Source of the DNA: Monocercomonoides exilis PA203
Taxonomy: Eukaryota; Protista; Preaxostyla
DNA: 64,000 nt
NCBI GenBank assembly: GCA_001643675.2
Contig: LSRY02000009.1
Location: 310,001-374,000, forward strand
Reading direction: 5' to 3'
The notes beneath the pieces are model-generated. The model ran no database searches. It worked only from the letters and a program-made list of their open reading frames with translations, and was not told the DNA's origin. The translations under genes were made by a program, and so were the position numbers. Every line of letters begins with the position of its first letter. Position 1 is the stretch's first letter. This document shows positions 1 through 64,000 of the stretch, piece after piece.

Positions 1-559
1 ATAATTACATTTTGACAATCATTTATTTTTTAAACTTCAACAACCCGTCAAATTTTCAAACAATTTTACAAAAAAGATTTTTAATTGAACATCACCTGCT
101 GTTCCCTCCCTGAAAAAATCTCCTCTGATTGTTTAGAAAACAATGTGACTTGCTCAGCTGTTGCTTGATCGTTGATATTATTTTATCTTCTATTTTTGTA
201 TTCATTCCTTTGAATTAAAAAAGATACAAATGCCGGACTTCACTTTTGTCAGCCTATTTATTTTTCTTTTGATAAGTTCATCTTTTTCTATGTTTATGCT
301 TTCTTCATTATCTCTCTTTCGTTTTTTCCTTCATTATTCTTCCTCGCCACATCTTGACTTTTCTCATTTCTCATAATTTGCTTCTTTTTCTCAGAATTCA
401 GTTGATTTCCAACAAATCGTCTCTTCTCTATATTATTTCCACCAAACACATCAACAATCAAAGTACAATATTAAAGAAGTGTTCAATATTTACTTATTTC
501 TAGCAAATAAGTTGTCTGCTGTTTTGAATTTTTCTGGAAAATTCACAGCTAAAGATAAT

Positions 560-1300
560 CGCAAACAACAATAAAAGTTAGAGGAGGCAAGTGAATGTCT
601 GAGGGAAAAGGATGAAGATAAAAAACAGAAGCGAAGAGGACTGAAAAAGTGAAATCAAAGGAAAGAGAAAGAAAAAGCGAGCAGAAAGGGGAGAATGATA
701 AAGAAGTGCGTGAGGAGTTCAGCAAATTTGTGGAAAAGAAGAAGGAGCGCATGCAAGAGGAGAGCAACAAAAACTTGGATAGAATTTTCTTGCTGTTGTT
801 AAATCGCATCTTTCAGTTAGCAGCGCAGAATCAGATCCATTAAAGGTTCAAAATGAATCTTTTGGCATTTATGAATTGTCATCAGAGTAGTAGAAAGTAC
901 AGAGATTTCTTGTTAGGAATCAAGAGTTGGAGGCAGAAAGGAATATGGAAGAAGATCACAAAAAAAGAAAGATGATTTTGAATGGGACGAAAAGGTGAAA
1001 GAGAGAAATATAATTGTAAGTGAGACAGAACAGGAAGAAAGCATTAAGGCAAAGGAGAAAGTGGAACAATCCCAAAGAAGTGATAGAAGAAAACGTGAAA
1101 GAAAAGAAAAAATAAGCAAATATACACCAAAGAAAATAGCTTATCTGGCAAGCACGATGTAACAACAGAAAATTATCTGCCCTGAATGAAATTTTTTTCA
1201 ACTTATTGTGAAGATAACAACAATGTATTCGTCAGGAATCTCAAAGAAAAGAATATTACGGGAAAACAGAAGCAAATGCAAAATTTTATCAATTTGAATT
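560..1300 (+). pseudogene. Decayed retroelement-like (possible DIRS-type RNase H region) relic, mirrored at ~6950..7690
   Basis: Purine-rich coding-like sequence with broken frames. EFSKFVEKKKERMQEESN...LNRIFQLAAQNQIH loosely follows the RNase H 'SDN...IFxL' layout. Weak, by eye only. Confidence 0.25.
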
Positions 1301-2516
1301 GTGGCTATGATGATTTTTTATGCTGAGAAGAGCTATGCTTCGTTCCTTTTGCTCCCCTTCTTTATCCTTCGTATCGAACTCAATCTTCAAAATCAGGGAT
1401 TAGCCGATTTTGTTCCAACTTAATGATTGCTATTATTTTCTTTTTTCTTTGTGATATTTCAAGTTCAATTTCTATTTCTATTTCCACAACAATTCATAGC
1501 CCAAATTCTTCAAGAAATTTAAACTTGAAATTATTTGAAATTTATTAGCTTTTTCATTCGTTTTGAGTAGCTTTTCCCCCCTCAAAATATCTCTTTAATT
1601 TCAAATAAGAAAAAGAGTCAATTGAATATTTTCTTCGTTTTTTATTATGCGTTTTGATATTTCTTTTATTGCTGACATTTTCCACTTTATCTTTTTAAAA
1701 AGATAAATCTTCCATGCCTTCAAGTCAATTTTCACAAGATTTTTCATCAAATATTGAAAACGAAGCAGGTCGAAGCAATTGAAATATTTAAATAGTTTTA
1801 TTTTATACACATTTTGATGAACATCATTGAAAATGATGTTTTCCATGTTTTGCAAGGGATCAAACGATTGACATATTTTTATTATTCAACTTTCATTTCA
1901 CTCTCTCTTTGTCAAGTGCTTAACAATTCAAAAGTTATCGTTTTCTATTTTTTGTGAGATTCATCCTTCATTTCCTTCTTGTTTTCCTTTGATAATAAAT
2001 AAATAATAAATAAAAGTTAGAGGAATTTGTTTTTGAGTTGCCAGATAAAATTAAAATTTGTTCAATTTGCGCAAGATAATCAAATGATTTTCTTGTTAAA
2101 ACTATAACTTGTACTTTAAGTTTTATTTCAAATTCAGTTTGTTTTAGTTTTCTAAGAAGTAATCACTATATTTCGTAAAAAATGGCTTAAAAAAATCCAC
2201 AAAAGCAAAAAATAGCTTTTCTTTATATCTTTGAAATAAATGTCTTTATTTGACCAAAGGTGATAGAAAAGAAAAATTCAAAAATGAGTTTTGAAAAAAA
2301 GCAGCTAGCACATTTTTTTTAAAAAACCTGCCAAATTTATCAAGCACAAATAGCAAAAGAATGATCAATACACTGCTATGAATGAAGTTAAACATCAATC
2401 GTATTAATGTTCAAAGATCAAAAAGGCTAAACATTAAAACAGGATGCATAGTAGATCTGCAGTGCAATCAACATTCGACAAGAGAATTCATCAACAAGTC
2501 AAGCTTGTCATGTGCT

Positions 2517-3833
2517 TTACTTCTTTCTCGAAGCATTAGCCTGCTCCCAGAACTCATTCACATTCATCATTTGCGCCTTTGTGGGGTTGACTGTAATCTT
2601 CCACATGTTTTTGTCATCAGGCCCTGTGTATCCAACAGAATATAGGTAATCCTCAAATGTTGCATAGTTGAACATCGGTGACTGCACCATCGTGCAAAAT
2701 ACCTCAAAGCAATATTCGTCTGTTGTCTTGTCGTCATACAGCGTAATTGTTGTATGTGGATTCTGGCTAATCTGCTCAGCCTTCTTGCAGAAGCGAGATC
2801 CCATCCAGAAACCCAGTGTGGGATGGAAAGATATTCCACCCATCATTCGCGAATGAGGAATTCCTTCTTTGTCTACTGTCGTCAAGAAGCACGGCTTTCC
2901 AGTCAAAGATGCGCGATACATAATTTGCGTATCACGGTCATATGCTGGTGGCTCGCATACAAGCACCTCAGGAACATTTGTTGAGATTACGTGCTTTTCC
3001 ACTGATCGTAAAGCATATCGCAGAATAACCCACTTCGGATCCTCTGGACCCGCGTAACCATACGTCTTTAATGAATCGTTCCACATCTTCTTTTTCGTTT
3101 CCAACGTTCGATCAACCCAGCACACAGCATCCACAACAACCTGGCTCAAATCCTTCTTGTTCACAAACAACAGATTCACATTCGGGTTGGCATCAATCTC
3201 CTTCACCTTTTTCGAATCTCCGCTTGTCGCATGTGCAATGCCAAATTCGTCACTATAAATTGTCTCCATCATTCGACTCTCCTGGTGCAATGCATTCCAT
3301 GTGATCAGGCATGCGTTCTTGTCAATGTCCATTGCTGCTCTCACTGCAGCCATAGCCTCCTTGTCTTTGTACGGTCCATCTGGCAATGGTTTCAGAGGCG
3401 CTTTGCGATCAATATCAAATGCGTGAGGGTCCTGTGGGACACCAGCATACACTTCGCGTCCGTGCACGACGGAATGGATTGTGAAGAACACAATACGCGC
3501 ACGCTCATCGTCTTTCCCTGTGTATCCGAACTGAAGCATTTTGTCTGTCCACACATCTTCAATATCCTCCTTCTTTGCTGATACTCTCGCTGAACAATGT
3601 GCAACAACGTTGTTGTTATCACCTGCAGGACATATAGACAATGTCACAAAACCATTCTGTTCAATTTGTCCTAGCTTCCGTGTGTTGTTTTTTGTGAAAA
3701 TAAAGAACCCTGCTTTTTCAGAATGTTGGAGCATTACCACCCTTGTATTCAGGTGTGTTCCATAGCCCGTTGAAAGTACACTCCAGAAAAATAACCCTTT
3801 GTGAGTCAATAAATACTTGTCAGCTTCAGTCAT
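2517..3833 (-). CDS. Triple-domain pyridoxamine 5'-phosphate oxidase-like / general stress protein 26-type FMN-binding split-barrel protein (copy 1)
   Basis: 438-aa intronless ORF with three homologous units. Each has a (T/S)R(V/M)(V/M) strand (NTRVV, ESRMM, HSRMM), a K-x-x-(Q/E)-I-x-x-N motif (RKLGQIEQN, KKVKEIDANPNV, KKAEQISQNPHT) and a GY(T/A)G(K/P)(D/E)D motif, typical of PNPOx-like/GSP26 domains. Confidence 0.85.
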   Translation of the reverse strand: MTEADKYLLTHKGLFFWSVLSTGYGTHLNTRVVMLQHSEKAGFFIFTKNNTRKLGQIEQNGFVTLSICPAGDNNNVVAHCSARVSAKKEDIEDVWTDKMLQFGYTGKDDERARIVFFTIHSVVHGREVYAGVPQDPHAFDIDRKAPLKPLPDGPYKDKEAMAAVRAAMDIDKNACLITWNALHQESRMMETIYSDEFGIAHATSGDSKKVKEIDANPNVNLLFVNKKDLSQVVVDAVCWVDRTLETKKKMWNDSLKTYGYAGPEDPKWVILRYALRSVEKHVISTNVPEVLVCEPPAYDRDTQIMYRASLTGKPCFLTTVDKEGIPHSRMMGGISFHPTLGFWMGSRFCKKAEQISQNPHTTITLYDDKTTDEYCFEVFCTMVQSPMFNYATFEDYLYSVGYTGPDDKNMWKITVNPTKAQMMNVNEFWEQANASRKK

Positions 3834-4168
3834 TTTTCAAGTTATGTAATTAACACAACCCAATTAATGGTAGTTATGATCATTATTATTTAAAATGATG
3901 GGTTTAATGGAAATGATAAGAAATAAACATATAAATACCATTAATAGATTTATATATTATATGTATCACGTGAAATGTTAATATTTATCCAAATATTGAA
4001 CTTTCCCTTAAAAAATAATATTTATTGAATATTTTTCATAAACAATTTTTAAAAAATCCTAAAAAATTATTCAAATCAATTTCCCACACAAGGTGTTTCA
4101 AAATCGATTCAAAAAAAATGAAATCAAAAATATTTTAAATTAATCAAAATATAATTATTTTTTTCAAA

Positions 4169-7100
4169 GATTTGAATAATTTTTTAGGATTTTTTAAAAA
4201 TTGTTTATGAAAAATATTCAATAAATATTATTTTTTAAGGGAAAGTTCAATATTTGGATAAATATTAACATTTCACGTGATACATATAATATATAAATCT
4301 ATTAATGGTATTTATATGTTTATTTCTTATCATTTCCATTAAACCCATCATTTTAAATAATAATGATCATAACTACCATTAATTGGGTTGTGTTAATTAC
4401 ATAACTTGAAAAATGACTGAAGCTGACAAGTATTTATTGACTCACAAAGGGTTATTTTTCTGGAGTGTACTTTCAACGGGCTATGGAACACACCTGAATA
4501 CAAGGGTGGTAATGCTCCAACATTCTGAAAAAGCAGGGTTCTTTATTTTCACAAAAAACAACACACGGAAGCTAGGACAAATTGAACAGAATGGTTTTGT
4601 GACATTGTCTATATGTCCTGCAGGTGATAACAACAACGTTGTTGCACATTGTTCAGCGAGAGTATCAGCAAAGAAGGAGGATATTGAAGATGTGTGGACA
4701 GACAAAATGCTTCAGTTCGGATACACAGGGAAAGACGATGAGCGTGCGCGTATTGTGTTCTTCACAATCCATTCCGTCGTGCACGGACGCGAAGTGTATG
4801 CTGGTGTCCCACAGGACCCTCACGCATTTGATATTGATCGCAAAGCGCCTCTGAAACCATTGCCAGATGGACCGTACAAAGACAAGGAGGCTATGGCTGC
4901 AGTGAGAGCAGCAATGGACATTGACAAGAACGCATGCCTGATCACATGGAATGCATTGCACCAGGAGAGTCGAATGATGGAGACAATTTATAGTGACGAA
5001 TTTGGCATTGCACATGCGACAAGCGGAGATTCGAAAAAGGTGAAGGAGATTGATGCCAACCCGAATGTGAATCTGTTGTTTGTGAACAAGAAGGATTTGA
5101 GCCAGGTTGTTGTGGATGCTGTGTGCTGGGTTGATCGAACGTTGGAAACGAAAAAGAAGATGTGGAACGATTCATTAAAGACGTATGGTTACGCGGGTCC
5201 AGAGGATCCGAAGTGGGTTATTCTGCGATATGCTTTACGATCAGTGGAAAAGCACGTAATCTCAACAAATGTTCCTGAGGTGCTTGTATGCGAGCCACCA
5301 GCATATGACCGTGATACGCAAATTATGTATCGCGCATCTTTGACTGGAAAGCCGTGCTTCTTGACGACAGTAGACAAAGAAGGAATTCCTCATTCGCGAA
5401 TGATGGGTGGAATATCTTTCCATCCCACACTGGGTTTCTGGATGGGATCTCGCTTCTGCAAGAAGGCTGAGCAGATTAGCCAGAATCCACATACAACAAT
5501 TACGCTGTATGACGACAAGACAACAGACGAATATTGCTTTGAGGTATTTTGCACGATGGTGCAGTCACCGATGTTCAACTATGCAACATTTGAGGATTAC
5601 CTATATTCTGTTGGATACACAGGGCCTGATGACAAAAACATGTGGAAGATTACAGTCAACCCCACAAAGGCGCAAATGATGAATGTGAATGAGTTCTGGG
5701 AGCAGGCTAATGCTTCGAGAAAGAAGTAAAGCACATGACAAGCTTGACTTGTTGATGAATTCTCTTGTCGAATGTTGATTGCACTGCAGATCTACTATGC
5801 ATCCTGTTTTAATGTTTAGCCTTTTTGATCTTTGAACATTAATACGATTGATGTTTAACTTCATTCATAGCAGTGTATTGATCATTCTTTTGCTATTTGT
5901 GCTTGATAAATTTGGCAGGTTTTTTAAAAAAAATGTGCTAGCTGCTTTTTTTTCAAAACTCATTTTTTGAATTTTTCTTTTTCTATCACCTTTGGTCAAA
6001 TAAAGACATTTATTTCAAAGATATAAAGAAAAGCTATTTTTTGCTTTTGTGGATTTTTTTAAGCCATTTTTTACGAAATATAGTGATTACTTCTTAGAAA
6101 ACTAAAACAAACTGAATTTGAAATAAAACTTAAAGTACAAGTTATAGTTTTAACAAGAAAATCATTTGATTATCTTGCGCAAATTGAACAAATTTTAATT
6201 TTATCTGGCAACTCAAAAACAAATTCCTCTAACTTTTATTTATTATTTATTTATTATCAAAGGAAAACAAGAAGGAAATGAAGGATGAATCTCACAAAAA
6301 ATAGAAAACGATAACTTTTGAATTGTTAAGCACTTGACAAAGAGAGAGTGAAATGAAAGTTGAATAATAAAAATATGTCAATCGTTTGATCCCTTGCAAA
6401 AACATGGAAAACATCATTTTCAATGATGTTCATCAAAATGTGTATAAAATAAAACTATTTAAATATTTCAATTGCTTCGACCTGCTTCGTTTTCAATATT
6501 TGATGAAAAATCTTGTGAAAATTGACTTGAAGGCATGGAAGATTTATCTTTTTAAAAAGATAAAGTGGAAAATGTCAGCAATAAAAGAAATATCAAAACG
6601 CATAATAAAAAACGAAGAAAATATTCAATTGACTCTTTTTCTTATTTGAAATTAAAGAGATATTTTGAGGGGGGAAAAGCTACTCAAAACGAATGAAAAA
6701 GCTAATAAATTTCAAATAATTTCAAGTTTAAATTTCTTGAAGAATTTGGGCTATGAATTGTTGTGGAAATAGAAATAGAAATTGAACTTGAAATATCACA
6801 AAGAAAAAAGAAAATAATAGCAATCATTAAGTTGGAACAAAATCGGCTAATCCCTGATTTTGAAGATTGAGTTCGATACGAAGGATAAAGAAGGGGAGCA
6901 AAAGGAACGAAGCATAGCTCTTCTCAGCATAAAAAATCATCATAGCCACAATTCAAATTGATAAAATTTTGCATTTGCTTCTGTTTTCCCGTAATATTCT
7001 TTTCTTTGAGATTCCTGACGAATACATTGTTGTTATCTTCACAATAAGTTGAAAAAATTTCATTCAGGGCAGATAATTTTCTGTTGTTACATCGTGCTTG

Positions 7101-7775
7101 CCAGATAAGCTATTTTCTTTGGTGTATATTTGCTTATTTTTTCTTTTCTTTCACGTTTTCTTCTATCACTTCTTTGGGATTGTTCCACTTTCTCCTTTGC
7201 CTTAATGCTTTCTTCCTGTTCTGTCTCACTTACAATTATATTTCTCTCTTTCACCTTTTCGTCCCATTCAAAATCATCTTTCTTTTTTTGTGATCTTCTT
7301 CCATATTCCTTTCTGCCTCCAACTCTTGATTCCTAACAAGAAATCTCTGTACTTTCTACTACTCTGATGACAATTCATAAATGCCAAAAGATTCATTTTG
7401 AACCTTTAATGGATCTGATTCTGCGCTGCTAACTGAAAGATGCGATTTAACAACAGCAAGAAAATTCTATCCAAGTTTTTGTTGCTCTCCTCTTGCATGC
7501 GCTCCTTCTTCTTTTCCACAAATTTGCTGAACTCCTCACGCACTTCTTTATCATTCTCCCCTTTCTGCTCGCTTTTTCTTTCTCTTTCCTTTGATTTCAC
7601 TTTTTCAGTCCTCTTCGCTTCTGTTTTTTATCTTCATCCTTTTCCCTCAGACATTCACTTGCCTCCTCTAACTTTTATTGTTGTTTGCGATTATCTTTAG
7701 CTGTGAATTTTCCAGAAAAATTCAAAACAGCAGACAACTTATTTGCTAGAAATAAGTAAATATTGAACACTTCTT
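4169..7775. repeat. Right arm of the ~3.6-kb inverted duplication
   Basis: Inner edge gatttgaataa (4169) is the reverse complement of ttattcaaatc (ends 4077). Outer edge tattgaacacttctt (ends 7775) is the reverse complement of aagaagtgttcaata (474). The spacer 4078..4168 is unique. Confidence 0.97.
4413..5729 (+). CDS. Triple-domain PNPOx-like FMN split-barrel protein (copy 2, identical)
   Basis: Translation identical to 2517..3833; transcribed divergently from the palindrome centre. Confidence 0.85.
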   Translation: MTEADKYLLTHKGLFFWSVLSTGYGTHLNTRVVMLQHSEKAGFFIFTKNNTRKLGQIEQNGFVTLSICPAGDNNNVVAHCSARVSAKKEDIEDVWTDKMLQFGYTGKDDERARIVFFTIHSVVHGREVYAGVPQDPHAFDIDRKAPLKPLPDGPYKDKEAMAAVRAAMDIDKNACLITWNALHQESRMMETIYSDEFGIAHATSGDSKKVKEIDANPNVNLLFVNKKDLSQVVVDAVCWVDRTLETKKKMWNDSLKTYGYAGPEDPKWVILRYALRSVEKHVISTNVPEVLVCEPPAYDRDTQIMYRASLTGKPCFLTTVDKEGIPHSRMMGGISFHPTLGFWMGSRFCKKAEQISQNPHTTITLYDDKTTDEYCFEVFCTMVQSPMFNYATFEDYLYSVGYTGPDDKNMWKITVNPTKAQMMNVNEFWEQANASRKK

Positions 7776-7929
7776 CAATATATTTTCTTGAGTGACAGTT
7801 GTTAGCTTTTGATTTTCAAACAGGATTTGTTGTTGTGCTGATTTCTGCATTGTTTTTGTTTTTCATATGTATTTAATTTTTGATGTGGTTGATGATTCTT
7901 ATTTGAGACTGTGAATGATATACAATTCA

Positions 7930-8380
7930 CAAACAACAAATACTTGTGGCATCCATAAAAATACAGCATTCTGCGTTCAGAAGAAGGAAGAACTCAGAGA
8001 AGAAAGAAATTAATAAATGCAAGCAGGTGAATGAGTTAAAGAATAATTTGATAAGAAGATGCATGAGATTGAGGCCGAAATTTAGAAAGAATCTGATTCG
8101 AAACTGTTGTTAAAAAATAGGATAAAGAAAACGAAAAAGGAAATAAATGGATTATAAGGAGATGGAAGAGAGATAGGATAAAAAAAGGAGATTATCAGAT
8201 GCTTTTTGTGGGAAGAGTTCAAATTTAGAAGAGCTGAAGATGCCATTTGGATTGAAAAGAAAATATGATTTGAGACAGAAGCTGAGCTTTCTCTATCAGA
8301 GGATGTGCTTCAGTTTGTGTAGCAGGGAATTTGAGGGGAAAAATATTAAAGTCAATAATCTGCAGAAGCTCATAAGGTGA
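7930..8380 (+). pseudogene. Decayed reverse transcriptase fragment (DIRS/LTR-type)
   Basis: aagatgccatttggattgaaa (~8238) reads KMPFGLK (RT motif B). It is preceded by FCVQKK...CKQVN (like 'FxVxKK..R.I.DCRxLN') and followed by 'SEDVL' where the YxDD motif is expected. Multiple stops and frameshifts. Confidence 0.4.
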
Positions 8381-8905
8381 GCTTTTGCATCAATTTTTGT
8401 TTTAGATAATTATTTATTTCTATGCATTAAATCTCAACCTCAACTTTTTTTCTTTAGTAAACGTTCCTGCAATCGTGTTTGTTTCAAAATAAATGTATAT
8501 TAAAAAGCGATGAAAACATGTTAAATAAAGTGTTTTTTTTTTTTTTTTTTTTTTTTTGTTTAATTAGTTTTATGTGTTGATAAATTCTCGCATTTCCATT
8601 TAATATCAAAATATCACAACATTTGATAAAATTGAATTGCTAATGCATTAAATGCATACACCATATTTACCGATTAGTGATTTTGAAAGACAAAATATGA
8701 TTTTTCAATTATTTTTCGAGATGAGTTTAATTGAATATTTGAATAAACAGTCTTCATTTTAAAAAAACAACGTCATATGAAATATTCGTGCATTATTTTT
8801 ATTTATTGTACTTCAATAATTTATAATTTCTTGTTAAAAAACGAAGTTTCTAATAAATTTTTTCGAAAAAATGCATTGTATAATGGGCATGCAATTAAAT
8901 TTTGA

Positions 8906-11900
8906 ATGGCTATTTTTCTGCCAAAGCCGCCACTGCGGGCATCGTTACAATATGGCCTTGCAAAGAACTCTATGGATACTTTCAGTAATAATTCAACTCC
9001 TTCATTTGGTTTGATTTAAATTATTTGAACCAAAAATTTAACTTATTGGTTTAATTTGAAATTTTGACATATATATGAAAAAAAGATCAGGAAATTTTAT
9101 CCTCCAGGAGCATTTCCCCATCTCTCGTGGTAACTCCATCATATCAAGCAAGCAACGCATTTTCATCACAATCTTCATTTCAATCAAGATCTTCTCTTCC
9201 ACCTCCCCCTCCTCAACGTCCATTTCCTTTGAGACAAACAAATCAACAAGAAAAAAATACATCAAGATATTTTCAATCAAATTTTACTCAGCAACAACGA
9301 TTTTTGGATGAAAATTCCCATTCATTTCCACTTCAATCGCCACTTCTTGAGTCGCAACAAGAAATCATATCATCAAATGTTGTTCAACACAGAACAAGTA
9401 CGCCACCACCTTCTTCAGCTTTTGTGCCTCAACCAACTTTTCACATTTCGTCAGATAGCGATTCAACCACATTTCGAACAAATTTTTCTGATATAAATTT
9501 TCCGCAAACAGGAACAACTCAAAATGAATCTATGTTTAAAATGGATGCACTGCAGCCACATAACTTTGTTCGTCACTCATCAAATCAATTATCTTTCAAC
9601 ATGCTTCCATCCACTTTGAAGCATACAGAATCTATCCTTTCATCGGCAATATCTATTCCATCTGCACAAGAATCAATCCGCAATGTGCAAAGCAGTGTTC
9701 CAGTTACTCAGAACGATTCATTTACACGTCTTCAGACAGTCGCTTCAAAAGCTCCTTCATCTTCTGGCACTTCATTTCTAGCAACATCACAACCTCTCCA
9801 GACGTCTGCTTCATTTTCTTCATCTTCATCTCCAACCACATCATTATCAGCAGCATTATCAACAACAGCAAGCTCCCGAGCACCAGTTCCTCAGCTTTCA
9901 CAGCCTCATGTTCCACTGACAACTCCGCTGGTGAATGCGCCATCGCCTCTTGTTTCGAGAGCAGCTGGAGGAAGCCGATTGTTTCGCTCTTCTGCCCTGT
10001 CATTCAATCCTGTCACTTCAACAACAACTGGAATGGCTGCTGCGACACGATGGACGGACAGAAGCGAAGATGGAAGAGAAGAAGATGGTGAAATGGAGAG
10101 ATGGAGAGAAAGAGAAAGGCAAATGCACGAAGAGGAGAAAGAGAAAGAGAAGGAGAAAGGAGGTGAAATTAAGCAAAGCCAATCGAATCAACAACAGCAG
10201 CAGAAACAACAACTCAACAGAAAGAAGATGCAAACGGAAAACGAGGATGCGAATGATGTTTCAGTGCTGATTGCAGAGAAAGAGGCGATTCTGCTGAAAG
10301 AATGGGAAGAGCTGCAGAACTACATCCAGTTGAAGCACAAGATGAAAGAGAAAGACAAAAACAAAGAAATTTCTTCATTTGATAGAACGTCTTCTGAAAA
10401 GGAGTCAAGCTCACTCAGATTCAAAGGAAGCGAAAGAGAAGCAGCAGAGGCAGAGAATGCAGACGAACAGCCGGTTTTGTCTGAGTCTCAAAGAAGCATT
10501 TCGTCGCTGCTTGTTCCGTCGCCGTTGATGACACGTGCAAAGCTGGTTGAAGCAATCGAGCAATCTCCGCTGAAATACGTTCGAAGTGGGCTGAAGAGAA
10601 GAGAAGGGGAAGAAAACAAAGAAAAGGAAGAAGAAGATGATAATGATGATGATCAAAATTATACGAAATTCCGTTCTGGGTCTTCTTCTAAAACAAGGCT
10701 GGAGGAGAGAAAAAGTTCTGAATTTGGAGAAGATGTTAGAAAATCTTATCACAAACATAGAAAAGACAGATATAAATACGATGAATATGAGAGAGAAGGA
10801 AACGGCAAACAGGAAGAAGAAGAGGATAAAGAACAAGCAAAGAAATGGACCGACCGAACGAAAAAAGAGGAAGAAAGAAGCAAATATTTTCAGAGAGAAA
10901 AAAATGAGAATGAATTTTCTGAACGAGAAAGCGAAAATCAGATGATGTTAGCAGCAATCGAAGCGAAAAGAAAGAGGAAAGAGGAAAAAGAAAGAAGACG
11001 AAACGAAATTATCAGAAGTTTGGAAAGGCAATCTTTGAAGCCAAGAACGGAAAGAGAGGAAAGCAGCTATTTGAAAGGAAAGAGGGAGAAACTCGAAGAA
11101 AATACCGAAAGTTCAAAAGAAGGAAAAGAAAGAGAAGAAGAAGAAACAAAAGAAGAAGCAAAAGACGCATTTGATGAAGATGGGGATCTGGATGAGCTGA
11201 TTGAGAAGGCGCTTAGAGATGACAGCCCCAAACAGAATAAAAGGAAAAGCAGATATTGGACACAGGCAGAAGAGAGAGAGGGAAGGAAATTTGATGAAGC
11301 GATTGGTCAGAGGAAAAGAAAAGAAAAGGAGAGAGGAGAAGATGGCGAAGAAAATGAAGAAGGAAAAGAAGAAACAAAACACGGAAAATACGAAAAAGGA
11401 TGGGGAAATAAAAGGAAAGCGGATGTATTTGAGAAGGAAGAAGAAGAAGAAGCAATTAAGCTGAATAGCGAAGGCAGAAGAGAAGCAGGCAAAGTTATTT
11501 CAGTGCCAAAAGAGCCAGCGCAATCGCAGCGACTGACTTCTCGTTCAGAAAGTGCTTTGACTCAAAGAAATCGGTTTGGATTTAACATTATCAACCGCCC
11601 AAAACGAGAAGAAGAGAAGAATTTGGCGAGGGAAGAGAACAAAGGAAAGCAGGAAAAGGAAAATAAAACAGAAAACAGAGCAATTGGTGCTTCATCGTTT
11701 GTGAAAAACAAGGAAAAAGAAAGAAAAGAGGAAGACGAGGAAGAAGATGATGAGGCAGAAGTGATGAGAAAAGAGAAGGAGAAAGAGAAAGATCGGATGA
11801 GAGAGCGAGAAAAGGCGAAAAACGAAGTGATTTCTTCAATGCGAATGGAAGCAGGCAAGAAAAGCCAAAAGAAAGAGGGAAGAATTGTGGATGATCCACA

Positions 11901-14900
11901 ATTTTGGCGTGAAATTGAAGAAAGAGAAAGAAAATTCCCTTTTCACACAGAGAAGAAGAATCAAGCGTTTCAAATGGAAGAAGAAAGGAAGCTGTTTGTA
12001 ATGAATAGAAAGAGAATGAACAATGAAAATGAAGATGATGAAAATGAAGAGGGAGATGAAGAGGAGGATGAAGATGCAGAAGAAGAAGAAGAAGAAGTGT
12101 GGGAGTTGGAACTGGAAGAAGAGGAAGATGAAGGCGAAGGTATTAAAAGAGAAAGAGAAGAGATCAAAAAGGAGAATCACTCAAAAACATCAGAAGATTA
12201 TTTATATGAACACAGACAAGAAAGGAAAAAATATTCAGAAGCAGAAAGCGAAGCAGAAATCGAAGAAGAAGCAGAAGAAGAGAGCGATTATCGTCGCCAT
12301 TCTCATAAACACCGCCGGCATCACAGCCAACATAGGCATCGGCACAGAAACAATCGCAATTCTGAGGGTGAATACGAAAATAGCACAGAAGATGGATTGA
12401 GCTATGAGCAGGACAGCAGAAGCGACAAAGAGAACTTTTCTGATGAAAGTGAAAGAGAGAGAGAAAGAGAAAGAGAAAGTTTTGGATTCAAAAAAGAAAA
12501 CAAAACAGCTGCTGATCAGTTGGCATTGACTTCGCATTCAATTCGTGCTAATTCTCTGTCTGAACGAGGCACACAAAACAGAATGATTCCTCAAAGAACA
12601 GCAAGAACAGCTGAAATTAGCAGAAAAGATGAAAATGGCTCTATTTATGTTAGAGCCAAAAGCAGCGAAAGAGGCACAGAAAACAGACAAGGAATATCTG
12701 CTCAAAGAAATGTTTCAACAGACAGAGAGAATAAAACAAGGATTGGTTCGATTCATTCTTCTGCTTCTGTTGCCTCGTCTTCATCAGCAAAAGGCAAAGT
12801 TGTTCATCCCTCAGGAAAACTTCCAACAAGCAATCAATCGACTTCCAAGCAAAATATGACGAATAAGAACGAAAAGCAGAGTGCAGCTGATTCAGAAGAG
12901 AGCCACGAGCTGCAGATGCTCAAGCAGCAGCAGCTGGAGCTTACGCAGAAACAGGCGCAGGAGCGTGCGAGGCAGCGGATCAAGGAGATGAAGAAGAAGC
13001 AGCAGCAGGAGGCAGAAGAGAGGGAGAAGGCGAAGGAGGAAAAATGGAGGAAAAGAGACGAGGCGCTGAGGATGTTCAAGGAGAGGAAGGCGATTGAGGA
13101 GCAGATGCTTCAGCTGCAGAAGCTGAAGGAGATGGAATGGAAGCTGAAGCGCAAGAGAGACAAGGAAAGAGAGCGAAAGAGGGAGAAAGAGAGGCAGATG
13201 AGGAAAGAAGCGAAAAAGGAGGAGAGCGATGAAGGAGAAGAAGGCGATGAAGGCGAAGGATCTCAGGAACAGAATCAACTTACACGCAGTTACAAACAGA
13301 AGAAAAATGGAAAGAAAGGAACGAAAAGAAATTTCGTGGGAAATGAAGATGAAGAAGAGGTGGAGGAAGAAGAAGAAGATGATGATGATGAAGAAATCAA
13401 AAGTCAGAGAATGAAAAAAAGCGAACGTTTATCCAAATATAGAGATTTAAAGCAAAAGCAAATGGAGCACAAGCGAAGTTTGTTGTATGAAGAGGAAGAA
13501 AGTGAAATGGTAGAAAACTCTTCAAACACAGAAAATGAATCATCAAAAGAGGAACCTGAAAAAGGTATACCAGCAAAAGAGGAAAAAGAAGGAAAAGGGT
13601 CGAATGGAAGTGCCACTAGCAGAAAAACACTGAAAACACAACAATTTACTCAAAAAAAAGATAGAAAAGTACAATTTGTACAGGCAGACAAAGAAGAAAG
13701 AGAAGAAGAGGAGGAGGAGGAAGAGGAGGAGAAAGAAGAAGATAAGAATTCACACAAAAACAGCCATTTCGACAATAATGAGAGTAGCAAAATGCAACAA
13801 AGTGGAAAAGAAGTGCAAACAAAACGAGGAAGGGAAGCAAAGAATCAATTTGGTGGATATTTTGCAAGGGCAAAGCAGGATGAAACAAAAACATCGCAAT
13901 TACGTCTGCCTCTTTCGTCTGTGGAAACTCCCGTTGCTCCACACGATCTTTCTTCACCAGCAGACATCCAATCCACTTCATCGTCTTCTTCAGCTTCTGA
14001 AGACACAGAGCTTTCATCAGCAAAACTGATGGGATCAGCCTCAGACACTTCAAATGCATCCATTTCATCATCATCTTCTTCTTCACTGTCTTCTTCTGTT
14101 GCTGCTGGAGAAAAGGCTGCTGCTCAGCCAAAACCGAAGAAGTCTGTTGTTTTGAGTATGAAACCTCCGCTTTTTGGGCAGAGAAGGCAGCGCAGCCTGA
14201 CTCCTCCTCGGTTTGGAGCGAACCGACCAGCATACAGACAGCCTTCTTCAGCTTCTGCAAAAACACCATCAACTCCGTCTGCACCAAATTCTTCAGCTAA
14301 TTCTTCGGCTAATTCTTCATCCAGTGACTCTGTTAGTGCGACAAGTGCAAAAAGAACCGCACACAGCGTGATTTCAGCAAAAAAATCGACTTCTTCCGAA
14401 AGCAAAGAAAATGGTGCTGGTGCAGACAAGCGCATCCCGTCGTTGAGAAGCAGCACAAAAGCAAAAGGAACAACGCCATCATCGATGTCAAACGCATCTT
14501 CTTCTTCAAAATCAAATCAAAATAGCTCGAGAATTCCAAGAAGCGGAAGCGGATCAAGCAGCAGAATTAACTCAACTGTTTCCGAAGAGCGCAAACGAAT
14601 GCTTAGCTCATCCAGATCTCCCTTTGCTGCGTCGTCTGCTGTATCAAATGACCTTACTGTGAGTTCTGTTGAACCTATTCGAAGTTATGCAAATGAATTG
14701 GATGGGATGGATGTCATTGAGAAACAAAAGCCTGAAGAAGAAAAGAAGTTGCAGCAAGAAACAGTGTTAACGTCAAATGATGCTTTCAATGAGAAAAAAG
14801 TGAAATTTGAAGATGAACAGAGCAAAAATGACTTTGCGAATGAAAACAATGAACAGGAAAATGAAGAGGCAGTGCATATCGTTGATGAAGATGGCACTCC

Positions 14901-15153
14901 TGATGCAGTTCATTCAACTCAAATTGACTATTCGCAGGATAATTCGATCAAAAATGAGCAAATGTCTGCTCCTCGGGACGGCTCCAAAGGAAATGGAGAA
15001 GCAGATTGGAATCCATCATCGTTGAGTGGAAATGCTGCATCATCATCTTATTCAGGCATCCTTTTGCGTGCGTGCGAAGATCCAGATGATGCTGCATTTT
15101 TTGCAAATCTTGATAAAGCAGTCAGACTTGCTGAAGAAGATGATGATTATTAA
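8906..15153 (+). CDS. Large (~2,050 aa) Glu/Lys/Arg-rich coiled-coil and Ser-rich low-complexity protein of unknown function
   Basis: 6-kb ORF (9127..15153) extends upstream via a 77-bp intron 9009..9085 (gtttga...aag, phase 1) to ATG 8906 (MAIFLPKPPLRASLQYGLAKNSMDTFSNNSTPSFDQEILSSR...). Confidence 0.8.
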
Positions 15154-15299
15154 TAAAATAGGTCATTTCCTTTTTTTTCTCAATGTTTGTATTCAATTTA
15201 ATTTTGAAATACTTGATTTATTAGCTTTTTATCATTTAATATAATAAACCTAAGGAACTTCAAAGCGACGCTGGGTTAAAAATCTCGAAAATTGCATTC

Positions 15300-16290
15300 T
15301 CTTGAAAATAATTTTAATGAAGATTCGAAGTGGTTGCTTGAGAAATGAAAAATTTTGAAAAATTTCAAGGAGACGGATAAAATTGAGATTCAGTTTTATT
15401 TCAAATTGTGATAAAAATCTTGAGCATAGAAATGAGAAGAGAATGAAAAATACTCAGTCCAATCCAACGACATCTTCGAATTATACGCTCATGCAAAAAT
15501 CCTGTTTAAAGATTATTGATTATACTTATATGATCAATTGTTAAAAAAAAGATGGATATCAAATTTCTCTTCTTCTGCATCAAACCAAAATATGAACAAA
15601 TAAAATTCAAGCTCTCTGTCTATCAGAAAAATACAAGAATGGAAAAACATTTTTGTTCAAAGCCTATGAAAAGTCATTTGAATATAATAAGCATTATCAT
15701 CTATCATTCATTTTGATCGTGGGGGAAAAATTGCTCTATCAATCGGCAGTTGTTCATCTTATGAAATAAATGAGTTTCTCCCTATTTTTGCATTTAATAC
15801 ACATGATTAGAGTTTTTTCTGCATTCATCAAAAAAATAAATTATTCAAAAAATTAATCTCCCCATACGTCCTTCTGTAATCTTCGTTCCAGAAGTAAAGA
15901 AAGAATAATGCATGTAGAAACAACTCAGGAGAATCACAAGGAATTGTGTTTCATTCCAAAAAGTCGCTTTGGAGAAGTGGGCCTCATTTTCATATGAAAC
16001 AGTCGAAGAATCTCAATATTATTTTATGATCAGTGCTCCAAATTGCATTCAATTATGCATTCATACATATTTTACGATTTGCTAAGCATTTTCCACAAAT
16101 AGCAAATCTATAATGAAGAAAAACCTTTTTTCTTTGTTATCACTCAATTATTACCCCAACGAAGTGTTTATTTCATTGAGATATGTGCAAAACATTATAA
16201 AAGAAAATAAACATCTTTCATGGCAAATTGTAGCCTCTTCATGGAGTGTGTTCTATGAGTTGCGCATGAAGGAGAAATCTTTTAATTGAA
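15300..16290 (-). pseudogene. Decayed reverse transcriptase-like relic
   Basis: Minus strand reads LRWGNN*VITKKKG...IID (~16100-16150) and RLFGMKHNS (~15940-15970), resembling RT 'W.NP.F...KK.G..R.I.D' and 'MPFG.KH.P'. Heavily interrupted. Confidence 0.3.
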
Positions 16291-16369
16291 TACTCTGATC
16301 ATTTGATTTGAATTAATTATTCATATCTTGATCAAAGAAAAAAAAATATATTATTTTCATTATTTTGAA

Positions 16370-19300
16370 ATGAAGAATAACAATTTCATTGAGAACGGAT
16401 TTCTTCCGTTTTTAGTGATTGTTTTTATGTGCATTTGCGTCGGTTGTCAAAAAAGAGAATTTGACAACTTGCCATTTCAAATGAATGAAAAATACAAGAA
16501 TAGGCTTCAATTTAACTTCTGGGGAAATAGAGAAGGAAAATCAACTGAAAAATTAGAATTGCATGAAATGGTATCACAATGGCAGATATCGCAAATTAGT
16601 AAATGTGGAAAAGACGAATTTACAAGAATTTCTCACTTTTGTTTTCTGTCAAATTCTTCTTTAACATATCAAAAAGTTTTTTTGCTGAGACATGAGGGCA
16701 TCAAGCAAACATTTGAAATAGAGAGAAAAGGAGCACTTTCTTTGGAATGCTGCAAAGTGAGAAGCAGCTGCGATTATTCTTCTTTGACAAAGACTTCCAC
16801 AGCGAATGTGAGTATTTTCAACATATCAATAAGCAGTTCACAAAGCCCTGCATCCTGTTCAAGTCCGTTGTGTGAAGGGAAAGACACGCATTTCTTGATT
16901 GAGCAGAGTTCGATTTGTTCGCTGATTGTTGCAAAGGATTCGTTTGTTCTCATTGGAAAAGGAAGCAACTGGGCGCATCTTCAGGGCTGTTCATTCATCA
17001 ACATCACTCAACTGCAGAAAAACCAAATTTCATTTCCTTGTCATTCTTCTTCTTTTCTTTCTTCTTCTTCAACTTATTCTTCCAATCGATCCCTTCAGAA
17101 GCCATCGTTGCCTTTTCAACACTTGAAAGAGTTCAGAAATTCAATTACTGAACAAGACTCAATTGTTAGAACCGAATCATGCACATTCAAATTGAATGCG
17201 CTGGATCACAACAATGCATTTTTTGGGAAAAAGAGACTTCTTTCAGCGACATCAATAAACTCGACATTCAACACAAGGCAAGAGCTGTTAACTGGCAATC
17301 ATAGCTTTGAAAGATGCAGTTTTTGCTCTCAAAGCGAAGAATTGGGAGGGGCAATTTCCAGCAGTGCTGCTTTGATGATAAGAGTGTGCATATTTTTTAA
17401 ATGCAATTGCACAAAAGCTATTGATCCGCATGGAGGAGCAATATTTATATCAGGATATGAACAGTTTTTATTGGAAGAATCAAATTTTTCAGATTGCAGA
17501 GCATTATATGGTGGAGCGGCTTGTCTTCGCTCAAGAGTCTTTTTTTCAGTTCTGAATTGTCGATTTTTGAGCAGCCCTTCTGATCAAGGAGTTATCCAAT
17601 TCTGTGATAATCATGAAGGCGCATCATATTCAGGATGCGTTTTCGCTGATAACAACAAAGATTATGATTCTGGAGTAGGAAGAATTTCTTACAGTGGAAA
17701 AAACTTTGAATTCCATGATTGTCTTTTTGAAAATAATAAAGCGAAAAGAACAGGGGGGATATTAGTATATGTTCCATTCGAATCTTCCTCGTTTTTCAAT
17801 ATTTCATTTGTGACATGCTTTTTCTCAGGAAATGAGGCAACAATTACGGGAGCTCATGCAAGTGATGTGTATGCACTAAATAACTGGAGTAATTTGACAA
17901 AACAGTCATTTGTGGAGACTTTCTCAACATCAATTGAGCCACATTTGTTCATTGATAATGGAGCATCAGGCCATGAAAATTGGATTCCTTTTCCACCTTC
18001 GCCCAAGCCGATGGTCAAGCTTCATTCATCTGCTCAGCGTGGAAGTGACGATGCTAATTGCGGAAACGAAACTTTTTTGTGTCTGACGCTGAAATACACC
18101 TTCGACAGCAGATGGAGAGGATCAGGGAAATTGCCGATGGTTGTTCACCGAGGAGAGAAGGCAGAAGAAACCATTGTGATTGGGAGCGAAAGTGTGGAAA
18201 TAAGTGGAGAAGACAAAGAAAGAACGGTGTTGTATTCGAAAGTGACAAGAGATGGAGGAGGACTGTTTGAAATATCGAGTGGAAGCCTGGAGCTATCAAC
18301 AATGACTTTGATCCATTCGAGAAGCTCATCGTGTGGACAGTCATCGCTTTTCACAATAACCTCTGCAGGAACATTGAGTGTGAGAGAAGCTGTTGTGAAG
18401 GGAGATAGATATGAAGAATCGTATTTTGAAAAATCAGCTTGTGATTTGAAAGAAGGCAGAACAAAGATGGAGAATGTGGTTTTTTGTGACTTTTGTGTGT
18501 CAAGTGCATCGCTGATCTCAGTTGGACAAGCATGTGAGCTGAATCTGACATCGGTTGACATCTCAGAGATCACTAACATGAATGGAGATGGAGGAGCAGT
18601 GAGCGGGGTTGTTGGTTCTGGAAAAGTTGTTATCATTGAGAATGCGAGTTTTATGGGATGCAAAAGTGAAAAGGGAAAAGGAGGGGGTGTGGATGTTGTT
18701 GTCAGAAGTGGAGGAACACTGAAGATAGGAGCAACATTGAGTTGCTCAATTGATGTGTGCTCTGCGGGAAATGAGGGAGGGTTGAAAGGAAAGGGGGGAG
18801 GAGTGTATCTCAGAGTGGATGATGGAGCTACTGGTTATGTTTTTGATGGTTTGGGATTTGGAGCCAACAACCAGGCATGGAAAGGGAACAACATGTTTGT
18901 TTCTGGGGATGATTTGAAGAGGATTGTTTCAAAGGAACATTTCAAGGGTTGCATTGAAGCAGATAGAGAGCATGACAATGATGCAACGGGGAGCGAAAGC
19001 AGTGATGAGGAATACATTATTCCCTTGTCTATTTATATGATTCAGCCATTTCCTATTCCAGGGTTTGTTGGGGGAAGGAATTGCAAGGATTTCAACAACT
19101 GTGGGTTTGACGGTTATCCTTGTTCAACGATGAACTTCCTGAGTTCTGTTCAGTTTCCGAACAGTGATTGCACCATAATCCTCAATCCGAACTTTGTTTT
19201 GAATGAAGTTGTTGCGATTGAAGACTGCGCGTGGAATGTGAGCTGCGAGCTTGTGGGAGAAAGGGTTGAAGCGGCAAAGGTCGATTCAGTAACATCTGAG

Positions 19301-22300
19301 GGGATGATAATGGTGAAAAATCAGACAGAATTTGCAAACATAGGATTTTATCTTCCAGCGAATCTGGGAGCTGCAACATCGTTCATTTCATGTTCATCAG
19401 GAACTCTTCATATGAAATGTTGCTCAGCATCCTTGGTTGATATGTTTTCTGAGCAGAAAGTGAGTTTCAGCATTGTGAGGGTGACAGGAGGAAGGATACA
19501 CATGGAATCATTCATCAGTGAAACTGGGATTGAGTTTTCATCTTCCTCGATGATCTGGGTTGATGGGGGATGTGAAGTTGTGCTGTGTGAATGCAAAATG
19601 GTGGGAGTGAAAAAAGAGAGCGGAAATGGGGGTTGCATATTTGCTGAGAAGAAGAAAATCAGGATGGCGATTGATTCGTGCAACTTCAGTGGGTGTGGTG
19701 TGGTTGGAAGCAGCTCGTGTGGTGGGGGAATGATGGCTGAAGTGAAGGGAGAGAACGAACTGTTCATCAATGGAACAACAGCGTTTGATGGTTGTGTAGC
19801 ACCAGGTGGTGAAGGGGTAAATGGCAGAGGAGGGGGGATGATGATCAGGGTGGAAGAGGTTCCGTTGAAATTCGAGATTGGAGGGGATGTGACTTTTGGG
19901 TCATTGGAAAACAATGATGCGAGATATGGCAAGGATGTGTTTGTTTTGTGTGAGAGAGGAGTTCATCTGAGAGAAGTGATTAATCGCTCGTCATTCGAGT
20001 TTTTCGATTTCAAAACGATTCCAACAGATGCACTGCAGCTGAGCGGGATGGAAAATGGGAATGAATCATGTGTTATTCCGCTTCATGTGTTTCTGTGCTC
20101 AGTCGGAACGCAGCTGGCTGTTGATGGGAGTTGTGGAACTGATCACGATTTTTGTGGATTTGCTTCGTTTCCGTGCTTGACAGTTGATTATTGTGCTGGA
20201 AGACGAGCAGGAAACAACGTGGAGTCTGTGATGCTTGAATCTAGATCATCGATAAATGGTGAATTTGCCTTTCCCCTGCTTGCCATGAGCGTGACCTCTC
20301 AGGTCAGACCTGGAATAAAGGTTGATGTTCATGACAATGGAGATGTGGAGCAAGAAGGCCTTGTGGAGTGTGCGAGCAACATCAGGTTTGAAAACATTTC
20401 GTTTGCACTTCCACTCTCCATGAAGGAAAGTCATTGCAGTTTTCTTATTTCGAAGAAGAATCTGAAGTTGACAGAGTGCGTATTTGCGTTTTTGGGAGAC
20501 AAAGAAGGGGTTTTTGTTGAGTTCGGCGTGATTCATGTTTGCAGTGGGGATCTGACGATGAAGGGTGTGTGCTTGGTAGATGGAATTGGATTCCATGGCT
20601 GTTCTGGATTTACTGTGGAGAATGGAGGAAAAATCACCATGGAAGATTGTGTATTGTGTAATGTGAGCCAAAGGAATGGGAATGGAGGATGCATGACTTT
20701 GAGAGGAAAAAGTGGGGAGAATCCGTTTGTGAGGATGAGGAATGTGACTATTGGTGGAGCATGTGAAGCAGGAATGAGCCTGAAAGGAGGCGGATTGCTT
20801 GTGGTGTTGGATGCGGGAATTGAGCTGACAATGGAGAAAGTTGGATTCAAGAACTGTTCTGTTCCGGCTGAAGACTCGGAGAGTGTTGGAAGAGGGCTCG
20901 GAGGGGGAATGTTTCTTGAGCTGTTGGATGGAAGTGGCGTATTGACACTCTCAGAGCTGAAATTTGAGGCTTGCAGTGCCTGGAAAGGGAGGAATATGTT
21001 TGCGGATGCGATGCAGTTGGACATTGTTGTGAACAACAGCACAATGAAGTTTGGGATGGAAGGAATGGAAAGAGAAGATCTGATGGGATTTGAGGAATCG
21101 ACAACCAAAACAGAATATTGGATTCCTCTTGAGGTCTATTTTAGGGAAATTGGGGGTGGAGGTTATGTTGGAGGAAAAGAGGATGAAGGGTTTGATCATT
21201 CGGGATGTGGATTTGGAGATGTGCCTTGTGAAAGTGTTGGATTTCTTCTTTCCCGCCGGATCAAATCGAGTCAAAATGTGACTGAGATCCATATTTATCC
21301 TTCGTTTGCATTCAAAGAATGCCTTTCATTCAGCAATAAGAATATTTTTTTGCGAGGCCTTGACAAGAGCCTGCAAACGAAGTTTGTGCGAAACATCACA
21401 GGAGAAGGATCAAACGTGGTTGAATCATTTGTGGATGTTGAGATTAGCGATATGAGTTTTGATGCGCCATTTGAATTTGGGCCAATTGCAAGAATGAATT
21501 TGTTTTTTGTTGGTCAGAAAACAATGAAAATGCTTGGCTGTTCGTGTGCCTGGAGAAGTGATGAAACAAAAAGTGTTGAGTATAATTTTGCGAGAGTTGA
21601 GGGAGGGACGTTGGAAATTGTGGGTTTTGAAGCAAGATACGTGAAATTGGGGAATAGTGGGATGTTTGTGGTTGAAGGGAATGAAGCGAGGGGGCGATTC
21701 AGTGGGATGGCCATTGATTCTGTGAGCTGCAATGGGCAGAAGGGGCTGATGGTGGGAAGGCTCTGCTCAATGTGGATCAATGATTCTTCAGTTTCAGGTT
21801 CAGAGTTGTTGCAGAATTGTGCGTTGCTGTCTGTCGATGAGTGTGCGGAGACAATTGTGGACAATACATCGTTGAGTGACTGGAAGAGGCAGATTGGAAA
21901 TGGTGGGGGAATTGAGGGAAAAGTGGGGAAGGGGTGCTCATTCAAGATGAGGCAGTGCAACATGACAAACTGCGGTGCGTTGATTGGAAACGGGAAAGGC
22001 GGGGGGATGATGATATCGTTGAGCAGCAGTGGCAGGATGGAGTTAGATGATAACACTGTGAAGGAGAATATTGTTTCAGAGCAGAGTGGACAAGGAGGTG
22101 GGCTATTCATTAATATCGATAGCACAGAAGTGAATTATTGGGTGAGAAGGAATATGTTTGCATCGAATGTGGGGTTAATCGGATGGGATGTGTATGTTGT
22201 GTGTCCTTCGCCACGAACAATGATCACGCTTGTTGTTTGGGAAGGGTTTGATGAGGGTGCTGGAGAGAATAACTTTTGGGTTGGGGATGGAGAAGCAGGG

Positions 22301-25300
22301 AGCAATGAAGGTGTGTCTCTGAAGACGTATCTGTTCCCTGGGGATGAAGAGATAGTGTTTGTGGATGAAAGTGGGAAGAATGAAGCAAACTGTGGGATGT
22401 TCAGTGTGGAAGGGTTTTGTCGAGATGTGGGATATGGGATGGGGCGGATGAATGAGAGCCAGTGGATTGTGCAAATCAAGACGAAAGCAGACCTGGAGAA
22501 GGAAGTCGAGCGAAGAGAACATCCATTGGCGATAAGGGGCAAGAACAGTGAAAGTGTGATGAATGTGAAAGCAGAAGGGCATCTGTTGCTTTCATCATCG
22601 TTGGAGCCGAACAATCTGATGTTGAGCAGCCTGAGGATCTGGCTTCCTGAGGAAAAAAGTGAGTATGACGAGTTCGTGTGCGTGGAGAGTGGGAAACTAT
22701 CAATCACCAGCTGTTCATTTGGGAAGATTGGAGAAGAGAAAAGACAGTACTTTGAATGGATTGTGAATGGAAGAGGAGGAGAGCTTGGTTTTGTGTCTGT
22801 GAGTGTGCATGGGATGCCGTTCAAAGGAGGATATGGGATGGTCTGCGTGAGAGGAGAGTGCTATGCCAGTGTTGAAAACTCATCAGTCGGTGAAGTGAGC
22901 GGAGAAAGTGGAGGGATAATTGTAATTGGACAAGGCGGAGAAATGATGGTTAACTCATCCAACATCACTCAGAGCAGTTCGCAGAAAGGAGGAGTGATTC
23001 GGATGGAAAAAGGGAGCAATCTGCAAGTGGAGAACGACTGCAATTTTGTTGGGTGTTTGGCAAATGAAGGAGATGGCGGAATGATAAACAGTGAAATGAA
23101 TGAATACTCAGTTTTCACAATAAGATCGAGCACACTCAAAGGATGCTCGGTGAATACGGATGATGGAAAGGGTGGAAGTGTTTTTGTTGAAATGACAGGA
23201 AATGGAGTTTTCTTTTTTGGGAATGTGAGTTTTTCTGAGAACGTTGCATGGGCTGGGAGGGATATGTTTGTTCGAAGTGTGGATTTGAATGAATCAATGA
23301 AGAGCACTTGTTTTGAAGAAGTACTATTTGATGAGGAAGGGAGAGTGTGTGTGGATTTTGCAGGAAGCGATGAGGCAAACTTTGGAGGAGTAATTGTGGA
23401 TCTGAAGCTGTTGTTGGTTCAGTACGTATCAGAAGAAATACGAGTGAGCAAGAAAGGGTGTGATGTTCTTGGCTGTGGGAGTGAGACATATCCATGTCAG
23501 TCTTTTTGGAGAGGATTTGAGAATGTGAAGGGCAGTTTGGATTCGAAAAGGGTTGTTATCACAGATGGGACATTTGTTGAAAACGAATATGATTTGTCGG
23601 GATGTGAAATTTGTTCAGAAGGTTCTTCCGCGAATGACTCTGGGGAGAAAAGTCGACTTGAATTCAAAACCGAAATCAAAGGGGAGAGAGGGAAAACGGT
23701 GATAACTGGGCAAGGCGCATTGAGTTTTGCTGGGTTAGTGTTTGCTCTTCCATATTCGTTTTCGAGTGGTCATGAGATCCTGATCACATACTCATCGATG
23801 AGTGAAAGTGAAGCTCTGATCGTTCGCAAGTGTCTGTTTGACTGCAGTTCAAGCAGGAAGGTGGATGTGTATCTGATCAAAGGGATCAGAGGAAAAGTTG
23901 AGATTGGAGAATGTGTTGTAGGAACAGTTCAGTTTGTGAGCACCCCGTTTGTGCTTCAGTGTGACACAAACATCAGCTCATGCACTGTGGAAGGGATTTC
24001 AAGTGAGTGTGAGGAAGGAGGAGCAATGAAAATCATTCTCGACTCAGTTGTCACGAGGCTTCAAATGAAAAACATAACAACAGTGAGATGCCAGTGTGTG
24101 AAGGAGGAAAGCAAAGGAGGGTTTTTGTATGTGGACTCAAGCAAAGCGAATCAGGAAACGCCATTTGTGTTTGAAGAGATGGTGTTTGATGGAAATGAGG
24201 CATGGAAAGGGAAAAACATTTTTGTTGTGGAAAGGGATCTGAACAGAACAGTGAGTGAAAGAGCCTTTCGCTTTGATTTCGAACCATTGAAGGATGATGA
24301 AAATGCATTTGTGGGGAGGGATGTGTTCAATGAGGCAACAGATCTGTCCCGTTTTCTTGTTTCGTTCAGCTCTGGGCAGATATATGTTGGAGAGAAGGGA
24401 TTTGATGTGAAGAGATGTGGGAGCAAAAGGGATCCATGCTGTTCGTTTTGGAGAGGGATGCAACAACTGGAGGCAGGAGCTGAAAAGAAGGCAATATTCA
24501 TTTGGGAAAAGACAAAGATCACAGATGGATTTGACCTCTCAGAAATGGTCATTGCCTCTGCATCTCTTTCCAGCAGAAAAGCTGCTTCACCTCATGGAAT
24601 AACAAATGCGGATGGTTTTGAGAATCAAATGGCAACATTTGAATTTGAAAGGAGCGATTCATCAGGGAGTGGAGGGAATGTGAAGAACAGGAAAGCTTTG
24701 TTGCTCGAGATGATCAACTTGCTGGTGCAGTCAAGTTTGCAGAATGAAAAGAAGGCGGTGATCATCAACGAAGATGGAATGTTGAATATTACAGATTGTT
24801 CTTTCAGTTTGAAAGAGATACCTGAACAAGAAGGAAACATCAACATGGTAAGAATGGAAAAGGGTCGAATGGTTGTTTGTCGACTGAGCTGTGAATCGAC
24901 GAGTTTTTGTGAGAGTGTTCTGCTTGTGAACGGGGATGGTGTTGAGTGTGATCTTAATGAGATTGTCTTCATATCAGTGAGCATCAGGAGCGGATCTGTT
25001 GTGGAGACATTTGCGATGGAGGAATCTGTGAAGGGATTACATGAGGGTTGTGCTTTGTCTTTGTGCAATTCCACTTTTTCATCCATCACTGGCAATGGTG
25101 TTGAGCCGAGTGGAATGATCAGTGAAGGGAGTGGAGGAGCAGGGTTGGTGGTGAATGGAAGCAGATTTGAAGGTTGTCTAGGGAATAAGTCGATGAAAGG
25201 TGGAGTGTGCTTGTTTGAACTGAGTGAAGGAGGAGTTATGAGAATGGTTGATTGCTTGATGGTGAGGTGTGGGTGCTCGATGGAGGGGAGAGGAGGGGGT

Positions 25301-28300
25301 GTGTATGTTGCGACGAGACTGACAGAGGATCTTGACTTTTGCTTTGTGAACATGAATTTTAGTGCAAACAGTGCAAAAGCAGGGCGGGATATATTTGTTG
25401 AGTGCCATCGAATTTCCAGTCAGATAAATGAGACACAGTTTCTGATGGATCTGCGGGAGTCTGTGTATGTGCGACTGAATGCAATCTGTGGGATAGACAG
25501 AACGGAGCACACGAGCGAGCCAATTGATTTGATGAGCATCATTGCAATCTTTCAGTCTGACAGTATTGTATTGTCGAGTGCCTTGGGGAAGAATGGAAAG
25601 AATGAGCGAAATTGCGGAAGTCGAGCGAATCCGTGCTTGTCCATTGAGTATGGGTTGGGTCATGTGACGAGAGATGTGGAAGCGAGGATGCTTGTGGATG
25701 AAGAGTCAAAGTTGATGAGTAAGGTGGATCTCCATGATTTGACGCTGACGGCTCTTAATGCACCTGGAAAGAAAGGTGTTGTTGCTGTGATGGAGAATGC
25801 TTTTGTTCCAGGGATTGAAGCAGTTGTGAGAAGTGAAGGTTTTGTGTCCGTTTTGTATCTTGTATTTGTGGTGCAAACCTCACAAACGCTGCAACATTCA
25901 ACGCTTTTTGCAGTCGAGTCTGGATTTTTCTTGATGAGCCAATGTGGTTTTAGTGGACTGGAATCAGATGAACAATTGAGTGACTTTCATTTTGTTTGTC
26001 TAAGCTTTGGGGGAGGGAGTGCTCAGTTGTTTGATATCAAGTTTGAGTCGTTGCATGTGACATCAAGCTGTCTGATCGAGTGCCAGAGTGGCTGTGAGAG
26101 TGTCTTGATGGAGAAGATCGGAATGAGCAATATCACTTGTGATAGATGGTGCATTCATGTTGATGATGATGGGGAACAAGTTTGGGAACAAGAAGGAGAA
26201 AGAATGATAGAGCTTAGTGGTGCAGATACGAAGAATATTACATGTTCTTCATTGGATGGAAGTGTAATAAGGCTCAAATCAAAACACTTTCCCGTGCTTA
26301 TTCGAAACAGCACATTTGGAAGTTGTGCAAACACGAAAAATGAAAAGGGAGAAGTTTTGTTAATAAGTTCATGTTCAAATGTGATTATTGAATCGAGTGT
26401 TGTTGATGGAGAAATTGAGAGAGATAAGAGGAACATAAACAGACTTTCCTCGAGTGCTGGAGATGAACTGTGCAAATGGAATGGATCTCTTGTTGATTGT
26501 GTGAATTCTCATGTGGAACTTAATGATACAACGATCAAGAATTCGGAAGTTGGTGGATTATCTGTATCAAGTGGGAACGTTGGGGTGATGATGAGCATGT
26601 TTTCAGGGAATGATCCGTCAGTGAAAGGATATCCATCTGCTCGACGGAACATTATTTGCACAGACCATGCAATATTGAACATCAGGAGTCTGAAGGGAGG
26701 GGATGGAGCTGTGAGAAATTCATCCTTATGGATCGTGAGTGAGAATTGTGAAATGGAAGGAATAGTGGGGGAATGCACTTCTTCATTTTTCATTCCGTTG
26801 CTAGAGTCAGTGGAGAAAGAAGATGAAGGAACTGCGACAAAGCTGAAGCTAAAAGGTCAGCTTCTTTTGCCTTGCAATCTGATGTTGAGATTAGTTTTCA
26901 GGAGGGTCAGCGAAGAGCAGATTGAGAAATTCGGTTTTGACACAGATGGGTTTATCTCAGAGAATGAAGTTCACTCATGGGTATCAACAGAAAAGCTGGG
27001 AAATGTCGAAAATGAAACAGAAGTTTCTGTGTCGCTTCAATATGGAGATCCTTCGACACCGAGTTTTTCCAATTCTTTGATTCTGAAGAACAAGAGTGAA
27101 ACAAAGGTGAATGAAGATGGAAATCTTTCTGAAGTGGGAAAAGAAGGGAAATCCTCATCTTCAACAGTTATTATAATTGTTTTGGTCGTGATCTTGTTGA
27201 TTGTTCTTATTGTATCCATTCTTGTCACAATACGATGGAGAAAACAAAAGAGACGAACTGAAGAATTGGAGGTGATTGTGGAAGACACAGTGAAAAAGGA
27301 TCCAAAGGCGATTGAGATGGTGACGATGGAGATGTCTCCAGAGGAGCAGTGGAGGAAAGCAGAGAGAGAGGCAGAGAAGAAGAATGAAGAAAAGATGAAG
27401 AAAAGAGTGTACGCGAAAAGTTTAGGACACTCTGAGTCATCGGAGCATCTTCTCTCCGAGAGTGGCTCAACAGAATATATCCTTGGAAAAGACTCAGACA
27501 AGATTCCCGATTGGGCACTGGAGAAAGATGAGGAAGAAGAGATAAGGAAGAGAACACCATCTCCATCAATTTCTTCTTCTTGTTCAACTGATTCAGATTC
27601 CACTTTTGTTCGAGGAGAAGATCTGTGCCCGACAACCTCGTCGATGTCGAACTTGGTGGATGCAATGGCCTGTTCATCACCTCATGAGAAATTGATTGTG
27701 GATCTGAGGGATTCGCTGTTCATGTTGTTGCATGGGCTGAATAAGACAAAAGAGATGGCAATTGGCACACTGAAAGAGCGAGAAATGACAGCTGCTCAGA
27801 TCCTGTTCTGGGTGGTCAACCTTGCGCTGTACTCGTTTGATGAAATGGAAAACCCTCTTCAATCTCTTTCCAATCTGAGTCCTCACATTGTTCTCTTCTC
27901 AGAACACATGGTGATATGCATTGTCATGCATTCTGATTTATTGTCTGATGATGACTCAGATTCCTCATCCATCTCATCATCAACTGTTGTCACATCTGCT
28001 AGTGGCAATGATGATGATGATGATGACTCTCTGCCCTCGTCTGCATTTGAAGATGAAGATGCTTTCAAAAAAGAGTGCCTGAGGTGGAAGGCGCCAGAGC
28101 TGCAGATTAACAAGAAGATGGGAGCAACGAAGGAGTCGGCTGCATTCTCAATCGGGATGATGTTGTGGGAGTGCTTGACGCTTCAGATCCCGTTTGGTGA
28201 GTATCCAGCAGAGGTGGCAGGGCAGAAGATTGTGAATGGAGAGAGGCCAAACTTGGAAGCTGTTGAGTGTGTGAGCTGGAGTGAGCTTGTGAAGTGCTGT

Positions 28301-28465
28301 TGGGCAGGGCAGCTGTCAGAGCGGAAGACGCTTGGAGAAGTGAAGCGAGAGTTGATTGGACATTTTCCAGCTGGAGCTGTGATGGTTACGATGTCAGACG
28401 CGATTGATCTGAGGAGGGAAAATGAAAGTGGAAGCGGAAGAAGCGATGATGGATACAGATGCTAA
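16370..28465 (+). CDS. Giant receptor-like membrane protein: signal peptide, 8 Cys-anchored beta-helix (Pmp/pectin-lyase-like) modules, TM helix, cytoplasmic TKL-like pseudokinase
   Basis: Intronless 12-kb ORF; likely start ATG 16370 with hydrophobic FLPFLVIVFMCICVGC. GGAI/GGG(V/M) and FxxN motifs; recurring G.D...CG....PC motif; TM TVIIIVLVVILLIVLIVSILVTI followed by RWRKQKRR (~27163-27255); C-terminal RWKAPE, FSIGMMLWE, PF, ERP, CW...R kinase C-lobe motifs. Confidence 0.88.
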   Translation: MKNNNFIENGFLPFLVIVFMCICVGCQKREFDNLPFQMNEKYKNRLQFNFWGNREGKSTEKLELHEMVSQWQISQISKCGKDEFTRISHFCFLSNSSLTYQKVFLLRHEGIKQTFEIERKGALSLECCKVRSSCDYSSLTKTSTANVSIFNISISSSQSPASCSSPLCEGKDTHFLIEQSSICSLIVAKDSFVLIGKGSNWAHLQGCSFINITQLQKNQISFPCHSSSFLSSSSTYSSNRSLQKPSLPFQHLKEFRNSITEQDSIVRTESCTFKLNALDHNNAFFGKKRLLSATSINSTFNTRQELLTGNHSFERCSFCSQSEELGGAISSSAALMIRVCIFFKCNCTKAIDPHGGAIFISGYEQFLLEESNFSDCRALYGGAACLRSRVFFSVLNCRFLSSPSDQGVIQFCDNHEGASYSGCVFADNNKDYDSGVGRISYSGKNFEFHDCLFENNKAKRTGGILVYVPFESSSFFNISFVTCFFSGNEATITGAHASDVYALNNWSNLTKQSFVETFSTSIEPHLFIDNGASGHENWIPFPPSPKPMVKLHSSAQRGSDDANCGNETFLCLTLKYTFDSRWRGSGKLPMVVHRGEKAEETIVIGSESVEISGEDKERTVLYSKVTRDGGGLFEISSGSLELSTMTLIHSRSSSCGQSSLFTITSAGTLSVREAVVKGDRYEESYFEKSACDLKEGRTKMENVVFCDFCVSSASLISVGQACELNLTSVDISEITNMNGDGGAVSGVVGSGKVVIIENASFMGCKSEKGKGGGVDVVVRSGGTLKIGATLSCSIDVCSAGNEGGLKGKGGGVYLRVDDGATGYVFDGLGFGANNQAWKGNNMFVSGDDLKRIVSKEHFKGCIEADREHDNDATGSESSDEEYIIPLSIYMIQPFPIPGFVGGRNCKDFNNCGFDGYPCSTMNFLSSVQFPNSDCTIILNPNFVLNEVVAIEDCAWNVSCELVGERVEAAKVDSVTSEGMIMVKNQTEFANIGFYLPANLGAATSFISCSSGTLHMKCCSASLVDMFSEQKVSFSIVRVTGGRIHMESFISETGIEFSSSSMIWVDGGCEVVLCECKMVGVKKESGNGGCIFAEKKKIRMAIDSCNFSGCGVVGSSSCGGGMMAEVKGENELFINGTTAFDGCVAPGGEGVNGRGGGMMIRVEEVPLKFEIGGDVTFGSLENNDARYGKDVFVLCERGVHLREVINRSSFEFFDFKTIPTDALQLSGMENGNESCVIPLHVFLCSVGTQLAVDGSCGTDHDFCGFASFPCLTVDYCAGRRAGNNVESVMLESRSSINGEFAFPLLAMSVTSQVRPGIKVDVHDNGDVEQEGLVECASNIRFENISFALPLSMKESHCSFLISKKNLKLTECVFAFLGDKEGVFVEFGVIHVCSGDLTMKGVCLVDGIGFHGCSGFTVENGGKITMEDCVLCNVSQRNGNGGCMTLRGKSGENPFVRMRNVTIGGACEAGMSLKGGGLLVVLDAGIELTMEKVGFKNCSVPAEDSESVGRGLGGGMFLELLDGSGVLTLSELKFEACSAWKGRNMFADAMQLDIVVNNSTMKFGMEGMEREDLMGFEESTTKTEYWIPLEVYFREIGGGGYVGGKEDEGFDHSGCGFGDVPCESVGFLLSRRIKSSQNVTEIHIYPSFAFKECLSFSNKNIFLRGLDKSLQTKFVRNITGEGSNVVESFVDVEISDMSFDAPFEFGPIARMNLFFVGQKTMKMLGCSCAWRSDETKSVEYNFARVEGGTLEIVGFEARYVKLGNSGMFVVEGNEARGRFSGMAIDSVSCNGQKGLMVGRLCSMWINDSSVSGSELLQNCALLSVDECAETIVDNTSLSDWKRQIGNGGGIEGKVGKGCSFKMRQCNMTNCGALIGNGKGGGMMISLSSSGRMELDDNTVKENIVSEQSGQGGGLFINIDSTEVNYWVRRNMFASNVGLIGWDVYVVCPSPRTMITLVVWEGFDEGAGENNFWVGDGEAGSNEGVSLKTYLFPGDEEIVFVDESGKNEANCGMFSVEGFCRDVGYGMGRMNESQWIVQIKTKADLEKEVERREHPLAIRGKNSESVMNVKAEGHLLLSSSLEPNNLMLSSLRIWLPEEKSEYDEFVCVESGKLSITSCSFGKIGEEKRQYFEWIVNGRGGELGFVSVSVHGMPFKGGYGMVCVRGECYASVENSSVGEVSGESGGIIVIGQGGEMMVNSSNITQSSSQKGGVIRMEKGSNLQVENDCNFVGCLANEGDGGMINSEMNEYSVFTIRSSTLKGCSVNTDDGKGGSVFVEMTGNGVFFFGNVSFSENVAWAGRDMFVRSVDLNESMKSTCFEEVLFDEEGRVCVDFAGSDEANFGGVIVDLKLLLVQYVSEEIRVSKKGCDVLGCGSETYPCQSFWRGFENVKGSLDSKRVVITDGTFVENEYDLSGCEICSEGSSANDSGEKSRLEFKTEIKGERGKTVITGQGALSFAGLVFALPYSFSSGHEILITYSSMSESEALIVRKCLFDCSSSRKVDVYLIKGIRGKVEIGECVVGTVQFVSTPFVLQCDTNISSCTVEGISSECEEGGAMKIILDSVVTRLQMKNITTVRCQCVKEESKGGFLYVDSSKANQETPFVFEEMVFDGNEAWKGKNIFVVERDLNRTVSERAFRFDFEPLKDDENAFVGRDVFNEATDLSRFLVSFSSGQIYVGEKGFDVKRCGSKRDPCCSFWRGMQQLEAGAEKKAIFIWEKTKITDGFDLSEMVIASASLSSRKAASPHGITNADGFENQMATFEFERSDSSGSGGNVKNRKALLLEMINLLVQSSLQNEKKAVIINEDGMLNITDCSFSLKEIPEQEGNINMVRMEKGRMVVCRLSCESTSFCESVLLVNGDGVECDLNEIVFISVSIRSGSVVETFAMEESVKGLHEGCALSLCNSTFSSITGNGVEPSGMISEGSGGAGLVVNGSRFEGCLGNKSMKGGVCLFELSEGGVMRMVDCLMVRCGCSMEGRGGGVYVATRLTEDLDFCFVNMNFSANSAKAGRDIFVECHRISSQINETQFLMDLRESVYVRLNAICGIDRTEHTSEPIDLMSIIAIFQSDSIVLSSALGKNGKNERNCGSRANPCLSIEYGLGHVTRDVEARMLVDEESKLMSKVDLHDLTLTALNAPGKKGVVAVMENAFVPGIEAVVRSEGFVSVLYLVFVVQTSQTLQHSTLFAVESGFFLMSQCGFSGLESDEQLSDFHFVCLSFGGGSAQLFDIKFESLHVTSSCLIECQSGCESVLMEKIGMSNITCDRWCIHVDDDGEQVWEQEGERMIELSGADTKNITCSSLDGSVIRLKSKHFPVLIRNSTFGSCANTKNEKGEVLLISSCSNVIIESSVVDGEIERDKRNINRLSSSAGDELCKWNGSLVDCVNSHVELNDTTIKNSEVGGLSVSSGNVGVMMSMFSGNDPSVKGYPSARRNIICTDHAILNIRSLKGGDGAVRNSSLWIVSENCEMEGIVGECTSSFFIPLLESVEKEDEGTATKLKLKGQLLLPCNLMLRLVFRRVSEEQIEKFGFDTDGFISENEVHSWVSTEKLGNVENETEVSVSLQYGDPSTPSFSNSLILKNKSETKVNEDGNLSEVGKEGKSSSSTVIIIVLVVILLIVLIVSILVTIRWRKQKRRTEELEVIVEDTVKKDPKAIEMVTMEMSPEEQWRKAEREAEKKNEEKMKKRVYAKSLGHSESSEHLLSESGSTEYILGKDSDKIPDWALEKDEEEEIRKRTPSPSISSSCSTDSDSTFVRGEDLCPTTSSMSNLVDAMACSSPHEKLIVDLRDSLFMLLHGLNKTKEMAIGTLKEREMTAAQILFWVVNLALYSFDEMENPLQSLSNLSPHIVLFSEHMVICIVMHSDLLSDDDSDSSSISSSTVVTSASGNDDDDDDSLPSSAFEDEDAFKKECLRWKAPELQINKKMGATKESAAFSIGMMLWECLTLQIPFGEYPAEVAGQKIVNGERPNLEAVECVSWSELVKCCWAGQLSERKTLGEVKRELIGHFPAGAVMVTMSDAIDLRRENESGSGRSDDGYRC

Positions 28466-29084
28466 AAGTTGAAGGTGAAGCTGGAACAAGAGAAGTGAAA
28501 GGACGGGTGCTGAACAAGAGCTGCTGAACCGATGAGTTTCAGATGAATGTTTACTGAGTTTGTTCAGAACAGATGGCATTATGTGAGCACCCATATGGTG
28601 AGCAAAGCCGAAAGATGCTGCAAAATATGTATGCAAGTTTCTTCTTCTTCTTTTCTTCTCTTTTGAAGAGAAATTCTTCCAAGTTATTTCTTCGCTGATT
28701 GATTGAAATGAAAAGATTAACCTAGTTTGAAGAGAAAAAGGATGCAAACGGGAGAGGATGAGGATAATGTTTTTGTTGTTTGTGGGAAGAAAAATATTTA
28801 ATATTGTTGCTCAGCAATGCCTGCTGAGGAGAGATTTTCTTCTCACTCCTTAGCATGCATTCCTTCTGTTTTCCGTTGAGTGCGCTGCTTTTAAAAGCCT
28901 GAAGATAGAGAGACACAACGAGAGAGGTGTCTGAAAATGCTATGAGAGTAATAACTTTTTTTGTGATATGTGATATTTAGACTTTTAAGATTTTTTGGTT
29001 TAACGTTATGTTTCCGTTTTTCGAATTCTTTCGTTAAATTTTTCGTAAACAATTTCTGTCTGTTTTTATTTTCAAAATGAAGCA

Positions 29085-29085
<1 letters not shown>

Positions 29086-29129
<44 letters not shown>
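29086..29129. repeat. Poly-T tract (~44 nt)
   Basis: Seen directly. Confidence 0.9.
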
Positions 29130-29130
<1 letters not shown>

Positions 29131-29539
29131 ATCTCAAAAAGATATGTAACTTCAGATATTTGAGAAATTGATCAAATTATTTGAATTTGTGAAAAAACTG
29201 AGATTGGTTTCAAACCTTTTCTGCAATTGTATCACAATAGGTCTTCCATAACAATTCATAAAAATTAAAAAAAAAAATATGGAGTCTTTCAAAATTGAGA
29301 AAACCATTTGAAAATTATGAAATGAATATATTACAAAAAGCAAACTATTTCTTCCCACATATCTTTTAACATATGCAACAAAAATAGATAAATATCTGTG
29401 AACATTGACTTTATCACATGACAATTGTCATTTTTTTTTTCATCTTTTATTTGCGATGAAATCATTCGTTGTTATAGTGATATTGTAGTATTCGTTAAAA
29501 ACACTATAAAATAAAACCATAACTGAAACATTTCATATA

Positions 29540-30550
29540 GGGTCAACTTTTTAATGGGACTTTTTTACTTATTGGCACTTTTTATGTTTGAAGCTGCCAA
29601 TCAACAAAAAGTCCCCAATGAATTTCAACACATACACCACACTTTTTAACTTGTTTCAGCCGATACTTTTGCAGTTTGTTTTTATATTTTTATTCATTAG
29701 TCATTGAGAAATTTCGTTTTTTTAGTTAAATTTGAATGGACATTTACCAGCCAACCAGGCAACGCCCATGAAATCGGGGACATGTTTTGAATAGCTTTTA
29801 CTAAGATCTATCAATTTTTATATTCTTTTTTTTCACAAACACTTTTTTCTTGTTTTTTTTCACATTTCATTTTTTTAACAAAATGCAAACATAAAACCGA
29901 TTATTTCTTTGTTTATATAATGAAATGATAAAAATAAAAATATGATATGTAAAATAAACATATTTATGATGATGTGTATTAAAAGTTGAATATTAAAATT
30001 TTCTAATTGTTAAGAAATCATCAAAACAACAAAAGTTTGATCAAAGATCAAAAGCAGTTGGTCCCATTTTGCTGTTCAAGATAAATTGAAAAAAACAATG
30101 ATTAATATTTTCAACATTTCATTATAAAAGTGTTTGTTTTGTATATCATATTTTAATTCTTATCATTTCATTATATAAACAAAGAAATAATCGGTTTTGT
30201 TATTGCATTTTGTTAAAAAATGAAATGTGAAAAAAAACAAGAAAAAAGTGTTTGTGAAAAAAAAGAATATAAAAATTGATAGATCTTAGTAAAAGCTATT
30301 CAAAACATGTCCCCGATTTCATGGGCGTTGCCTGGTTGGCTGGTAAATGTCCATTCAAATTTAACTAAAAAAACGAAATTTCTCAATGACTAATGAATAA
30401 AAATATAAAAACAAACTGCAAAAGTATCGGCTGAAACAAGTTAAAAAGTGTGGTGTATGTGTTGAAATTCATTGGGGACTTTTTGTTGATTGGCAGCTTC
30501 AAACATAAAAAGTGCCAATAAGTAAAAAAGTCCCATTAAAAAGTTGACCC
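29540..30550. mobile_element. Non-autonomous foldback DNA transposon (MITE-like), long TIRs, TA target duplication (Tc1/mariner/pogo-type)
   Basis: TA|GGGTCAACTTTTTAATGGGAC... at 29538 and ...GTCCCATTAAAAAGTTGACCC|TA at 30552. Arms are near-identical for ~350 bp and recognisable to ~430 bp, with a short AT-rich core and no ORF. Confidence 0.85.
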
Positions 30551-31559
30551 TATGAATACATTTTTCAGATGTGTTTTCAAGTTGTTAACAATAAGGAAAT
30601 TTAAAAAATAAATTGACTTTATGAATTACGTAATTTTTTTTTATTTTTCAGAAAAAATTCACTTGCACCAGAATTGAAAAACGCATTCCTTTCATTTTTT
30701 TTTTCAAATAATTCAATTGCGAATTTCATCTTTTCTTTTGATGAAAATATAATTTTAAGTGCTAGCTTTCGTACAAATTTGCAGGTGAACTTTAAAGGTT
30801 GAAAAGTTGGATTTCTTTTGTATGATAATTTTTGAAATCATGGCTTTAATTTAAAAGTGTTGATTCTTCCAAAAAAATATTGTTTTTATGTGGTGAACTT
30901 TTAATTAAAATGAATGACGCATAATAAAAATTTCCAAAAATTATGATTCAGATTCAATTCTTGATGAATTTGTCATTATTTTGAGTTTTGAATTTTTTGC
31001 ATTCATTATTCAATACTAAAAGAGTATTTTTTGCACCTAAATTTTTAACAGAAAGATTTTGGATAAAAAAATATAACCCATTTTTTTAAAAAAGTCGGAA
31101 ATAAAACCTTCTGATATCGTGTATGTCAAAATTTTTATATATTCCTCAATCTTTTGGTATATGGAATCAAAAAAAAAAGCAGATGAGATCCTCATCGCAT
31201 TTGCTGTCCAGGATTGTTTAATAAAGAATGAATGGAATAATTTGAAGATAACGCAACTTCTATTTTATCTTGCTCAAAAAAAAGCTGTTTCAGATCTCAT
31301 TTGATTTATATGCGATTTAATATTTTTTTCAAATCAATCTATTTTATTTTTCTCAGGCAGAAAACGTTATTATGTGAAATTTTAAAAAACACACACCTGC
31401 TTTGGAGTGTTTCGAAATTACTGAAATGTGAATGTTGATTCATGGAGAAATCCAACTTATTGAAGTTAATCAAATCAACGTTCATTGGTTTCTGTTGATT
31501 AAAGTCTCAAACAAGTGAAAATTCGAAAAATTAATTTTCTTTGTTAAAAAGTGTCATTG

Positions 31560-32150
31560 ATTTATTCAAGATATTTTTGGATTCGATCAACATGTTCAAG
31601 GCCGATTATTGCGTGAAACAGTCATATAAAAAAATAGTCGTTTCATAATTAGTGCAGGTTCTCCTTTTCCTGAATCAGAAAGATACAAAAATGCAAAATT
31701 GTTTTGCACTGTTTGCTGAGGGAACATCACTGGATCATGGGATCTTGTAGCTATCTCAGATCCTTTCCGATGATTTCAAAAAATAGAAGTCAAATTGGAG
31801 CAATGTTTTGCAAATGGGAATGGATTGAAGACAAGAAACGATTTCGGAAAAAATATCGAAATTTCATCTTCAATAATTAATTTAGAAATAAGAGAGTTGA
31901 ATGAACCATTTGTTCAAGATTTGATTATCCTAGATGGTCATTCGTCTCGCCTTTTTTTTTCGGAAATGTCATGGTGCAGATAACATTTTTTTCTTCATAC
32001 AATTCTTCCTTTACATACTACTCACCTGACTCAGCCCTTGGACAGATTTGTATTTGAACATTTCAAAAAAATGTTTGAAAAGAACATTTCTGGTTCCTTC
32101 GGATTTCTCTGTATCTTCCGATCAAAAAGCATTTATTCCACCTGTTTCTG
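31560..32150 (+). pseudogene. pogo/Fot1-like DDE_1 (DD35D) transposase relic
   Basis: LIILDGHSSR (~31920-31950), an in-frame TAA (31981), then ILPLHTTHLTQPLDRFVFEHFKK (32002-32070) in the same frame. There are 35 residues between the two Asp, matching the DDE_1 'LLILDGHxSH...LPPHTTHxLQPLD' signature. Confidence 0.85.
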
Positions 32151-34203
32151 ATTCAGTTAAGGATTCTTTTTTGTGAAAAATTTATTGTAATCATTTGAAA
32201 TATGTGAAATTTATCTTTTTGACTCTTCTTCCGTTAATCAGTGTCTTCTGCAGAAAATTGAAGCCTCTTCGATGGTTGAAAAAGTGACAAATAAACCTTC
32301 TCTTTCAAGTAGCATTAGCATGAAATCCAAACAGGAGATGATTTCTTTGAAAACTGCACCACTCAACTGGAAAAAATGAAAAAAACCGAATTCATGTTTT
32401 TCATTGAAATGCAACATTTTTAAATATTGTGAAAATGAATCAACAATAATTTTTAACAAAAGATCTTGTATTTCTGAATAAACAGAAAGCGTCAAAACTC
32501 AAAAACATGAAAAGAGAGCTATTGTTTGTGAAGAAGCTATATGAAAATTTTCTGATATAGAAAAAGTGCATGGAAATCCATTTGAAAATACTTTCGAAAA
32601 TGTACTGTCCACAAGTGAAAAAAAGAAAAAGAAACACTTCCGATAAAGCTCTGGGTTCAATATTTGATTTCGGTCATTAATTTTTTCAAGAGGAGCCTCG
32701 TTGTTGAATGCAATGAAAATCAACGTATTGTTTTCATTTAATGTATTTTTTAATGTTTTTCAAAATCTTTAAAACACTCTCTAAACATGACTCTCATATC
32801 GAAATATTGAACGCTGGAGTTAAATATCCTTTAATCTGTTTTTTTCTTACAAAATCGATGATAATCATTGTGTTCAGATTTTTTTTAAATCAAAAATATT
32901 GGTTTGACAGTTTATCTATTCATTTTAGAATAATTCATCTTGGAATGCAAGTGTTCAATTTTTTGGGTGTGTTGTTATTCATTCATTTGGAACACAGAAA
33001 TTTGCAGCAATTACTAAGCATTTTTCACAGCAAATAATCCTTGTCAGATATGGAAAACTGTCAAACAAATGGTGATGAAAAAAAAGCAGTGATGTCAAAA
33101 ATAATTATCACCCATATCAAAACATGTTTCACAGCTGAATACCATTTTGATCAATACGTTTTCACATATGGGGCAAAATATTTCACTTTAGTCATTTTCA
33201 TTGAAAAATTATTCACTTTTCATTGACTTTAAGAGATCAAAAAACATAATATAAATGTGTTCGTTTTTTGACATTCGTGAAATGTTAAAAAACTTTATGT
33301 TTTAATTTCGACGATACCTGTTTTCGGATATGAAAATCAAATTTATTTCTGAATCTGAGAAAGAGAAATTAAGAAATGAGTGAAACAATTTTTTCAAACA
33401 TTGTGCATAAAAAGCTTGAAAGTCCGTATTTTCCCCCATATTAATTAAACTATGCAAGTTTCCTTGGCTTTTAACCTTTTTCAGTTTCTATCTTCATGTG
33501 TTTTTCTTTGTTCGTTTTCTTTCAATAACATTGAGACCAATGGTAAATTATTTCAGTTGCTGTGAATTATTAATGTTTTGATCTTTTTTATTTTTTCTTT
33601 TTCATGCTTTTTTCATGCTTTTCATTTTTTTGAGTTCGTTTCTTTCATCAATCTGGTTTTTATAATTAAACAATGAAAACGGAAAAAATAATTGAAATTT
33701 CAAAAGAAATATTTAATATATTTTGGAATTCAAAATTTGAAGCTGATGAATTTTGCAAGCTTGTGTTTCTGGATGAATGTCTTCAAGAGAAAAATACTTG
33801 TATAATGAATTCTTCACAAATAAATGTGATACTGAATGTTCAAATTGAATATTTTACCAAACTAATTTTCTGAATAATAATTTTTTTGAATATTGTTCTT
33901 GTAGTTATTTCATTTTTTTTTTAAAAAATGCAAATAATTCTTCTCTCAAAAAATCAAGTGAGTGAAATAATTATGATTACTATTATATTAGTGTTCCTTG
34001 CGTTTTTTTCTTTTGAAATATTGAATTATTTTTCAATAAAATGTCAATAAATGTGCGAATGCAGATTTCCTATATCGAGTTTCCTTTTTTTGAGACCGTT
34101 TCATCCGGGTCTTGCTAAAATTATGTTTTCGAACAAAACGTTAAAACTATTCCAAAAAATTGATCAATAAATAATTTTTTTTGAATTTTCAAGGATTGCA
34201 TAA

Positions 34204-36216
34204 ATGAATTCACGAAAAGGTGCACTTTTTGTATTTTGAATTTCTTGATTTTATTGCTCTTTTGTTTTTTCGCTTTTCTATATTAAAGTTTACGGAATTG
34301 ACTTCGGTAACGAAAAAACTTTGTTATTTGCTCCGTTATCAACATATTTTGGAACTGAAAATCTCCCGACTTCAATACGCGATTTTATTTCGTGTTCTTT
34401 AAATACTGAGGATACTCGCTACATTCCTTCAAGGATTCTTCTTGATAATCAAGAAAGAATTATTGGATTAGATTCTCAACGAAACAATGCAGTTACAAAT
34501 TTCAAGCAACTACTTGGAGTTCTGAAAGACGACAAAAAAAATCTTGAATGCTTTGATCTCAAGAAGATATATCAATTAGAACCAACAGTAAAAGTACCTT
34601 ATGGCCGTGACGGTGAATTCCTCAAGTTTACTGCTGAACAGATTGCAGGTTTGTCATGATTGATGTTATCCTTTCGTTAATACACAATGCTTTTACTTAA
34701 GGAATGTTTTTTCGAAAGGTTATACAAAGCAGCAATCATCCCGGAGACATTCCAACTGCTTTGACTACAATTCCAAAGTTTGAACTTATAAAAAATGTCA
34801 AAAATTTAAGCACATTTTCTAATCTAGATTTCAAGGCTTATTACATCCTCTTGAACGAGTATCCGCTGTTCTTGCAGTTCCAACTTTTTTTGCACAATCA
34901 CAACGAAATTCAATGCTGACAGCCACGTCAATTGCCGGAATTGACGTTCTTCGTCTCTTGAATGATACGACAGCTTGTTTGAGCATTTAATTTTTATGCT
35001 ATATGCAATTAATTGATCTTGACTATTATTCTTTCGATATTATTTTATTTTATTTTATTTTATTTTAAATAAACGTTCAAATCAATAATTCATAAATTGC
35101 GTTTTTCTATTTTGAACTCTTAATAACTTTTCCCCTTTCCCCTTTTCCCTTTTCCCTTTTTCCTTTTCCCTTTTTCCTTTTTTCTATGTTTTATGCTCTT
35201 CGTTCTTTGCTAATTGCTATTTGTGTCTTTTCCAAGCTGCTGTGTGCTACACTGTGACGCGCCTACCCCTAACAGCGGGGCTTCGGAGTCCGTATTACTT
35301 CTCCATCGTCGACTTCGGCTCCATCGGCCTGCAAATCTCTCTCTTCCGCCTTCTCCGCCTGACACACTCAGCCTCGCTGACATGCATCGCACACTCGTTT
35401 TCGCTGGAGCTGTCGGGAAATGCCATCGACAGCCTCGTTTTTGAGCATTTTCTGCCGCAGGCGACGGCGCTGCTGGAGAAGTACTGGGCAGAGACAGAGG
35501 GAAGTAGCAGTGGAAGTGGCAGTTGCAATGAGGAAGGAGAGGAGAAAGAGAAAGAGAAAGAACAAGCGAAGAAAGAGAAGCACGAGAGGGAAACGAGCCG
35601 GATGCACGAGCGGCTGCGGAAGGCGGCGAAGAGTCTGAAGATAACTCTGTCATCAGCGCCAGTAGCTAGCCAGAAAGCAGAGCTTGTGCCAGGCGAAGTG
35701 GATTTCACGCTGCAGATGACGAGGGAGGAGTTTGAGAAGATGATCAGTCCGCTGGTGGAGAAGGCAGTGAGGGACACAGTCGAGGATGCGGTGCAGATGG
35801 CGTTGGAGAGTGTTGCAGAGAAGGAGGAAGGAAGGGAGAAGGAGAAGGAGAAAGAGAAAGAGAATAAAGAAGAAGAGAAGGGAAAAGAAGAAGGAAAAGA
35901 AGAAGGAAATAACAGCAAAGTGAGTCTGTTTGATAAGCTGCCATTGGAATCTGTGCAGACTGTGGGTGGATCATCACGTATTCCTCTTTTTCAGACTGTG
36001 CTCGAAAGAGCATTCAACGACGGTGTGGTTGAGATGGAAAAATTATCAAAAATTTTATTGTGAAGCTGTTGATTCAATTACAAATAATTGCATTTTTTTT
36101 TCAAAGTTTTATTCGCTTTTTTTGTAAATTTTCTGTTCTTATTTAATTTGAATTTTATATAATTTTGTCTTTTTATGTATTAACATATTTTCTTTCTCTT
36201 TCTCTTTCTCTTTCTT

Positions 36217-36287
<71 letters not shown>

Positions 36288-39200
36288 CAGTTCTCCACCC
36301 ACCATCTCCTCTATCTGCCTCGCACAATCTGAACTCTGATGAGTCTGTTGCATGGGGCTGTGCATGGATGGCCAGCCAAATCATCTGCGAAAGAGCTGAG
36401 AAGCACAGCCAGAAGACAAAAGAACCAGCACCATTGAAGCAGAATGGAATAAGAGTGTGTTAAATAGTAACATGCTATTTTGTGTTTTCTTCTTCGTCGT
36501 CTTCTTCTTCTTTTTGAATGGTTTTTTCTTTTATTGTTTCCATTTGTTATTCATTGAATGTACAAATAAATAGATCGTTCTTTCTTATTTTTCTAATTTT
36601 TCTTTTGATTTCATTTTGTTATTTATTTTTTTATTTTCAGATCCAACTGACTGAGCTTCTTCCCCGAGATATCTATTTGTATCAGACCGAAGAGATAGGC
36701 CAGCAAACACACAGAACACCCTCCATCTTCACTTCTGCCTGTGCCGATGCTATTTCTTCTTCTTCTTCTTCTTCTTCTTCTTCTTCCTCCTCCTCCTCCT
36801 CTTCTTCTTCTTCCTCTTTCTGCTCTTCTCCGTGTGTCGTTGGCTTCAAACGAGGCAGTCCTATTCCATCTCATCACACAGCTCGATTCAGCAGAAGAGA
36901 AAGAGCAGAAAAGGAGTTGAGTGAAAAATTGAACTGTGGAACACACAAAGAAGAAGAAGAAGAAGGAGAAGAAGAGGAAAAAGATAAGTCAATTGAGAAA
37001 GAGACAGAAAGAAAAGAGGGAGAAGAAGAAAATGCAAGTTCATCTTCGAGTGCCAGTTCCAGTTCAGACGATGATTTGGAGGTGATTCAGCTGCCTTCAG
37101 CAAAGAAAGTGCCTCTTCACATCTCCATCCACGCACACTACGAATGCCCTCACTTCGAAGAGGAGAAGAAAATATTGTCTTCTTCTTCTTCTTCTTCTTC
37201 GCAGTCCCTTCACCAAGTAGCCCTTCCTTCCCCTTCGATGTCTCCATTCTCTTCCTTTAGAACGCCTCAGCTGGTCAAATCTGTTTCAATGGAAAGCACA
37301 ACATGCACAGACATGGCTGGAGTTGTCGTTGACGTCGATGAAAATGGCATCTTCTCCTTCCAATCTCCATTTGTGCTGGAAAACATTGGATCTGTCAAAA
37401 CAGAGGAGGAAAGGGGGAATGCAAAGAAAGAAGCGTCTTCTTCATCTTCATCATCATCATCTTCTTCTTCTTCTTCGAAGGAGAACAACGAAGATTCCGT
37501 TGTGGATGACAGGTCGTCCATCAGAAGATCCCTGCCGATGACAATTGCCTTCACCACAAAGCCAACGCGTGTGAATTTGGAGTGGCTGAAAGACGAGGAA
37601 AAACGAATGTCCAAACAAGATGAGCAAACAAAGGAGAACGAAAGATGGCGGAATGAGCTGGAGACCTACTGCTATTCAGAGATGAATGAGTGCGACGCGA
37701 TGCGGATGGAAGGGGTGATGAGTGCGAGAGACGAGGAGGAGTGGAAGGAGAAGCTCAACCAGACACTCGAGTGGATTAGCAACCCTGCTGCCATCTCCAC
37801 GTCGGCTTATCCCTTTTCGGCTTATCTTTCACCTTCTCCTGCTCCTTCTCCTTCCCCTTCTCTTTCTCCTAATCAGTCATCATCATCTGCTTCTTCTTCC
37901 TCTTCCTCTGATTCTCAATCTTCTTCTTCTTCTTCTTCTTCTTCTTCTTCTTCTTCTTCTTCTCCCTCTCATCTAATCCGCCAGCCCGCTGTGTTGTACC
38001 AGCAACGTATGAAAGAGCTTGGAGATTGGATTCAACCAGTCAAAGACCGACGCAAAGAAAGGGCAGACCTGCTGCACGAATGCTCCGCGTTGGAAGAGGC
38101 AGCCGAAAGTGCGAGGAAGATGAAGAACAGAGTGAGGGTGCTCTTTGAGAAGGAGCAGCCACAGGCTGTCGAAGCGTTTTTGAGTCAGATTGCGAAGGCA
38201 GAGGAGATGTTGAACAGAGTGAAAGGGATGCTGGAGTCTATAAACAGAAGCACAGGGAGCGAATTGGCAGCAGGTGGAGGAGGAAAGAACGAGGGGGATT
38301 CTTATGCTTCTTCTTCTTCTTCTTCTTCTTCTTCTTCTATTGATTCACCATTATCTTCCTCCTCTTCCTCTTCCTCTTCTCCTCTGCACCATTCTGATGC
38401 CACACTCATTGCTGGCGAAGACTCATCCGATATCTCTTTGACGTCTGCTGTGTCTTTCCTTCCAATTTCAGCAGCAGAAGTGAATGAGATGGCGACTGCA
38501 GTGAGGAAGACTGTGCGGGTGATGGGGGAAAAGATCAAAGAGAAAGAGGCAGAGCGGAAAGAGAAAGAAGAGAAGGAAGAGAAGGAGAGGCAGCTGAGGC
38601 TGAAGCAGAAGCAGAAGGAGGAAGAGGAAGAGCAGGAGCGGCTGAGGAGGCAGAGGCTGAGGGAAAAACAGCAGCAGAGCAGACGACGTTGGGTGTGTGC
38701 CATTTTGTGAGGGAATGAGAAAGAAAAAGAGAAAAAGAGAAAATGAAAGAGAAAATGATAGAGAAAAAGAGAATGAGAGAAAGAGAGAAAGAGAGAGAAA
38801 AAGATAAAATGAATCAGAAAATGATGATGTGAGTGAGTGAGTGAGTGAGTGAGGAAGGCAGAGGTGGGTGGCCATTCACTTCTGCAAGTGAGGGGGAGGA
38901 GTGGTTTTGAAGGTGTATTTCTCTTTGTCTTTCCTTCTTTTTGTTTGGCATGGTTTTTATTTTTATTTGATTTGAACGATTTGTGAAAATTAATGAATTT
39001 TGCTCATTTTTTTCATATTTTCTATTTCAAATTCATTCAACTTTTGAATTTTTTATTTTTTTATTTTTTTATTTTTTTATTTTTTCTTGTAAATTGTATC
39101 AAATCAATTCACTTATCTTCCTCGTCTTTTTTCAGGGGCCCTACGGCTATGAAGGTGACTACGACGATGACGAAGAATACAACAACAACGAAGCAGCAGA

Positions 39201-40163
39201 AGACAATGATGATGATGATGATGATGATGAAGAAGAGGAAGACGAAGACAACCAGCGTTATGATATCTTTGGAAGACCAATTGGAGGGTGGGGAATGAAT
39301 CCGTTTGGCTTCGGAGGAAGTTATGGAAGGCAGCCAAGGAAAAAGAAGCAGATGAAGAAAAGAGGAAGCGATTTGGAAGAGGCGAGGAGGAAGGAGATGG
39401 AGAAAGAGAGGGAGGCGGAGAGGAGGAAGGAGGAAGAGGCAGAGAGAGAAAGAGAGAAGGAAAGACAGAGGCAGAGGGAGTTGGAGCAGGAGAGAGAAAG
39501 AGAAAGAGAAAGAGAGATGCAAAGGAGAAGAGAAGAGGCCGAGAAAGCAGCGAGGCAGCAGGCATTGTATGAACAACAACAGCAGCAACAGCAAGAGGCA
39601 GTCTTGACACCGCATGTGGAAGTGGAATATGACGATGACTCGATTGTGTACTATGTGGAGCTGCCGGGTGTGAACAAGGAGGATGTGCAGCTGTCGACAA
39701 CAGACGACTCGCTGCTGGTGGAGGCCGTCAGAAAGAGGAGGAGACAGACTGCGTCTATTCTGTCATTCGATGGTGGATTCAATACAACGGTGTGTTTAAT
39801 ATTGTGTTATGTGTTAAATATTGTGATGATGATGATGATGATGAATATTGTGTTAGACGTTGTGGAATTTATATTTGAGTGGGAATTTTTATTTATCTAT
39901 ATTTCCCTGTGACATTTGATTATTTCTTTATTTTCTTTGTTATCATCGTTAATAATTCTCTTTTATTGTTTCGCTGACTATGTATTATTGTTATTTTATT
40001 TTTGATATTTTAGGTTCCTGCTGCAATTTATCGCAGAAACATCCAAATTCCACGTGATGCTGATGTTTCTGGTGTATCTGCCGAATTCACCAATGGCACA
40101 CTTAAAATTACAATCCCCCGTATTGTGGTTGCTCCTTCTTCTCGAAGGATTAGCATTTGGTAA
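34204..40163 (+). CDS. Divergent Hsp110/Hsp70-family chaperone, apparently fused to a C-terminal Hsp20/alpha-crystallin domain (9 exons)
   Basis: Exons 34204-34219, 34289-34648, 34702-34777, 34828-34976, 35237-36022, 36291-36454, 36641-38692, 39136-39789, 40014-40163, all GT-AG and phase-compatible. Hsp70/110 motifs: VYGIDFGN, LAVPTFF..QR....IAGIDVLRLLNDTTA, VDFG, TREEFEKM, VGGSSRIP, NSDESVAWGCA, RNELETYCY. Hsp20 motifs: VELPGVNKEDVQL, YRRNIQIP, AEFTNGTLKITIPR, RRISI. Both domain calls are solid; their joining is inferred. Confidence 0.8.
36190..36284. repeat. (TC)n / pyrimidine microsatellite in intron, abutting the 3' splice site
   Basis: Seen directly, just before the cattcag acceptor at 36290. 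Confidence 0.9.
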
Positions 40164-40485
40164 TCGATTGTTTTCATTGATATGAACCGTAGGTTTTTAA
40201 AAAAGTTTCCTTTTCAAAAGCCAACCATTCGCTGTTCATTTTGATTAAATATTCATCGCCTACCTTTTTAGTTGTATTTTGATTTTCTTAAAATATCATT
40301 TTCCTGTTTTCTTGTATTTTTCTAGGAATTCCCCAAAATAAAATATATATGTTTTTTTCCCGCAGAAAATAAATTAAAAAATCTCAAACACAAATAAATT
40401 AAACAGAATACGCAAAAGCAAAATAATACATAAAAAAAAATGAATGCCAAAAAAACTAATGGAAAGAATGAGAAGAAAAATTGCA

Positions 40486-41160
40486 TTAAATTGCTTTTGG
40501 CAGAGGAATTGTTGGAACAGAAGGCTGAGTTGGTATCATGTGCTGAGCCGGAACTGGGTTTGCGGGATAACCCTGAGCAGGAAGAGCATAAACAGGTTGC
40601 GCAGTTGGAGGTTGGATATATGTTGGCTGTCCGAACACCATCTGTCCCTGTGCAGGTGGAATGAAGCCTGGTTGAACGAACTGCGGCTGGACGGGATATG
40701 CAACAATTTGTGGCTCGGTTGTTGACAAAAATTGAGCTTTTTGTCTAACTGCATCAATGATTTCTATGTTAAGTTGTTCGACCATATCGTTCAGAAGGCA
40801 GCAATCGATGCAAGTTCCTATTCCACAAAGGCCACCAGTCAAGCAGTAAATTATGCCCATTGTAACATCTCCGAGATAAACACGCTGCATTCCATGAAAC
40901 CCGCAAAAGCATCCCAACCAAGCTAACCAAGCAGTATAAGACGAAAATTGTCCATCGCCCCAAGCAGGAATTCCTAATCTTAAAGTAGATTTAAGTTGTG
41001 GTGACCTTTACAAGAATTGCATAAAAAAACATTAATCTTCAATTATTGTCATAAAGCTAAAGAAACAAAACCATTGAATCCCTTCATAAGTTCTTGGGTC
41101 GTACATTGAGATTTGTTGTGGCTGAGTTACAGCGACTTGTGGAACTGCTGTTGTTTGCAT
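40486..41160 (-). CDS. TM2-domain membrane protein with Pro/Gln-rich tail
   Basis: Exons 41160-41072 and 41005-40486 (intron 41006..41071). AWLAWLGCFCGFHGMQRVYLGDVTMGIIYCLTGGLCGIGTCID matches the TM2 pattern (G.HRFYLG...G..Y..T.G..GIG...D). Confidence 0.85.
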
Positions 41161-41303
41161 AAAGAAAGAACAATAAAAGACGGAGTAATGTATATGAATG
41201 GTAAAATTGATCGATGATTATTTTGTTATTTTCTTTGATCAATAAGATCTGATACATTAAGTAATCGATAATTTGGAAGAATTTTGATTGATTATTGGTG
41301 TAA

Positions 41304-44300
41304 ATGGATTTGCGTGTTGCTCTTTACGCAAAAAAAATCTCATTTCCACCTCGCCAAGCGTCAACAATATCCCAGCCATTCGTTTCAATCGATAATTCAG
41401 GGAAAAATATATTAATTGTTGATTTATCAAAGCGACAAGTTTACACATATTCAACAGAAACAAATGAATATCATCAACTTTTCCCAGAGCCAGAGCTTAT
41501 TTTTGAAGATGAGGAGATTGTATATGTGCAATATTTGACATTTCAAACTGTATATTCTCCAATGTCAATCATTGAAAAGCAACCTTCAAAAGCAAAACTG
41601 GCAAAAAGCAAAGAAGTTTTATATGACTATGCATCAATGTGCAAACCTTATTTTTTTGATTGTGCGCTTGTTGCAGTTTCTAATGGAGATCTTTTATTTA
41701 TTCATCTTCCAACTCGTCGAATAATTCTTAAAACTGTTTTTTATCCAGCTCCTCTGCTGCACATCAATGTTTCTGCACCAAATGTTTCTCCTGCAACATT
41801 AACATTTATCTACTCTGGGGAAATTGCATGCGCGGTGTCAATTACTTCACTTGCAAAAGCTCTAACAACTGAAATTATGGCAAAACAAACGCTTTATCAA
41901 TTCAATAGAGATACCTCCCTTGATTCGCATCCAAGGAAGTGGGATAAAAAATGCCCTGGCTATTCTGAAAAAATTCCTATTTCATTACCAGTTACTACTG
42001 CTCCAATAAAACATGCAGTTTGGAGCTTTACCTCAATATCAACTTTGAATGATTGTGTAAGTATTGGAGGAGTATGTCACAGCACGACAAAAGGGAAGAA
42101 GAAGGAAGAAAGCGGATACTTTGTCAGATATTCAAATGCCTTTGGCGCATTAATTTTTGGTGATGAAAAAGATGAGGCCTCTCTAATGCCAGGCGCACAG
42201 CAATCATCATCATCAACAACATCATCTTTAGTATCAGCAGACTCATCCTCTCAATCCGCAAAGCAGCCACAGGTGACATATCCTGTTGTGCTGCGTCTGC
42301 TAGCGCTTGGGTCAACCCCCTTCATCTCTCAATACACTGCCCCAACACAACCTCCTCCCCCTTCTGCCATCGCTGCTGTCGCCAGCGCCATTTCGTCTGT
42401 TGTCAAAAGCACATTTCGAATGGGCAGGTTTTTGTTTGGAGGAGGAGGAGGTGGTGGAGGAGGAAGCAATGATTCTAACAGCAGCAAAGGATCCAAAAGC
42501 CCTTCTGCCTCTTCTCCTGCACAACCAGGAAAGAATGACTCAAACACAAACGCCTCTTCCTCAGCTTCTGGTTCAACTGGTGCATCTGGTGCATCTTCCG
42601 CCCCTCAGCTTCGCAGTCCCTTTACCCTCCACTACTCACACCTCGCTCTGCGAGACAAGCTTCGTGTCGGGAAGCGAGTGGCAGCAGCGCCTTCGTCTTC
42701 TTCCTCGTCAGCGTCTTCCTTTGTGGCAGTGAGTGACTCATTGGGCAGAGTGATGGTGGTGGAGGCAGACAGCGGGGTGTGTGTGCACATCTTCAAGGGA
42801 GTGAGGAATGCACAGGTGGCGTGGCTGAGGGAGTGGATCGACTTTGGAGAAGGAGAGAAGAAGAAGAAGAAGAGGGGGAAGGAAGTGAAGGTGGAAGAAA
42901 ATGGAAAGAAAGAGAATGATGAGAAAGAGAAAGAGAAGGAGAAGGAGGCAGAAGAAGTGAATGAAATGCAGACAACAGCGTGGATGAGAAACAGAGAGCT
43001 GTTTGAGAGAAGAAGACTGCAGCTGCTGCGGCAGAGAAGAGGCATCTCATCAAAACCACACAAACACCACAAAAACAGACAGAAAAGAGAAGAAATTCAT
43101 TCAATGCAGAATGACAAGGAAATGTTAAATGAAAAGGATTCCAATGAACAGACAAGTTCTTCTTTGAATGCGTTGTCGTCTTCGGATGAAGGGAAAACTG
43201 CATCTTCAACACAGACATATGTCAATCCATCGCTCATTCAGAAATCTCAATCTCTTTTATCACCAGATACAATTTCTTCTTCGTCAAAATCTTCTTCTTC
43301 TTCTTCCTCTTCTTCTTCTCCTTCCTTCTCCTTCACCCCCTTCTCCACCTCTGCCACCTCTTCTACCTTCCATCCACCCCCCTTCCCATCCACACACAAC
43401 ATGCTTCCTCTCCTCTTCCTTGTCATCTACACACCCCACCGCAACCTCATCGAAGTCTTTCTTTTCCCTCACTTCTCCCGCATAGGCGCAATGGTCGTTC
43501 CAAATGGCATTCTCCTCTCCCCTCTCTCAAACAGCGGGGCTGCGGTGTCGTTTCAGACAGAGGAGGAAGAAAAGGAAGAAGAAGAGAAAGAGGAAGAAGA
43601 AAGGGAAGAGGAAGAGGAAAATGAGGAAGGGGAAGGGGAAGGAAGAGGAAGAGGAAGAGGAAGAGGAAGAGGAAGAGGAAAAGGAAGAGGAAGAGGAAAT
43701 GTATTTGATGAGAAAGAAAAGAGTCATGATAGTCAAGAAAGAGAAAGAGAAAAGGAGAATGAGAAAGAGAAAGATAAGAATAAAAAGAAAGAGAAAGCGA
43801 ATAATGTGAAAAGTGATAAGCTCAATCCATCAAAAGGAAGCATGCCACAAACAGAGCTTCTTTCTGCGAGGCGTCTTTCTCGTTCGCCCAGCCCTTCCTT
43901 CTCTTCTCTCTCTTCCATCTCATCCAGAAGTGCTTCTCTTTCTCCTCCTCCTCCTCCTTCATCTTCTTCCTCTTCCTCTTCTTCCACTAATTCTTCTTCT
44001 TCTTCTTCTCGTCCTCACTCAAACGCATTCACAGCCCTTGCCGTGACAGCTGCTGTCCCTCCTCCTCCTCTTCCTCTTTCTGCTTCTTTCTCTTCTCTTT
44101 CTTCTTTCTCATCTTCTTTCACAAACAACACATTCAATAGAAGCAACTTAAATAGCTCAAACACCTCTTCTTTCATTCTGAACCAATCGCGCAGTCTTCT
44201 TTCCTTCTCCTTTTTGTGTTCTCCTTCGCTTTCTCCTTCTCCCCTCGTCAGAACTCTTTCCAATGCCCCCCTCTTCTTCTCTGCTTCTGCCTCTGCCTCT

Positions 44301-44814
44301 GCTGCTTCTCCTGCCAAATACAATGGAAAGAAGAATACTGTTATTGATTCTAATTCTTCTTCTTCTTCTTCTTCTTCTCCATCTCCATCTCAAACACAAT
44401 TTGTTGCTCCTACACCTCTTTCTCCTTCTTTTTCATCATCATCATCTTCTTCTTCATTATCATTATCTTCTTCTTCTTCTTCTTCTCGTTTATCTCCTTC
44501 TCTTTCCACTTCACCCTCATTTCTTCCCACTCCCTCCCCCTCTTCGTCTCCAACCCCTCCTCCTCTCTTCTCTGCTCCTCTTCTTTGGTCATCATCATCA
44601 TCTTCTTCTTCTTCTTCCTCTTCCTCTTTCCACCCAAAATGCACCCTCGCCAATCTCTCTTCTGTTCTCCATGGCGATTCTTTCTCTCCTTCTCTCTCTT
44701 CTCCTTCCATCCCTTCCACACACCCCGTCCTCTTCCTCTCCAGCAACCGCTTAGTCCACCTGCACATTATCGCTCTCTCTAAACAGATGAGAGAGAAGAA
44801 GAAGAAAGCAACAG

Positions 44815-44845
<31 letters not shown>

Positions 44846-45443
44846 TTCTTCTTCTTCTTCAATGGCGATGGAGATGAATGCAAAGGGAGCTTATTCGCTG
44901 TTTGCTACACCTGCTGGAAGTTCTGTTGATCAGTCACATTCTTCTTCTTCTCCTTCTTCTCCTTCTTCTTCTCCTCTTCCATCCACAAACACAAATGCCC
45001 CATTCGAAGTGCATGGCGATTTAGAAGAGATTTTCTTACACAGAAACAGAGGAATGCCAACTTCTTTGTTTTTGCCTTCATTTTTGCCGGCAAATGGCCA
45101 TTTTAATAAAAATAATTGTGGTATTGATCATTTGAATCATAATCAGCCAATTGAGAGTAATTTTCCTTCACATCAGCTGTTTCACTCACACGCCACTCAG
45201 CCTTACTCTCCTCCTCTCTCTCATTCACCCTCAAATGCAATGGATGTCTTGTCTTCTTCTTCATCTTCATCTCTTTCTACATCTCCATCTTCTCTTTCTT
45301 CTCTTTCTCTTTCTTCTTCTCCTTCAGTAACTGTCTCATCTTCCCCCAAGCTGAGCACGATGACTGCCAATTCTCTCTTTGTTGCTGCTTTCAGCACAAG
45401 CAATCTGCTCTCAAAGATGTCGACTTATCCGTTCAAGCAATAA
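41304..45443 (+). CDS. RAB3GAP2: Rab3 GTPase-activating protein non-catalytic subunit (N-terminal domain)-like protein with large low-complexity insertions
   Basis: LRDKLRVGKRVAAAP...AVSDSLGRVMVVE....VHIFKGVRNAQVAW and LFLVIYTPHRNLIEVF...RIGA match the RAB3GAP2_N motifs (TDxLGRV, WKGYRDA, LVIYAPRRGxLEVW). Confidence 0.8.
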
Positions 45444-45975
45444 GAAAAAATTTTGAATGTTCTCTTTCTTTCTTTCTTTATTTCTTTCTTTGATTTCAGG
45501 TTTTTTCTAAAAATTTTCAGTTTTTTTGCTTTTATTTTTTATTTTTTTGATATACTTGAAAATGAACAAATCAAACATTCAAACAGAAAAAAGAATCAAC
45601 TGATGAAAGACAAAAAGAATGGAGGGGCAAAAAGAAATGCACATCATTAAAATCTTCTGTTTTCCAGCCATTCATTTGAAAAATATGTTCAATCTAATAA
45701 ATAAAGAAAATCTCACTGAAATTTCTTTGAGAAATTTTCTTTCAAAAGCGTAAATCAGAAAGGAGAATTGTTTCCAGTATATATTCCGATGAGTATCTGC
45801 ATTTATTATCTTGAAAAAGGTTATTCTTTTTTTTTTTTTTGAAGAATGCATTTTTCAAACTATCTTTCTGAACTCATTTTGATGAAGTGTGCTTTAAGTA
45901 TTGATTTTTATTTAAAAAAAAGATAAAGAACGATAATTTTGGAGTTACACAAATAGAAAATTTGAAAACAAAAGA

Positions 45976-45976
<1 letters not shown>

Positions 45977-46036
<60 letters not shown>
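45977..46036. repeat. Poly-A tract (~60 nt)
   Basis: Seen directly. Confidence 0.9.
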
Positions 46037-46039
<3 letters not shown>

Positions 46040-46185
46040 AAATAAAAATGAAAATAAAAATAAAAATAAAAAGACATAAAGACATAAAGACATAAAGACA
46101 AAAAGACAAAGACAAGCAAATAGATGAATTGATAAATGGATGAATGGAAAGAATTGATTTTTGCAGCAAAACAAGTGTCATTTTC

Positions 46186-47690
46186 TCAAACATTTATAAT
46201 AAAATCTGAAATATTCTTGGTTTGTCCAAAATAAGCGTATCTGTTGTGATAATAAAACATATCATATAAGCTGGTGATGGTATCTTCGTATCCTTCTTCC
46301 TCCAACTTATCAAACACTTTCCGTTTCAGCTCCTTTACTTTCTTTTTTCCATATGAAAAAACCATTTTTGTCAATCGCTCAAAAACATGAGAAAAATAAT
46401 TCAAGCTGCTCCACATTTGCGTTTCATCCATTGTTGGCTGCTGAATCTCCTCCAAAACTGCACAAGTCACACATACATTCGTAAAAGCATCAATTCGGAG
46501 TTCTTCATTTTCTGATGAATTTTCCAACAAACAAATATATCGTTTGCAAATATCTTTGTGATTTTCTCTTGATGCTCGAATTAGTCTTGAAATGCTGCCA
46601 AAAAGCCAATCACATTCTTTGCATCTCGGTCGGCAATATAAAATATAAGTTTGAATCGAAGATGTCCATCTCCAGATAATATTCACTTCTTTCACTTCTT
46701 TTTCTCTTTCTTCTTCTTTTTTCTTCTTCCAATCCACTTTTCTTGCCAGCTCTTCAAGTTCTCTTGCTGCCTCTCTTGCAAAATTCTGATCATTCACAAC
46801 TATATCTTCTAAACTTTCTTCACTTTCATAACTTTCATAACTTTCATAATCCATTTCATCCATAGCATTATCTTTTGAGCATATTTCACAGAAATATCTA
46901 TCTATTAAAAACCCCCATGCATCTTGATATGCAAGTCGTGTAAGGTTGTGATGTTCCTGATGATATTTGACAATCTCTTTGATTTCATTAAAATACAGTT
47001 CTTTTTCAATATGCTAATCAAAAAATTTTAGAAAAAATTACAACAACATCAAAAATTAAAAAAAAAGTGCTCATACAAGTTCTCCAATACTGTACAAAGA
47101 AAGCAAAGCCATTTCCACTTCTTTCTGGGTCTCCTCGTTTTCCTCTTTGTTCGTTGCAACTTTCAGAAGGCAAGGAACGATAATTGAAACCAATTCATCA
47201 GGAATTTTTTTACTATTCAGCAAAAGATAGCACTCGCAGATATCAACAAGAAGCTTTTCATCCTTTCCTTCCTTTTTCTCATTTTCATTTATAATTAACT
47301 CTTCAATTTTTTTGTTCAATGAAGATTTCTCAAAGCTTTGAATGAAAATTCTTTTCAGCGTGATGCAATATCCAGCATGTTTCAACAACACAATGGCATT
47401 TCCAAAATTCAATTTCTTTTCATCTGTCATTTTAAGAATTTTGTCGAACAGTTCTTCTGTTAAAATGGATTCAATTTCTATTTTTTTCATCTCTTCCATT
47501 TCTTCATTCATTTCACGAATTTTCTGTTTTTGTTCAACTTCAGTGCAATCTTCCAGTCCATTGAACAATTCTTTAAAATAATAAAGAAAGAAAGAGAGAA
47601 ATTACCAAAAATTTAAATACAACAATAAATTCAGACCTGTGAACTTTTTTGTGTTTTCTGTATCCTGCTTTTTTGTGATCACATTGCATT
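46186..47690 (-). CDS. Lineage-specific multicopy helical protein, copy A (3 exons; start uncertain, possibly pseudogenic)
   Basis: ORFs 47071..47568 and 46186..46863 (open upstream to ~47012) are separated by a short intron. Family motifs KKFTELFxxLE, CLLKVAxxKEENEETQKEVEMALL, YHQEHHNLTRLAYQ, EEEGYED are shared with copies B and C. An in-frame TAA sits near the expected start. Confidence 0.7.
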
Positions 47691-48917
47691 CAAAAAGCAA
47701 TGGTATTTAAGCATTCATATAAAATTCGCATTTGTTTGGACAGAAGTAATAGATGATATATAAAACACTCAAAATTGCAATCAAACTATGTGCGGCGGCA
47801 CCACTCTTCTTTCACTCATTTGCATTTTTAGAAAGTTACAAAAGCAAGAGTGAGTTTGAAATATTAACTTTTGTTATAATGGATTCAATGATCAAAATGG
47901 CTTCTTTGAACTGAAGAATAAATATGCAAAATAGGTGGTCGATGAGTGAACATTTGCTGCAGATTTAATAATGTTAATTTCGATGTCCACATGTATCGCT
48001 GGAAAACAATGCCAATGATGAAATTTTGATAAATAATCTATGAAATTTGATGGCCAATGAAATGCAACAATTTCATCAATAACGCAAAAAGACGTAATGT
48101 ATGTTATTTTTATTGTTCTATATGTTGTGAAAATGTTTCCGTCTGTATCCTTTCCAAAGTTTAGGAATCCGAATTATTGTTGAAATGGCCAATCTCCGCT
48201 TTGTTGAGCAAGACAATGAGAACGGAGCAGATTATTGTATAGCCATTGGGAAATAAAGGAACTTACACAAGATGCATGATTTTCAAAATTTTTATTTGGA
48301 ACAAGAGGTGAAAGCAAATTCAACTGAAGTTTTATTGAATGAAGACAAAAGAGGATGGAATTCTGTGAAGGACAAAATCTTCACAAAATTATATAGAATT
48401 CAGGAACATAAGGCAGAGGGAGCAGTTTGGATATTTCTGGAAAGGAAAGTGAATTGCAGAATGGAAAGCACGATAAAAACAACGAAAAAGGAAAGAAAGC
48501 AATGCAAAGAAATAAAACAAGATAGAAGCGGAATTAACAGGAGTGAGACAACTATTTCTGCTTTTGGAATATGAGCCTGCCTTTTGGAAAAATTTTTAAA
48601 AACCGAGAATAGTTACTCCTTATCATTTCATTGAAATAGATGAAATGAATATCAGCAGCTTCTGTTTCAGCCCATGCCTTTGAAAGGATAACAAAATTTG
48701 AAAGGATTACTTCAACCACCTTCCATTTGGTGCCTTTATTGGATTTGATAAACGAGCAGACAGAAGTCTTGGAACTTTGGTACCACAGCCCACTTTTGAT
48801 GATATGAAATGGCAATGCTCTTCTATGCTTTCTACTTCATCGTTATCTTATCATCATTTTCTTCTTCTTCTTCAATTTCTCCTCCTCTTTCACCAACAAC
48901 TCTATCTTCATATCTTC

Positions 48918-49012
48918 CTTCTTCTTCTTCTTCTTCTTCTTCTTCTTCTTCTTCTTCTTCTTCTTCTTCTTCTTCTTCTTCTTCTTCTTCTTCTTCTTCT
49001 TCTTCTTCTTCT
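48918..49012. repeat. (TTC)n microsatellite within a decayed poly-Glu coding relic
   Basis: Seen directly; homologous tracts at ~52780-52860 and 56930-57121. Confidence 0.9.
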
Positions 49013-50106
49013 TTATTGTCCTTGAGAGAGGATGTCTCCTGTCTTTCGCTTTTCTTCTGCAATAGCATCCAACTCTTCCCAGTACAAACTCCATCTCCCA
49101 ATGAACATTCATTCATCACTCACACAACACAACAGCTCCAGAAACGCCCTCTGCTTCTGCAGATACAAAATTCGAGCTGTGGCTGAGGCCAATGAATATT
49201 TCTTTGCTGTGATAAGAAAAGAAAAACATAAAATTTAGTCAAATAAAAAGAATCAAATGGTAATGCTTCAAATTTTCCTCGAGTTTTGTTGCAATAGGAA
49301 AAGAACTGAAAATATTCGACTCCACTTGATTCACACTTTTGTCATTGTTAACTTTTGTGTTTTTCATTTTTTTTATGTTCAAATCGTAAATTGCATGAAT
49401 GACAACTTTTATTAAAACGTGGAATATTCATCATTTGGGGCAAATTTTTTTGTTTTATGAATTTTGTTCCACACAGTTCTTTCAAAGATTTTTTTCGATT
49501 ATTTATATTTTAATATTTAATATTGTATGATAAAGTTAGAATTATAATCATTCGATTGCTGATAAAATTTGGAACAAATAATTGAATTTTTCATAAATGA
49601 AAGAATTCTGTCCCATTTTATCTGCAAAAATTCACGTTTTGAGCAATTTGTGGTGTGTTTTTTGAAAAGAAAATCAAAAATTATTTCGTTTCAACTGCAA
49701 CAATAGTAAAATAGTTGAATATAAAATATAACAAAAAAGGATTCGTTTATATTTTTCATTAAATTTTGGTTTTTCCAAATAAATCCAATTCATAATTTTT
49801 TCGACAATTCAAACGATTGAAAACAGTGTATTTTCATCAGTCAGCGTAGATTGATCATTTTTCAATCACACTTCATTTGAACTTTCTTCTCCAATTCAAG
49901 ACAAAAAAACATATTCGAGCTTTGGAAAAAGGATAGCCTTCGATTTCATAACGAAAAAAAAAAAAGAAAAAAGTGAAAAGTAAAAAGAAAAAGAAAAAGA
50001 AAAAGAAAAAGAAAAAGAAAAAGAAAAAGAAAAAGAAAATAAAAAAAGGAAAAGGAAAAAGAAAAACAAAAATTCAGAGAAACAAAATGAAAAGAGCACC
50101 ATTTCC

Positions 50107-51555
50107 TCAAATATTCGCAAAATAATCAAAAATGTTCAATAATAATCCACAATAATATCCTTCGTTTTGATTAACAAATATTCCATGAGAGCTAATGAAA
50201 AAGTCTTCCAGTCCTTCTTCTTCCATCTTTTCAAAAACCTTCCTTTTCGTTGCCTTTCTTTCCTCTTCTTCCATTTCATCATCCTCCTTTTCTTTCAATC
50301 GACTCGAAACAAACATAAAGTAATGAAAGCTTTCGCATGCAAAATTGTCACGCAATGTGTGCCTCTGAAACTCTTCCAAAACAGCGTTAACAGTTCCCCC
50401 TTTCAACAGGTCTTCAATTTTCATGGCTTCATTCTCTGCTGCCACACTTAGTAAATAAATGCAATACAAGCCCACATATTTGCGATTAGCTGTTGCTGTT
50501 CGAAAGATCTGAGTAATTATGTTGATAAGTTTGACAAATTCTTCAGTCCTCAATTGGCAAACGCGAAAATAATGCCCCAAACATTGAAGCCATTCAATTA
50601 AAATATATTCTTCTTTTCCTTCTTTTTCTCCTCTTCTTTCTTCTTTTCTCTTCCAACAAATATATTTTACGAGCTCTTCCAGTTCCTTTATAGCCTCTCT
50701 GACAAAATGCAACTCATTTGTATTAGGACCTTCCAAAGATTGATCGCTGAAAAATCGGTTTATCAAAAAGTCCCAAGCAGACTGATATGCAAGTTGTGTC
50801 AGATTGTGATGTTCCTGATGATACAGGATAATTTCTGTGATTTCCTTCAAATACATTTCTTTTTTTATTTCCTAATAACAAAATTGCAAGAAATTCAAAA
50901 ACGTTTAAAATGAAGAACAGGTTTTCATACAAAATAGTAGCATATGTTGCTCAAAGCAAGTAAAGCCATTTCCATTTCTTTTTGAGTTTCTTCATTTTCC
51001 TCTTTCTTCGAGGTAACTTTCAGAAGGCTGGGCACACATATTAAAATTAATTCTTGTAGGAAATCGAAGCTCAAAGATATGAAGCATTCACAAAGATAAG
51101 CTAAATGCTTTTCGTCCTTTTCTTCTTTTTTCTTTTCTTCTTCAATAATCATCTTCTCAAATCTTTTGTTCAACAAAGATTTTTCAAAATGAAAATTCCA
51201 AACATCTTTCAGAACATTGCAATATCCAACATGTTTCAGCAACAAAATTGCATTTCGCAACGAAAGTTTCTCTTCTTCAATCATTTCGAGCATAATATTG
51301 AACAGTTCTTCTGAAAAACCAGATTCAAATTTATCCTTGTTCATTTTTCTATTATTTCATTTATTTCATCGATTTTCTGTTTCTGTTCTTCTTCATCACA
51401 ATGTTCCAGTTCAGAAAACAATTCTTCAATAAAAAAAGATAAAAATTGTAACAAACATGTTTCAAATACAACAACAATAACAAACCTGTAACTCTTTTTG
51501 ATGTGTCATTCAACTGAATTTTCAAAAACGCATCGCAACCAGAAAACAATTTCAT
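50107..51555 (-). CDS. Lineage-specific multicopy helical protein, copy B (one homopolymer frameshift at ~51345)
   Basis: Same motifs (ELFSELEHCDEEEQKQKI, KEENEETQKEMEMALLAL, YHQEHHNLTQLAYQSAW, KMEEEGLED). GAA AAA TGA lacks one A to read into MNKDKF, so this is a pseudogene or a sequencing error. Confidence 0.7.
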
Positions 51556-52899
51556 TTTGCCATTCACATTGAATTCGCATATGTTTGGATAAATGAAACA
51601 GATGAAAAATAAAAACTCAAAAATTGCCTTTAAAATATGTGCGTTCACACAGTTTCTTCTTGTGTTTGCATTTTTGGCAATGTATTAAGAAGAGAAACAA
51701 CGTTTTATTTTTTATTCGGTTTGCTATTATGGAGGTTGTGATCGAATTGTTTTCTTTGAACGAAAATATTTCTTGTTAAAATGAAAGATTGAGCAATAAA
51801 ACTCTATTTCATTCTTTATTCAATTAATTCCGGTGACTTTGCGCTTCCGTGAGATGATATATTCTTTTTGATTTATTGATGCACTATTTTTTTCACATTT
51901 GAGCGGTCAAGCAATCTCAACAACAAAAGTTATTGAACGTTTTAAACTTATTGTTTGCATTCTTTTATTGTCCTATTTTTTAAAATGTATTTCCATCTGA
52001 ATCCTTTTCAAAGTCCGGAAATATCACGAATTATTGAAATGGCCAATTCTTTCTTTTCGGGGCAGACAACAATGGAGAGAGCCAAATATTTCCTTACAAA
52101 CATCATGCATTTGATTCTGGTTGGTTTTTTATTTACAAAAATATTCACCTATAATTGTTGACACAAAACGAAATATGTGGAAATACAATGAAAAACGAAT
52201 ATTAATTGAAGGGAAATTTACAGGGTTGAAAGACGTCCAAAGACAAAAAGGAAGAATGATCAGTTTCTATGAAAAGAGAGTCCTTTTTAGAATATGGAGA
52301 GGATATCATCAAAAAAATTTTTGATTGGAGATATTGGAACAAATAACAGAAACAGGAGATTGGATGCAGTTGGAACAGAACAAGGCGACTCTCTTGGGAT
52401 GAGATGGACAAGGCGTTGATATTATGCGCTGGGAATAACAATGGAACTGCTTTTCATTGCTTGGCTGAAGAGCCTAAAATACGAGAAAATCAGGCAGCTT
52501 GGTGTGATACAGGAAGCAGGAGGCAAATGACAGGCAAAATGGATTTGATTCATAAAACCTTCATCTTCAGCCTTATGCCATCGAAGCGTTACCCACACGA
52601 GCAGATGAGGTTGTGATGTTGAAAATATCTTCTGTCTGAAGACATCCAACATTTTATATTTCAATAACGACTTCTTCATCACCTTTTGCATCGTCTTCAT
52701 CTTCTTCTTCGCCATCATTGTTTTCATGTGCGCCTCCACAGCAAATGCTATTCTAATTTTTTTTTATCTTGTCCATTATACTCTTCCTCCTCTTCCTCCT
52801 CTTCCTCCTCTACCTCCTCCTCTTCTTCCTTTTCTTCTTCTTCTCCTCCTCCTCCTTTTTCATTTTTCTCTTCTTTGTTGTCATCCATCAATGCATTGT

Positions 52900-53900
52900 G
52901 CAGTTTTTCTGGATATGCATTTGAGCTGCTTAACTCTTCCACAGTGGCACATCCCACTCTGCTTCAGCATTTCATATGGCTTCTGTGCACAGGCTGTGCT
53001 GAATTGGGTGAATGGGAATGAGAGAGGGAAGAAGCTGCCAGCAATATCTCACGCATGCTCTCGTTTTGGAAACTGCCAAGGAGCAAAGAGAGAGGAATAC
53101 GAGTTCAAGTGGAAGAGGCAAAGAAGGTGGATTTCAGAAGCAAATTGATCGAAGAGCAGAAGAAATGGAGACAGCAGGAAGAGCCAAAGACGAAGTCGAA
53201 CATGCACTACGAGTTTTGCACATCGCAAATTGCACTTTCGAACCACGACAAGAACAGGCGGCAACTGAAAGGAGGAGGAGGGACAGGAGAAGAGAAGTAG
53301 GAGGTGATGATGAAGACGAATTGCAGCAGACATTCTGCTTGTTCAACAGCGCACTCTCATCTGCCCAGCTGCACACTCAAAACATCACAGCCTCCTCAAC
53401 ATTTGCTACTCCTCCTTTTTCTCCCTTGCTCCACACCCAATTGTCTGCCCCTTCTGTTCTTGTTGGCTCTCCACTTAAGCCCCTCGCACCGTCGCCTCCT
53501 GCCGCCCACTCCTCTTCACTCACACAGAAGTCCCTCTGCACATTCAGCCCAAGCTCCGCTGCTTTGTCGAACATGCCTTCATTTTCCTCCTCAAACAATT
53601 CATTCATTGGGTTCTATCGCTCTCGAAATGCTGCAGCCAATGGAAGTGCAAGGAATCGCAAAAAGGGAAACAGCAGATAGCAGACGATCAGGCGAATCCC
53701 TTCTCTTGGTGTGAATTGAATGACTCAAAAACAACTGGAACATCATCATCTGCAACTGATAGAGTTTCAAGCGGAGGGGCGAATAACATGCATAATCAGA
53801 CATCTGGAACAATTTCAGCCAAATGAAGTTCATTTTGTGATTTGTTATTGTTTGAAATTTTTTTTCGACCTGTTTGATCGAAAATGTGAAAAATATTGTG
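52900..53900 (+). pseudogene. GC-richer decayed coding fragment of unknown family
   Basis: 222-aa ORF 53012..53680 with coding-like composition but no recognisable domain; flanked by broken frames. Confidence 0.3.
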
Positions 53901-54487
53901 AAAAAATAACAAAAAAGAATTAACAAACATTGTGAAAGGAACAATAATATTTTATCACCAAGTGCTTTTCTATTTCGATTGCTTTTGTTGTAATTAAAAG
54001 AAGAACATGATTTTTCAGCAATTATTAATCAAAAATAAACTAAAAATCTTGTAAATTATTCATCTAAAGTTTTTTTTTTTTTTTTTGGTTTTGTTTTTAA
54101 AAACAAATATATCTGATTCATTAACAAATGCACTTACTGACAAAAAAATGTATTTTCTTGAAACATATTAGAAAATAAATTTTTTAAGAATTATTCTGAA
54201 AAGACTGTCTTCATTCCAATCAATTTTTTTTATTCCAATAAAAGGTATTAATGAAAAATAAATATTGATAATTTGTAAAAGCTATTTTCATTCGAATAAA
54301 TCAATCTATTCCAACTCCATCTTATAAAAAAAGAATCGAAAAATAAATAACAAAAATTATTAAAATAATAAAATTAAAATTAAACCAGAGAGAGCGAGAA
54401 AAAGGAAAGAAAGAAAAAGAAAGAAAAAAAGAGAAAGAAATCAAAAATTGAACTTCCGAGACACAATTTGTAACGAATCTCATTTCC

Positions 54488-56091
54488 TCAAATACTCACA
54501 AAATAATCTGAAATATTCAACGGTAATCCACAAAGATATTTTCTGCCAAGAAAAGAAAATATTCCACGATAGCTTGTGATGGCATCTTCGTATCCTTCTT
54601 CTTCCATCTTTTCAAGCACTTTTCTTTTCAACCCTTTTCTTTTCTCTTCTTCCATTTCATCTTTTTTCGCTTCGTCTCTCTCTTCTTCCTCCTCTTCTTC
54701 CTCCTCTTCAACCTTCTCTTCGTCTCTCTCTTCTTCCTCTTCTTCTTCCTCCTCTTCAACCTTCTCTTCGTCTCTCTCCTCTTCCTCTTCTTCTTCCTCC
54801 TCTTCAACCTTCTCTTCTTCTATTTCGTCATCCTCCTCTTCTTCCTCCTCTTTTTTCAGTCTTTCTGAAATAATCACACAAAATATCAGGGCATAACGTG
54901 AAATTGTATCGACCAATGTTTGTTGATGAATCTCTTCCAAAACAGCATCAACAGCTCCGCCTCTCAGCAAAGCATCAACTTTCACATTAAAATTTCCTGC
55001 TGCATGTTTAAAAAAATAAATGCACTGTTTGCGAATTTCTCTGTTATGATCACTTGCCTCTCCATATACTCTTGCAATGCTTTCAATAATCACAGAATAG
55101 TCTTCATTCCATAATTCGAAATCGAAAAAATAATCCATCAACGTTTGCAGCCATCGAATCAAAAGAAGCTCTTCTTTTGTTTCTTTTCTTCTTTTTTCAT
55201 TTTCTTCTTCTTTTCTCTTCCTATCCACACATTTTGACAGATCTTCAATTTCTCTTCTTGCATCTTCCACAAAATGAAGTTCATTAACAATGGCCGCTAC
55301 CAAATCCTCATCGTAAAAAGATCGAAAAATCAAAAACAGCCAAGCAGACTGATACGCAAGACGAGTGAGATTGCCGCATTTCTGGTGATATTGGATAATT
55401 TCTTTGATTCCATTCGCATACAGCTCATTTTTCACATCCTTAGAAATTAGGAAAAAATCAAAAATACCAAAAAGGAAATAGAAACGTTCACACATTATAT
55501 AATTCAATGCAACTCAAAGCCAGCAAAGCAATTTCCACTTCTTTTTGAGTTTCTTCATTTTCCTCCTTCGACAATGCGACTTTCAAAAGACAGTGCACAC
55601 TTATTTCAGTCACTGTTTCTGGAAGGTCCATACATTCGTATTTTAATGAAAGATAACATTCACAAAGATCTGCCAGTCGCTTTTCGTTCTTTCCTTCATC
55701 ATTCTCTTCAACAATCATCTTCTTTATCTTTTCCTTCAAAAAAGATTCTTCAAAACCATAAATCGTTACATACTTCAGTGTGTTGTTGAATCCAACATGC
55801 TTCAATAGCAAAATCATATTCTCTGCAGGTAATTTCTTTTCTTCAAACATTCTGCATATTTTGTCAAACACTTCTTTTGTGAAAACAGATTCGAATTCTT
55901 CCTCATTCATTCCATCAATCACTCCCTTCATTTCTTCTATTTTCTGTTTCTGATCTTCCTCATCGCAATCTTCCAGTTCGCATAACAATTCTTCAAAAAC
56001 AATGAAAATGGAAAAAATGCAATAAGCAAAAATTCACTTGCAATAACAATTGCAAACTATTGAACATTTTTGTGTTGTCTGTATCCTGCAT
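54488..56091 (-). CDS. Lineage-specific multicopy helical protein, copy C (3 exons) with internal acidic tandem repeat
   Basis: ATG 56091 (MQDTDNTKMFN|KLLCELEDCDEEDQKQKIEEM), CLLKVALSKEENEETQKEVEIALLAL, YHQKCGNLTRLAYQSAW, KMEEEGYED. Confidence 0.75.
54670..54820. repeat. 3 x 48-bp in-frame tandem repeat encoding EEKVEEEEEEEEEERD
   Basis: Seen in DNA and in the 54488..55507 translation. Confidence 0.9.
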
Positions 56092-56929
56092 TTTTTTTTT
56101 AAAAATATAAATTGTTCAAGAAAGCAATAATATTTCAGCCATTCACATTGAATTCGCATACGTTTGGGTTGAAGAAAAAGATGGAAAATAAAAACTCAAA
56201 ACAATCAAATAAAACATGTGTGCTCACACTGCTTTTTCTTTTGTTGACATTCTGGCCAAGCGAATATGGAGAAAAACAACGCTTTTTCGATTTATCTTTA
56301 TTTGTTATGGATTCAATGATCAAATTGTTTTCTTTGAACGAGATTATCCATTGGAAAGATGAGAGATTGGCGAAAGAATATATTCTGCAGAATCAATTGT
56401 ATTATTTCACATGCAAACGTCAATCACTGGAAAAACATTGCGAACGATGAAATTCATTCAGTTTATTTTTGGAAATCGGAAGACAAACGAAATGCGAAAT
56501 TTTAAATTTTTAATGAAAATATCAGCATGTGTGTATTTTGTATTTATCTATATAATGTGAAGATGTTTCTATCCGTATCCTTTCCAAACGGAAGAAATCA
56601 GACTTGTTGTTGAAATTGACAATCTTATCTTTGCAGAGCATGAAGATGAGAACGGACCCGATATTTTCACTGCGATTGGAGATGAAAAGAATTTATAAAA
56701 AGACACTTTACCCTAGTCTTTGGGCTATATTGTCAAAGCATTGTCTGCTGGAGCAGAGAATGTGGTTGTGATGTTGAGAATATCTTCTGTTTGAAGACAA
56801 CCATCATTAAAGATTTCAATAAGATCTTCATCTTCTTCATCATCACCTTCGTCGAAGCTATCATTGTTTTCATATGCACCTCCTTGGCAAATAAAATTTA
56901 ATGTATTTTTTCCTTTTTGGTCATTATCT

Positions 56930-57121
56930 TCTTCCTCTTCCTCTTTTTCTTTTTCTTCTTTTTCTTTTTCTTTTTCTTTTTCTTCTTTTTCTTCTTTTTC
57001 TTTTTCTTCTTTTTCTTCTTTTTCTTTTTCTTCTTTTTCTTTTTCTTCTTCACCTTCTTCTTCTTCTTCTTCTTCTTCTTCTTCTTCTTCTTCTTCTTCT
57101 TCTTCTTCTTCTTCTTCTTCT
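56930..57121. repeat. Compound (TTTTTC/TTC)n microsatellite
   Basis: Seen directly; encodes poly-E/EK on the minus strand. Confidence 0.9.
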
Positions 57122-57249
57122 TTATTGTACTTGAGAAGGGATGGCTCCCGTCTTTCGCTTTTCTTCTGCAATAGCATCCAACTCTTCCTTCTATTTCTCC
57201 TTCGATTTCTTCTTTGATGATATTCTTGTTTGGTTGATGATAAGAACAC

Positions 57250-58020
57250 CTTTTTCCTATTAGAAAATTTGTTGTTTGAATAGTCGTCATTTTCTCATGT
57301 TGAAATATGGAATGAGTCTTCATTTTTTTTGTAGTTATTTGAAATTCCTTGAACTTTTTTCAATGCTCGGGTGAAATCCACATTTCCTTTTTTCCGATTG
57401 AATGAACTTGTTTGCATATTTTCAATCAGGCTGAAGTGCTTCTTGTTTGTGAAAAAACAAAAATGTAACTCTTACACTGTTGGCTCGCCTTTGGAACTTA
57501 AGCAAACTCTCTCATCTTCAATGCATTAGGTGTTTTCACTGGTTGCTGTTCACACTTTTGAAGAAGATAATTTCGTTAATCTTCATTGCGATCTTCTTCT
57601 TCTGCTTCTTCTCCATTTCCCTATTTAACAAGACTCTTATGTGTCTCAGTTGTCGTTCTCCACGGTTGTAACTCTCTCCCGGTCAAAGATATCACAAAAG
57701 AAAATTATGAAAGCTCAATCCGTTCAACATTGTTGCTCGGATTTCACTCATATCATGGAACTGTGAAGGATAACACACCGGGTTTCACATCCACCGATCA
57801 GTCGATGATGGACTTCTTGCCACTTTCCCTTTGACAATCTTTATTTCTCTGCAATCCACATTGTTCTCAATTGTTGCATGTGGAAAGTGAATCAGAATAT
57901 TTCCTCTCAAAATGCAACAACCTCCATGTCCTCTTCCATTCCTCATCTGAAGGCACTTTCTGCGACTCCAGAACATTCTAAAAAGTCCGAAAAGATCTCG
58001 TGCTTCGTGTGATACAAAAG
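57250..58020 (-). pseudogene. Possible decayed tyrosine recombinase (DIRS-like) relic
   Basis: Minus strand reads VLSFTVP*(R?)/MSEIRA (~57735-57780, resembling the box I 'FTxLRxxE' motif), then QQPVKT (CPV-like), then KTHSIFQHEKMT (~57290-57323, resembling box II 'HSIRHA.MT'). Many stops and frameshifts. Confidence 0.35.
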
Positions 58021-58057
58021 TCACCTCTCATTGTATCATCTTTTTTCTTTTTCGTTT

Positions 58058-58090
<33 letters not shown>

Positions 58091-58207
58091 CGAGAATGTT
58101 TTTTAAAAAATAATTCATTCCATAGAAGAAAAAATGCAACAAAAAACATAATCAAACATGACTTTATTAAGGGTAATCATTAATTGAAAGAATAAAAGGT
58201 TTGGAAA

Positions 58208-59440
58208 ATGGATAAAGAAACCTTTGAATCAATTGAGCTTAATGTTCCGCAAGCAATAAGGGAATTTGTTGCGCATTTGCCAGAGGATCTAAAGAAGAAA
58301 TGTATAAGCCTCTTTTCAAAATTCTCGCCATCTTTGCCAATGCCCGCTGAATTGGACAAATTTTCAGAATCACTTGGCGTTTTGGAAAAAGCGGATTTTT
58401 GGAAGGCTGTGTCACAAGTTCAGGCTCAATCGACTAATGCTGTTCCATTGCCAAGTTTGCCCACTTCTGATAACATTTGCGCATATCCTGCTGCGCCACC
58501 GAATCTCGAGGGAGTTAACAGTTCAGTGCCAGTTGCAGATGAAGTTCGTTGTGATCCTCCCACCAATTTAGGAGCTGCTGCCCCGAAGAATAAATGGGAA
58601 TTAAGCTTTGTTGCACCAATTATTGACGAAGAAGGTGTTCCTTCTCGGCAATTCTTTTCTCAGCTAATGAAAGGAGAAAAAGCGGTAAAAGAGCCGGAGA
58701 AAGAAAAAACTCCATTTTTACGTTCGACAGACGTTCAGCGCGAAGTTGCCAGGAAATCAATAGAGAATGACACTTTTTCAAGTGACAAATGCCTTGATGA
58801 GGATCAGAAGGCAGCGATAACAGGACTTAAGCGAGTTTGGTCAACGGAGAAGAAAAGAGTTGCTTGCAATAAACGATTTTGTCTCACATCATCAAGCGTT
58901 CAATTATTCTTTATGTTGATGACTTCGGCTGGATTTATTGTTTTAATTGTTGGATTAATCATTTGGGGGAATGCCGGAACGATAATGGTTGCTGCTGGCG
59001 CGTCTTTTGTTGGTATAAATTTAATAGTGTATTGTTGTGCAAACTTAACTGGTTGCACTCGTTCATTGAGTGAAATGAGAGACCTGTCGCGGAATGAATT
59101 TTCGAGCGAATTGAAAGAGATCATGAGTCCGTGTGTGGAGCAGAGAGTGAAAGACTGGAGGAGGAAAAAGGAATGGAGATGGCTTTTGACAAGTGAAGAA
59201 AGGAAGATTGAAGAAAAGATTGATAAAGAGGAGGAAGAAAGAAAGAAAAATGAAGAAAAGGAAAAATTAAGTCGCGAGGCCGCAATTGAAATGGAAAAGA
59301 TGGTGGTGAAACAAGTGATGACAGCTGGCACAGGTGGGCCGGAAAATGTTGAGTTCTCAAATCAAGCGTACAGCGCTTCAGTGGCTGTGGAAGTGGAAGT
59401 GGAATCAAGAGCAATTCAGAAAGAAGATGAATACGTTTAA
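58208..59440 (+). CDS. Hypothetical 410-aa membrane protein with two adjacent TM helices and C-terminal coiled coil
   Basis: Intronless ORF with ATG; hydrophobic LFFMLMTSAGFIVLIVGLIIWG and TIMVAAGASFVGINLIVYCC. Confidence 0.75.
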   Translation: MDKETFESIELNVPQAIREFVAHLPEDLKKKCISLFSKFSPSLPMPAELDKFSESLGVLEKADFWKAVSQVQAQSTNAVPLPSLPTSDNICAYPAAPPNLEGVNSSVPVADEVRCDPPTNLGAAAPKNKWELSFVAPIIDEEGVPSRQFFSQLMKGEKAVKEPEKEKTPFLRSTDVQREVARKSIENDTFSSDKCLDEDQKAAITGLKRVWSTEKKRVACNKRFCLTSSSVQLFFMLMTSAGFIVLIVGLIIWGNAGTIMVAAGASFVGINLIVYCCANLTGCTRSLSEMRDLSRNEFSSELKEIMSPCVEQRVKDWRRKKEWRWLLTSEERKIEEKIDKEEEERKKNEEKEKLSREAAIEMEKMVVKQVMTAGTGGPENVEFSNQAYSASVAVEVEVESRAIQKEDEYV

Positions 59441-60283
59441 GTTTCACAAACTTGCTTTGTTTTTGAAATTTTTTCTTGTCGTTTTATATTTGTCAACTGT
59501 TAAATTTGAGTGTGTGTGTTGTAATGTTGAAGGACATTTGCATGTTTGCTTTTATTTAATTTTGAAATGCGTTCTTGAAGATAATACTTTTTGTAATGAG
59601 AGTTTTGGTTGATTTTTAATTGATGATTTCTTTTGAGATGTTTGTATCTTATATTTTTTATTTCTTCTTCAAAGAAAACATTTCATTATTGTTTTTGTAA
59701 TGCGAACGTATTCATTTATAGTTGTTTATATATTAATTTTAAATTTTATTTTTATTTTAAAAAAGAAGATTATTTTTTTTTTCATCATTTTGTGAATTGT
59801 GAAATTGATCAGTCTATTCATATAAATCGACTATATTCAAACAAAAGATCTTTTTCAATTATTAGCTAATGCTTCGTATTTGTGTTTTCTTCTTTAATCA
59901 AAATCAAATTCATCAAAATGTTAAAAGAAATTGGTTATTGGTTCGATTTAAGTCTTATGAAAACTGTTCATCAATGCATTACCGTTTTTTTTTTTCTTTC
60001 TTTCTTTCTATCTCAATCTCTCCTTTTTTTTTTAATTATGATTATTAAACTGTTTTCTGTTGTTGTGTGCTTTACAATTATTTGAAGTTACGGGCACATT
60101 TATGGCAGATGCATATTTTTGTAATTAAAAAAAAATTCATAACACAAATAAGACAAATAAAATAGAAGTGAAAGCGAAAATTATCAAAAGAAAATAAAAT
60201 CTATTTAAAAAATATTTTTGAAGAAAATCAAAAATCAAAAATTATCATTGTTAATGTTATTGTTATTCCTCGTAACTTCTTTC

Positions 60284-62602
60284 TCAAACAGTTCTCAGTC
60301 TCTTTACAGTGTCAATAAATTGCCCAGGTAAATTGCTTTCTCTTTCTTCTGCTTCTTCCTCCTCATTCTGATTTGACCCATTTGTCGCACTCAGCAGTCG
60401 CTTTTGCGGTTCAATCTTCCCATCCGATCCAGATGAAGAGAGAGAAGAATTTGAAGAAGAAGAAGAAGATGATGATGATGATGATGATGATGTATGAGGT
60501 GAGCCAGCCATCCCTGTCTGTTCGTGAAGTGCTTCACAGTTCGATTCCTTGCTGCGTATTTGCGATGACCCCTCAGGTATTTGTGTAGCATTTGGATCAG
60601 ACGGCTGTGTGGCCGAAGGGAGCTGCGACTTCTCATGTTCTATGTTTCCTATTTGCGAGCTCTTTCTGTCCGAAGAGGGAGTTGACTGCCCTTCCTTCTC
60701 AGCCTCATTTGAGTCTTGGAAAGATGGCAAACCATCTTTTCCTTGTTTGTTCTCTTTCTCTTTCTCATTATCTTCATCTCCTCCTTCTCCTCCCTCTCCT
60801 TCCCCCTGTTCTCCTTCTCCTCCCCCCAGCATCACCTTCTTCTCCTGCTCTGCCGCCTCCACTCTGTCCTCGTGCGTCTCCTCCTCAAACACCACATCGT
60901 CCTTCCCTTCTCCTGCCACCACCCACGGGTGCTTCACACACTGCGCTGCAGACAGCCGCTTCGCCGGGTCAACCTGCAGCAGGCTCTTCACCAGATGGAT
61001 CGCAGCATCGCTCACACTGCCCCAGTACTGCTTGGGAAATGAATACTTCGCCTTCAGAATCTGAATGTGCAGGGCGGGGCCGCCTCTTTTTGTGATCTCC
61101 GAGGAAAAAGGAGGGTAGCCGCTGAGCATGATGAAGAGGATAACACCCAAAGACCACATGTCAATCGCCTTTGTGCAGTGCAGGCGGTTCACAAACATCT
61201 CCGGCGCAAGATATTCCAGTGTGCCGCACATTGTGGCATTGAACGTGCCTTCCCCGACAATGCGTGAGACGCCAAAGTCTGTGATTTTGATCGGAGAAGA
61301 CGGGTCGCTGTTGGCAAGGAGGATGTTTTCTGGCTTCAAATCGCGGTGGACAATGCCGTGGTGGTGCAGATACAGCACAGCCGACAGCATCTCTCTGAAA
61401 TATCTGCAGGCGACAGCCTCTGACAGCCGGCCTCGCGCAACGAGATCGAACAACTCGCCACCAGACACACTGGAGGATGAGGAGGAGGAGGAGGAAGAGA
61501 GAGAGAGAGAATGAGTAAGAAAGTTAATGAGTAAATGAGAGCGTTAGAGAGAAGGGAAGAGGGGAAGGAATGAGAAGATAAATTTGATGAAAATGATATG
61601 GATGGAATTTATTGGCAAAGAAAAATATTTAAAAGCAAACGAAAAGAATTTTTATAAAAATTGATCATACTATTCCATAATGATATAGTTCAGTGTTTCT
61701 CCTTCAAATCCATCATAAACCTTGACTATATTCGGGTGATCAACTTGTTTCACAATATTCAGCTCTTCAAGCATTTTTATCTGTCGCTTTGGATCAGATG
61801 AATGTATAATTTTCTTTCTATCTATTAATTTGACAGCCACTTTTTCGCCAGTTGCTTTCCTTACACCCAGACGCACAATTCCAAAATTTCCTGCTCCCAG
61901 AGATTGTTTCAATTCGTATTCTTGCTCAAATCTGATGTCTCCTGGATGCGTTAGCGCACATTTTGGCATTGAAAGAGCTCCGTTATAAAGAAAATAATAT
62001 TCGAGTGGAATTGCTATTAGTCAAAAAAAACGAAAATTTTTTTAAAAATGTTTCAGAAAAAACAAATTCAAACGTTCTTTCTTTTGTAACGATGGTGATA
62101 GCAAATCTATAACATCTCCCTCTCTTATAATGCATCTGTTACCCTTTCCAAGCTGAATCAGACGTTTGAAAAATGAACAACAAATCTCATAATTTCTTAA
62201 AAAATACAATTTTCAAACTTTCTTTTTGTTCAAGTATGTTCCATTTGTGCTGATTTCACAACAAAAATACACAGAAATTATCAAATATAATAACCAGAAA
62301 TTAATTTGATTAAATATGAAAAAGCCGAACCTCAGATCCTCCAAAAACGCTGTTTGATTGTTCAAAGAATCCAATGTTCTAAAAATTCTACAATGGCGAG
62401 AACTAATCCGCTGATCATCTACTGTAATTGTACACTCTTTATGGCGTCCAATGTACAATTCTGGTTGAACTATATCGTAGTTAAGAAGTTTTGGATTGCT
62501 CGTTCTAAGTGATCCCCAATGAAGAGGTTTTGTAACCTCAGTTTCGAGGTCATCTTCCATAGATTGTGTTGAGCTATGTTCCGTAGGGTCATATGAATCC
62601 AT
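60284..62602 (-). CDS. CHEK2: Checkpoint kinase 2-like (FHA + CAMK-group Ser/Thr kinase), 5 exons
   Basis: Exons 62602-62331, 62249-62219, 62152-62074, 62013-61671, 61469-60284, phase-compatible. N-terminal TQ; FHA motifs IGR, ISSRHC, EDLSTNGT; kinase motifs LGAGNFG, VAVK, HRDLKPEN, DFG, CGTLEYLAPE. Confidence 0.85.
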
Positions 62603-62734
62603 TGTCTTTTATTGCAGGGTTGTTTTCTGTTTAAAACAATATAATGGCTTAGATCTTTATAAAGTTTTGAACACAAATAATTAATAAAACAATATGATTA
62701 AAAGTGAAATGGAAAGAAAAGGAAAAAGTTTCTA

Positions 62735-63984
62735 TTAATTTGTTGCACGTGCTATTCCGTCAAAATAATACTCTGGTTGAGTAGGAGAATAAACAACGAC
62801 TGGCTTATGTTTCGACGTGAATGAAAGAGAATGTGAAGTGAAAACTGGATATGACAAAGGTAAGGGAGTAGAAACGCTGTATTTTAAGTCTGGTTGACGC
62901 TGTGTGGAACATGAAATGTTAAGCGCTTGCTTTGTTTTCCTTTTTTGTTTCTTAACAATTTGTTGTGGGCGATTCGATGATTTCTTTTTAGATGATGTTT
63001 GCATTCTCACTGGAAGCGTCTTAGGTCTTGTATAGTAATGTTTGAGTTTTTCTTTCAAAATTCTCTCTTCTTCCATAGCTGCTTCCAATTCTTTTGCATA
63101 TGGAATAAATCGTTCAGCGTTATCCTTATATGAATTTATACGGAAAATAAAAAATATGAGATCAAGAAAATATCAATTAGAACATATATACCCAAGCTGT
63201 TGGCCCTTTACTAGGTGGAGAAGTTGTATATTTTGCTGTGTAAAGTATTTGAGCATTTGTAATGGAACTTAAAAAATATGACATAAATAATAGAAAATTG
63301 AATAAATCTAATTAAAATCTTCACACTTCATTTTATGCTAAGATATATAAAACAACAATTAAAGAGTTAATAACGCAATATAAACTGTTGAAAGAAAAAA
63401 ATAATAAAGGGCAAAGAAAAAATTAAAACTGAACAAAGTTTAGATATTTATGTATTATCACTTAACACATATTTTGTTGGTTCGTCTTTCTTTTTCATAA
63501 TGCTTTCGATGGCTTTATCCTTGTTTCTATCATTTTGAAGATAATATTGTGTTGCAAGTGACAATGATGTATCTGTTTCTTTTTTAATCTCTCTAATTTT
63601 CAATTCATCTTTGATTGTAATTTTTAGGCATTCATTTCGAATTTGAGCAGGTTGTTTCGGAGCTTCTTTTTGCGAAGTGTTATGAATGGTCGAAATGGAA
63701 GTTAAAGTTTGTGGTTGGGATTGTGATTGGGATTGTGATTGAGTTTTATGCTGAGTTTGAGGTTGAGTTTGAGGTGTGGATTCAAAATCTTCCGATTGAT
63801 CGGAAGTTGGTGCAGTAGATGGCTTATCCGATGAAGAAGCCTCGTTGTCTCTTTGTGAATTGTTTGCAACCCATTCTTTCAAACTTTGTTTGGATGCTTT
63901 GAGGTTAAAAAACGCTTGTGCACATTTGATTGTAGAAAGCCCAGTTTTTTCTTTCATCCATCTTATCTTTGCTTCCTCTTCCAT
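62735..63984 (-). CDS. Intron-containing hypothetical protein with two UBA-like helical motifs
   Basis: KIRWMKEKTGLSTIKCAQAF and KIREIKKETDTSLSLATQYYLQNDRNKDKAIE resemble UBA-like three-helix bundles. Further coding-like segments at ~63195-63270 and 62735-63128 are separated by AT-rich introns; exon joins not fully verified. Confidence 0.55.
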
Positions 63985-64000
63985 CGTAAAAATGGATCTT

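Follow-up and report, generated by a model that had tools for sequence, protein, structure and literature searches.

A spliced Hsp110–small heat-shock protein fusion gene in Monocercomonoides exilis and its relatives in the Preaxostyla

In Monocercomonoides exilis a single gene encodes an Hsp110-type chaperone followed, in the same chain, by a small heat-shock protein (sHsp) module. The fusion, located in a 64,000-nucleotide stretch of genomic DNA (the window), is confirmed by transcripts: RNA contigs cross the spliced junction, the domain order is conserved in four genera, and the larger part is of the Hsp110 type in both sequence and fold. The gene belongs to a lineage-wide Preaxostyla family with two paralogues, which is present in addition to the ordinary Hsp110 and the free sHsps. 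A single-chain protein of this kind had been proposed in a first-pass annotation, and is upheld by the junction RNA and by orthologues in three further Preaxostyla genera.

Gene model and transcript

The nine-exon model 34204-40163 (Table 1) is an open frame of 4407 nt without internal stop, encoding 1468 aa. The GTGTGT donors at 36455, 38693 and 39790 were confirmed in the window sequence, in coordinates and signals, and the model translation confirmed that the TTTTCAG acceptor ending at 39135 joins in phase 0 to 39136. Introns 1-4 align to the same or nearly the same positions in Blattamonas, and the RNA evidence covers the last two introns (7th and 8th). Database searches of the spliced model (Pfam etc.) were performed exon by exon; the joined model was used for translation, alignment, tree and BLAST against retrieved loci. 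An ATG near 39297 is a candidate internal start for a shorter sHsp, and an Hsp110 form retaining the fusion intron would end in a CaaX-like box (VCAIL-stop).

Table 1. Features of the fusion gene (positions in the window)
Feature	Positions	Strand	Content	Evidence
Exon 1	34204..34219	+	start codon, MNSRK, without signal peptide	frame-consistent model; matching intron site in Blattamonas and Streblomastix
Exon 2	34289..34648	+	NBD lobe I, phosphate-1 motif GIDFGNE, K71-equivalent kept	weak Pfam HSP70; alignment
Exon 3	34702..34777	+	NBD	model; matches paralogue and orthologues
Exon 4	34828..34976	+	NBD, NDTTA motif (D for catalytic E175 of Hsp70, cf. Sse1)	Pfam HSP70 E 9e-11
Exon 5	35237..36022	+	NBD lobe II, DFGS replacing Hsp70 DLGGGT, acidic inserts	Pfam HSP70 E 3e-7; PDB matches Hsp70, Sse1
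Exon 6	36291..36454	+	NBD end (LNSDESVAWGC)	alignment
Exon 7	36641..38692	+	Hsp110-type linker (IQLTE, not DLLLL), SBD-beta with poly-Ser and acidic inserts, SBD-alpha, helical bundle, extra helices	Pfam, alignment; 3' end on RNA contigs
RNELE, exon 7	37649		Sse1 N572/E575 equivalents, in helical bundle
Exon 7 end	about 38525-38692		first E/K/R-rich helix
Fusion intron	38693..39135	+	443 nt, GT-AG, phase 0	removed in RNA contigs, four runs
Exon 8	39136..39789	+	acidic stretch, aromatic/Gly patch, second E/K/R-rich helix, first half of alpha-crystallin domain (ACD)	ArsA_HSP20 E 5e-5; RNA
Patch, exon 8	about 39259-39340		resembles sHsp N-terminal domain
Helix, exon 8	about 39364-39567		second E/K/R-rich helix
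ACD, exon 8	from about 39604		first half
Last intron	39790..40013	+	224 nt, within ACD	joint in 4/4 RNA runs
Exon 9	40014..40163	+	ACD second half, terminal I-x-I (RISIW), stop	Pfam HSP20 E 9e-8; RNA; alignment

Four runs of a single study yielded RNA contigs that cross the junction 38692/39136 exactly. Each of the four runs contains a contig of 429-431 nt that aligns to 38380-38693, and in runs X2 and X3 a loose contig end of 91 letters starts with window positions 39137-39166, a stretch of 30 letters that occurs only once in the window. The segments 38356-38692 and 39136-39227 add up to exactly 429 nt. No RNA contig of the four runs falls on the unmasked middle (38865-39042) of the 443-nt intron; 39043-39256 was masked as a repeat in this comparison. 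The intron 39790-40013 is spliced out in all four runs as well. The contigs depart from the picture expected for separate genes, namely polyadenylation after the TGA at 38710 and an independent Hsp20 transcript, with no reads across the junction. An in-frame stop lies 15 nt past the donor and the fusion intron is the longest in the gene, as might be expected if two adjacent genes had been wrongly joined, but such an artefact is as good as ruled out by the RNA junction and by the unbroken frames in the orthologues of Blattamonas and Streblomastix and in the C18 paralogue.

The Hsp110 and small heat-shock parts

According to Pfam per exon, the alignment and the fold of an orthologue, an Hsp70-fold NBD, SBD-beta and SBD-alpha are present in order. 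Pfam HSP70 passed the cut-off on exons 4 and 5 and scored weakly on exons 2 and 7; exon 2 is 46% identical to the C18 paralogue. In the alignment E175, GGGT and the hydrophobic DLLLL of Hsp70 are all missing, with NDTTA, DFGS and IQLTE instead, and a canonical Hsp70 identity was rejected on these catalytic and allosteric motifs. The Hsp110 part is divergent, with an identity of about 20-24% to the rest of the Hsp70 superfamily. NDTTA, which the first-pass annotation counted as divergent, is no sign of this, since D or E-T is usual at this site in Hsp110 (NDVTA in Sse1). In a FastTree tree (375 NBD columns, without Ssz1/HSPA14 or HSPA13 rows) the fusion NBDs form one clade (support 1.0) on a long branch inside Hsp110/Grp170, a grouping apart from DnaK, Hsp70 and BiP with support 1.000; support for placement between cytosolic Hsp110 and ER Grp170 is 0.52. 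An ER Grp170 with a signal peptide is not supported, as splicing of the first intron yields MNSRKVYGID and no hydrophobic leader. Neither a signal peptide nor a terminal xDEL occurs in any fusion copy, in contrast to three ER-type genes of M. exilis with an xxEL terminus.

Among PDB structures, Sse1 is the best match by sequence and by fold. The AF2 model of the Blattamonas orthologue, whose top five Foldseek matches are all Sse1, has a confident NBD fold and a heavily interrupted SBD-beta of pLDDT under 50. The equivalents of Sse1 N572/E575, which are required for Hsp70 binding (PMC5440654), are kept in five of the six aligned copies, although the motif does not discriminate, since it is found in plain Hsp70s too. 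The second Sse1-Hsp70 contact, A280/N281, is intact in Paratrimastix only and not here (N281 is missing also from the ordinary M. exilis Hsp110); of the T365/N367 contact, N367 is kept here and T365 is not. The phosphate-1 D and G and the K71 equivalent are kept; in several copies the adenosine motif has G/A/Q changes and the GG motif a G-to-S change.

The ACD, read earlier from the sequence as complete and followed by a terminal I-x-I, was recovered by ArsA_HSP20 on exon 8 and by HSP20 (PF00011) above cut-off on exon 9; PF00011 is also above cut-off on the whole orthologues. Its closest solved relatives are true sHsps, Hsp16 and wheat Hsp16.9. The C-terminal I-x-I reads ISI here and INI, IAI and IAI in the orthologues. 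It is kept together with the aromatic patch in four well-preserved copies, and the positions of patch and I-x-I relative to the C-terminus (229-261 aa) are similar across the four genera. The free sHsps have R-x-Y-G-x-F-x-R as the beta6 dimerisation motif of non-metazoan sHsps; it is recognisable in the Paratrimastix fusion, and the oxymonad copies have an aromatic loop instead. An sHsp is a small stand-alone subunit, whereas this gene product is a 1468-aa fusion that bears an sHsp module without itself being an sHsp.

Distribution in the Preaxostyla

A search for the same architecture, as the first-pass annotation had advised, found the layout in Blattamonas nauphoetae, Paratrimastix pyriformis and Streblomastix strix. 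The fusion is shared by three oxymonad genera and Paratrimastix. HSP70 and HSP20 fall within single annotated proteins (KAK2962467.1, which is the compact orthologue of Blattamonas, and KAJ4457616.1). In Blattamonas one 830-codon exon spans the NBD to the ACD start, and in Streblomastix a stop-free 1077-codon frame runs from the SBD through the I-x-I; both lack an intron between the Hsp110 part and the ACD start. Alongside the fusion, the M. exilis genome encodes an ordinary Hsp110, two free sHsps, Hsp70s and an Hsp104-like gene. A second fusion paralogue in M. exilis has a decayed ACD, and from the decay in such second paralogues it follows that some copies can do without this domain. Downstream of the 3' end of the fusion gene lies a convergent TM2 gene.

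Metagenome contigs bear fragments of the family, but end short of the ACD. A homologue search with the Paratrimastix ACD matched only itself; one with the Blattamonas protein returned itself and ordinary Hsp70-family proteins, a weak blank since a known orthologue was missed. The ESM Atlas yielded plain Hsp70/Hsp110 clusters only, by features and by fold. No described example had been known to the first-pass annotation, and our search of the literature on the fusion or these organisms, genome papers included, found none either. The annotation needs correction: orthologues bear the name of an ordinary 'Hsp70 protein 14/15', and in Streblomastix the gene is annotated as two separate pieces.

Proposed function

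The protein resembles Hsp110 (yeast Sse1; human HSPH1/HSPA4) in its non-Hsp70 catalytic motifs in the NBD, charged interdomain linker, SBD-beta insertions and extended helical bundle, but adds a C-terminal sHsp module of roughly 270 aa, has a partly altered Hsp70 contact and is an extra paralogue. With non-metazoan sHsps (Hsp16, wheat Hsp16.9, yeast Hsp26) it shares the ACD, the terminal I-x-I and the upstream aromatic patch, whereas it is tethered to a 1200-aa partner, its beta6 motif is altered, and the oxymonad fusions have a charged helix of 70-80 aa between patch and ACD. The BAG domain mediates nucleotide exchange. BAG3 links this Hsp70-binding domain with sHsps (PMC6297355), but is unrelated in sequence and grips separate sHsps via IPV motifs, whereas in the fusion the sHsp is in-chain and the exchange factor of the Hsp110 type. 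The yeast sequestrases Btn2/Hsp42 combine an alpha-crystallin-like domain with extra domains recruiting the Hsp70-Hsp104 system (PMC6813348); Btn2, however, recruits via the J-protein Sis1 and is without an Hsp70-family domain. Metazoan Hsp110 has an extra anti-aggregation region past SBD-alpha (PMC8063735), but that C-terminal extension is disordered, in contrast to the ACD of the fusion.

From these sequence features we expect, with a probability of about one half, that the fusion is an Hsp70 nucleotide-exchange factor whose ACD anchors it to oligomers of sHsps or to aggregates, BAG3-like but covalent. A duplicate Hsp110 gene would have gained a whole sHsp (aromatic N-terminal-like patch, ACD and I-x-I) at its C-terminus, giving one, probably cytosolic, protein of the Preaxostyla family. 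Through ACD, I-x-I and patch this protein may oligomerise with itself or the two free sHsps and enter aggregates together with misfolded proteins, and the Hsp110 module, on long charged helices, would load and cycle Hsp70 at the aggregate surface. Promotion of Hsp70 loading on aggregates by Hsp110 has been described (PMC11479587). Exchange at the aggregate would speed transfer to Hsp70/J-protein/Hsp104, a capture-and-handoff function; the ordinary Hsp110 may then serve bulk exchange and the fusion copy be aggregate-targeted. In favour of this explanation are the RNA junction, the single proteins and unbroken frames in the relatives, the N572/E575 equivalents, the Sse1 match, the Hsp110/Grp170 clade, the kept I-x-I and patch, the match of the ACD to true sHsps and the encoded partners (free sHsps, Hsp70s, Hsp104-like). 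The altered A280/N281 and T365, the occurrence of the N/E motif in plain Hsp70s, the changed beta6 loop, the interrupted SBD-beta and the decayed paralogue ACDs count against this explanation.

More tentatively, the protein may assemble by itself into a scaffold for disaggregation: an oligomer of the sHsp type would display many Hsp110 exchange-factor heads on long helical arms, with capture of misfolded proteins and local Hsp70 loading built into one particle. It is somewhat unlikely that exchange activity was lost, leaving a large holdase/sequestrase whose Hsp110 part is a nucleotide-gated scaffold or second client site. The long branch, the adenosine- and GG-motif changes in several copies, the incomplete Sse1 contact residues, the availability of an ordinary Hsp110 for exchange and the existence of holdase C-terminal extensions in Hsp110s (PMC8063735) would agree with such a loss, but the NBD fold is predicted confidently, and the protein retains the phosphate-1 D/G, the K71 equivalent and the N/E motif of the bundle. 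In other multidomain proteins ACD-like domains act as interaction modules (PMC6197667), and with the altered beta6 loop and the ACD decay in second paralogues one might suppose that the ACD serves oligomerisation or localisation only, docking on a structure or on I-x-I partners without gripping clients. We regard this as quite unlikely, given that patch and I-x-I, typical of client-binding sHsps, are kept 229-261 aa from the C-terminus in four genera.

Finally, the fused transcript might exist while the working products are mostly separate, through an internal-start sHsp, linker proteolysis or an intron-retained Hsp110. The 3' contig is deeper than the junction contig (30 vs 18 in X1), minor forms are lost from contigs and transcript starts cannot be seen in them, part of the region (39043-39256) is repeat-masked, and the read-through end is basic and CaaX-like. 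However, the junction contig is unbranched with nothing on 38865-39042, and in X2-X4 the 3' contig extends 600-800 nt toward the convergent TM2 gene, probably inflating its depth. The V-C residues stem from the GTGTGT donor itself. Since Blattamonas and Streblomastix lack the intron, the CaaX form is not a conserved one, and a prenylated short form common to the family is unlikely. Mostly separate products appear improbable.

sHsps and Hsp110, known as separate proteins, work on the same aggregates, and the route of sHsp-bound clients to Hsp70 is still being worked out. The scaffold, if real, would offer nature's own test of this hand-over. The natural fusion in three oxymonad genera and Paratrimastix suggests a benefit of having an exchange factor at sHsp assemblies, and it provides an experimental handle, in tethered versus untethered modules, and a hint for disaggregase design.

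Splicing of the fusion gene

The gene can be modelled as nine exons separated by GT-AG introns, and the joined exons (4407 nt) form a consistent frame without internal stops. The RNA evidence consists of metatranscriptome contigs, not reads, from four runs of a single study (X1-X4), examined for the last two introns; such contigs omit rare forms, do not show where transcripts begin or stop, and in no case cover the gene from end to end. A contig of 429-431 nt lies on 38380-38693 in all four runs. In X2 and X3 its 91-letter loose end opens with 39137-39166, a 30-mer occurring once in the window, and 38356-38692 plus 39136-39227 give exactly 429 nt. The X1 and X4 contigs match these in length and coordinates, the loose-end sequence itself coming from X2 and X3. 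The exact match bears out the 38692/39136 splice proposed in the first-pass annotation. No RNA contig from the four runs covers 38865-39042, the unmasked portion of the fusion intron, and the last intron is spliced out in all of them.

Inside that last intron, X1 has a contig of depth 3.8, which may represent a retained intron, a precursor, antisense read-through or DNA. In three runs RNA contigs extend 600-800 nt beyond 40300 toward the convergent TM2-domain gene, so the 3' ends of the two genes probably overlap. Retention of the fusion intron would end the protein in a basic stretch and VCAIL-stop, a CaaX-like box, the sole such read-through end among the 69 GTGTGY sites of the window; this form is absent from the contigs of X1-X4, and the intron is missing in the orthologues.

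Features of the fusion gene, its relatives and its surroundings (window coordinates unless a contig or locus is named)
Feature	Position	Strand	Size	Remarks
Fusion gene	34204-40163	+	1468 aa	Pfam, per-exon scan: HSP70 (exons 4 and 5; weak on 2 and 7), ArsA_HSP20 (exon 8), HSP20 (exon 9)
Fusion intron (intron 7)	38693-39135	+
CaaX-like read-through end	38693-38712	+
Last intron	39790-40013	+
Contig inside last intron	39855-40020
TM2-domain gene	40486-40917	-
Frame with a RAB3GAP2_N match (E 3e-26)	41304-45443		1379 codons	Long poly-Ser inserts
Second fusion gene (L031)	C18, about 156600-164450	-	~2200 aa
Hsp104/ClpB-like gene	L036, 943-3528
Gene resembling a GH25-type secreted lysozyme, by eye	L001, 304-1197			Adjoins one free sHsp
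Streblomastix strix orthologue	L032, 806-6235
KAK2962467.1, Blattamonas nauphoetae			1137 aa	HSP70 + HSP20
KAJ4457616.1, Paratrimastix pyriformis			1232 aa	HSP70 + HSP20
KAK2950735.1, second Blattamonas protein				ACD-like end alignable, below Pfam detection

Domains, relatives and paralogues

Pfam and database searches of the M. exilis gene were run per exon, the joined model being used in scripts only. In the alignment the motifs are of the Hsp110 type: D replaces the catalytic E175, DFGS replaces DLGGGT and a charged linker replaces DLLLL. The protein has neither a signal peptide nor an ER retention signal. The helical bundle is followed by two E/K/R-rich helices, between which lie an acidic run and then an aromatic/Gly patch; the alpha-crystallin domain (ACD) and a terminal I-x-I complete the chain. 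The second helix had been described as a charged coiled coil; since it is ~70% E/K/R with <10% large hydrophobics, it is nearer to single alpha-helices. In sequence tests the protein belongs to the Hsp110/Grp170 group; it carries a true sHsp module, yet is neither an sHsp nor a canonical Hsp70.

The six fusion nucleotide-binding domains (NBDs) form one clade (support 1.000) nested within Hsp110/Grp170 (support 1.000), the tree leaving Hsp110 versus Grp170 undecided. Among solved structures, Sse1 comes closest both to the Paratrimastix protein, in sequence, and to the Blattamonas model, in fold. That model (mean pLDDT 67, pTM 0.46, eight sequences) gives the NBD and the ACD confidently, together with the helical bundle and a helix of 80 residues, but not a resolved SBD-beta. 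The top ACD matches were Hsp16 and wheat Hsp16.9.

A HMMER search with exon 5 returned 27 proteins among 1.84 billion representatives, of which KAK2962467.1, KAJ4457616.1 and KAK2950735.1 are the long ones, and the same architecture, which the first-pass annotation had proposed to seek in other oxymonads and metamonads, is present in Blattamonas, Streblomastix and Paratrimastix. In Blattamonas residues 202-1031 (NBD to first ACD strand) lie in one exon, followed by a 34-nt intron, and introns 1-4 of the M. exilis model align with introns there at matching or almost matching places. The Streblomastix orthologue, read with its TAA/TAG-as-Gln code, has one 1077-codon frame from the start of the substrate-binding domain (SBD) to the I-x-I, crossing a small in-frame intron within the ACD; the annotation splits it into genes of 496 and 780 aa, but it looks like a single one. 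The Paratrimastix gene is many-intron, and its fusion is known from annotation. The RNA junction and the orthologues with HSP70 and HSP20 together uphold the single-chain Hsp110-sHsp fusion claimed at the outset.

The M. exilis genome (82.3 Mb, 101 contigs) has seven canonical Hsp70/BiP loci beside three large Hsp70s of the ER type and one ordinary cytosolic Hsp110. It also encodes two free sHsps and, with an Hsp104/ClpB-like gene, the Hsp100 disaggregase. The ER-type genes (L022-L024) are very long and divergent, with frames of 1251, 1585 and 1838 codons and xxEL ends, and are probably an expanded Grp170 set. The second fusion gene has a single 1722-codon frame from the SBD into a weak, decayed ACD (HSP20 19.7 bits versus a cut-off of 20.8) and very long low-complexity inserts. 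Given this paralogue and the second Blattamonas protein, M. exilis and Blattamonas each have one well-kept and one decayed copy.

Predicted function

Hsp110s are Hsp70 exchange factors, and yeast disaggregation requires the Sse1 contacts N572/E575 and A280/N281 (PMC5440654). Hsp110s also promote Hsp70 loading onto aggregates (PMC11479587), and sHsps co-aggregate with misfolded proteins (PMC8384840). In the alignment the N572/E575 equivalents are retained in five of the six fusion copies and A280/N281 in Paratrimastix only; the I-x-I and aromatic patch are retained in all four well-kept copies, and the beta6 dimer motif is changed in the oxymonad copies. This pattern favours, with a probability of about one half, an exchange factor that would be anchored through its sHsp module. 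A holdase scaffold without exchange activity appears unlikely; use of the ACD for docking only is somewhat less probable still. Mainly separate products seem the least probable of these four.

In predicted working, the closest likenesses to the fusion protein are BAG3, which links Hsp70 and sHsps (PMC6297355), and Btn2 (PMC6813348), both unrelated to it. No description of an Hsp110-ACD architecture was found in the literature searched, which covered few subscription journals, or in the two genome papers checked, and it is apparently undescribed; Pfam domains publicly annotated on two database proteins already make the fusion discernible. Independent Hsp70-ACD fusions may exist in other lineages. 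The architecture itself is real, transcribed, conserved in the lineage and made from two known families, with a predicted function.
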